A stretch of 39,453 bases of DNA, taken from contig DASPHN010000010.1 in NCBI GenBank assembly GCA_035629655.1, positions 1 to 39,453 on the forward strand, read 5' to 3'. Shown in pieces: positions 1 through 39,453 of the stretch. The notes below the pieces were generated by a model. That model saw only the letters and a program-made list of their open reading frames with translations, was not told the DNA's origin and made no database searches. The first letter of the stretch is position 1, and each line of letters begins with the position of its first letter. The stretch is from Candidatus Saccharimonadales bacterium. GTDB taxonomy: Bacteria; Chloroflexota; Limnocylindria; Limnocylindrales; CSP1-4. The position numbers were made by a program, and so were the translations under genes.

Positions 1-413
1 TCCCGAACAGCCGGATCACCGCGACGCATCGGGCACCGGCCGACAACCCGAGCACCGAAGCGGGGGAGGTCCTGACCGTCGACTTCGAGCTTGATGGTCG
101 CTCGTTCATCGCCCTCGACGGCGGCCCGGAGTTCACGTTCACCGAAGCGCTGTCCCTGAGCATCGATTGCGAGGACCAGGCCGAGGTCGATCGGTACTGG
201 GATGCCCTGGTGGAGGGCGGTGGGGAGCACAGCGTGTGCGGCTGGCTCAAGGATCGGTTCGGCGTCTCGTGGCAGGTCGTCCCACGTCAGCTCCAAGAGA
301 TGCTCGACAGCGACGACCGCGCGGGTGCCAAGCGAGCGATGGAGGCCATGCTCAAGATGCGCAAGCTCGACGTCGAACAGCTGCGCGACGCGTTCGAGGG
401 CGTGCCCGCCTGA
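1..413 (+). CDS. PhnB-like VOC/glyoxalase-fold protein (3-demethylubiquinone-9 3-methyltransferase-domain family), C-terminal part; 5' end lies outside the window
   Basis: Frame 3 is open from base 3 to TGA 411-413. The translation ...FELDGRSFIALDGGPEFTFTEALSLSIDCEDQAEVDRYWDALVEGGGEHSVCGWLKDRFGVSWQVVP... carries the CGWLKDxFGxSWQxVP signature typical of PhnB/YjdN-type proteins. Confidence 0.8.
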   Translation, partial: PNSRITATHRAPADNPSTEAGEVLTVDFELDGRSFIALDGGPEFTFTEALSLSIDCEDQAEVDRYWDALVEGGGEHSVCGWLKDRFGVSWQVVPRQLQEMLDSDDRAGAKRAMEAMLKMRKLDVEQLRDAFEGVPA

Positions 414-497
414 CCGACGGCGCGGCGTCCCTGCACCAGCGGAACGGCGCGGGTCCCGAGTGGGGCCCGCGCCGTTCGGTGTCGGAGCTCGTCGGCG

Positions 498-1319
498 TCA
501 GCGCCGGACGATCACCGCTTCCAGATACTCGCTTTCGACGATCATCGTGCCGTCCGTCGCCCGGTTGAACCGCGCGATCAGGTCCAGGAGGTCACGCTCC
601 AACGCCGCAGACCCGGCCTCGCCGACCGCCTCGAACGACTTGAGGGTCGGGCCGTAGTACGTGCGCCAATAGGCGATGTACTCGGCCGGCGAACGATCCC
701 GGAACACGAGGTGCTTCTTCTCGACACGCAGTTCGGCGATCGCGTCGCCGAACAGCTCTCGGAGGCGATCCTCGGTGCCCCACAGGATCGGCGACCGAAG
801 GCCGGCCGGTGGTGGGACATGCTTGCCGTTCGTCTTGAACAGCTGCCCGATGAAGCCCTCGGGCGTATGGGCCACGAGTCCGATCCGGCCTCCCGGCCGG
901 GTGACGCGCGCCAGCTCGGCGGCTGTCCGCTCCTGGTCCGGGGCGAACATGGCCCCGAAGACCGAGCTCACGACGTCGAACTCGCCGGCTTCGAAGGGGA
1001 GGGCCTCGGCGTCGCCTTCGACGAACTCGGCCCCGACACCTTCGGCGACGGCTCGCTGGCGGGCCCGCTCGAGCAGGGCCGGAACGTAGTCCAGGCCGAT
1101 GACCGTGCAGCCGCGACGCGCGGCAGCGAGCGCGGCGTTGCCGCTGCCCGTCGCGACGTCGAGAACACGCTCGGTCGAATGGACGTCGAGGGATTCGATG
1201 AGCAGCTCGGACACGAGCACGATCTGCGTGCCGATCATGTGGTAGTCGCCTGACGACCACGTGGCCTGCTGCTTCTGCTTGATCGCGGCCAGGTCAGGTT
1301 GTGTGGCGAGATCCGTCAT
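498..1319 (-). CDS. class I SAM-dependent methyltransferase (Methyltransf_11-like)
   Basis: SAM motif I VLDVATGSGNAALAAARRG, followed by GLDYVPALLERARQRA and FDVVSSVFGAMF. Start set at ATG 1317-1319 (MTDLATQP...), preceded by AAGGAG with a 5-nt spacer. The track start at 1409 adds an Arg-rich extension with no SD. Confidence 0.85.
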   Translation of the reverse strand: MTDLATQPDLAAIKQKQQATWSSGDYHMIGTQIVLVSELLIESLDVHSTERVLDVATGSGNAALAAARRGCTVIGLDYVPALLERARQRAVAEGVGAEFVEGDAEALPFEAGEFDVVSSVFGAMFAPDQERTAAELARVTRPGGRIGLVAHTPEGFIGQLFKTNGKHVPPPAGLRSPILWGTEDRLRELFGDAIAELRVEKKHLVFRDRSPAEYIAYWRTYYGPTLKSFEAVGEAGSAALERDLLDLIARFNRATDGTMIVESEYLEAVIVRR

Positions 1320-1415
1320 GTGCGCTCCTTGTGCAAGGCTGGACACCTCGCAGCCTCGGGCCCTTCGAGCGGTCGCACATCGGCCATCCGGCCGATGTCG
1401 GGTGGTCATTCGCCT

Positions 1416-2111
1416 TTATTTCGCGCCGCTCCGGCCCGGGCTGACCCCGTCAGCCTCCGGTCGACGCAGAGCGTAGACCTGCCCCGTCATCCGCCCGAGG
1501 TCCTCCAGCTCGGTCGTCGTCCGGACCGGGTAGGACGCCAGCGGTCGCAGGACATCCTTCGGAAGGTAGCGCCGGTCGGGGTCCCCGATCACGATCGCGA
1601 TCCCGGCCTCGCCTGCTCGCTCCAGCCATGGCAGCACTCGTGTCGCAAGGGTCTCGTCATACCAGCAGTCGCCGGCCAGGATGACGTCGATCCCAGGCGG
1701 GGGCGCGTCGTCGAGGACGTCCCGAACCATCACCGACACACGACCGCCGTTCGCCCGCGCATTGCGCTCGATGGCGGCCGCCGCGAATGGATCGATGTCG
1801 ACGCAGGTCGCCTCGGCCGCACCGGCTCGCATCGCGGCGATGGCACAGAGGCCGGATCCTGCGCCGAGGTCCAGGACACGTCGGTGGGCGACGACCTCCG
1901 GATGCTCGCGAAGGTATCGGCCGATCGCCAGCCCGCCGCCCCAGGCGAAGGCCCAGTAGGGCAGGGGGGCGTCCGGATCACCCGTCTCGACCTGGAGCGC
2001 CCGCCACAGCGGGAGCACCTCGTCCGCGAGATGGAGTCGCACCTCCTCCAGGCCGGGGACAGGCCGCAGGCGCGTGTGGCGAAGGACGAACGCGCGGCGA
2101 GAGTCGACGAT
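1416..2111 (-). CDS. small-domain SAM-dependent methyltransferase (COG3897 / PrmA-like, nicotinamide N-methylase-like); probable non-canonical ATC start
   Basis: Motifs RVLDLGAGSGLCAIAAMRAGA and CVDIDPFAAAAIERNARANG. The conserved N-terminal stretch AFVLRHTRLRPVPGLEEVRLHLADE lies upstream of the first canonical start (GTG 2042). The only initiation-like context is GGGAGG-CAACC-ATC at 2109-2122. The 3' end is firm; the start is uncertain (2111 vs 2042). Confidence 0.7.
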   Translation of the reverse strand: MVDSRRAFVLRHTRLRPVPGLEEVRLHLADEVLPLWRALQVETGDPDAPLPYWAFAWGGGLAIGRYLREHPEVVAHRRVLDLGAGSGLCAIAAMRAGAAEATCVDIDPFAAAAIERNARANGGRVSVMVRDVLDDAPPPGIDVILAGDCWYDETLATRVLPWLERAGEAGIAIVIGDPDRRYLPKDVLRPLASYPVRTTTELEDLGRMTGQVYALRRPEADGVSPGRSGAK

Positions 2112-2129
2112 GGTTGCCTCCCGGGCGGA

Positions 2130-2651
2130 TCAGCGCGGGCCGCTGAACCGGTCGTCGGAGCGCACGGCGGACGGATCGCCGAGCCGGCCCTCATACCAGC
2201 CGATGCGCGCACCCGGCCGGTCGTCGAGCGGCGGCACGTACGGCTTCATGTCGAGCAGCGGCGTGCCGTCGAGCATGTCGACGTCCTCGATCTCGAGTGT
2301 CGGGCCGTCCATCGCGACGAGCCGGACGACCGACAGTCCGATCGGGACGGGCCTGGCCGGCGACCGCGTCGCGAACAGTCCGTGGGGCCGGTCATCGAAG
2401 AACGAGTGGACCGTGAGCTTGACCGGCCCGACCCGATGGAGGTGGTAGAGCAGGATGAGGTGGCTCATCCCGTCGAGGTCGGCGAGTCCCTCGACGAGGG
2501 CCGGGTCGAGTTCGATCCGGCCGCCGATGCCGATCGCGCCGGCGGACTGGACCGGCATCCCGGCCACCTCGCCGAATGGCGTCCGGATGACGCCGATGGG
2601 TCGGTAGGTGACCTCGGACGTCAGCGCGTCCTGCGGCTCGTTCTCAGGCAT
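2130..2651 (-). CDS. trmO: tRNA (N6-threonylcarbamoyladenosine(37)-N6)-methyltransferase TrmO (YaeB/TsaA family)
   Basis: YRPIGVIRTPF, HLILLYHLH, ATRSPARPVPIGLSVVRL and DGTPLLDMKPYVP are the characteristic TrmO/UPF0066 motifs. ATG 2649-2651 is preceded by GGGAGGG. Confidence 0.85.
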   Translation of the reverse strand: MPENEPQDALTSEVTYRPIGVIRTPFGEVAGMPVQSAGAIGIGGRIELDPALVEGLADLDGMSHLILLYHLHRVGPVKLTVHSFFDDRPHGLFATRSPARPVPIGLSVVRLVAMDGPTLEIEDVDMLDGTPLLDMKPYVPPLDDRPGARIGWYEGRLGDPSAVRSDDRFSGPR

Positions 2652-2693
2652 CGGACCCTCCCGGTGGCATCGTGCCGCAGGCGCCGGCCTGTG

Positions 2694-3536
2694 TCACGTG
2701 ATGGCGCGTGCATCGAGGACGCGGCCCCAGTGGAAGACCCGGACGGCGACCAGCACGCCGAACGCCGCGAGCACGAGGATGGCGGCGGCCGCGATCGAGG
2801 CGTCCAGGGCACCACCCTGGAACTCGCTGTAGACGACGAGCGGGAGCGTCTGGGTCCGGCCCTCGATGCTTCCCGCGAACATGATCGTCGCTCCGAACTC
2901 GCCGAGCGCGCGCGCCCAGGTCATCACCAGTCCCGCGGCAAGCGCGGCACTGGCCAGTGGGACGGTGATCGACCGGAAGAGCTGCGGCTCGGTGGCACCG
3001 TCGACGCGGGCCGCGTCCTCCAGGTCGCGATCCACGGTCGCGATGCCGGTTCGTGCCGAGCGGATGAAGAAGGGTGCCGAGACGAACGTCTGGGCCAGGA
3101 TGACCGCGACCGTCGTGAACGGGATCGACACGCCGAGCACCTCGAGCGAGGGGCCGACGAGCCCGCGCCGGCCGAAGACGAGCAGGAGCGCCAGACCGGC
3201 GACCGCCGGCGGCAGCACGATCGGCAGGTCCACGACGGCCTCGAGCAGCCCCTTGCCTCGGAACTGCCGCCGCGCCAGGACGAATGCGAGCGGAAGCCCG
3301 AAGACGATCGTGATCCCGAGGCTGATCGAGGTGGTCACGAGACTCAGGACCAGGGCGTCGAGCACGACCGGCGAGGCAAGCGCATTCGAGAGCGAGCCAT
3401 CGAGGATCGCCCGAACGACGAGGGTCATGACCGGCAGGCCAAGGAACAGCGCGAAGAGGGCGGCGAGGGCGGTCAGCGATCGCTCACCCCAACCACCGCG
3501 CGGACGAGGCGATGGGTGGTCGATCGCGTGCTCCAT
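2694..3536 (-). CDS. modB: molybdate ABC transporter permease ModB
   Basis: EAA-loop region EDAARVDGATEPQLFRSITVPLA and the ModB-type GEFGATIMFAGSIEGRTQTLPLVVY; multiple TM segments. Start taken at ATG 3534-3536, overlapping the modA stop (TGATG). The track start at 3602 would overlap modA by 67 nt. Confidence 0.85.
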   Translation of the reverse strand: MEHAIDHPSPRPRGGWGERSLTALAALFALFLGLPVMTLVVRAILDGSLSNALASPVVLDALVLSLVTTSISLGITIVFGLPLAFVLARRQFRGKGLLEAVVDLPIVLPPAVAGLALLLVFGRRGLVGPSLEVLGVSIPFTTVAVILAQTFVSAPFFIRSARTGIATVDRDLEDAARVDGATEPQLFRSITVPLASAALAAGLVMTWARALGEFGATIMFAGSIEGRTQTLPLVVYSEFQGGALDASIAAAAILVLAAFGVLVAVRVFHWGRVLDARAIT

Positions 3537-4390
3537 CACGACGACGGCGGGAGGAACCCGAGCTCGCCCAGGATGCCCTGGCCATCCGGTCCCGCCAACC
3601 ACTCGAGGAAGCGCGTTGCCGCCTCGACGTGCGGCGATGCCTTGACGACGACGCCGTCGTACCTGGCCGGGACGTTCGCGGCGGCCGGGAGGGCGATGGT
3701 CGCGACCTTGTCCGAGGCCCTGGCGTCGGTGCTGTACACGATCGCGCCGTCACCCTCGCCCAGCTCGATCTTGGCCCGGACCGCGGCGACGTTGTCCTCC
3801 TTCGACACGACGTTGCGCGCGTAGGCGGCCGCGAAGTCGGCCGGTGCGCCGGGCTCTCCGGCGAGGTTGTCCACGAGCTGGGTCGCGTACGTCGTGATCG
3901 GCACCTCGTCGCCGGCGGCGATGACCCGGATGCCCGCCTTGGCGAGGTCGAACGGTGTGGCCAGGTGGGCCACGTCGTCCTTCGGCGTGATGATGGCCAG
4001 CTCGTTCGTCGCGACGTTGATCGGCGCACCGGCGGCCAGGCCCGCGTCGACGAGCTTCTGCAGGTGGATCGTGTCGGCCGACAGGAAGAGATCCGCCGGG
4101 GCGCCCTGCTCGATCTGCGTCTCGAGCGCCGCCGAGGAGTCGGTCGAGATGGTCAGGGTCGTCCCAGGGTTGGCCGCCTCGTAGGCGGCCTCGGCCCGCT
4201 CGAGCGCTCCCTTGAGCGATGCCGCACCGAAGATGGTGAGCTCGACCTCGACGCTGGCCGCCGACGCGGCGATGGAGGCTGCCGAGCTTGGGAGGACGGA
4301 CACCGACGTCCCGGTCCCGCCGCCGCTGCCGGTGCATGCGGCGAGGATCGCCACCAGGAGGGCGACGAGCGAGGACACGCCACGACTCAC
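3536..4390 (-). CDS. modA: molybdate ABC transporter substrate-binding lipoprotein ModA
   Basis: Lipobox LVAILAAC near the N-terminus. IFGAASLKGALE...SSAALETQIEQGAPADLFLSAD is the typical ModA pattern. The GTG start at 4388-4390 overlaps the stop of the upstream regulator (GTGA). Confidence 0.85.
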   Translation of the reverse strand: MSRGVSSLVALLVAILAACTGSGGGTGTSVSVLPSSAASIAASAASVEVELTIFGAASLKGALERAEAAYEAANPGTTLTISTDSSAALETQIEQGAPADLFLSADTIHLQKLVDAGLAAGAPINVATNELAIITPKDDVAHLATPFDLAKAGIRVIAAGDEVPITTYATQLVDNLAGEPGAPADFAAAYARNVVSKEDNVAAVRAKIELGEGDGAIVYSTDARASDKVATIALPAAANVPARYDGVVVKASPHVEAATRFLEWLAGPDGQGILGELGFLPPSS

Positions 4391-4824
4391 GATCTGGATT
4401 CTCTCGGTGAGGGGATCTCGACCATCACGTTGGTGGCCTTCACGACGCAGACGGCCTCATCGCCGACCTTGATGTCGAGCTCGTCGACCGCCTCGGCGGT
4501 CATCAGGCTGACGAGCCGGTGCGGACCGGCCATCACCTCGACGACGGCCGCGACGCCGTCGCGCTCGACGCGCGTGACGATCCCCGCGAAGCGGTTGCGG
4601 GCGGACTGCGCGACGATCGGGCGCTCGCTGGCCGCCTTGCGGCGTTCCTCGAGCAGGCGCGACACCTCGTCGATGTGGATGAGCCGCTGACCGCCATCCG
4701 ATCGCTCCATGCGAACCCGGCCGTTGGCCTCCCAGCGGCGCAGGGTCTCCACGGAGACCTGCAGCATCTCGGCGGCCTGGCCGACGCGGAGCCGGTGCGG
4801 TGGGATCCGGTCGGTGTCGCTCAT
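4387..4824 (-). CDS. molybdenum-responsive regulator candidate: MerR/excisionase-type HTH fused to a TOBE/Mop molybdate-binding domain
   Basis: HTH LRVGQAAEMLQVSVETLRRWEANGRV, then the TOBE-like SARNRFAGIVTRVERDGVAAVVEVMAGPHRLVSLMTAEAVDELDIKVGDEAVCVVKATNVMVE. Start chosen at ATG 4822-4824 (MSDTDR...). First gene of the mod operon. Confidence 0.75.
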   Translation of the reverse strand: MSDTDRIPPHRLRVGQAAEMLQVSVETLRRWEANGRVRMERSDGGQRLIHIDEVSRLLEERRKAASERPIVAQSARNRFAGIVTRVERDGVAAVVEVMAGPHRLVSLMTAEAVDELDIKVGDEAVCVVKATNVMVEIPSPRESRS

Positions 4825-4929
4825 CCCTAGGAGTATCGACCCGGCCGGGCATGGATGTCTAGGGACCGACGCGACGGGTCGCGGATGCGCGACACTCATC
4901 CGGCGCGACCCACCCAGGAAGGAATCGCC

Positions 4930-5313
4930 GTGGCCACCCCTCGCTTCACGATGGTCGTTCTGCTCGTCGAAGACCTGGCGCGTTCCGTCGCGTTCTATCG
5001 GCACCTCGGCGTGGCGTTCCCACCGGATGCCGAAACCCGCCGGGACGTCGGGGTCGACATCGGCGACGGCCGAACCTTGATCTTCACGACCACGTTCGTC
5101 GGCAATGTCCCGGATCGTCAGCCGCCGGCCGGCGGGTCACGGATCATGCTCGAGTTCTTCGTCGACGATCCTGCCGCGGTCGATGGCCTGCACGTCGAGC
5201 TGACCGAGGCCGGCTACCGCAGCCGCCGCGCCCCGTTCCGCACGGACTTCGATGCGTACATGTGCCTGGTCGATGACCCCGACGGCAACACGGTCCTGAT
5301 CACGGCCGGCTGA
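4930..5313 (+). CDS. VOC family protein (glyoxalase/bleomycin-resistance fold)
   Basis: FTMVVLLVEDLARSVAFYRHLGV...MLEFFVDDPAAVDGLHVELTEAGY...AYMCLVDDPDGNTVLI is a typical VOC beta-alpha-beta-beta-beta pattern. GTG 4930 follows AGGAAGGA. The track ATG at 4855 would leave only 30 nt to the divergent gene. Confidence 0.75.
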   Translation: MATPRFTMVVLLVEDLARSVAFYRHLGVAFPPDAETRRDVGVDIGDGRTLIFTTTFVGNVPDRQPPAGGSRIMLEFFVDDPAAVDGLHVELTEAGYRSRRAPFRTDFDAYMCLVDDPDGNTVLITAG

Positions 5314-5436
5314 CGCCGGCGGGTACACTCGGCATCCATCACGACATCCGCTGCACGCGGCCCCACCCGGGGGAACCATGACCGACGACTTCGCGATCCG
5401 CGGGGCGCAGGACCGCGTCGTCCACGGCTCGGCCTG

Positions 5437-6435
5437 ATGCGCTTCTTCCGGCGAGACCCGAAGTCCGGCGGTCGCGAGGCGATCGCCTCGTTCTGGGCGT
5501 GGTGGGACGAGGCCCGTCATCGCGTCGCTGCGTCGATCGCCGCGGGTCAGGCCGGCAGCCTCGTGGGCGAGCTCTCCGGTCACGTCGACGCGATCGACCG
5601 TCGGCTTGCCTGGGAGCTGTCCGCCGGACGGTCGTCGCAGCACGCGCTGATCGTCACGCCCGAGGGCGACCCAGCGGTCCGCGCGTTGGCCCTCGAGTGG
5701 CGGGCGGCCGCGCCCGAGCCCGACGGGACGTGGGAGTATCACGCGTCACGTCAGGCTGGTCCGCTCGGGCATCTGGCCATGGATGGCGTCGAGATCGACT
5801 TGAGCGCCTACCGGGCGATCTCCAGCTGGGACGAGAACCGGCAGCGGGTCGATGTCCGCCTCTGGCACCCCACGATGTCGAGCGCGCCGGCCGCCGCCAG
5901 CATCCGGGCGGCCTACCTCTTCCTGGACAACCTGCTCGGCGAGGACGGCGTCGAGCGGTGGGTCGGCACGATCGACCTGCTCGAGGCGGAGACCGTGGGT
6001 CGATCGCCGGACGAGCTGCGCGCCGAGGTCGAGCGTCGCAGCGCGGAGGCGAGTGGCGAGTCGTGGGTCCTCGCCGAGGGCGACGGCGGGCTCTATCTGG
6101 TCAACCTCGCGGTCAAGCCGATCGACCATCCCTGGAAGCACTGGCACGTCGTGGTGACGGTCGACCGCGGCCTGGAGGAGCTCAGTCACTCGACGGAGCT
6201 GCCCGAGCTGGACGCGGCCGAGGACCGCCTGGTGGAGGCCATGACCTCGGCGGAGTCCATCCACCTCGGCCATGTGACCGATCGGAAGCGCCGACGCATC
6301 CACTTCATGTGTGCCGACGGCGATCGCGGTCGGGCGGTCGGCCAGGCATGGGCGGACCAGGAGCGCCACTTCGGGCCACGGGTCGATGTCGAGGACGACC
6401 CGAGCTGGTCGGTCCGGAGCGAGCTCGGGCTCTGA
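5437..6435 (+). CDS. hypothetical protein; the C-terminal half resembles DUF695 (weak, by eye)
   Basis: Long ORF with natural amino-acid composition and high GC3, unlike the overlapping frames. I recognise no catalytic motif. The DUF695 assignment rests on the general pattern around ...PELDAAEDRLVEAM...HLGHVTDRKRRRIHFMCAD. Confidence 0.55.
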   Translation: MRFFRRDPKSGGREAIASFWAWWDEARHRVAASIAAGQAGSLVGELSGHVDAIDRRLAWELSAGRSSQHALIVTPEGDPAVRALALEWRAAAPEPDGTWEYHASRQAGPLGHLAMDGVEIDLSAYRAISSWDENRQRVDVRLWHPTMSSAPAAASIRAAYLFLDNLLGEDGVERWVGTIDLLEAETVGRSPDELRAEVERRSAEASGESWVLAEGDGGLYLVNLAVKPIDHPWKHWHVVVTVDRGLEELSHSTELPELDAAEDRLVEAMTSAESIHLGHVTDRKRRRIHFMCADGDRGRAVGQAWADQERHFGPRVDVEDDPSWSVRSELGL

Positions 6436-6436
6436 G

Positions 6437-7441
6437 GTGACGAAGGCGGGTCGGTCCAGCGGGTCGAGGGCAGCCCTGCCGAGCTTCATCCCACCCATGC
6501 TGGCGACGCTCGTCAGCGAGCCCTTCGACGATCCGGACTGGAGCTTCGAGGTCAAGTGGGACGGCTTTCGGGTCGAGGCGATCGTCGACGGCGACGCCGT
6601 CCGGCTCCGGACACGCAAGGAGCAGGACGCGGCACGCTACTTCGGCCCGTTCCTCGAGCCTCGGACGTGGATCGAGGCTCGGCAGGCGATCGTCGACGGA
6701 GAGGTCATCGCGCTCGACGAGCGCGGCGAGCCCGACTTCGTGCTGCTTCAGGCCCGCATCAAGGGGAAGGCCACGGCCGGCGTCCCGACACCGTTCGTCT
6801 ACGAGGTCTTCGACCTGTTGTACCTGGACGGCCGGTCGCTGCTCGACGAGCCGCTCGAGGAGCGACGCCGGCTCCTTGCCGAGGTCGTTCGCGCCGACCC
6901 GCGGGTCCGACTGAGCGACGACATCGCCGGCGAGGGGATCGCCTTCTTCGAGGCGGCCAGGATCCGTGGGCTCGAAGGGATCATGGCCAAGGACCGCCGT
7001 TCCACCTACCAGCCCGGCGGTCGCTCGATGGCCTGGCAGAAGATCAAGATCCGTCCGGAGCAGGAGCTGGTGCTGGGCGGCTATGCGCGCGGCCTGGGCA
7101 GCGCGGTCGATCTCGGCGCGCTCCTCGTCGGCGTGTACGAGGAGGGACGGCTGCGCTATGCCGGCAAGATCGGAGCGGGCTTCAACGACGGGCGACGGGC
7201 GGAGCTGCTCGCCGCGCTTGAGCCGATCGTCGTCGACGCGTCCCCCTTCGATCCGCTGCCGCCGCGGGCCGTTACCAAGAGCGCGATCTGGGTTCGCCCG
7301 ACGATCGTGATCCGGGCGGAGTTCGCCGGCTGGACCGGCGACGGTCTCGTGCGACAGGCGGCCTACAAGGGACTGGACCTCGGCAAGGATCCACGGGCCG
7401 TGATCCGCGAGGTGCCGCGAGACCCAGGCCCCGCCGGGTAG
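6437..7441 (+). CDS. ATP-dependent DNA ligase, LigD ligase-domain / LigC-like (stand-alone)
   Basis: PPMLATLVSEPFDDPDWSFEVKWDGFRVEA contains adenylation motif I KxDG. Also EVIALDERGEPDF, FVYEVFDLLYLDG, GLEGIMAKDRRSTYQPGGRSMAWQKIK (motifs IV-V) and an OB-domain tail. GTG 6437 sits 1 nt after the upstream stop. The track start at 6311 overlaps the previous gene. Confidence 0.85.
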   Translation: MTKAGRSSGSRAALPSFIPPMLATLVSEPFDDPDWSFEVKWDGFRVEAIVDGDAVRLRTRKEQDAARYFGPFLEPRTWIEARQAIVDGEVIALDERGEPDFVLLQARIKGKATAGVPTPFVYEVFDLLYLDGRSLLDEPLEERRRLLAEVVRADPRVRLSDDIAGEGIAFFEAARIRGLEGIMAKDRRSTYQPGGRSMAWQKIKIRPEQELVLGGYARGLGSAVDLGALLVGVYEEGRLRYAGKIGAGFNDGRRAELLAALEPIVVDASPFDPLPPRAVTKSAIWVRPTIVIRAEFAGWTGDGLVRQAAYKGLDLGKDPRAVIREVPRDPGPAG

Positions 7442-7538
7442 ACACCGGGCCGACGTGCCCGGGAGCCCTCGCCACGCTGGGACGCGCGCTCGCGACGCGC
7501 CGCCCGTCGGCTACGCTTCGCGTGACTGGAGGACGACG

Positions 7539-7931
7539 ATGGCCGAGCTCGAGCGCAGCTTCACGGTGTTGGCCGGCGCCGACGCGGCCTTCGAGTTCCT
7601 CTCGGACCCCGTCCGCCTTCCGTCCTACGTCCCCAACCTCCGGCTCGAGGATTCGACGGCGGTGGAGGGTGAGCTCGACGTCGATGCCGATCTCGCGGCC
7701 CGGACCGGCGCGCCCGAGGCTGGCTTCGTCGCCGATCGCGCGACCCGGCGGATCGACTGGGGCCGGGATGGCGACCCGTACGGCGGCTCCATCGTCGTCA
7801 GCGAAGGCACGACCAATACCTCGAGCGTGACGGTTCGCCTGCGGACCCGCGACGACGCCGACGCGGCCGAGGTCCAGCGCGTCTTCGACGAGGCCGTCGC
7901 GAACATCCGTCGACTGGTCCCGTCACGGTAG
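7539..7931 (+). CDS. SRPBCC family protein (polyketide cyclase/dehydrase-like fold)
   Basis: MAELERSFTVLAGADAAFEFLSDPVRLPSYVPNL is a typical SRPBCC N-terminus. ATG 7539 is preceded by GGAGGACGACG. Confidence 0.65.
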   Translation: MAELERSFTVLAGADAAFEFLSDPVRLPSYVPNLRLEDSTAVEGELDVDADLAARTGAPEAGFVADRATRRIDWGRDGDPYGGSIVVSEGTTNTSSVTVRLRTRDDADAAEVQRVFDEAVANIRRLVPSR

Positions 7932-7945
7932 GGAAGGGCGTGCAC

Positions 7946-8938
7946 ATGCGGGCCGCCATCCGAGAGCGCTACGGCCCACCGGACGTCGTCTCGGTCCGGG
8001 AGATCGAGCGTCCGGTCCCGGCCGGCGACGAGGTCCTCGTGCGGGTCGAGGCGGCATCCGTCAATCGCGCCGATCTCGACGGTCTGTACCCGCATCCTGG
8101 CTTCTCTCGGCTGTTCCTCGGGCTCCGGGCACCTCGGGTCCGCCGGGTCGGCATCGACGTCGCAGGCGTCGTCGAGGCGGTGGGGACCGAGGTGACCCGG
8201 TTCCAGCTGGGCGATCGAGTCTTCGCCGACCTGTATCCGCATGGCCAGGGCTCGTTCGCCGACTTCGTGGCCGCCCGGGAGCAGGCGTTCCTGCCGATCC
8301 CGTCGGAGCTGTCGTTCGAAACGGCTGCCACCCTGCCGCACTCGGCGATCCTCGCGATCCAGGGCCTTCGCCTCCGTGACGGACGTACGCCCAGGCCGGG
8401 GGACAGGGTCCTCGTCGACGGTGCATCCGGCAACGTCGGCCCGTTCGCGGTCCAGATCGCGAAGTCCCTCGGAGCGGTGGTGACCGGGGTCGCGAGCGCG
8501 TCCAAGCTCGATCTTGTGCGATCGCTCGGCGCCGATCACGTGCTGGACTATCGCGCCGTGGACTACACGAGGACCGGCGAGCGGTATGACTGGATCGTCG
8601 ACACGGACTCCCATCACTCGTTGCTCGAGATCCGTCGCGCGCTGCGGCCGAAGGGGGTCTACGTGACGCTCGGCGGCGACGGCTCGCGGCTCCTCCAGGC
8701 GATGACGGTCGGCCCGGCGGTCCGGCTGGCCAACGGCAAGCGGATGGGCCTGATGCTGTGGTGGAAGCCCTTCAAGGCCGATGACATCGCGACGCTTGTC
8801 CGGATGATCGGCGACGGGTCGGTCAGACCGATCATCGATCGTCGCTTCCCGCTCTCCGAGGTCGTCGAAGCGCTTCGATACGTCGACGATGGACACGCGC
8901 GTGGCAAGGTCCTGGTCACACCCCAGGGCGAGGCGTAG
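7946..8938 (+). CDS. NAD(P)H:quinone oxidoreductase / zinc-type alcohol dehydrogenase superfamily (MDR)
   Basis: VRVEAASVNRADL, GIDVAGVVEAVG and the Rossmann motif VLVDGASGNVGPFAVQIAKSLGAVVTGVAS, with a C-terminal GHARGKVLV. The start could be GTG 7940 or ATG 7946; GGGAAGGG lies upstream. Confidence 0.85.
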   Translation: MRAAIRERYGPPDVVSVREIERPVPAGDEVLVRVEAASVNRADLDGLYPHPGFSRLFLGLRAPRVRRVGIDVAGVVEAVGTEVTRFQLGDRVFADLYPHGQGSFADFVAAREQAFLPIPSELSFETAATLPHSAILAIQGLRLRDGRTPRPGDRVLVDGASGNVGPFAVQIAKSLGAVVTGVASASKLDLVRSLGADHVLDYRAVDYTRTGERYDWIVDTDSHHSLLEIRRALRPKGVYVTLGGDGSRLLQAMTVGPAVRLANGKRMGLMLWWKPFKADDIATLVRMIGDGSVRPIIDRRFPLSEVVEALRYVDDGHARGKVLVTPQGEA

Positions 8939-8948
8939 CCGAGCGTCG

Positions 8949-10628
8949 TCAGCGAGTCCCGCAGGTCGCTCGAAGCGTCGAGGCCGCGGTCCACAGCCGC
9001 CGCCGGGCATCCTCGGTCTCGTCGAGCGGTCGGAGGCCACGCTCGGCGATCTCCGACCGAACCGCGGTGGCCACGCGATCCCGCACCGTCCGCGCCCAGC
9101 GGCGACCGACCCATCCGGCATGGGCGCCGAGCAGGCGCGCGAGCAGGTACCCGATGAGCAGCGACACGACCAGGCTCGCGAACGGCGTCGCGACCTCGCC
9201 GAGCACGGGCACATCGACGGTCGAGGTCGACGGCCCGCCCAGGACCCAGATGACGACCCAGGCCACGGAGAGGGCGATGGCCACGGTCGCGAGCGTCTGC
9301 AGGAGACCGAAGAGCCGCCACCACCGGCTCGCGGGCGCCTCCAGCGGGCCCAGTGCGACGATCGAGCGGTCCACGGCCCGTTCCAGGCCGAGGCGCAATG
9401 GCGCCGGCTCCAACGCGGCGGCAAGCCGTGCCCGCACGCTCGGGCTTGCGGCGCGCAGCGGCGCAGCGAGCGCCTCGCGAAGGACCTCGACGGCCGGGGT
9501 CAGGGGGCCGCGCTCACGCCAACGGACGAGGTAGCCGGCAGGATCGGCGACGCGCGTCTCCCGGCCGGAGGCCCGATAGATGAGCCCGGTCAGCCGTCCG
9601 ATCGGGCCGGTGCCCTTCGAGCGTGCCCGAGCGCGCGTCGCCGCCTCGGCCTGTCGCTCCAGACCGCCCAGGTCGACCGTCCGCAGGACGGCGGCCGTCG
9701 CGGCGTCGATCGCGGCGGTCCGCGCGGCAGGGGCGAGGAACGGCGTATTCGGTCGGGAGGGATCGATCCCCGCGTCCCGCGCGAGCGTCGCCCCGCCATC
9801 CAGCACCGTCGCGGCGATGCGGTCCCGGACGATCCGTTTCGCGGCAACGCCGTCGGACAACCACGCGCGCAAGCGTTGGACGTCCGGCGCCGCCGGTGCC
9901 GCGGTCCCGGCAGCCGGCGCGGCACTGGTGAGGAGGATGGGGACGGGCGGAGCCGCCGATGCACGTGCCGCGCCCAGATCGCGCTCCAGGTCCCGTCGGA
10001 CGCGCTCGGCATCCTTGGACGTGAGCCGGTCCGCCTTGTTCACGACGACGACCTGTCGAGCGAGACGCGGCAGCCAGGCGCGCAGGAAGGCGTCGTGCAG
10101 CGCCGCGTCGTGGTACTTCTCCGGGTCCACCACCCAGGCGACGGCGTCCACCCGAGGCAGGATCGCCTCGACCCGGCTGCGGTGCTCGGCCGCGACCGAG
10201 TCCATGTCCGGAAGGTCGAGGATGGCGACAGGTCCCAGCGCATCGGCGGCGTGCTCGCGGATGTCCCGGACGCCGAGCCAGGCCAGGAGCGGGTCAAGGT
10301 CCGCACGTTCGACGGCCGGGACCCAGGCGACCGGATCGGAGGTGGTGGGCCTCCGGACCGACGCGGGGCTGACGGTCGAGCCCGCGAGCGCATTGAGCAG
10401 GCTCGACTTCCCGACGCCGGTGCCTCCCACGAAGGCCAGGACGTAGGCATCGCCCGGGAATCCGAGACGTCGCGCGGCGTCCGCGTGCGCTTCTCGAACG
10501 CGCGCCGTGTCGATGCCCATCTGGTCTGCGGCGTCTGCCGCATCGAGCAGGCGCTGCAGGCAGGCGTCGAGCGGGTCGGTCCCGTCCATGGGCGGTCCGT
10601 CGAGGGGCGCGAGCGTCGGGACCGTCAT
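8949..10628 (-). CDS. dynamin-like GTPase with two C-terminal transmembrane helices (DynB/LeoBC-like)
   Basis: G1 GGTGVGKSSLLNAL, G3 ILDLPDMDS, G4 VVVNKADRL, a long helical stalk, then WWRLFGLLQTLATVAIALSVAWVVIWVL and FASLVVSLLIGYLLARLLG. ATG 10626-10628 overlaps the stop of the upstream GTPase gene (ATGA). The track ORF start at 11123 is an Arg-rich read-in. Confidence 0.8.
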   Translation of the reverse strand: MTVPTLAPLDGPPMDGTDPLDACLQRLLDAADAADQMGIDTARVREAHADAARRLGFPGDAYVLAFVGGTGVGKSSLLNALAGSTVSPASVRRPTTSDPVAWVPAVERADLDPLLAWLGVRDIREHAADALGPVAILDLPDMDSVAAEHRSRVEAILPRVDAVAWVVDPEKYHDAALHDAFLRAWLPRLARQVVVVNKADRLTSKDAERVRRDLERDLGAARASAAPPVPILLTSAAPAAGTAAPAAPDVQRLRAWLSDGVAAKRIVRDRIAATVLDGGATLARDAGIDPSRPNTPFLAPAARTAAIDAATAAVLRTVDLGGLERQAEAATRARARSKGTGPIGRLTGLIYRASGRETRVADPAGYLVRWRERGPLTPAVEVLREALAAPLRAASPSVRARLAAALEPAPLRLGLERAVDRSIVALGPLEAPASRWWRLFGLLQTLATVAIALSVAWVVIWVLGGPSTSTVDVPVLGEVATPFASLVVSLLIGYLLARLLGAHAGWVGRRWARTVRDRVATAVRSEIAERGLRPLDETEDARRRLWTAASTLRATCGTR

Positions 10629-12337
10629 CCCGTGACGATCGGCAGTGCCCGGAGCGCCCCGGCGGCGGACCGCAGGTCGCCGGCGAGCTCGCTCAAGGCG
10701 CCGGCCTCGGGCAGGAGCCGGTCGAAGCGACTGCGCTCTTCGAGGAAGGTCGTGGTCAACGCCTCCTGGAGCCGCGCCCGTGCATCGGCGATGAGCTCGA
10801 CCATCGCGGCCTCGCCGAAGAGCGCGGAGAGGAGCTTCTGGTTGAGGAACGCGGTCGCCGCCGCGACGCCGACCTCGGCGCCGGTCAGTCCACCAGTGTG
10901 CAGGAAGGTCCCGAGCATCACGCCCGTTCCGAGCACATTGACGCCGACGGACGCGCCCCTGGCGAGTGTCCGCTTCGACTGGCCGTGCAACTGGATGTCG
11001 GTGACGATGCTCTCGATCCAGCCGTCCAGCCGGTCTCGAAGCCGCGCGTCGAAGTCGGGGGAGGGCAGCCACAGGTCGGCGTCCGCCGCGATGACCGGTC
11101 CCATCGCCGGCACATCGGACCATGCGCCGGCCGTGCGGCGAGCCGCCTCGGCCGCCTGGAGCCGCGCGACGGCCACGAGGTCATCGGTCGTGGCGGCTCG
11201 CATCTCGGCGACCGGGGCCGTGGCCGGCCGGAGCACAGAGGCGATCGCACCCCGGATCCGGCCGATCCCGTCGGAGAAGAAGCGCGTCATCTGGTCCGCA
11301 CCGACGAAGGACTGCCAGTGGCGCAGTGCCTCCTCGCGGAGGAACGCACCCTGCGCGATCTCCTGACGCAGGGCGACGAGGCTCGACTCGTACGTCCGGT
11401 CGGCGAGGCGCCGCAACGCCTCGACATCGATCGCCTCGTGGTCGGCGTCGTCGGCGATGCGGTCCAGGCTGTCGCCCAGACCAAGGAGCGAGCCCGTCAG
11501 GGCTCGTGTCGCGAGCTCGATGCGTGCTTCGCGGTCCGCCCGGAGGCGCCCGATCTCGGCGGTCAGCGTGGCGATCGTCGATGGGATGAGTTGCTCCCCG
11601 CCTGCGTCGAGGTCGCCCTCCCGGACCGCCACCAGCTCGGTCGGGGCCGTGTCGTGCTCGGCCGTGCGCAGCGCATCCAGGCCGGCGTCGGCCAGCAGGC
11701 GGCGGACATCGTCGAGAACGTCGACCTGGTCGGCCGGATCCGACGGCATCCGGTTCACGACGACGAGCAGGGGCAGGCCGCGTTCCCGGACCCGTTCGAG
11801 GACGGCCCACGGGACCTGGTCGGCATAGCGTGTCGCGGTCGTGACGAAGACGCACAGGTCGGCAGCCTCGACGAGGCGGTCCGCGAGCGCCCGATTGGCA
11901 TGCTCGACCGAATCGATGTCCGGCGCGTCGATGAGCGCGAGGCCGCGGTCGATCTGCTCGTCCTCGACGAATCGCAGCAACTCCGGTCGCACCGCGGCCA
12001 GCGCACCCTCGAGGAGCGACGCCCGGTCCCCAGGGTGGACCAGGACGACGGCGACGCGTGTGGTCGGCCGCAGCACGCCCGTCGTGCTGGCGGCGTGCCC
12101 GGCGATGGTGTTGAAGATGGTGCTCTTGCCGGCGCCCGTGGGTCCCACGAGCAGGACGACGAGCGGGGCGTCGAGCGAACGTGCCCGGACGCGGACATGG
12201 CCGGCGAGATGATCGGCCAGTTGGCGCGCCCGCGCCGTTGCGGCCTCGCTTCGTGCGGGCAGGGCGAGACGTCTCGACGCGAGCGTCTCGAGACGCTCGA
12301 CGAGGGCGCGAAGGTCCGCGGGCGCCGTGCCGATCAC
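10625..12337 (-). CDS. dynamin-like GTPase (DynA/LeoA-like), first gene of a two-gene operon
   Basis: G1 LLVGPTGAGKSTIFN, G3 LIDAPDIDS, G4 VVVNRMP, a helical stalk and a hydrophobic Gly-rich paddle-like segment GASVGVNVLGTGVMLGTFLHTGGLTGAEVGVAAATAF. GTG start at 12335-12337. Confidence 0.8.
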   Translation of the reverse strand: MIGTAPADLRALVERLETLASRRLALPARSEAATARARQLADHLAGHVRVRARSLDAPLVVLLVGPTGAGKSTIFNTIAGHAASTTGVLRPTTRVAVVLVHPGDRASLLEGALAAVRPELLRFVEDEQIDRGLALIDAPDIDSVEHANRALADRLVEAADLCVFVTTATRYADQVPWAVLERVRERGLPLLVVVNRMPSDPADQVDVLDDVRRLLADAGLDALRTAEHDTAPTELVAVREGDLDAGGEQLIPSTIATLTAEIGRLRADREARIELATRALTGSLLGLGDSLDRIADDADHEAIDVEALRRLADRTYESSLVALRQEIAQGAFLREEALRHWQSFVGADQMTRFFSDGIGRIRGAIASVLRPATAPVAEMRAATTDDLVAVARLQAAEAARRTAGAWSDVPAMGPVIAADADLWLPSPDFDARLRDRLDGWIESIVTDIQLHGQSKRTLARGASVGVNVLGTGVMLGTFLHTGGLTGAEVGVAAATAFLNQKLLSALFGEAAMVELIADARARLQEALTTTFLEERSRFDRLLPEAGALSELAGDLRSAAGALRALPIVTG

Positions 12338-12539
12338 CGCGCGAGGCTACACGCGGCGGCCGACGCCCGCAGCGACACCGGCCGGCATGACGATGGCACT
12401 CGCCTTACAGACGCGCTGGCCGTCGGCCCGATGCAACCTTGGGGGCGTGGTCTTGACGCGAAGTCGATGGGCGAACGACGACGCTCGCAGCGCGTCGGGC
12501 CCCAGGTCGCTCGGCTCGATGGTGGAGGTCGAGAGCTCG

Positions 12540-12740
12540 ATGGCCAAGACCGGCAGCAAGCACGAGAAGAAGCTGGCGAAGAAGGCTCGAAAGGCCGCGA
12601 AGCGAGCCTCGCGATCGACGCCGCCTGCCGCAACCGGGCCGGTCGCTGGGCTTCGGCGCGCGGCACCGCCCGCGGTCATCCTGGCTGCCGGTGCACTGCT
12701 CGCCGCGGCCGTGACCGCGGTCCTGCGGATCCGCCGGTAG
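12540..12740 (+). CDS. hypothetical small protein (66 aa), Lys-rich N-terminus with a single C-terminal TM (tail-anchored topology)
   Basis: MAKTGSKHEKKLAKKARKAAKRASR...AVILAAGALLAAAVTAVLRIRR. All Lys codons are AAG and GC3 is high. GGTGGAGG lies 11 nt upstream of ATG 12540. Divergent from the GTPase operon. No homology recognised. Confidence 0.45.
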   Translation: MAKTGSKHEKKLAKKARKAAKRASRSTPPAATGPVAGLRRAAPPAVILAAGALLAAAVTAVLRIRR

Positions 12741-12781
12741 ACGGCGGCCTGTCCCGTCGCCCCGGCTCGACTAGACGTCCG

Positions 12782-13222
12782 TCACCGCATCGAACCGCTG
12801 GTCCCGGTCCGGCCCAGCACGGTCGGGACCGCGTTGTACAGCAGGGTGAGACCCAACGCGAGATGGGCCGCGGCCAGGCCACCCGTCAGCGCCACCGGCG
12901 TCCCCGCCGACTCCGCCGCTGCGACGTCGTTCGGCAGGTTGGCCGTGCTCCCCGCGAGGAAGGCCGCCGCGACCAGCGACACGAACCCGGACCCGACCCG
13001 ACCGGTGCGACCGGGCTCGCGCGCGGCGGCCGCCGCAACGACGAGGACGACCGGCAGGAACAGGGGCGGTGTCAGGGCGGTCCCACGCAGGAACATGTCG
13101 CGGGGTCCACCCTCCGGCGACGCTCCGACCTGCCAGCGCGCGGACAGCAGCGCGCCGATGACGGGCACCGGGAGGTAGGCGACCACGACGGGGAGGAGAT
13201 GGCGGGCGGACGAACGCAGCAT
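12782..13222 (-). CDS. hypothetical integral membrane protein (about 4 TM)
   Basis: Hydrophobic segments (HLLPVVVAYLPVPVIGALL, LFLPVVLVVAAAAA, FVSLVAAAFLAG, LAAAHLALGLTLLY), high GC3, and GAGG 6 nt before ATG 13220-13222. The opposite-strand ORF is compositionally implausible. Confidence 0.6.
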   Translation of the reverse strand: MLRSSARHLLPVVVAYLPVPVIGALLSARWQVGASPEGGPRDMFLRGTALTPPLFLPVVLVVAAAAAREPGRTGRVGSGFVSLVAAAFLAGSTANLPNDVAAAESAGTPVALTGGLAAAHLALGLTLLYNAVPTVLGRTGTSGSMR

Positions 13223-13262
13223 CCGTGACCTCGGGCGGGTTCAGGACGTCATGGTCGCACCG

Positions 13263-13652
13263 CTACCCGCCGCTCAGCGCGACGATGACGCTGCTCACGA
13301 GCATGCCGGCGGCCACGGGGACCCAGATCCGTCGCTCACCGGAGCTCCGGCTGAGTGCGTTGAGCACGAGGGCGACCGCGGCGAACGCGACCGCCATCCA
13401 GACCAGCCACGGCACCGCGTTGTCCAGGCCGGGGACCACGATCCCGGCAGCGGACAGCACGACGACCGCGAGCAGCCCGATGACCACGGCCTGCACGAGC
13501 GCCGCCGCCCGCATCGCCGGCGGGTACCGACCCGGGAAGGCGCCGCCCATCGCGTACGCACCCCACGGCAAGCCGACGGCAAGCGCGATCTGGAACGCGA
13601 TGACCCCGAGGGCAAGGGTCGCGAAGACGAGCGCCGCGAGCGTCGTGACCAT
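13263..13652 (-). CDS. hypothetical integral membrane protein (4 TM)
   Basis: MVTTLAALVFATLALGVIAFQIALAVGLPWGAYAMGG... with four hydrophobic helices, 40 nt upstream of the previous membrane gene on the same strand. The start is uncertain (ATG 13652 or GTG 13730). Confidence 0.6.
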   Translation of the reverse strand: MVTTLAALVFATLALGVIAFQIALAVGLPWGAYAMGGAFPGRYPPAMRAAALVQAVVIGLLAVVVLSAAGIVVPGLDNAVPWLVWMAVAFAAVALVLNALSRSSGERRIWVPVAAGMLVSSVIVALSGG

Positions 13653-13708
13653 GGAGGCATCATCGCAGGCGCCCGGTCGCCGCCCCGGCCGTTCCGTATC
13701 CTGTCGCC

Positions 13709-13939
13709 ATGCGACTGCACCCGAATCCACCGCGCCTCATCACCGTCGGCATCGCGCTCGCGCTCGGCATCGTGGGCCTGGTCTACGCCTGGCCGATCGA
13801 CGCCCTCACGCCGATCCTCGATCCGGTCGCGTCGATCCTGTCGACGGTCGGCCTGAGCCTCGATCGGCAGCTGGCCGAGCTCATGCTGTTCGCCTGCCCG
13901 ACGCTGCTTGTCATCGGCTCGCTGCTCCCGGGGATCTGA
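13709..13939 (+). CDS. hypothetical two-TM miniprotein (76 aa)
   Basis: MRLHPNPPRLITVGIALALGIVGLVYAW...LMLFACPTLLVIGSLLPGI. There is no SD, but a TAnnnT hexamer (TATCCT, 13697-13702) ends 6 nt before the A of the ATG, which fits a leaderless mRNA. Confidence 0.55.
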   Translation: MRLHPNPPRLITVGIALALGIVGLVYAWPIDALTPILDPVASILSTVGLSLDRQLAELMLFACPTLLVIGSLLPGI

Positions 13940-13942
13940 CCG

Positions 13943-14116
13943 ATGAACCGAACGAACTTCGCGCCGACCGCGCCGACCATCATCGTCGCGCTGCTGCTCA
14001 TCATCGTGGGCCTCATCGGGACGACGGGGATCGCCCTGTCCGACACGATCGGCATCGTCGCGTTCGTCGCGGCGACGGTGCTCCTCCTCCTCGGGATGGT
14101 CGTCCGCGGGATCTAG
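13943..14116 (+). CDS. hypothetical two-TM miniprotein (57 aa), paralogue of the preceding gene; not in the supplied ORF track
   Basis: Hand translation: MNRTNFAPTAPTIIVALLLIIVGLIGTTGIALSDTIGIVAFVAATVLLLLGMVVRGI*. It starts 3 nt after the previous stop and shares the layout and the ...GI* terminus (gggatctga / gggatctag) with 13709-13939. GC3 is high. Confidence 0.5.
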   Translation: MNRTNFAPTAPTIIVALLLIIVGLIGTTGIALSDTIGIVAFVAATVLLLLGMVVRGI

Positions 14117-14169
14117 GGGAGCGTCGGCGATGCACGAGACCACCCGATCCGGCGCCTGCCCGCGATGCG

Positions 14170-14195
14170 GGAACCCGCGGGTACGGCCAGCCGTC
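14170..14195 (+). promoter_or_regulatory. candidate ECF-sigma-type (autoregulated) promoter GGAAC-N17-CGTC
   Basis: GGAAC at 14170-14174, an exact 17-nt spacer, and CGTC at 14192-14195. The in-frame GTG at 14204 lies 8 nt downstream. The motif matches the general AAC / CGT consensus of group IV sigma promoters. Confidence 0.4.
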
Positions 14196-14203
14196 CCGGG
14201 CCG

Positions 14204-14797
14204 GTGACCGACACCACGAGGGCGGTGTCCCCGCTCGCCCGCTTCGACGAGCTCTTCACCGAGTTCCAGCGACCCGTCCTCGCCTACGCGATGCGCCGGA
14301 CCCAGACCCTGGCTGACGCGGAAGATGTGGCGGCCGAGACCTTCACGATCGCCTGGCGCAAGGTCGCATCCATCCCGCTTGACGAGCCCCTGCCGTGGCT
14401 GTACGCCGTCGCCAGGCGGGTCCTGGCCAACCACCGCCGGGGCCTTGGGCGGCGCGAGCGGTTGGCCGCCCTGCTCCGAGTCGACGATGTCGCGACGCCG
14501 GTGCGTGCCGGCGACGATCTCGACGGGCCGGCCTTCGCCGCCCTGGCATCGCTCTCCCCGGCCGATCAGGAGGTGCTCCGCCTCGTGGCGTGGGAAGAGC
14601 TCGGGAACCAGCAGATCGCGGCCGTGCTCGGGATCACGGCCAACGCTGTCGCCATCCGCCTGCATCGGGCCCGGGCACGGTTCGCCGATGCCCTCGCCAA
14701 GGGAATCCCGAGCGACCTGAAATATCCGGACCCGAGCCGGACATCGGCTGATGTGACGGGCACTGACGGTGCCGCATGGAAAGGAGCAGGGAAGTGA
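14204..14797 (+). CDS. ECF (group IV) RNA polymerase sigma-70 factor
   Basis: Region 2 FDELFTEFQRPVLAYAMRRTQTLADAEDVAAETFTIAWRK...LPWLYAVARRVLANHRR and region 4 LSPADQEVLRLVAWEELGNQQIAAVLGITANAVAIRLHRARARF. The start is either GTG 14204 (after the putative promoter) or ATG 14165 (track). Confidence 0.85.
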   Translation: MTDTTRAVSPLARFDELFTEFQRPVLAYAMRRTQTLADAEDVAAETFTIAWRKVASIPLDEPLPWLYAVARRVLANHRRGLGRRERLAALLRVDDVATPVRAGDDLDGPAFAALASLSPADQEVLRLVAWEELGNQQIAAVLGITANAVAIRLHRARARFADALAKGIPSDLKYPDPSRTSADVTGTDGAAWKGAGK

Positions 14798-15411
14798 GCA
14801 TGCCGAGCGGATCCGATCCGATCGAGCGGCTTCGCGCTGCTGACCCGGTCCGTGCGAGCGACGTGCCCGACGCGAGTCTCGCCCGTGTATCGGCGAGGAC
14901 CCAGGAGCACATCATGTCCGACATCAGCCGCGATACGACCCCTCTTCGACCACGCCGCGGGCCCCTGGCCCTGGTCGGCGGCATCGCGCTCGCCGGGGCG
15001 TTCGCCCTCGCGATCGCGGTCAGCAACGGCTTCGGCCTCGGTGGTCAGACGCCTGGCCCCATCGCCGCCAACCCGACCCCGACCGAGAACCCGGCCGCGG
15101 GCGGCGGCGCGGCGTCGTGCCTCGTCTACGACCCGGCGACGCTGCCCACCTTCGACATCGTCTTCGACGGCACGGTCACGGCCGTCGACGGCGACCAGAT
15201 CACGTTCGACGTGAACGAGGGCTGGAAGGGCGCTGACGGCAGCATCACGCTGACCGCGCCCGCGGTGGATCCCGCGCTCGTCGGCCCGCTGCCGGCGTTC
15301 GAGGTCGGCGGACGCTACCTCGTCACGGCGTTCGGCTCGACGATCAACGCCTGCGGCTACACGCTCGACTACGACGCGGACACCGCAGCATCATGGGCGG
15401 CCGCCTTCTGA
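14794..15411 (+). CDS. single-pass membrane protein co-transcribed with the ECF sigma (putative anti-sigma / sigma-associated protein)
   Basis: GTG 14794 overlaps the sigma stop (GTGA), with AAAGGAG 7 nt upstream. The cytoplasmic N-terminus DPIERLRAADPV is followed by the TM LALVGGIALAGAFALAIAV, a Pro/Thr linker and a Cys-containing extracytoplasmic domain. No HxxxCxxC zinc-finger anti-sigma motif is present. Confidence 0.65.
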   Translation: MSMPSGSDPIERLRAADPVRASDVPDASLARVSARTQEHIMSDISRDTTPLRPRRGPLALVGGIALAGAFALAIAVSNGFGLGGQTPGPIAANPTPTENPAAGGGAASCLVYDPATLPTFDIVFDGTVTAVDGDQITFDVNEGWKGADGSITLTAPAVDPALVGPLPAFEVGGRYLVTAFGSTINACGYTLDYDADTAASWAAAF

Positions 15412-15438
15412 GGCTCGCTTACCGATCCAGTCCTCGCA

Positions 15439-15466
15439 CGAAGCCCCGCCACGTGGCGGGGCTTCG
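15439..15466. terminator. GC-rich hairpin between convergent genes (bidirectional intrinsic terminator candidate)
   Basis: cGAAGCCCCGCC-ACGT-GGCGGGGCTTCg is a perfect 12-bp stem with a 4-nt loop. It lies 28 nt after the + strand gene and 57 nt after the - strand EamA gene. There is no clear U-tract, which is common in high-GC actinobacteria. Confidence 0.55.
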
Positions 15467-15522
15467 GATCGTGGGCGAGTCCCGTCGCCCGCCGCCGACG
15501 GGGCCGCGGGCCGACGGGGACG

Positions 15523-16410
15523 CTACGCCGGCGCGGGGGTCGGCCCGGGCGCCTCGACTCGGGCCGGTCGCGTCGCGAGCACCGAACCGGCGATCACGAG
15601 GACGAACCCGATGGCCATCGGGACGGTGAACGTCTCGTCGAGCACCAACACGCCGAGCACGGCCGCCACCGCGGGATTGATATAGGTGATCACCGTGGAC
15701 CGGACCGGCCCGACGGCATCGATCAGGGCGCCGAACAGGATGAACGCAGCCGCGGTGCAGACCGTCGCCAGCACGACGACCGCGATCAGCGCCTCCGCGG
15801 AGGGAGTGGTCGCCGGCCACTGGCTCGCCCCGATCGGGGCGAAGACGATCGCGACCAGGGTCAGCGACACGGCCATGACGCCGACCGTCGGGAGCCCATC
15901 GAGGCGACGCGCGAGGATGGCCGGCCCGAGGGCATAGCCCACCACCACGACCCCGATCTGGAGCAAGGCCGTCGGGTCCGTCGCGCCGAAGTCGGAGCCC
16001 ACGATGGCGACCACGCCGGCCAGGCCGATGAGCATGCCGAGCAGGCTCGCCGGACCGAACCGGTCGGCGCCACCCGTCAGCAGCGCGATCGCCGCGCCGA
16101 CGAGCGGCACGCCCGCGATCAGGAGACCGGCGAGCGAGCTCGAGATGTGCTGTTCGGCCGACCCGAGCGCGACCCACGGGATGGCGATCTCGATCGCGGC
16201 GAACGCCACGACCCAGCGCCACCGGGCCAACACTGGGCGCAGATCGGTGCGGAGCAACGCGATCGGCAGCAGGATCGCGGCGGCGATGGCCGTTCGCCCG
16301 AGCACGAGGGTGGCGGGCGTGATCTCTTCCACCGCGATACGGATGAAGAGATACGGGATCCCCCAGATGACGGACATCAGGGCGAACAGGACGAGCGCGC
16401 GGCGGCTCAC
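15523..16410 (-). CDS. EamA/DMT family transporter
   Basis: N-terminus LVLFALMSVIWGIPYLFIRIAVEE, ten hydrophobic segments and two EamA-like halves. GTG start at 16408-16410. Confidence 0.85.
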   Translation of the reverse strand: MSRRALVLFALMSVIWGIPYLFIRIAVEEITPATLVLGRTAIAAAILLPIALLRTDLRPVLARWRWVVAFAAIEIAIPWVALGSAEQHISSSLAGLLIAGVPLVGAAIALLTGGADRFGPASLLGMLIGLAGVVAIVGSDFGATDPTALLQIGVVVVGYALGPAILARRLDGLPTVGVMAVSLTLVAIVFAPIGASQWPATTPSAEALIAVVVLATVCTAAAFILFGALIDAVGPVRSTVITYINPAVAAVLGVLVLDETFTVPMAIGFVLVIAGSVLATRPARVEAPGPTPAPA

Positions 16411-16509
16411 GCGGGCAGGACCAGGGGCATGCCCGGAGTGTAGGCTCGGGCCAGAAACGCCGTGACGCCGGCGGCGACCACCCGGCCAGAGACGACCCGG
16501 AGCGTGTCG

Positions 16510-17145
16510 ATGTCCAGATCCGTGCTGGCGGGGATGCTCGTGGCGACGATCACGGTGGCGGCGTGTGCCGGCCCATCCGTCGCACCGTCAGCGCAGCGCG
16601 ATGGCTCGCCCGTCGTCGGTTCGCCTCCGCCGACGTCGGCGACGCCATCCGCATCTGCCGCGGTCCCTGGCGACGTCACGACCGGTGAGCGCGTTCTCCT
16701 CGACGGCGTTCGGCGCGAGGGACTCGCGTGCGAGCCGGCCGCCGGCATCGGCGGCGCCCCAGGGGTCCCCACCGCGGTCATCGAGTGCGTCGCGGCGGAC
16801 CCCGCGGCCGCCATCGTGACGTTTTCGCTGTTCGAGGACGATGCGCAGCTCCTGGACGCATACGTCGCCGAGATGGGTGCCTGGGACGTGGCCCTGGACT
16901 CGGGCTCGTGCCAGGACGGTGCCCGCGAGACCGCCTACGCACCGGCGGAAGGGACCTCGCCGTATCGCCATGGATGCTTCCTGGATGGCGATGGCGTCGC
17001 GAACTATCTGGCGACGCTGCCCGGTCCTCACGTCCTCATCGGCATCCGCGGCCGGTCGACAGACACCGAAGCGCTCGCGGACTACGCGTGGCTGGGGAAC
17101 GAGGACGCCCCGGGCAACCCGACGCTGTGGGCCGATCCGCGCTGA
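16510..17145 (+). CDS. hypothetical secreted lipoprotein
   Basis: MSRSVLAGMLVATITVAAC has a signal peptide and lipobox, followed by a Pro/Ser-rich linker and a Cys-containing domain. GGAG lies 7 nt upstream of ATG 16510. Confidence 0.6.
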   Translation: MSRSVLAGMLVATITVAACAGPSVAPSAQRDGSPVVGSPPPTSATPSASAAVPGDVTTGERVLLDGVRREGLACEPAAGIGGAPGVPTAVIECVAADPAAAIVTFSLFEDDAQLLDAYVAEMGAWDVALDSGSCQDGARETAYAPAEGTSPYRHGCFLDGDGVANYLATLPGPHVLIGIRGRSTDTEALADYAWLGNEDAPGNPTLWADPR

Positions 17146-17172
17146 GACCGTGCCGCCGTCCGCCGGACAGGG

Positions 17173-17202
17173 GACGACCCGCGGCGGATGCCGCGGGTCG
17201 TC
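17173..17202. terminator. GC-rich hairpin between convergent genes (bidirectional terminator candidate)
   Basis: GACGACCCGCGGC-GGAT-GCCGCGGGTCGTC is a perfect 13-bp stem with a 4-nt loop, followed by GTTGCGTG. It lies between the lipoprotein stop (17145) and the stop of the - strand miniprotein (17221). Confidence 0.6.
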
Positions 17203-17220
17203 GTTGCGTGTCGGGGCAGG

Positions 17221-17523
17221 TCAGGAGTTCGGGTACATCGCCCGGTAGCGGACCTCCCATTCCTTGGCCGCCTGGAGGACGACCTTGTCATGGGGCGAGA
17301 TGTAGCCGGCCCCCTGCTGGGCACGGTAGCGTCGCTCCCAGTCCGCGCCGTAGGCGGCCCACTTGGCCTGCTCGGCCGACGTGGCCCGGGCTGCGTCGTC
17401 GACGATGGTCTGGACCCGGGCACCGACGAGGCCCCCGATGCCCACGAGCATCGCTGCGGCCAGCGTCACGCCGGCCAGGTTGAAGGCGGGGTTCCGCCGC
17501 TGGGTCTGAGTGAGCTGTGTCAT
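17221..17523 (-). CDS. hypothetical N-terminally membrane-anchored small protein (100 aa)
   Basis: MTQLTQTQRRNPAFNLAGVTLAAAMLVGIGGLVGA is followed by a charged helical domain (WAAYGADWERRYRAQQ...AAKEWEVRYRAMY). GGAG lies 11 nt upstream of the ATG. The gene is 136 nt downstream of the LAL regulator on the same strand. Confidence 0.55.
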   Translation of the reverse strand: MTQLTQTQRRNPAFNLAGVTLAAAMLVGIGGLVGARVQTIVDDAARATSAEQAKWAAYGADWERRYRAQQGAGYISPHDKVVLQAAKEWEVRYRAMYPNS

Positions 17524-17659
17524 CTGAAAGGACTCCGATCATGTGGTGCGCGCCTCTCTGGTCGTGCGGCACCTGATGACCTCATCCTCGGTCCCTGGCG
17601 GCCCTGCCGAAATCACGGGAATCCCTATGTTCGGCGGCCATGCACCCCACCGCAGCGCC

Positions 17660-20464
17660 TCAGCCCTCGGCGGGGCTCCCCGGCGAGATCGCATCGAGAT
17701 CGGCTCGGGCGAGCTCCGTCCGCGACTGCACGCCGACCGTGCGGAAGATGCGAGTGAGATGGGCCTCGACGGTGTGGACGCTCATGAACAGCGCGTCCGC
17801 GATCTCCCGGTTGGTCTCGCCGGCCGCGGCCAGCTCGGCGACGCGCCGCTCCGTGTCGGTGAGCGGCGAGCCGGGCGGTCGGCGACTCGCGACGCGGGCC
17901 AGCTCCGCCTCCGCGCGATCCGCCCAGACCGTGGCACCGAGCTCGGTGAACATCCGGTATGCCGTCTGGAACGCCGCCCGCGAGGCGCCCTTCTGTCGGG
18001 CGCGCCGGCGGACGTCGCCCAGCGCGAACCACGCCCTGGCCGCGCGGAAGGGCAACTGCAGCCCGGCATGGAGCTCGACCGCCTCCTCCGCGGCACGGAC
18101 GGCCGCGTCGTGGTCGCCATCAGCTGCCAGGACGAGGGCGCGAACACGCAGCGCCTCGGCGAGCGCGGCGGCCGGGCCACGCCGGCGGGCCCGTCGTTCC
18201 AGCCGCTCGATGCCGGGCCGAGCCGCATCGATGGATCCGAGCGCGATCATGGCCTCGCCGTCGAGCGCGACCGTCGTCTCCCAGCGGATGGGGAGGAGGC
18301 GACCGAGACCCGGCTCTGCCAGGACGGGGGCCAGGCGGTCGCGCGCCTCCGTCGGGTCACCGAGCGACAGGTCGAGCATCGCGAGCGCCATCGAGGGTGC
18401 CGTCCGGACCTTCGGTTGTTGCGAGGCCAGGGCATCCGGCTCGATGGCGGCCCCGAGCGCCCGTGCCGTCTCCACGTCACCCCGAAGGGCGGCGAGATCG
18501 AGTCGGAGCATCAGGAGGTCCTGGTAGAAGGCGCCCTCTCCGGTCTGGAGCAGACCGGCCTGTGCCTCGTCCGCGATCCGCTCGGCTCGGTCCCAGTCAC
18601 CCGCATCCAGCTCGATCCCGGCCAGGGAGACCAGGAGCCGCGGCACGCTGGTGTAGTCCCCACCGGACCGGGCGCTCTCGATCAGCCGCGCCAGCCGCCG
18701 ACGCCCCTCGTCCACGCGCCCTTCGCGGGCGAGGAGCCGGGCGAACTGCAGGTCTGGGTGCTCGAGCGCCGGAACGGCCGTCGTGGGCACGCCAAGCGCG
18801 TCAGCGCGCTCGATCAGGTCGTGCCATGGACGACCCAGACCGAACCGCCAGGAGGCCGCGTGACCCAGCATCTGGAGCTCGAGCGGCGCGTCGCCGAGCT
18901 CGTGTGACAGCCGAAGCGCCTCCCACATGTCCAGCCGTGCAGGCCGCCAACCGCGACCGGACAGGTAGCCGACGCCCGCGAGCAGCGCATGGATCGTCAC
19001 GCGGCGACGGGGATCCCCGACGGTCAGCGGCATCGCCGCTCGAAGGAAGGCCGATGCGGACTTCAGGTCCGTGAGGTACAGGGCGACCCGCGCTCGACGG
19101 GTGAGGACATCCGCCAGGAGCGGTCCGGGTCGGAGGTCAGCGGCGATCGATCCGAGCAACGCCTCGAGACGGCGAAGGTCACCGGAGGCCAGGAGGTAGT
19201 CGGCCGCCGCCAGGCGACGGCGGTGCCGATCGTCCTCCGCGTCAGGCATGGTGAGCCGGGCAGCCTCCTCGGCCAGGTCGGCAGCCACGTGCGAGGCGCC
19301 ACGACGGGCGGCGATCGCGGCGCCCTGCTCGAGCGCCGCCGCGATGGCCGGATCGGGACCGACCGCCGTCCGCGCGAGGTGACGGGCGTGCTCCTCGGGT
19401 TCGGTGACGACGTCGGCGAGACGCTCGTGGACGTGTCGTCGTCGGACGGGTGTGGCCCGGTCATAGGCCGCTGCGGCAAGGAGTGGATGGTCGAAACGGA
19501 GGGCGTCGCCGTCCACTTTGAGGACACCCGCCGCCACCGCTGCATCGACACCCGCCCCCGTGCGTTCCGCCCCGATCGCCTCCGTCAGGATCTGCACGGT
19601 CGGATGCGACAGGGCCGCCACGAACAGGGCGACCTCGTCCGCGGGCGGTGCCAGGGCAGACACCCGGTCGCCGGCCAGCCGATCGAGGCTGCGTGGCACC
19701 TCGAGCGCGTCCGGTGTGGCCCAGGTCCCGCGCGCCTGCAGCCCACGCCCGAGCTCGATCGCGTAGAAGGGCGTCCCGCCGGCGACCTCATGGAGTCGGG
19801 CGAGGACGGGTCGCGAAAGCCGCAGGCCCAGACGCTCGCGAAGGAGGGCGCCGGTCGCATCCATCGAGAGCGGCCCGATGTCGAGGCCGGCGACATGAGC
19901 CTCGGGCATCGTCGCGATCCAGCTCGGCGGCGGATCGTCGGCCGTCGTCGAGCGGCGAGCGAGCAGGAAGCCGACCCGGTCCTCGTCGAGTCGTCGGATC
20001 GCGAACTCGAGCGCACGGATCGAAGCGTCGTCCAGCCAGGGGACATCGTCGATGGCTACGAGGAGGGGCGTCTCGGACGCTGCGGACCGAAGGACGTGGA
20101 GCGTGGCCAGCGAGACACCGAGCGGATGCGGCGGCGTCGGCGACCAGGCGCGGAGCAGCGCCGCGTCGAGTGCATCCCGCTGGGGCTCCGGAAGGTCGGC
20201 GACCGGTGCCTCGAGGAGCGGGCCGAGCAGGTCGCCAAGGGCAGCGAAGGCCAACCCGGTCTCGACCTCTGTCGGCTGGGCCGTGACGACCCGGAAACCA
20301 CGGCCCCTGGCGGCGGCGACCCCGGCGTTCCAGAGCGTGGTCTTGCCGATCCCGGCCTGGCCGGACAGCAGCAGCACTCGCGCAGACCCACCCTCGACGT
20401 CGTCGAGGAAGTGCTCGACCTCGTCGAGTTCGGTCCGACGTCCCAGGACCGGGGCGATCGCCAT
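17660..20464 (-). CDS. LAL-family regulator: N-terminal AAA/STAND-like ATPase, TPR-like helical repeats and a C-terminal LuxR/GerE HTH
   Basis: Walker A LLLSGQAGIGKTTL and Walker B LLVAIDDVPWLDDAS, a roughly 600-aa helical repeat region, and the C-terminal LTDTERRVAELAAAGETNREIADALFMSVHTVEAHLTRIFRTVGV (934 aa). Confidence 0.9.
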   Translation of the reverse strand: MAIAPVLGRRTELDEVEHFLDDVEGGSARVLLLSGQAGIGKTTLWNAGVAAARGRGFRVVTAQPTEVETGLAFAALGDLLGPLLEAPVADLPEPQRDALDAALLRAWSPTPPHPLGVSLATLHVLRSAASETPLLVAIDDVPWLDDASIRALEFAIRRLDEDRVGFLLARRSTTADDPPPSWIATMPEAHVAGLDIGPLSMDATGALLRERLGLRLSRPVLARLHEVAGGTPFYAIELGRGLQARGTWATPDALEVPRSLDRLAGDRVSALAPPADEVALFVAALSHPTVQILTEAIGAERTGAGVDAAVAAGVLKVDGDALRFDHPLLAAAAYDRATPVRRRHVHERLADVVTEPEEHARHLARTAVGPDPAIAAALEQGAAIAARRGASHVAADLAEEAARLTMPDAEDDRHRRRLAAADYLLASGDLRRLEALLGSIAADLRPGPLLADVLTRRARVALYLTDLKSASAFLRAAMPLTVGDPRRRVTIHALLAGVGYLSGRGWRPARLDMWEALRLSHELGDAPLELQMLGHAASWRFGLGRPWHDLIERADALGVPTTAVPALEHPDLQFARLLAREGRVDEGRRRLARLIESARSGGDYTSVPRLLVSLAGIELDAGDWDRAERIADEAQAGLLQTGEGAFYQDLLMLRLDLAALRGDVETARALGAAIEPDALASQQPKVRTAPSMALAMLDLSLGDPTEARDRLAPVLAEPGLGRLLPIRWETTVALDGEAMIALGSIDAARPGIERLERRARRRGPAAALAEALRVRALVLAADGDHDAAVRAAEEAVELHAGLQLPFRAARAWFALGDVRRRARQKGASRAAFQTAYRMFTELGATVWADRAEAELARVASRRPPGSPLTDTERRVAELAAAGETNREIADALFMSVHTVEAHLTRIFRTVGVQSRTELARADLDAISPGSPAEG

Positions 20465-20473
20465 GTCAGACGG

Positions 20474-20980
20474 TCAGTCAGGTCGCCAGGGATCGATCTG
20501 GGGCAGACCGTGGATCCCGAGGGTCTGCGAGAGCTCGCCGCAGTGGTACGCCTCGTGGGTCAGGAGGCGTTGCAGGATCGAGGCCCGGGAATGGACCTGG
20601 CGCTCATCGCCGTATCGGCGCTCGACGGTCTCATCGAGCATCTCGGGCGTCCATCGATCGAGGCAGCCGTCCACGATCGACCAGGTCGTCTGGAGGGCGG
20701 TGACCAGCTCGGCGGCCGTCCGCGGGTGGTCGAGGTGGTCCTCCCATCCGTCGCCGTCCGCGCGCGGCCACGGGGTGGTGTCCGCACCTGGCTCGCCCAG
20801 CACACCGCACAACCAGTAGACGCGGACGCCAGCGGTGTGGCCCACGGTGGCCCAGATCGGCATCAGGTCGGGAGCCGGCCGGATCGCGAGCTGCGCATCG
20901 GTCATGGTCCCGATCACCTCGCGGAGTCGGCGGTCGTACTGTGGCCAACGGTCGTAGAAGCGACGGATGGACATGCGCAC
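20474..20980 (-). CDS. DinB family protein
   Basis: Four-helix-bundle pattern with IWATVGHTAG and THEAYHCGELSQTLG (His triad typical of DinB/DinB_2). It ends 9 nt upstream of the LAL start codon. Confidence 0.75.
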   Translation of the reverse strand: MRMSIRRFYDRWPQYDRRLREVIGTMTDAQLAIRPAPDLMPIWATVGHTAGVRVYWLCGVLGEPGADTTPWPRADGDGWEDHLDHPRTAAELVTALQTTWSIVDGCLDRWTPEMLDETVERRYGDERQVHSRASILQRLLTHEAYHCGELSQTLGIHGLPQIDPWRPD

Positions 20981-21115
20981 GAGTCTAGTGCGGTCCGGGA
21001 GCGATAGGGCAGCTTCCTCGATGCACCAGTAATCCGTGGGCGGTGCGTGGACGCACCCTCGACCGGGACTTCCGGGCTATATTGCCGGCAGGACCCCAGT
21101 CCCCGAGGTACGGAC

Positions 21116-23038
21116 GTGTCACTCATCCAGCGGATGGAACGGGCGCAGCAGGCCAAGTCAGCGGAGGCGGCCGCCGCGGCAGACGGTCACGCTCCCTCGC
21201 TGAACGGCGGGGCGCCGGCAGCCGCCAAGGCCGAGCCGACAGCAGAGGCAGTGGCCGCGGCGATCAGCGCGGCAGCAGTCAGCGATCGCCCGCCGGTCGC
21301 GGTCCCGGTCCTGCGCCCTGGCGCCGGCCACCTGCAGGCCGCGCCCACCCCCGTTCGCGGGGACATGATCCTCGAGCTCCGCCTCCGCCTGCAGCAGGAG
21401 ATCGTGGGCGCGTTCAAGACGCTGCTCGACGCCAAGGACGACGAGGTTCGCGGCCGCATCGAGCCCCTGGTCGACAGCGCGATCGCCTCGGGCGGATTCG
21501 CGGTCACGCGCGAGGAGCGTGCGAGGCTCATCGACGAGATGGTCCACGAGGTGACCGGCTTCGGACCGCTCGAGCCACTGCTCTCGGATCCGTCCATCAC
21601 CGAGGTCATGGTCAACGGACCGAACCACATCTACGTCGAGCGCAAGGGCAAGATCCAGCGGGTCGATTCGGTCTTCCTGAACGATCTGCACGTCCTGCGC
21701 GTCATCGAGCGGATCATCACCCCGCTCGGCCGGCGGATCGACGAGTCGAGCCCCCGCGTCGATGCGCGCCTGCCCGACGGCTCGCGCGTGAACGCGATCA
21801 TCGCGCCGCTCTCGCTCATCGGCCCCGTCATCACCGTCCGCAAGTTCTCGCAGACGCCGTACACGGTCAAGGACCTCATCGGCTTCGGGACGGCGACGCC
21901 CGAGATGTTCGAGTTCCTGCGCGCCTGCATCGAGGCGCGACTCAACCTCTTCGTCTCGGGTGGCACGGGCTCGGGCAAGACGACGACGCTCAACGTCCTG
22001 TCGTCGTTCATCCCCGAGGAGGAGCGGATCGTCACGATCGAGGACGCGGCCGAGCTTCAGCTCAATCAGGACCACGTCATCACGCTCGAGGCACGGCCGC
22101 CGAACCTGGAGGGCGAGGGCGAGATCACGATCCGGAATCTGTTGCGCAACGCGATGCACATGCGTCCCGACCGGATCATCGTCGGCGAGTGTCGTGCGGG
22201 CGAGGCGCTCGACATGCTCCAGGCGATGACGACCGGCCACGATGGCTCGCTCTCGACCGGACACGCCAACACCCCGAAGGACATGCTTCGGCGTCTCGAG
22301 ACCATGGTCCTGATGACCGGCTACCGGATGCCCCTGCGTGCGATCCGGGAGCAGATCTCGTCGGCGGTCGATGTCATCGTCCACACGGCTCGACTCAAGG
22401 ACGGCCAGCGCAAGATCGTCAACATCACCGAGGTCTACGGGATCGAGGACGACGAGATCCTCACCCAGGACATCTTCGCGTTCGTCCAGACCGGATTCAA
22501 GGACGGCAAGATCGAGGGGTCGCTCCAGCCGACCGGGGTCCGGCCGACGTTCATGAGCCAGTTCCAGCGGGCTGGCGTCGAGCTACCGCCCGACCAGTAC
22601 GGGATCCCGCCCGAGGATCCGGAGAAGCCGGACAAGCCGCTCAAGAGCCGATTCGGGGCCAAGACCTCGTCGAAGATCGAGCTCGCCGCCGTGCCGGTCG
22701 GCGATGGCCGGACGGTCGTGGCCGGTGGGATGGTCTACATCTCGTCCATCGGCCCGGTCGATCCCGAGACGGGCGCCGTGATCGGCGGGACGATCAAGGA
22801 CCAGACCCGCCAGGCGATGTCGAGCCTGCGCGAACGGCTCGAACGAGCCGGGAGCTCGCTCGACAATGTCGTCTGGGCCAACTGGTCGCTGCGCGACGCG
22901 GCGGACTTCGATGAGTTCAACGAGGAGTGGAACCGCTGGTTCCCCGGCGACCCGCCGATGGGCCAATGCACGATCATGCCGCCCCTGCAGCGTCGGGCCG
23001 GTTTCGGCATCTCCCTCGGGGTGATCGCGACCGTCTAG
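21116..23038 (+). CDS. CpaF/TadA-type (type II/IV secretion family) ATPase fused to a C-terminal RidA/YjgF/L-PSP-like domain
   Basis: CpaF core: [33 protein letters not shown], Walker [62 protein letters not shown]. RidA-like tail (22676-23035): [61 protein letters not shown] 21116 is preceded by GAGG 7 nt upstream. The ORF is a single uninterrupted frame. Confidence 0.85.
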
Positions 23039-23044
23039 GTACGA

Positions 23045-23635
23045 TCAGCGGCTGTCGAGCGCCTCGGAGTCCTCGGGACCGAACGCGACGCCCGTCCGCT
23101 GCCAATCGGCGTAGGCCGCCACCAGGCCATCGTCATCGACCGTCAGCTCGGCCGAGAAGCCACCGCTCGAGAAGCGGTACGTGTATTCGTCGAGACGGCT
23201 GTAGGTCTGAGCGACCTTCACGACCTCGAGCTCGGGGAACCTGACGAGCGCGACCTGGATCGTCGACGAGGCGCCGACGGCCAGCCGCAGGCGCCGGATC
23301 GGCAGCGTGTTCGTGGACGGGCTGCAGCCCAGATCGATATCGGAGCAGCCCTTGAGCTTCTTCGCCGGCGAACCATCCACCGTCCAGGCACCCTTCGCCG
23401 AGCGCTCGGCGGTGAGGACCCGCTGGTCGAAGCCGCGCAGGTCCCGGACATGGACCGCGGTGGTCACACCCGCGCCGTCAGCCAGGACACGGTATTCGTC
23501 GCGGACGGGTACGCCGCCCTCGGATCCGAGCACCGTCCCGATGAGCGACAGGCCGCTATCACGGACGGCAAGCGTGCAGTGCTCGTCCGCCAGGACCTCG
23601 TCCGATCGCCGCCAGGCCACGCGCCGCGTCGTCAC
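23045..23635 (-). CDS. putative glycolipid-binding domain protein (PF06475-like)
   Basis: CSDIDLGCSPSTNTLPIRRLRL and the overall length (196 aa) match my recollection of this family's D(V/I)DLGxxPxTNTLPIRRL signature. Confidence 0.65.
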   Translation of the reverse strand: MTTRRVAWRRSDEVLADEHCTLAVRDSGLSLIGTVLGSEGGVPVRDEYRVLADGAGVTTAVHVRDLRGFDQRVLTAERSAKGAWTVDGSPAKKLKGCSDIDLGCSPSTNTLPIRRLRLAVGASSTIQVALVRFPELEVVKVAQTYSRLDEYTYRFSSGGFSAELTVDDDGLVAAYADWQRTGVAFGPEDSEALDSR

Positions 23636-23664
23636 CCGGCCAGTCTAGGGGAGGGGACCGAGCG

Positions 23665-25053
23665 TCAGGGGCTCCAGAACGCGACGAGGCCGTCCATGCT
23701 GGCCAGCACCTCGCCCTCGGGCGTCATCGCGAGGACCCGGGCGCCGTCCTCGTTGAGGACGGGGATGAGGAACGAGGAGCTGTCGGGCGCCCACAGCCGA
23801 TGACTGAGCGCGTATTGGTCGAAGTACGTGATCACCTGTTCGATGAACACCTGCGAGGGCTGGATCACGGGGTCGGCCAGGATGTCGCCGCTCGCGACGT
23901 CGACGAAGACCAGCCGCACTTCCGGAGCGCCGTCGACGGTCTCGACCCTGATCGCCGCGATCATGGTTCCGTCGGGCGACCACCAGAAGCTCACGACCGA
24001 GCCGTCCAGCAGCACCCGCGGTGTGTCCGTGCCGGGGTCCAGCAGCCGGATGGGACCGAGCGTGACCCCGACGACGTCGGTGGGCTCGGTCGCCCCCACG
24101 GCCGCCAGCGTGGTGCCGCTGGGGTCGAAAGCCATCGCCGCGGCACCGATCACGGGCATCGACCCGACGTCCTCGCCGCCACGCTCCAGGAGGACGATCG
24201 ACCCGGGGCCGGTCGACCCGTCGGCGGCCGTCGCCCCCGCTCGGACGACCGCTTCGTACATGCCATCGGCGCTGATCGCCGGCGAGCGGAACACACCTGC
24301 GGCCCCGAGGGTGCCCTCGGGTCCCTCGCCGTCGAGCCCGATCTCGCCGAGGAACGCCTCGGGGCCGGTCCCGATGTGGGCGATCAGGCGGTCCGACCCG
24401 ACCCAGCCGTAGTAGAACGGGTTGCCCTGCCGGACGATGCTGCCCGGCCCCGACCCATCGAGCGGCGCACTCCCGTCCGACGGCGCCAGGCGGAGAGTCA
24501 GGGCCTCGCCCGCCTGTGCCAGGAAGGACACGGCCTCCGAGTCGGGACGCCATGACAGGTAGAACGGCACGACCGTCGCGCTCTGGAAGACGACCGTGTG
24601 CGACGCGGGGGCGAGCGCCTGCAGGGTCGGATCGATGACCACGATCTCACGGCCCTCCTGGACGTCGCGCGTGAGCGCGACATGCGCCCCGTCCGGCGAC
24701 CAGGCCGGGAAGCCGAGCGAGGCGATCCCGGCGGTCGACGCGAAGACCGTCTCGCCCGAGGCATCGATCAAGGACAGCGTGTCGCTCCCGCGGCTCAGGA
24801 GGGCGACCGTCCCCTCCGACGCAAGCCGACCGACCGGTGCGAGCGTGGAGGATGGCGCCGGGGCGCTGCTCGCGGTCGGGGCGCTCGGGGTCGCGCTCGC
24901 GCCGACACTCGGGGAAGGAAGGAGTGGACCGAGCGTCCGGAAGGCCTCGACGGCCGAGGGCGCTGGCGCCGGGGCGCATCCCACCGCGATCACGACCGCG
25001 GCGGCGATGACGGCGACGACCGACGATCGAGCGCGCGCTGCCGTGGTCGCCAT
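23665..25053 (-). CDS. PD40/TolB-like beta-propeller lipoprotein
   Basis: Start at ATG 25051-25053: MATTAARARSSVVAVIAAAVVIAVGC (lipobox). Repeated WSPDG-type blades follow (FPAWSPDGAHVALT, YLSWRPDSEAVSF, FWWSPDGTMIAAI, LWAPDSSSFLI). The track start at 25284 adds an implausible extension. Confidence 0.75.
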   Translation of the reverse strand: MATTAARARSSVVAVIAAAVVIAVGCAPAPAPSAVEAFRTLGPLLPSPSVGASATPSAPTASSAPAPSSTLAPVGRLASEGTVALLSRGSDTLSLIDASGETVFASTAGIASLGFPAWSPDGAHVALTRDVQEGREIVVIDPTLQALAPASHTVVFQSATVVPFYLSWRPDSEAVSFLAQAGEALTLRLAPSDGSAPLDGSGPGSIVRQGNPFYYGWVGSDRLIAHIGTGPEAFLGEIGLDGEGPEGTLGAAGVFRSPAISADGMYEAVVRAGATAADGSTGPGSIVLLERGGEDVGSMPVIGAAAMAFDPSGTTLAAVGATEPTDVVGVTLGPIRLLDPGTDTPRVLLDGSVVSFWWSPDGTMIAAIRVETVDGAPEVRLVFVDVASGDILADPVIQPSQVFIEQVITYFDQYALSHRLWAPDSSSFLIPVLNEDGARVLAMTPEGEVLASMDGLVAFWSP

Positions 25054-25162
25054 CACGACACGATACGCGCACCACGGGGAGACGGATGCGCGGCGACCGG
25101 GTTCCATCGGGAGCCCGAAGGACGTACGCTCCGGACTCGACCGAACGCAGGAGGAACGATCC

Positions 25163-25405
25163 ATGACGACGATCAGGGCAGCCCTTGCCCAGGCGATGCG
25201 CCTCCCCGACGACAGCGCGACGGTCAAGCAGCTGCACGACGGCGGGCTGGCGATCGCCGACGAGGGGACGATGAGCCAGGCCATCCACGACGTCTATTGC
25301 GGGATCGTCGCCGACCATCAGCACCCGAACGAGAAGGATCGCCAACAGGCACGGACCCTGATCGAGTCGCTCCAGAAGATCGCGTCGTCGCAGTACCCGG
25401 CGTAG
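25163..25405 (+). CDS. hypothetical small protein (80 aa)
   Basis: ATG 25163 is preceded by GGAGGAA 7 nt upstream. The composition is natural (MTTIRAALAQAMRLPDDSATVKQLHDGG...NEKDRQQARTLIESLQKIASSQYPA). The gene ends 14 nt before the nucleotidyltransferase gene. No family recognised. Confidence 0.5.
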   Translation: MTTIRAALAQAMRLPDDSATVKQLHDGGLAIADEGTMSQAIHDVYCGIVADHQHPNEKDRQQARTLIESLQKIASSQYPA

Positions 25406-25419
25406 GGCCAGCCCCGCGC

Positions 25420-26217
25420 GTGCCCGACCTCTCGCCCGGCACGCGCGCACAGATCGACACGGTCGTCGAGCTCGCTCGTGCCGTCTTCGGTGACGCGGCA
25501 CACGCGGCATACCTGTATGGCTCGGCGGTCCGCGGGGGCCTCAAGCCGGACAGCGACCTCGACATCCTGCTCGTCCTCGAGCGGCGGACGACCGATGCCG
25601 AGCGGCGCGCGCTCATCGGAGGCCTGCTCGAGCGGTCGCGCTCGCGGAAGCACCCCGACCGCCGGCATCTCGAGGTGACCGCCGTCGTGATGCCCGACCT
25701 CCAGCCGTGGGTCTACCCGCCGCCGATGGAGCTCCAGTACGGCGACTGGTGGCGGACCGAGTTCCAGGCCGGCCACTTCGCCCCGTGGACCTCGCCGAAC
25801 CCGGACCTCGCGGTGCTGTTGACATCGGTCCGCGAGGAGGGCGTGCCGCTCTTCGGGCCGCCGGCAGCCGACGTCATCGCTCCCGTCTCGAGGGACGACC
25901 TCATCCGGGCCGTTCGCGATGTCATCCCGGAACTGTTGCCCGGCCTCGAGGACCACGACACCCGGAACTCGCTGCTGACCCTCGCCCGGATCTGGTTCAC
26001 GCTGTCAACGGGCAGGATCGAGGCGAAGGACGTCGCCGCGACGTGGGCGCTCGAGCGACTGCCGGACGGGACCGGGGAGGCCCTGCGCCTGGCGCGAGCC
26101 GGCTACCTGGGCGAGGCGAACGACACCTGGGACGAGCCGGGGAGGGCCGCGGCGCGCACCGATTGGCACGCGATGCTCGGTGCCATCGAGACGGCCGACG
26201 CGCCGGAGGATCGCTGA
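25420..26217 (+). CDS. aminoglycoside nucleotidyltransferase, ANT(3'')/AadA-like (NTP_transf_2 + DUF4111)
   Basis: AYLYGSAVRGGLKPDSDLDILLVL (compare AadA HLYGSAVDGGLKPHSDIDLLV), ELQYGDWWR, NPDLAVLLTSVREEG and NSLLTLARIWFTLSTGRIEAKDVAA. A GTG start at 25420 gives an AadA-like N-terminal length. Confidence 0.8.
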   Translation: MPDLSPGTRAQIDTVVELARAVFGDAAHAAYLYGSAVRGGLKPDSDLDILLVLERRTTDAERRALIGGLLERSRSRKHPDRRHLEVTAVVMPDLQPWVYPPPMELQYGDWWRTEFQAGHFAPWTSPNPDLAVLLTSVREEGVPLFGPPAADVIAPVSRDDLIRAVRDVIPELLPGLEDHDTRNSLLTLARIWFTLSTGRIEAKDVAATWALERLPDGTGEALRLARAGYLGEANDTWDEPGRAAARTDWHAMLGAIETADAPEDR

Positions 26218-26467
26218 GGGAGCGACCCGGCAAGCGGGCACCGCACGAACTCTAACCGCGTTTGGTACCGCGGGAATGGAATCGACCTGCGCGACGCCGC
26301 TGTCTGTAGGGCTTCTGCAGCCGGGCGGGGGATCGGCCCGCGGACGGGGTCACCGCTGTGGCATGACGCATGAGGGATGCGATGCACGAACCCAGTCAGC
26401 CGGTGTGGGCCGGTTCCGACCACTCGCCACGCACGGCGCCATGCGCCGACCAGGCAGGCTCGATCCG

Positions 26468-27790
26468 ATGAGGGACGTCATGCACCTGTCCACGCAGCAA
26501 TCGAGAGCCACGCGCTGGCGCTCCACGACGATGGCGATCGCGCTGGTCGCCGGCACGATCCTGGCCCCGGCGGCATCGGTCGTCGCCGCGGAGCCGAGCG
26601 ACATGGTCCTCCGGTGGAACAGCAACGCCATCGCGGCGATCGGCAATCTCCCGACCGCCACACCGCCCGGTCTCGGCCAGCCTCCACCGCTGGCGCCGAT
26701 CCACCTCGCGATGGTCCACGGTGCGATCTATGACGCGGTCCAGGCGATCGTCGAGACCCACGAACCGTATCTCGGTGGCCTCGACGCCCCATCGTCCGCC
26801 TCGAAGGCAGCTGCGGTCGCCGCTGCCGCGCGGGGCGTGCTCGTCGGCCTCGCAACGGCGTCTCCGACCGTGACGGATAGCGTGAACGCCCTCTACGACG
26901 CGTCCCTGCTCGAGATCCCGGATGGCGCAGCCGAGACCGCCGGCGTCGCGGTCGGCGCCGCTGCTGCTGCCGCGATGCTCGCCGATCGGGCGGGAGACGG
27001 CCGCTTCGGGACGACCACCTTCGACGTCGGCGACGACCCGGGCGAGTGGCGTCTCGTGCCGCCGCTGAACGCAAACTCCTTCCACTGGGTCGGCGATGTC
27101 AGGCCCTTCACCCTTGAGCGTCCGGACCAGTACCGGATCGGAGCCCCGTTCCCCCTGAGCAGCCCCGAGTACGCCGCTGAGTTCAACGAGGTCAAGTCGC
27201 TCGGCGGCGCGACCTCGACTCGGACCCCGGCGCAGGCGGAACTCGCCAGCTTCAGCTCGGTCAACCCCTTCCCGATGGTCAACCGCGGACTGCGGGAGAT
27301 CGCCGCCGCGCGCGGGCTCTCGGTCAGCCAGCAGGCTCGCCTTTTCGTGATGACCACCATGTCAGCAGCCGATTCGGCGATCGCCTGCTGGGAGAACAAG
27401 GATCATTGGAACTTCTGGCGCCCCCAGACGGCGATCCAACTCGCGGGGTCCGATGGGAACCCGGCGACGGTGGCGGATCCCGGTTGGACGTCGCTGATCC
27501 CGAGCCCCGGCTATCCGGACCCGCCGTCCGGGTTCAACTGCCTCGTGTCAGGCACGATGAACGGCGCCCGTGCCTACTTCGGGACGAACCGGATGACGTT
27601 CGACCTGACGAGCATCGGCGCGGCCCCCGTCACTCGTCACTACAAGCAGTTCAGCGGCCCGATCAAGGACGCGATCGACGGTCGCGTCTATGTCGGCCTG
27701 CACTTCCGACGAGCGGACGAGCAGGGAGCCTGGCTCGGCATGAAGGTCGCCAAGTGGCTGGACAGCCACTACTTCGCCGCCATCGACTGA
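26468..27790 (+). CDS. secreted PAP2-superfamily protein, vanadium-haloperoxidase/acid-phosphatase-like
   Basis: Signal-like TTMAIALVAGTILAPAASVVAAEP. PAP2 motifs: KDHWNFWRP (KX6RP), YPDPPSGF (PSGH-like, with Phe at the His position) and GRVYVGLHFRRAD (RX5H...D). The start is ATG 26468 or 26480. The track start at 26180 is a read-in. Confidence 0.7.
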   Translation: MRDVMHLSTQQSRATRWRSTTMAIALVAGTILAPAASVVAAEPSDMVLRWNSNAIAAIGNLPTATPPGLGQPPPLAPIHLAMVHGAIYDAVQAIVETHEPYLGGLDAPSSASKAAAVAAAARGVLVGLATASPTVTDSVNALYDASLLEIPDGAAETAGVAVGAAAAAAMLADRAGDGRFGTTTFDVGDDPGEWRLVPPLNANSFHWVGDVRPFTLERPDQYRIGAPFPLSSPEYAAEFNEVKSLGGATSTRTPAQAELASFSSVNPFPMVNRGLREIAAARGLSVSQQARLFVMTTMSAADSAIACWENKDHWNFWRPQTAIQLAGSDGNPATVADPGWTSLIPSPGYPDPPSGFNCLVSGTMNGARAYFGTNRMTFDLTSIGAAPVTRHYKQFSGPIKDAIDGRVYVGLHFRRADEQGAWLGMKVAKWLDSHYFAAID

Positions 27791-27813
27791 GCATCGACTT
27801 CGACACCTGACGC

Positions 27814-27851
27814 GCGACCCCCGGTCCTCATGGGGGAGGGCCGGGGGTTCG
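27814..27851. terminator. imperfect GC-rich hairpin between convergent genes
   Basis: ACCCCCGGTCC - 10-nt loop - GGGCCGGGGGT gives 11 pairs including one G-U, with extra flanking pairs if a 1-nt bulge is allowed. It lies 24 nt after the stop at 27790. Confidence 0.45.
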
Positions 27852-27911
27852 TCGCGTTCCGCTCGAGTATCCATCGTTCTGGCCGGACCGGGGCGCTCGA
27901 TCCGATGTGTC

Positions 27912-28580
27912 TCACGACCCGAGGTCGCGGTCCTCCATCTCCCAGGCGTGATCCATCACGTGGTAGGCAGTTCGCCGGATAAGGAACTGGATCGGCCAGG
28001 TCCGGGCTGGCTTGCCCTCGCCGTTGTAGGCGCGAATGGCGTCGAGGTAGGCCTCCCGGTGTGCCGTTAGGCCGTTCGGTGTGAGGACGACCTCGATCGG
28101 CGTCCGGACCTCGACCTTGCGCGACATCTGCTCGGGCTCGGAGCCGTAGACGTGGCGGATGATGGCGTCCCGACTGCGCCCAGCGCTTCGTGAGCCTGGC
28201 CGTAACGCAGGGGAGACGCGTCTCGCGACGTCGTCGAAGGACGCCCAGCAGGCCTGAAGCAGCTCGAGACGCCGATCCAGCTCGGCCGAGGTGAGGATCT
28301 CCCGCTCGATCTCCGACGGCACATGCGCGATGCCCCAGAAGTCGGTCGAGCTCGATCCTGGGACGCGCTCGATGACCTCGATGTCCCGTGCTCGACCGAA
28401 CGCGGCACCGAAGCCGGCCCGGTCAGCGACCCCCGCATATCGGGGCAGGTACGCCAAGAGCGTCGCGAGCGCGTCATCCTCGGACGTGCCCCAGCGATCG
28501 AGGCCGGGCCACTCCATGGCACCAGCCACGACCCTCCGCTTCTTGCCGATCTCGAGGATCACGGAGAGCCGTTCTGCCAT
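27912..28580 (-). CDS. hypothetical protein; C-terminal helical region is DinB-like (weak)
   Basis: ATG 28578-28580 (MAERLSVILEIGKK...), 29 nt downstream of the propeller gene on the same strand. The C-terminus FLIRRTAYHVMDHAWEMEDR resembles the last His-bearing helix of DinB-fold proteins. The assignment is tentative. Confidence 0.5.
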   Translation of the reverse strand: MAERLSVILEIGKKRRVVAGAMEWPGLDRWGTSEDDALATLLAYLPRYAGVADRAGFGAAFGRARDIEVIERVPGSSSTDFWGIAHVPSEIEREILTSAELDRRLELLQACWASFDDVARRVSPALRPGSRSAGRSRDAIIRHVYGSEPEQMSRKVEVRTPIEVVLTPNGLTAHREAYLDAIRAYNGEGKPARTWPIQFLIRRTAYHVMDHAWEMEDRDLGS

Positions 28581-28609
28581 ACCGGACAGCCTACCGCCCC
28601 TTCCCGTGA

Positions 28610-29842
28610 CTACTCCGCCAGGCGCTGCCAGCTCCCGGCGCCTTCCTCGATCCATGACGGCTGGTCAGGCGCGCCACCGTCTGGATCGAGGAGGAGGGCC
28701 GGTCCGGTCAGGGGCCGGATGACGATCCAACGATCATCCGGCGACCACTGGATCGAGGTGAACGTGGACGCGGCGACGGGCCGGTCGTCCGAGTCGATCG
28801 GATCGCAGGGGCCATCATCAAGCCGTGCCACGCATAGATGGTCATCCTGGCCTTCGGAGTCGAAGCCGACGATCCGCGTGCCGTCGTTCGAGAGCCGAGC
28901 GTACGCAGCATCGAGCACGACGTGATCGCCGGTGGAAACGTCCACGACGTAGGTCGAGGCGCCACGCGGATGGGGTGTGTCGCGGTTGTAGACGAAGCGG
29001 GTCCCTTCCGGTGTCCAGCCCACGGGCCGGAGGGTCGCATCGCCCGCGGTGAGCGGGATGGCCAGGCTCGTGCCGTCGTCCAGCGAGTACAAGGCGAGCT
29101 CCGCCCCCTGGACCGTCGGGCGCACCCACGCGAACTGACGCCCGTCCGGGGGACGCCAGAACATCTCGAGCATCTGGTACGGGAGCGGCAGCGTCGTCAC
29201 GCGGCCGTCGTCGGCGTCGATCAGCTTGATCGACCGATCCTCCGGACCTCCGCTCCCCAGCGCGATCGTCCGGCCATCGGGAGACCAGGCGATGCTGTCC
29301 GGATCGGCGTCGATGAACGGGGCGCCCGCCGAGACGGACACGACGGTGCCGTCCCGGGTCGCGACGACCACGTGGTTCGCCGGACCTGCCTCGCGCAGGA
29401 ATGCGATCCGTGTCCCGTCGAGTGACCAGTGCGGATCGTGATCCGACTCCGGTCCGACCGTGATCGCTTGACGAGCGCCGCTCTCGGGATCGACGACGAA
29501 GATGTCGCCACCCTGCTCGTACGCCATCAACCCGTTGGCGGCGAGGCCGAAGGGCGGCGCCAGCCGCGGCCGGCTTCCGACCCATGCAGTCCCGAGCGCG
29601 AGCAGCAGTCCGAGCACGGCCAACAGGATCGCGACGCGGCGCGGCGCCGGGACTCGATGCCGTCCGCCCATCGCCGTGTGGCCCATGGGACGCGGGGCGA
29701 GCGGCAGGAAGGTCCAACTCGGTCGCTGTCGGACGCGCGCCGTCGCGACGAGGATGTCTTCGATCTCGTCGGGCGTCGGGGTGGAGGCGATCCCTCCGAA
29801 CCACGCCGTGAGGTCGCGTTCGAGCCGCTCGGGCGCGATCAT
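28610..29842 (-). CDS. single-pass membrane protein with an extracytoplasmic PD40/TolB-like beta-propeller, coupled to the ECF sigma (putative anti-sigma)
   Basis: The ATG overlaps the sigma stop (ATGA at 29839-29842). The TM is VAILLAVLGLLLALGTAWV. Repeated blades: PHWSLDGTRIAF, IAWSPDGRTIAL, FWRPPDGRQFAW, VGWTPEGTRFVY, IQWSPDDRWIVI. Confidence 0.7.
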   Translation of the reverse strand: MIAPERLERDLTAWFGGIASTPTPDEIEDILVATARVRQRPSWTFLPLAPRPMGHTAMGGRHRVPAPRRVAILLAVLGLLLALGTAWVGSRPRLAPPFGLAANGLMAYEQGGDIFVVDPESGARQAITVGPESDHDPHWSLDGTRIAFLREAGPANHVVVATRDGTVVSVSAGAPFIDADPDSIAWSPDGRTIALGSGGPEDRSIKLIDADDGRVTTLPLPYQMLEMFWRPPDGRQFAWVRPTVQGAELALYSLDDGTSLAIPLTAGDATLRPVGWTPEGTRFVYNRDTPHPRGASTYVVDVSTGDHVVLDAAYARLSNDGTRIVGFDSEGQDDHLCVARLDDGPCDPIDSDDRPVAASTFTSIQWSPDDRWIVIRPLTGPALLLDPDGGAPDQPSWIEEGAGSWQRLAE

Positions 29843-30408
29843 ACGGCCTGCCCTTGGTGGATGACGACGGGGCGGGTGTCGTCGTCCGCGGCGAGTGCCA
29901 TGCGGAGCCCGGCCAGGGCGCGGGCCAGGCGCGACTGCGCCGTCCCCAGCGGGATGTCGAGCGTGTCAGCGAGGACGGGGACCGTCATCCCGACGTAGTA
30001 GTGGAGCACCAGCACGGCGCGCTGGTCGGCCGGCAGGCGATCGAGTCCGCGCTTGATCATGTCGCGGTTCGCGACGCCGCTCATCTCGTCGCCAGCGGAC
30101 GCAAGCACGATCGGCTCGATATCGACCTCCATCGGTCGTCTCCGCCGCCGCCGCATGGCATCGAGGCAGGCGTTGACGGTCAGCCGGTGCAACCACGCGT
30201 CGAACCGGTCGGGATCGCGCAGCCCCGGCAAGTCGCGCCACGCCCGGATGTACGCGTCCTGGACCACGTCACGGGCAAGCTCCGGATCTCGGACGATCAG
30301 CCGAGCGGCGGTCGTGAGCCGAGCGACGGACGCGCCGACAAGCACGCCGAAGGCCTCGTGGTCGCCTCGGCTCGCTCGCTCGACCAATTCCCGCTGGTCC
30401 ACGGTCAC
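29839..30408 (-). CDS. ECF (group IV) RNA polymerase sigma-70 factor
   Basis: Region 2 DHEAFGVLVGASVARLTTAARLIVRDPELARDVVQDAYIRAWRDLPGLRDPDRFDAWLHRLTVNACLD and region 4 LPADQRAVLVLHYYVGMTVPVLADTLDIPLGTAQSRLARA. The start is GTG 30408 or GTG 30402. Confidence 0.85.
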   Translation of the reverse strand: MTVDQRELVERASRGDHEAFGVLVGASVARLTTAARLIVRDPELARDVVQDAYIRAWRDLPGLRDPDRFDAWLHRLTVNACLDAMRRRRRRPMEVDIEPIVLASAGDEMSGVANRDMIKRGLDRLPADQRAVLVLHYYVGMTVPVLADTLDIPLGTAQSRLARALAGLRMALAADDDTRPVVIHQGQAV

Positions 30409-30578
30409 CCCTCGTGACGTGCCCCCGGGTCGGATGCCGGAAGGGTAGCGGCGCCGCGTTGTCTTGGCCAGAGCTGGGTCGGAACAGCCCAGGGGTATGC
30501 GAACGCCCGCTCCGCGGGCCTGCCGGATATCCGTCGGGAGGTCGGCTGAGCGGGCGTCGGTCTGCCCTGACGTTGGCG

Positions 30579-31457
30579 TCAGGCCTCGTCGAGGACCTCG
30601 CGCAGCTTCGCGGCGAAGGCGTCCGGATCGCCGGCCTGGCCGTACTCGCCGCCGAGGAATCCGCCGTGGTCGCTTGGGAAGGTCACGAGGTCCGTGCCGA
30701 GTCGCTTGGCCGCTGCGACCGCCCCGCGGTGCGCCATCTGGCCCTCGGATTCCTTGCCCGCCGCCAGGACGATCCGGGTCGACGCTGCCTTGAGGGCATC
30801 GAAGTCGGGCTGATAGTGCGTGCAGGTCACGATGTTCTGGAACAGGAGGGCGTCCGTGCGGTTGCCGTCGTCCTCGGCCGGCATCCCGAACTGCGCCGGA
30901 TCCGGGGCCGGCTGGGCGGCGACCTCGGGCGTGATCTCGCCCTCATAGCTGACCGCGACGATGAACTGGCCCATGGCGGGGCCGAAGCCCTGCTGCTGGT
31001 ACGTGTCGGCGATGGCCTGGGTAAAGGCCATCGCGCCCTCGCGATCGGGCAGGATCGCGGCGAGCGGTGGCTCGTGCGCGACGAGGGTACGGACGTCCTC
31101 CGGGTGCTTCGCGACCAGGGCGAGCGCGTTGACCGCCCCGCCGCTGCTGGCGAACAGCTCGACCGGCCCGACTCCCACCTCCTGGATGATCCGGTGCAGG
31201 TCGTCGGCATGCTGCTCTGGCGTCGACTGCGTGCTCGGGTCGGCCTTCGTGCTGCGCTCGACGCCGCGCGGGTCGTAGGTGATCACCGTGCGATCGGTGA
31301 AGTGGCGGGCCAGCGTCCCGAACCCACCCGCGCCCATCGGGGACCCGATCAGCAACAGGGCAGGGGAGTCGCTGCCATCGACGTGCCGGACGTCGTAGGT
31401 CAGGACGGCGCCCGGCGCATCCAGGGTTCGCGTCGTCGGCTCGGTCATCGTCGTCAT
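30579..31457 (-). CDS. alpha/beta hydrolase
   Basis: ATG 31455-31457 is preceded by GAGGAG. LLLIGSPMGAGGF, the nucleophile-elbow-like VELFASSGGAVNALAL and the C-terminal SDHGGFLG (His) fit the alpha/beta hydrolase layout. Confidence 0.8.
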   Translation of the reverse strand: MTTMTEPTTRTLDAPGAVLTYDVRHVDGSDSPALLLIGSPMGAGGFGTLARHFTDRTVITYDPRGVERSTKADPSTQSTPEQHADDLHRIIQEVGVGPVELFASSGGAVNALALVAKHPEDVRTLVAHEPPLAAILPDREGAMAFTQAIADTYQQQGFGPAMGQFIVAVSYEGEITPEVAAQPAPDPAQFGMPAEDDGNRTDALLFQNIVTCTHYQPDFDALKAASTRIVLAAGKESEGQMAHRGAVAAAKRLGTDLVTFPSDHGGFLGGEYGQAGDPDAFAAKLREVLDEA

Positions 31458-31536
31458 CGGGATCTCCTCGACATGGTGTGGTCTGCGTGCTTGTGAAGAC
31501 GGCTGATGCGAGCGTTTCTCATCGGCCGCCGGTCGA

Positions 31537-32043
31537 TCAGGCGGACCGCGCGGGATCCTCGGCGAGGATCGCATCGATCTGGCCGACCGCCTGGGTCAGT
31601 CCCTCTTCCATGCCCATGGCGAGAACCTGCTCCATGGCCTCGGTGCTGGGGAAGCGGCTTTCGATCGACATCCGGGTGTGGCCGTCATCGATCGGCTCGA
31701 TCGTCACGCGGCCCTCGTTGCGCGGGAAGGCGTCGTTGGGCGAGCCGTCATCGTTCGCGAACCCGTCGATGAAGACGAGCTTGCGGGGCGGATCGACTTC
31801 GACGACGTCCCAGAAGCCGCGAGGCTGGTCGCCGGTCGGCCCGGTCATGTGGTACTCGACGTGGCTGCCGACCGCGAGGTCGTGGGACGTGAAGGTCGCG
31901 GGGTAGGTCGGCGGGCCCCACCAGCGCTCGAGCTGGCGCGGATCGGCCCACAGCTCCCAGACGCGCTCGGGGGTCGCCTCGAATTCGGCGGTCAGCACCA
32001 TGGTCAGGGCTTCGGGGTCCTTCTGGACAGCGGTGACAGTCAT
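31537..32043 (-). CDS. SRPBCC/AHSA1-family protein (activator of Hsp90 ATPase homologue-like)
   Basis: LTAEFEATPERVWELWADPRQLERWWGPP is typical of AHSA1 (PF08327) proteins. The ATG overlaps the ArsR stop (ATGA at 32040-32043), which is the common ArsR-AHSA1 pairing. Confidence 0.8.
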   Translation of the reverse strand: MTVTAVQKDPEALTMVLTAEFEATPERVWELWADPRQLERWWGPPTYPATFTSHDLAVGSHVEYHMTGPTGDQPRGFWDVVEVDPPRKLVFIDGFANDDGSPNDAFPRNEGRVTIEPIDDGHTRMSIESRFPSTEAMEQVLAMGMEEGLTQAVGQIDAILAEDPARSA

Positions 32044-32372
32044 GCTCGCGGCTCCTTGCTGCTGATGAGGTCCGTCATGCGATCGATGCGACCGCGCCAC
32101 AGCGCCTCGTACTGATCGAGGAGGCCACGCGCCAGGCGGAGGCCCTCGATATCGGTGCGCACGACCTTCCGACGGCCGCTGCGCTGCTTGGTGACCAGGC
32201 CGGCCCGCTCGAGGACCGCGACGTGCTTCTGGACGGCCGCGAAGCTCATGGGGTAGTGCTCGGCCAGCTCCGCGACGCCTTCCCGACCGCTCAGCGCGCG
32301 GAGGACGATGTCACGCCGGGTGGCATCGGCCAGGGCCGCGAAGATCTGGTCGGGGTTGAAGGTGGCGTCCAT
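32040..32372 (-). CDS. ArsR/SmtB-family HTH transcriptional regulator
   Basis: IFAALADATRRDIVLRALSGREGVAELAEHYPMSFAAVQKHVAVLERAGLVTKQRSGRR is a winged-HTH ArsR pattern. The start is ATG 32372 (MDATF...) or ATG 32384, which lies inside the palindrome. Confidence 0.85.
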   Translation of the reverse strand: MDATFNPDQIFAALADATRRDIVLRALSGREGVAELAEHYPMSFAAVQKHVAVLERAGLVTKQRSGRRKVVRTDIEGLRLARGLLDQYEALWRGRIDRMTDLISSKEPRA

Positions 32373-32374
32373 TG

Positions 32375-32394
32375 ATACAACCATACGGTTGTAT
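32375..32394. promoter_or_regulatory. perfect inverted repeat ATACAACC-N4-GGTTGTAT at the arsR start (operator candidate)
   Basis: Arms at 32375-32382 and 32387-32394 are exact reverse complements. This is the most AT-rich 20-mer I saw in the window. On the - strand it contains a TAnnnT hexamer (TATGGT) 7-8 nt upstream of ATG 32372. Confidence 0.5.
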
Positions 32395-32635
32395 GAAGGC
32401 TCGTGTCAAGCGGCGGCCGCATCGAACTCCGCTGACTGAGCGTGAGGCGGCCGCAACCCCGTCCCGAGGCGCCGAACCGCGTCTAACGCTCACCACAGGC
32501 GACATCTGTCGCGGATCCAGGCCGGATCCGCCCTCGACTGCTCCGATCCGGCGCCTAGTGCTCACGGGGCGAGCGTTCGACGTCGATGGGGCTCCCGGGT
32601 TGCCGGCACTCCACCCGCTGGCCCATGCTCCGACC

Positions 32636-33450
32636 ATGCCCCTCTTCCTCGACCGCCACGATCTCACGGGCGCCAGCGCCCAGGATCTGGCGGCTGCCCA
32701 CGTCGAGGACATCTCGATCCAGGACGAGTACGGCGTCCGCTATCTGACCTACTGGTTCGACTACGACCGCCAGCGAGCGTTCTGCCTCGCGAACGCTCCC
32801 GATGCGGACGCAGTGATCGCCGTGCATCGAGCGGGACATGGCGGGATCCCAAGCGACGTGATCGCCGTCGATGGCCAAGAGGTCGAACGTTTCCTCGGCC
32901 CGCTCCGCGAGCGGCCTCCGGGGGAGGCATACGTCGAGACCGCGTTCCGGACGATCCTCTTCACCGACATGGTCGGCTCGACCCGGCTCACGCAGGACCT
33001 GGGCGACAGTGCCGCCATGGCCATCCTGCGCGACCACGACCGGGTCGTCCGGCGCGTCGTGGACGATCGTGGCGGGACGGTGGTCAAGCACACCGGCGAC
33101 GGCCTGATGGTGTCGTTCGCCTCGGTGACCGCCGCGCTCGAGGCGGCCATCGCCATCCAGCGTGATCTGGCGGACCGGAACCGTGACGCCGAGCACCGTT
33201 GGCCGTGCGCATCGGCCTCGCCGCCGGTGAGCCGGTCATGGAGGGCGGTGACCTGTTCGGGGCGGCAGTCCAGCTCGCCGCCCGCCTGTGCGACCGGGCC
33301 GGCTCGGGCGCCATCCTCGTCTCCAGCACCGTTCGAGATCTCGCCGTGGGCAAGCGATTCGCGTTCGAACGTCGTGGCCGAGCGACACTCAAGGGCTTCG
33401 ACGAGCCAGTCACGCTGTTCGAGCTCGGGTGGCGACCGCCGGCCGACTGA
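32636..33450 (+). pseudogene. DUF4242 (SCO4226-like) - class III adenylate/guanylate cyclase fusion, interrupted by a 1-nt frame change near 33197-33201
   Basis: The N-terminal MPLFLDRHDLTGASAQDLAAAHVEDISIQDEYGVRYLTYWFDYDRQRAFCLANAPD is DUF4242-like. The cyclase domain RTILFTDMVGSTRLTQDLGD...VVKHTGDGLMVSFAS...AIAIQRDL runs in the frame of 32636 up to ...DAEHR. The expected continuation LAVRIGLAAGEPVMEGGDLFGAAVQLAARLCD...LKGFDEPVTLFEL is in the -1 frame (33199-33450). Confidence 0.75.
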
Positions 33451-33587
33451 TCGCCCTCATCCATCAGCCCGACTTGACCGTCGTGCGACCCTGTTCAGGC
33501 AATCGCACGTCACGCGAGAAGGGAGCGAGATGGGAACACCCATGTCCAGCCAGAAGGTCCATACCTCCTTGCCCGACATGAGGTCCC

Positions 33588-35600
33588 ATGCGCACGCTCA
33601 ACCTCGGCATCCTCGCTCACGTCGACGCCGGTAAGACCACCCTCACCGAACGCCTCCTCTACACCGCCGGCGCGATCGACCACGTCGGCAGCGTCGACGC
33701 CGGCACCACCCAGACCGACTCACTCGACCTCGAGCGCGAACGCGGCATCACCATCCGATCCGCGGTCGCCTCGTTCCTCCTGGGCGACCTGGCGGTCAAT
33801 CTCGTCGACACGCCCGGCCACCCCGATTTCATCGCCGAGGTCGAGCGCGTCCTCGGCGTCCTCGATGGCGCGGTCCTCGTCGTCTCCGCGGTCGAAGGCG
33901 TCCAGCCCCAGACCCCGTTGCTCTTCCGGGCGCTGCAACGCCTGCACGTCCCGACCTTGATCTTCGTCAACAAGCTCGACCGGTCCGGCGCGGACCCGGA
34001 CGGGGTCGTCGCAGCGATGCGTCGACGCCTGGCTCCCGGCGTCCTGCCGATGGGCCGGGCCATCGACCCCGGTCGACGTGAGACCACGGTCGTGCCGTTC
34101 ACCCCGGCCGACGACATCCACCGGCAGCGCCTGATCGAGGCCCTCGCCGAGCACGACAGCTCCATCCTCGATGCCTACGTCACGGACCCGGGGGCGCTCA
34201 CCGCGGACCGCCTACGCGAGCAGTCGGGCGTCCAGACCCGCGCGGGCGTCCTCCACCCGGTCTTCTTCGGGTCGGCGGCCCGTGGCATCGGCATCACCAG
34301 CCTCCTCGCGGGCGTCGACGAACTCTTCGGCGGCGCCCTGGGCGATCCCGACGCCGACGTCTCCGGCCGCGTCTTCAAGATCGAGCGGACCACGTCCGGC
34401 GAGCGCGTCGCGTACGTGCGGCTGTTCGCAGGGACGCTTCGGCCGCGGCAGCGCGTGCGAGTCGGCGGACGGGACGAGACCAAGCCGACGTCGATCCGGG
34501 TCTTCGCGCCGACCGGCGCGCCTCGTCGCGACCACGCGGTCGCCGGAGAGATGGCGACCGTCCGCGGTCTGGGCGCGGTCCGGGTGGGTGACGCCATCGG
34601 CGACCCGGCGCCGGGCCACGACATCACGGCGCGCTTTCCGCGCCCGACCCTCGAGGCCGTCGTCTTCGCGGTGGACACGAACGAGCAGGGCTCGCTGCGC
34701 GCCGCCCTCAACCAACTCGCGGAGCAAGATCCGCTCATCGACGTTCGCCAGGACGACCTGCGTCACGAGATCTCCGTCTCGCTGTACGGCGAGGTCCAGA
34801 AGGAGGTCATCCAGGCGACCCTCGAGCGCGACTACGGGATCGCCGCCGACTTCCACGAGACGACGACGGTGTGCATCGAGCGGCCCGCACGAGCCGGCCA
34901 GGCCGAGGAGGTCATCCGGGCCAAGACGAAGACCAACATCACCGGCCGGAGCTCACCGGACAGCACGAATCCGTTCATGGCCACGTTGGGATTGCGGATC
35001 GAGCCGGCGGCGTTCGGATCGGGCGTGGAGGTCCGTGTCGACATCGAGCCACGGCTCGTACCCCTTTACCTGTTCAAGACGCCTGAGGTCTTCACGACGC
35101 AGCTGACCGCGTACATCCAGGAGGCGCTCAGCGAGGGGCTCGCCGGTTGGCAGGTGACCGACTGCCGGGTGATCGTGGTCGACTGCGGCTACGCGTCCCC
35201 CGTCACGTCAGCGGCGGACTACCGTCGGCTGACCGAGCTCGTCCTGGCCACGGCACTCCGTCGCGCAGGGACCTGGGTCTGCGAGCCGCTCGCCGAGCTC
35301 TCGCTCGAGACCCCGACGGCCACGGCGTCGGGCGTTCTGGCCGCGGTCGGACGACTGAACGGGCGCGTGACCGGGCAATACTCGGCGAACGGGCTGACGC
35401 ATGCGTCGGCGGTGCTTCCGGTCGCGCGCGTTCGCTCGCTCCAGCATCAGCTGCCGGGGCTGTCGATGGGCGAGGGCATCCTCGAGACGCGCTTCGGTGG
35501 TTACCAGCCCATCGGTGAGGACCCGCCGACCAAGCCGCGCTCGCGCCCCAGCGCTCTCGATCGCGAGGCCTGGCTCGCGTCGCTGGCCAAGCGCGGCTGA
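33588..35600 (+). CDS. ribosomal protection-type translational GTPase, Tet(M)/Tet(O)/OtrA family (EF-G-like)
   Basis: MRTLNLGILAHVDAGKTTLTERLLYTAGAIDHVGSVDAGTTQTDSLDLERERGITIRSAV...NLVDTPGHPDFIAEVERVLGVLDGAVLVVSAVEGVQPQT...LIFVNKLDR aligns by eye almost position for position with the Tet(M) N-terminus. The protein is 670 aa, and GAGG lies 4 nt upstream of the ATG. Confidence 0.85.
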   Translation: MRTLNLGILAHVDAGKTTLTERLLYTAGAIDHVGSVDAGTTQTDSLDLERERGITIRSAVASFLLGDLAVNLVDTPGHPDFIAEVERVLGVLDGAVLVVSAVEGVQPQTPLLFRALQRLHVPTLIFVNKLDRSGADPDGVVAAMRRRLAPGVLPMGRAIDPGRRETTVVPFTPADDIHRQRLIEALAEHDSSILDAYVTDPGALTADRLREQSGVQTRAGVLHPVFFGSAARGIGITSLLAGVDELFGGALGDPDADVSGRVFKIERTTSGERVAYVRLFAGTLRPRQRVRVGGRDETKPTSIRVFAPTGAPRRDHAVAGEMATVRGLGAVRVGDAIGDPAPGHDITARFPRPTLEAVVFAVDTNEQGSLRAALNQLAEQDPLIDVRQDDLRHEISVSLYGEVQKEVIQATLERDYGIAADFHETTTVCIERPARAGQAEEVIRAKTKTNITGRSSPDSTNPFMATLGLRIEPAAFGSGVEVRVDIEPRLVPLYLFKTPEVFTTQLTAYIQEALSEGLAGWQVTDCRVIVVDCGYASPVTSAADYRRLTELVLATALRRAGTWVCEPLAELSLETPTATASGVLAAVGRLNGRVTGQYSANGLTHASAVLPVARVRSLQHQLPGLSMGEGILETRFGGYQPIGEDPPTKPRSRPSALDREAWLASLAKRG

Positions 35601-35610
35601 CCGGTCCGGG

Positions 35611-36387
35611 TCAGGGGACCAGGACGGACGACGTCAGGGACGCGCCGTTGAAGCGGTCGAGATCCACTGGGCCATCGATGCCCGGCACGGTGCCCGTGCT
35701 CGAGTACTGCCAGAACGTCCAGCCCTTCCCGCCCCAGCCGCCCGCCGGCACGTTGGGCTGGCTCGCGGTGGTCCAATGCGCGATCCACAGGACCGTGTAG
35801 CCGTTCCTGGCGAACCAGTCGGTGTTCGCCATCGAGGTCGACCAGAAGCTCGCGTTGGTGTAGATGATCGGCCGGACGCCGGTCGCGGAGGTGACCTCGG
35901 CGAGCCAGGTCTGGGCCCACGTCGTCAGGGAGCTCGGGGCAAGGCCGTTCGACACCTCGAGGTCCAGCACCGGGCGCAGGTCGCCCGAGGAGATCGCCGC
36001 GTGCTGGAGGAACCAGCGCGCTTCGTTGACCGCGTCACTCGGGGCGCTATCGGGGTTGGCGTAGTGATATGCGCCCACCGTGAGGCCCGCAGCTCGGGCA
36101 CCCGCCCGGTTCGACCCGTACGCGGTGTCGGCAGTCAGCGTGCCGGCCGTGGCCCGGATGAACGCGAAGCGCTTCCCGGCAGCTGCCACCTGCGGCCATC
36201 GGATCGTCCCCTGGTGGTAGCTGACATCGATCCCAGCGAGCAAGGTCGGCGTCGGCGTCGGTGTGGGCTTTGCGGTGGGCGTGGGACGCGGTTTCGCTCC
36301 ATCAGGCTTTGCCTCGACCGTCGCCGGCGTGACGAGGACGAACGCGGCGAGAGTGATGGCTACGAAGGCGGCGAGGACGCGATGCAT
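35611..36387 (-). CDS. secreted GH25-family lysozyme (muramidase)
   Basis: The signal peptide MHRVLAAFVAITLAAFVLVTPATVEA and a Pro/Thr linker are followed by GIDVSYHQGTIRWPQVAAAGKRFAFIRATAG, GAYHYANP and PVLDLE, which are GH25 catalytic-region motifs. Confidence 0.85.
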   Translation of the reverse strand: MHRVLAAFVAITLAAFVLVTPATVEAKPDGAKPRPTPTAKPTPTPTPTLLAGIDVSYHQGTIRWPQVAAAGKRFAFIRATAGTLTADTAYGSNRAGARAAGLTVGAYHYANPDSAPSDAVNEARWFLQHAAISSGDLRPVLDLEVSNGLAPSSLTTWAQTWLAEVTSATGVRPIIYTNASFWSTSMANTDWFARNGYTVLWIAHWTTASQPNVPAGGWGGKGWTFWQYSSTGTVPGIDGPVDLDRFNGASLTSSVLVP

Positions 36388-36447
36388 CGCGACATGCTTG
36401 CCGGGATCGCCGCTCGCGTCAACCGCGCTGTCCTGAGTCGGGGCCTC

Positions 36448-36882
36448 TCAGCCGCCTGCGTGCCGTGCGCGCTGGGCGGCGAGTCTGTCGTGCGCGCGGG
36501 CGATCAGCGAGACGACGGTCTGGCGCCAGGTCTCCCACGAGGGGTTGAGGATGGAGATCCAGTGCTGCGCCGCGTAGACGGGGTGGGGGAGGACCGTGTC
36601 GAGGGCCGTGTAGTCAGGGGAGGTCTCGGCGGCGTATCGCTGGAACGTCGCCTTGTCGACGCCGAGGTTCAGGCGGAACACGCCCGGTCGCCCGAGATCG
36701 GACGCCTGATCGTGCTCATCGTTCGTGACGATCGTCGCGTAGTTCGGCCAGTGCTTCTCGGCATCGAGTGAGAAGAACCACGCGCCGGGGATCGTCACGA
36801 CATCGGTGGCGGGATACGTCCTGGTCAGGTAGGTGATGATCGCCTCTGGATCGGGGCCGGTCGGCCGGGTTGGATCGGTCAT
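36448..36882 (-). CDS. DUF6194-like protein
   Basis: ATG 36880-36882 (MTDPTRPTGPDPEAIITYL...). FFSLDAEKHWPNYATIVTNDEHDQASDLGRPGVFRLNLGVDKATF matches my recollection of the DUF6194 pattern. The track start at 37074 is a read-in. Confidence 0.55.
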   Translation of the reverse strand: MTDPTRPTGPDPEAIITYLTRTYPATDVVTIPGAWFFSLDAEKHWPNYATIVTNDEHDQASDLGRPGVFRLNLGVDKATFQRYAAETSPDYTALDTVLPHPVYAAQHWISILNPSWETWRQTVVSLIARAHDRLAAQRARHAGG

Positions 36883-36936
36883 GCCGCAACCGTACGAGAT
36901 GGATGTCAAGCCCTGGGGAGGAGGAGACGCAACGCG

Positions 36937-37344
36937 ATGACCGAGAGCCTTGGATCGCGGATCCGTGCAGCCAATGCGACGCTCGTCGCCGATGGCCGTC
37001 TCGACGCGGTCGGCAAGTTCTTCGCCGCGGACTACGTGGCCCATCTGACCGACGTGGACATGACCGGCGGCCACGATGCGATCCGAGGGGTGCTCGGGCA
37101 GTATCGACGGGCCGTGCCGGATCTCCAGGTCAACGTCGAGATCCTGGCCGAGACGAGCGACCGGGTCGCGTGGGTGCGGACCGTCCGAGGCACCCAGACG
37201 GGCGCGTTCAAGGGCTTCCCGGCGACGGGACGGCCGATCGTGTGGCGCGATGCGGTGACGAGTCGCTTCGTCGATGGCCTGATCGCCGAGGAGTGGGTCG
37301 TCACCGACCTGGCGGAGCGACTGCTGCTGGCACGGAAGCGGTGA
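36937..37344 (+). CDS. SnoaL-like / ester cyclase (NTF2-fold) protein
   Basis: FAADYVAHL...VPDLQVNVEILAETSDRVAWVRTVRGTQTGAFKGFPATGRPIVWRDAVTSRFVDGLIAEEW is the ester-cyclase pattern. GGGGAGGAGGAG lies upstream of the ATG. Confidence 0.75.
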   Translation: MTESLGSRIRAANATLVADGRLDAVGKFFAADYVAHLTDVDMTGGHDAIRGVLGQYRRAVPDLQVNVEILAETSDRVAWVRTVRGTQTGAFKGFPATGRPIVWRDAVTSRFVDGLIAEEWVVTDLAERLLLARKR

Positions 37345-37427
37345 CGCAACGGCCCAGGGACGCGCGGACCGTAGCGTGGTCGCGACCCGGCAAGGAGTGA
37401 CGTGCCGACCGACCGCTTCGCACGCCG

Positions 37428-38375
37428 ATGCCGCCCCTGAGGCGCCGCGCCACCACGTTGGGCACGCGCCTCGGCCGTTTCGCGCTGGGCCGTCGCGCCG
37501 AGCGCTTCCTGCTCGAACGGATCTGGTCCGGTGCTCCGGCGGAGATGCTGGACACGTATTTGGTGTCCGGCTTCCAGGACCCGAGCATCAACATGCAGAG
37601 CATCCTGCTGCGCCACTTCCTCGTCCACCGCCTCGTCGGCGACCGACTCGATCCGTTGATGCGCGAGGAGATCGCGTTCGCGATCGGGCTCAACGAGGAG
37701 CTGCGAACCACCGCGGCGGCACTGGGCGTGACGATGCGCACGTACCTCGATCCCGCCAAGGCGGCCGACGTTCGTCGCGTCGACGCGGCCATCACCGATC
37801 GACGCGACGTGTTCCAGCGGCGCTGGACCGAGGCTCTCCGCGACGAGGACCTGACGCACATCTCGGTGATCGAGCTGGCGTGCGGATCGGCCAACGACTA
37901 CCGCGCCTTCGCCGACTACGGCATCGCACCGTACCTCGACTACCTCGGGATCGACCTCACGCCGAAGAACATCGAGAACGCACGGCGCAGGTTCCCGGAG
38001 GTGTCATTCGCGGTCGGTGACATCACGGCTGTCGCCCAAGCCGACCGTGCCGCCGACTACGTGATCGCGTCCGACATCTACGAACATCTGTCGTTGGACG
38101 CGATGGAGCGGGCGCTGGACGAGACGCTTCGGCTGGCCCGACAGGGTGTCGCGCTCACCTTCTTCAACATGCGAGACGTCCCCGAGCACGACAGCCGACC
38201 GCGAGGCCTGTATTTCTGGAACCTGCTCAGCTCCAGGCGCATCCGATCACGGCTCGAACGCGAGTTCCGCGATGTCCAGGTCGTCCCGGTGGCGGCGTGG
38301 CTTGCGGCCGAGCATGACTGCACGCAGACCTACAACCCCAACGCCGTCTCGATGTTCGCCGTCGGGAGAGGCTAG
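37428..38375 (+). CDS. class I SAM-dependent methyltransferase with a roughly 140-aa N-terminal extension
   Basis: Motif I VIELACGSANDY, then LGIDLTPKNIENARRRFPEVSFAVGDI and VIASDIYEHLS. The start is uncertain because no SD precedes ATG 37428. Confidence 0.7.
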   Translation: MPPLRRRATTLGTRLGRFALGRRAERFLLERIWSGAPAEMLDTYLVSGFQDPSINMQSILLRHFLVHRLVGDRLDPLMREEIAFAIGLNEELRTTAAALGVTMRTYLDPAKAADVRRVDAAITDRRDVFQRRWTEALRDEDLTHISVIELACGSANDYRAFADYGIAPYLDYLGIDLTPKNIENARRRFPEVSFAVGDITAVAQADRAADYVIASDIYEHLSLDAMERALDETLRLARQGVALTFFNMRDVPEHDSRPRGLYFWNLLSSRRIRSRLEREFRDVQVVPVAAWLAAEHDCTQTYNPNAVSMFAVGRG

Positions 38376-39004
38376 GAGCGGCGGGGGAGCAGGTCCTCGA
38401 ATGGCACCGGGTCGGCGAACTCGTCTCGTGGAACGCCCTTGGGCCGGGCGGCCATCGCCCTCGCGAGCTGTGCCGCCGCCCGATCGATCCGGCCGACCAG
38501 ACCTCCCTCCATCGCCACCGTGCCGGTCGCCCAGTCCTCGGTCGCGGCGTAGACACCGGTCGGCATCGAATCGGCCTTGAGGTACGCGAACAGCGGTCGC
38601 ATCGCGTGCTCGATGGCGAGCGAGTGCCGTGCCGTCCCCCCGGTCGCGGCCAGGAGGACGGGCTTGCCCTCGAACGCGTCCCGATCGACCAGATCGAAGA
38701 ACAGCTTGAACAGTCCGCTGTACGAGGCGCTGAAGATCGGCGTGACCGCGACGACACCATCCGCTGCCAGCACGGTGTCGAGCGCCGTCTGCAGGGCCGG
38801 CGGCGCGAAGCCGGCCAGGACGTGACTCGCGAGGTCCTGGGCGAGTGGCCGGATCTCGATCGTCTCGATGCGCGACTCCTGACCTGCGTCGCGCAGGTGG
38901 CGGTCCACCGAGACCGCGATCCGGTCCGCGAGCAGCCGGGTCGACGATGGTTCGCTGACCCCCGCTGAGACCACGACGAGCGTGCGTGTCTCGACGGCGA
39001 TCAC
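38372..39004 (-). CDS. NADPH-dependent FMN reductase (CE1759-type, partner of an LLM monooxygenase)
   Basis: LVVVSAGVSEPSSTRLLADRI, VVAVTPIFSASYSGLFKLFFD and PVLLAATGGTARHSLAIEHAMRPLFAYL. The start overlaps the upstream LLM stop by 4 nt (39001-39004). Confidence 0.8.
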   Translation of the reverse strand: MIAVETRTLVVVSAGVSEPSSTRLLADRIAVSVDRHLRDAGQESRIETIEIRPLAQDLASHVLAGFAPPALQTALDTVLAADGVVAVTPIFSASYSGLFKLFFDLVDRDAFEGKPVLLAATGGTARHSLAIEHAMRPLFAYLKADSMPTGVYAATEDWATGTVAMEGGLVGRIDRAAAQLARAMAARPKGVPRDEFADPVPFEDLLPRRS

Positions 39005-39453
39005 GGGCGCGCGCCCTCGGGCTCCGGTCGGGATCCGGACGCGAGGGTCGCGGCGCCCGGGGCAGCCTCCTCGCGTGCCGCGAGGACCCGCGGGTGCAGC
39101 GGCGGATCGGACGGCACGCCCGCCGCCCGCCGGGCCTCGAACTCGCGACGCAGGACCGGCAGGACCTCCGAGGCGAGGATCTCCATCTGCTCGAGCACGA
39201 TCGGCAGTGGGAGGCCGCCATGGTCGGCGATGAAGAGCTGTCGCTGGTAGTCGCCGACGAACTCGCGGAAGCCGAGCGTGCGATCGATGACCTGCTGCGG
39301 GCTGCCGATCGTCATCGGCGTCATCTCCATGTAGGCCTCGAGTGACATCGACCCCCCGTAGACCGGCGCGTGGTCGAAGTACGGTCGGAATTCGCGGATG
39401 GCGTCCTGGCTGTTCTTCCGCATGAAGACGTGCCCGCCGAGCCCGACGATCGC
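39001..39453 (-). CDS. LLM-class flavin-dependent (luciferase-like) monooxygenase, C-terminal part; 5' end outside the window
   Basis: The frame is open to the window edge (...AIVGLGGHVFMRKNSQDAIREFRPYFDHAPVYGG...MTIGSPQQVIDRTLGFREFVGDYQRQLF). This is the typical C-terminal region of LLM oxidoreductases that precede an FMN reductase. Confidence 0.75.
   Translation of the reverse strand, partial: AIVGLGGHVFMRKNSQDAIREFRPYFDHAPVYGGSMSLEAYMEMTPMTIGSPQQVIDRTLGFREFVGDYQRQLFIADHGGLPLPIVLEQMEILASEVLPVLRREFEARRAAGVPSDPPLHPRVLAAREEAAPGAATLASGSRPEPEGARP

Follow-up and report, generated by a model that had tools for sequence, protein, structure and literature searches.

A CpaF-type ATPase fused to a C-terminal Rid module lacking the catalytic arginine in Limnocylindria

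A CpaF-linker-Rid gene and its ATPase part

We analyzed a 39,453-nucleotide stretch of DNA (hereafter, the window) in which one uninterrupted gene encodes a CpaF/TadA-type ATPase, a linker and a Rid fold. The features of the locus are collected in Table 1. An ORF scan of the window placed the gene within an open frame at 21047..23038 on the forward strand, with a GC3 of 0.90, and a database protein of 640 aa (P0001) is identical to its product. Scanning for promoters and terminators between 20700 and 23400 returned no consensus sigma-70 promoter and no intrinsic terminator.

Table 1. Features of the fusion gene and its flanks, in window coordinates.
Feature	Position	Strand	Basis
DinB_2 gene, divergent flank	20474-20980	-	Pfam
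GAGG, Shine-Dalgarno-like, 7 nt before the GTG start	21105..21108	+	sequence reading
Fusion gene, CpaF-linker-Rid	21116..23038	+	640 codons and stop, GTG start; N-terminus agrees with family consensus
N-terminal disordered region, Ala/Pro-rich, equivalent to CpaF NTD0	21179..21352	+	pLDDT <50 in AF2 model
N-terminal three-helix domain, equivalent to CpaF NTD1	21356..21556	+	three helices in AF2 model; aligns to CpaF 9e24
T2SSE (PF00437) ATPase core, NTD2 and RecA-like CTD	21554..22384	+	Pfam, E 1.2e-61
Loop 8 segment RRIDESSP, with Asp equivalent to CpaF D208	21731..21754	+	alignment to Caulobacter CpaF
Walker A/P-loop GGTGSGKTT	21959..21985	+	CpaF alignment; invariant in family
Asp box	22022..22057	+	CpaF alignment
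Central Loop NLEGEGE, equivalent to CpaF E331-G-S-G334	22103..22123	+	CpaF alignment
Walker B, including catalytic Glu	22166..22195	+	CpaF alignment
His box	22232..22270	+	CpaF alignment
Canonical CpaF C-terminal tail (LQPTGVRP...)	22523..22603	+	alignment extends to residue 490 of Caulobacter CpaF (501 aa)
Linker, 30 aa, flexible	22604..22693	+	pLDDT <50
Rid fold (YjgF/YER057c/UK114, L-PSP), 114 aa	22694..23035	+	PF01042; PDB sequence matches; AF2 model
Gly616 codon at the RidA catalytic Arg105 position	22961..22963	+	alignment to E. coli RidA
Glycolipid_bind gene, convergent flank	23045-23635	-	Pfam

The initial annotation, made from the sequence alone, had proposed a three-part protein composed of an Ala-rich N-terminus, a CpaF core and a RidA/YjgF-like domain. 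All of the strings it quoted (Walker A, the CpaF tail, the linker and PPMGQCTIM) were found in their places, and the architecture proved to be real. An HMM domain scan confirmed both T2SSE (PF00437; aa 147-423, 208.9 bits against a gathering cut-off of 24.9) and Ribonuc_L-PSP (PF01042; aa 533-617, E 1.5e-15, 57.7 bits against a gathering cut-off of 27.3).

The domains preceding the linker follow the order NTD0, NTD1, NTD2 and RecA-like CTD, the same as in CpaF/TadA, which serves Tad (type IVc, Flp) pili as a bifunctional motor ATPase. The first 95 aa contain 26 Ala, and the NTD0-like region is gapped and has a mean pairwise identity of only 0.40 among 67 full-length family sequences; residues 1–79 of Caulobacter CpaF are disordered, and its NTD1 is a three-helix motif (PMC11300603). 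The full-length AF2 monomer model has a mean pLDDT of 63.6, with parts of the ATPase at low confidence, and is silent on the oligomer. Residues 14–483 align to the solved Caulobacter crescentus CpaF (9e24, 8rkd), spanning CpaF residues 9–490 of 501 with an E value of 5e-118, whereas FlaI, GspE2 and VirB11 scored far worse than CpaF against the fusion protein (E 1e-44 or weaker). The nucleotide-binding motifs, namely Walker A, the Asp box, Walker B with its catalytic Glu and the His box, are all present and invariant across the family, and they are shared with Caulobacter CpaF together with the C-terminal tail, the Loop 8 Asp and the Central Loop EGxG. The ATPase portion is whole and appears competent for catalysis.

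CpaF residues D208 and E331-G-S-G334 are the proposed contacts with the TadB/TadC platform (PMC11300603), and their equivalents are kept at the aligned positions of the fusion protein as DESSP and EGEG. Conservation of D208 and EGxG may instead stem from general structural constraints rather than from platform binding.

In comparisons with other CpaFs, the fusion ATPase was 59–61% identical to two non-fused proteins of canonical length (P0133 and P0134) and ~56–61% identical to a tandem CpaF (P0023) within a cpaE-cpaF-tadB operon at locus L085. These non-fused CpaFs (P0133, P0134 and the CpaF of L085) end a few residues beyond the canonical tail, whereas the fusion protein adds 144 residues, comprising the linker and the Rid fold, past the normal C-terminus. 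Against TIGR03819, the model for TadA family conjugal transfer-associated (helicase-secretion neighbourhood) ATPases, the protein scored 320.1 bits, below the cut-off of 373.15, so it does not fall under that equivalog.

Conservation of the fusion across Limnocylindria

Among the other best-scoring protein clusters, T2SSE was found in 119 of 119, and 118 of these also carried L-PSP; the named sources of the related clusters are nearly all Chloroflexota of the class Limnocylindria. A tblastn search of GTDB species representatives yielded 265 positive stretches, and nearly all of the best 80 of these were labelled Chloroflexota or Limnocylindria. Of the 82 related loci in which the ORF could be located, 75 have Walker A and the Rid fold within a single reading frame. 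The broken copies carry frameshifts at varying positions, none of them at the domain junction.

These data bear directly on whether two adjacent genes were merely joined by an assembly, sequencing or gene-calling artefact. Some public assemblies do contain separate short "RidA" calls beside T2SSE fragments; however, the split cases are frameshifted copies in which the frame changes at a different position in each assembly. Moreover, the single uninterrupted ORF recurs at 75 independent loci, which come from various studies and were built with various assemblers, and the linker is gap-free across 67 full-length sequences, leaving the artefact explanation scarcely credible. Throughout the lineage, the fusion is a fixed trait.

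Searching with the Rid portion only returned at least 120 short "RidA" proteins. Those checked on long contigs, considered as candidate stand-alone Rid homologues, were all parts of the fused gene that had been frameshifted or given an internal start, publicly annotated as "RidA family protein" or "2-iminobutanoate/2-iminopropanoate deaminase". The Rid-only matches gave no evidence of an ancestor with two separate genes or of a split form. Three candidate distant fused relatives from a search of 50% representatives (P0179, P0135 and P0131) were likewise frameshifted translations of the same family; apart from a fragment (P0240), the sole intact diverged representative was P0125, at 65% identity. 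As for a canonical cpaF paralogue in Limnocylindria, the cluster members looked up for the closest non-fused representatives included none assignable to the lineage, and the composition of P0133 was of a low-GC type.

The initial annotation had left open that this architecture might already be common and functionally annotated. It is indeed common within the Limnocylindria lineage; the functional annotation did not materialize. The literature gave no described function for a CpaF/TadA plus RidA/YjgF/L-PSP architecture, in agreement with the earlier statement that none was known, and nothing relevant on pili in Limnocylindria.

The linker and the Rid module

The linker had been read initially as a Pro/Glu/Lys-rich connection between the two folds. 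A linker is present, but it is more than a spacer, as the motifs GIPPEDP, in its first part, and K-x-R-F/W-G are conserved. Its mean pairwise identity is 0.49 in the 67 full-length sequences.

The Rid module is under strong purifying selection. Its mean pairwise identity is 0.72, compared with 0.74 for the ATPase NTD (67 sequences), and VVWANW, FDxFNEEW, P-x-G-Q-x-T-x-MP and QRRAGF are invariant; W587, N589, W590, G616, Q617 and R626/R627 are among the invariant positions. Sequence matches in the PDB included 2dyy, 1xrg and 1x25, with E values down to 6e-15. In an AF2 model of the C-terminal 144 aa, the Rid domain reached a pLDDT of 80–94, and Foldseek matched it to 1xrg, 5hp7, 8v8r, 1qd9 and 2dyy with a probability of 1.00 and an rmsd of 1.4–1.7 Å over ~110 residues. 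The module shares its fold with RidA proteins (E. coli 1qu9, P. horikoshii PH0854 2dyy and B. subtilis YabJ 1qd9) at target-normalised TM scores of 0.7–0.9 and 26–34% identity in structural alignments; these are its nearest relatives in both sequence and structure. RidA is a free-standing protein of ~125 aa, whereas the Rid module is the tail of a 640-aa ATPase.

Given this kinship, the C-terminal domain might be an active RidA-type enamine/imine deaminase, fused for co-expression or for local detoxification of a reactive intermediate. The Pfam L-PSP match, the best sequence and structure neighbours in the RidA subfamily and the public naming of fragments as deaminases all favour this reading, but the active-site residues argue strongly against it. 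Alignment to 1xrg pairs PARSC with PMGQC within the PPMGQCTIM segment at 22952-22978; the E. coli RidA reference sequence used was checked and is identical to PDB 1qu9. Gly occupies the position of Arg105, the residue essential to imine hydrolysis (PMC4433059), in every one of 120 protein clusters and at each of the 75 loci whose motif was readable. The Tyr17 position is gapped through deletion of its loop in 120 of 120 sequences, and the Glu120 position is occupied by Ser in 103 and Thr in 11 of the 120. In addition, the score against TIGR00004 was 49.6 bits, far below the cut-off of 106.25. We therefore regard deaminase activity as very improbable. The earlier suggestion, made by eye, that the catalytic Arg is lost and that the domain is a non-deaminase Rid was thus borne out by the presence of Gly throughout. 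The module thus keeps the RidA fold without the residues needed for imine deaminase activity.

Subfamilies Rid4–Rid7 are also without the catalytic arginine and, by prediction, do not hydrolyse imines; the Arg site is Trp in Rid4 and Rid7 and variable in Rid5 and Rid6, while Glu120 and Tyr/Phe17 are retained (Niehaus et al. 2015, PMC4433059). The Rid module is likewise Arg-less, but it has an invariant Gly at this site and has lost both Glu120 and Tyr17. The proteins closest to it are of the RidA type, not the YjgH type, and its residue signatures set it apart from Rid4–Rid7.

Tad partners and the role of the fused ATPase

Canonical cpaF sits in a cpaE-cpaF-tadB-tadC operon, whereas the fusion gene stands alone, outside any tad operon. 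Its flanking genes are unrelated to it and divergently or convergently oriented, as had been described. Pfam scanning of the window's ORFs of ~80 aa or more, other than the one at 8949-~10560, turned up no T2SSF, Flp, TadE, RcpC or ParA-type gene. The initial report of missing Tad partners therefore holds for the window, and it extends to related genomes: TadB/TadC, Flp, TadE and prepilin-peptidase genes were absent within ~10 kb of the fusion gene in ~80 of them. A phmmer search with the TadB of L085 against six-frame ORFs found no T2SSF in 1.39 Mb of pooled flanks from ~85 loci or in the window; with its single partial query, this search could have missed very distant T2SSF proteins. Clustering of 739 flanking ORFs from 80 loci revealed no conserved neighbour. 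The commonest flanking family, a secreted PD40/beta-propeller-like protein, occurred at 18 of the 80 loci, and the recurrent unannotated neighbours across loci included no Tad parts. The adjacent dinB-LAL operon, initially put forward as a candidate conserved partner, fell away, since the pair is not conserved beside the fusion gene at these 80 loci.

A CpaE/TadZ-like gene encoding receiver and ParA domains is conserved in the lineage. It is monocistronic, adjoins rpsF-ssb-rpsR and lies close to the fusion gene at three loci only (L033, L063 and L087); since it does not regularly accompany the fusion gene, no tad operon was reached via this lead.

Tad components appear in published KO sets for the Limnocylindria family CSP1-4, which cover tadB, tadC, flp, cpaB, cpaE, prepilin peptidase and cpaF. 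These sets, which are pooled by habitat across genomes of one family rather than given genome by genome, include K02279, K02282, K02283, K02651 and K02654 in freshwater and sediment, and, in the stretches of the CSP1-4 lists examined, K12510 and K12511 in freshwater; the pilB, pilC and pilT KOs are absent from these stretches (PMC13212565). K02283 in these lists may be the fusion gene itself or a separate paralogue.

Tad partners elsewhere in the genome are likely, because the platform-contact residues are intact, the lineage has a CpaE-like gene and the CSP1-4 KO sets contain tad functions. The initial description of the ATPase as an orphan accordingly stands for gene order and fails insofar as it implied no partners at all: the fusion ATPase is solitary, yet probably not an orphan.

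One alternative casts the fused ATPase as a paralogue no longer belonging to the pilus machine, which would act as a soluble or otherwise anchored hexamer in a non-pilus process, with the Rid-like module providing a new specificity, perhaps together with the solitary CpaE-like ParA protein. The monocistronic gene, the lack of a conserved neighbour in 80 loci and the lack of T2SSF in the 1.39 Mb of flanks fit such a departure, as does the position of the CpaE-like gene, which also lies outside any tad operon. The fused proteins further form a tight clade, with CTD identities of at least 76% among members against ~60% to non-fused CpaFs. However, every CpaF feature is retained, including the proposed platform-contact residues, and the fusion ATPase is still ~60% identical to operon-encoded CpaFs. 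Furthermore, KOs for tadB, tadC, flp and cpaB occur in the lineage and cpaF is the sole T4P-type ATPase KO seen in the parts of the lists considered, so that the Tad systems would be motorless if the fusion protein were not their motor. We consider a non-pilus paralogue unlikely.

On balance, we favour the view that the fusion gene probably encodes the Tad (type IVc, Flp) motor ATPase of Limnocylindria, which has gained a regulatory or oligomerising Rid module. The hexameric ATPase would still drive Flp-pilus extension and retraction through TadB/TadC encoded elsewhere, and the Rid module would be non-catalytic. Since solved Rid proteins are trimers, the module is by analogy probably trimeric and may assemble below the CTD base of the ring. 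From there it could serve as a regulatory or assembly element that tunes motor activity by binding a small ligand in remodelled inter-subunit clefts, by tying neighbouring subunits together, or both. Counting against the Tad-motor reading, no Tad partner gene lies near the fusion gene, unlike the arrangement of canonical cpaF.

Precedent for a Tad motor with an added module comes from other CpaF relatives with C-terminal accessory domains, in which a conserved motor core is likewise followed by an appended STAS (P0188) or RcpC (P0146, P0195 and P0201) module with a plausible role in controlling the motor or holding partners. MshE and PilB, also of the T2SSE family, carry N-terminal c-di-GMP-binding domains. 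The fusion protein differs from all of these in that its appended module is a Rid fold, and our literature search found no report of a Rid fold on any secretion or pilus ATPase. More speculatively, the Rid module might be a small-molecule sensor or trimerising clamp that couples Tad-pilus extension and retraction to a metabolic signal, or might form a new non-pilus cytoplasmic machine with the CpaE-like ParA protein; we consider this proposal, in either form, rather improbable.

In soils, sediments and lakes, Limnocylindria reach high abundance, at up to 18–30% of communities (PMC13212565). What makes one CpaF motor change between extending and retracting a pilus is an open question, and a lineage with a fixed C-terminal module provides a natural experiment on motor regulation. 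Arg-less Rid proteins are numerous, and their function has been called "completely unknown" (PMC4433059); for one of them, being joined to a machine that is well understood supplies a concrete setting open to testing. Many Limnocylindria entries with the name "RidA family protein" or "2-iminobutanoate deaminase" seem to be pieces of the fused ATPase gene, as were all those checked, and as such should not be counted as deaminases. If the module does act as a sensor or clamp, or as part of a non-pilus machine, an Arg-less Rid domain would for the first time have a function, and type IV filament ATPases would have a new kind of regulation.

The fusion gene: a CpaF ATPase extended by a Rid module

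The fusion gene lies in one continuous open frame, with a GC3 of 0.90 and codon bias as in real genes of this 70.6% GC DNA. Its GTG start gives an N-terminus that agrees with the family consensus and yields the same 640-residue protein as database entry P0001. A Pfam scan recovered T2SSE (residues 147-423, E 1.2e-61) and Endoribonuclease L-PSP (residues 533-617, E 1.5e-15) in this one protein, both far over the gathering score. Precomputed annotations list PF27713 (UCP018868) on it and on its homologues. Every sequence string quoted in the initial annotation was located at its position in the window, and its reading of CpaF and Rid joined in one ORF is confirmed by the open frame, the codon bias and both Pfam domains.

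Residues 1-489 match the solved CpaF of Caulobacter crescentus (9e24, 8rkd) end to end (E 5e-118), with FlaI, GspE2 and VirB11 scoring far more weakly. No disruption is seen in the Walker A motif, the Asp box, Walker B with its catalytic Glu or the His box, and the AF2 model has the CpaF layout of a disordered NTD0, three-helix NTD1, NTD2 and RecA-like CTD when compared with the published architecture (PMC11300603). Alignment to CpaF revealed that both segments proposed to touch the TadB/TadC platform (around D208 and E331-G-S-G334 of CpaF; PMC11300603) are conserved, as RRIDESSP and NLEGEGE. Non-fused relatives (P0133, P0134 and the CpaF of locus L085) stop a few residues past ...GVELPxxxFG; the window protein has this full tail and then extends further, and the Rid module was therefore appended to a complete CpaF, replacing no part of it. 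Compared with Caulobacter CpaF, the protein shares the full-length core, motifs and domain order, and adds a linker and the Rid module.

The C-terminal 114 residues match the RidA-type PDB sequences 2dyy, 1xrg and 1x25 (E down to 6e-15). In a structure model of the linker and Rid region, pLDDT was 80-94 within the Rid domain, and Foldseek superposed it on RidA crystal structures with a probability of 1.00 and an rmsd of 1.4-1.7 Å across ~110 residues. When aligned to E. coli RidA (sequence identical to PDB 1qu9), the Arg105 position is Gly in 120/120 homologues, the Tyr17 position falls within a deleted loop in all 120, and the Glu120 position is Ser in 103 and Thr in 11. Gly also occupies the Arg105 position in 75/75 loci with a readable motif, so the missing catalytic Arg, originally noticed by eye, holds in both sets. 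Because imine hydrolysis requires Arg105 (Niehaus et al. 2015, PMC4433059), the Rid module, judged from its sequence, should have no deaminase activity; that it is an active deaminase is contradicted by the lost Arg105, Tyr17 and Glu120 and is very improbable. Nor does it fit any of the published Rid4-Rid7 signatures, in which the Arg site holds Trp or varies while Glu120 and Tyr17 are kept (PMC4433059), whereas the fusion has Gly there and has lost both. The module looks like an offshoot of RidA whose site has been remodelled, and carries invariant motifs of its own: VVWANW, FDxFNEEW, P-x-G-Q-x-T-x-MP and QRRAGF.

Distribution and constraint of the fusion

T2SSE is present in 119/119 and L-PSP in 118/119 of the other best-scoring 90% clusters. 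Identity to the window protein is 72-84% for those with L-PSP; the sole exception, P0023, is a tandem CpaF of 61% identity without a Rid domain. Candidatus Limnocylindrales is the organism wherever the cluster sources name one. A tblastn search of GTDB species representatives, with the linker and Rid alignment as query, gave 265 positive stretches. Of the best 80, almost all bear the label Chloroflexota, Chloroflexia or Limnocylindria, and the off-lineage labels among these 80 (Verrucomicrobiia, n=1; Anaerolineaceae, n=2) are probably binning or labelling noise. As to whether orthologues keep the fusion, a point raised by the initial annotation, Walker A and the Rid motif lie within a single ORF in 75 of 82 loci that yielded the ORF, the remainder being truncated by a contig end (5) or frameshifted (L025 and L032). 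These 75 independent intact ORFs exclude an artefact of assembly or gene calling, an explanation to which we attach almost no weight. An exhaustive search of 50% representatives yielded one intact diverged fused protein, P0125 (65% identity), and one fragment, P0240; other apparent diverged fused representatives were rejected as frameshifted translations. The fused proteins form one tight, lineage-specific family.

Searching with the Rid module only returned many short "RidA family protein" entries (P0279-P0398). Limnocylindria entries under this name or "2-iminobutanoate/2-iminopropanoate deaminase", ~100-220 aa long, likewise lack the catalytic Arg. In those checked on long contigs (three directly), the stretch immediately upstream is collinear and codes for CpaF, with a frameshift position that varies from assembly to assembly; the checked entries were therefore rejected as stand-alone rid genes and are damaged or mis-called fusion copies. 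Many Limnocylindria "RidA" entries thus appear, from their sequence context, to be CpaF-Rid fragments, produced by contig ends, internal-Met gene calls and frameshifts in long-read MAGs (loci L086, L087, L088, L025, L032, L040 and L012).

Across 67 full-length sequences (the window and 66 related loci), mean pairwise identity was 0.86 in the ATPase CTD, 0.74 in the NTD, 0.72 in the Rid module, 0.49 in the linker, which has no gaps, and 0.40 in the disordered N-terminus. The Rid module, close to the NTD in this measure, is therefore constrained like a core motor domain. The models predict a flexible linker (pLDDT <50), yet GIPPEDP and K-x-R-F/W-G motifs are kept within it. The sequences are already public under generic annotations ("pilus assembly protein CpaF" or "ATPase, T2SS/T4P/T4SS family"), and a literature search for a secretion or pilus ATPase linked with a Rid domain found no paper. 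The fusion is a CpaF-family motor with a lineage-fixed accessory domain, itself undescribed.

Genomic neighbourhood and Tad-type genes of the lineage

As initially proposed, no Tad partner gene was found among the Pfam-scanned window ORFs (those of at least about 80 aa, except the one at 8949-~10560), and the flanks of related loci agree. Four related contigs of 0.5-3.1 Mb carry no pilus gene within 10 kb of the fusion gene, phmmer with the operonic TadB of L085 as query found no TadB homologue in 1.39 Mb of flanks, and when 739 flanking ORFs taken from 80 loci were clustered, no neighbour proved to be conserved. Standing alone is therefore itself a conserved trait of the family. The commonest neighbour family, a secreted beta-propeller-like protein with a homologue in the window, occurs in 18/80 loci, and the dinB-LAL pair, once suggested as a possible conserved partner, is not conserved beside the fusion gene in related genomes. 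L085 (JGI contig Ga0494770_0021431, 61% GC) holds a canonical tad operon fragment of cpaE, a 919-aa tandem CpaF-CpaF, a third cpaF and tadB, with three CpaF ATPase units consecutively.

Elsewhere in the window, the tandem GTPase genes look like a bacterial dynamin-like pair, and 9001-10000 has the top GC (75.7%). The cyclase ORF is probably a gene remnant; an intact TPR+cyclase gene (~655 aa) lies a few genes from the fusion gene in 15/80 related loci. The EF-G-like GTPase may be a paralogue of EF-G or belong to the ribosomal-protection type.

Features of the window and CpaE-like genes of related loci
Feature	Locus	Position	Strand	Details
Open frame of fusion gene	window	21047-23038	+	
Fusion gene start codon	window	21116	+	GTG, with GAGG 7 bases 5' of start
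DinB_2 gene	window	20474-20980	-	flanks fusion gene, divergent
LAL-type regulator	window	17660-20464	-	934 aa; AAA_16, TPR, LuxR/GerE; directly 3' of DinB_2 gene, 9 bp gap
Glycolipid-binding-family gene	window			flanks fusion gene, convergent
Beta-propeller-like homologue	window	23665-25284	-	539 aa; predicted secreted or lipoprotein-like; no Pfam match (L021 homologue, faint PD40 matches only)
AadA-like aminoglycoside nucleotidyltransferase	window	25399-26214	+	NTP_transf_2, AadA_C; environmental Chloroflexota contig
P-loop GTPase gene	window	8949-~10560	-	bears GGTGVGKSSLLNAL
P-loop GTPase gene	window	10625-12337	-	Dynamin_N, MMR_HSR1
Cyclase ORF	window	33187-33450	+	87 aa; C-terminal half only of adenylate/guanylate cyclase domain
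EF-G-like GTPase	window	33588-35600	+	670 aa; GTP_EFTU, D2, III, IV, C
CpaE-like gene	L033	10760-12016	-	receiver+ParA/AAA_31
CpaE-like gene	L063	10556-11776	-	receiver+ParA/AAA_31
CpaE-like gene	L087	7511-8731	-	receiver+ParA/AAA_31
CpaE-like gene	L089 and L090	10001-11221		receiver+ParA/AAA_31

Three lines of evidence argue that the Tad partners are encoded elsewhere in the genome. First, the platform-contact residues are conserved in the ATPase part, which argues that such partners exist. Second, a receiver+ParA protein of CpaE/TadZ architecture is encoded downstream of, and convergent with, the fusion gene in L033, L063 and L087. This 406-aa protein (source name "pilus assembly protein CpaE") is 78-86% identical across the lineage; its gene is monocistronic, always adjoins and diverges from rpsF-ssb-rpsR, and stands beside the fusion gene in one subclade only. 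Since this solitary gene is not always near the fusion gene, Tad-type genes appear to be scattered across Limnocylindria genomes. Third, KO terms point the same way. We take K02279, K02282, K02283, K02651 and K02654 to be cpaB, cpaE, cpaF, flp and prepilin peptidase, K12510 and K12511 to be tadB and tadC, and K02652, K02653 and K02669 to be pilB, pilC and pilT. In a 2026 comparative Limnocylindria study that pooled the KO terms of family CSP1-4 by habitat (PMC13212565), the first five are in both the freshwater and sediment lists; among the CSP1-4 entries listed, K12510 and K12511 are in the freshwater list only, an absence from sediment that may be an artefact, and K02652, K02653 and K02669 are absent. 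According to the entries listed, the lineage possesses a monoderm-type Tad gene set as pooled over genomes, not genome by genome alongside the fusion. The description of the ATPase as an orphan is therefore probably true of gene order only: no partner was found nearby, but the contact residues, the CpaE-like gene and the pooled KOs speak against a lack of partners.

A possible role in Tad pilus dynamics

What is established is that the CpaF core is complete with its motifs intact, that the Rid fold has a disabled deaminase site, that both are strongly constrained, and that a flexible tether joins them. We lean slightly towards the fusion protein being a pilus motor; what the Rid module in particular contributes is a good deal less certain. 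A paralogue recruited to a non-pilus function would fit the solitary context, but tadB/C and flp of the lineage would then lack an identified motor, and we regard this reading as rather unlikely. As a pilus motor, the fusion protein would form the usual CpaF hexamer and may drive Flp-pilus dynamics by way of TadB/TadC, whose genes would lie elsewhere. Rid proteins of solved structure form trimers with inter-subunit clefts, so that, by analogy, each hexamer would probably carry two Rid trimers. These modules could sense a ligand or couple subunits, tuning the motor. Since the CTDs make up the base of the CpaF ring (PMC11300603), the modules would hang below it, opposite the platform-facing side. 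C-terminal accessory domains on CpaF relatives offer a precedent, with STAS in P0188 and RcpC/CpaB in P0146, P0195 and P0201, the RcpC cases being as called and possibly merged gene calls.

Conserved domain fusions of unknown role are frequent, which tempers the importance of this one. The fusion nonetheless places an Arg-less Rid domain in a concrete setting and may open a new way into the regulation of Tad motors, in an abundant uncultured lineage.
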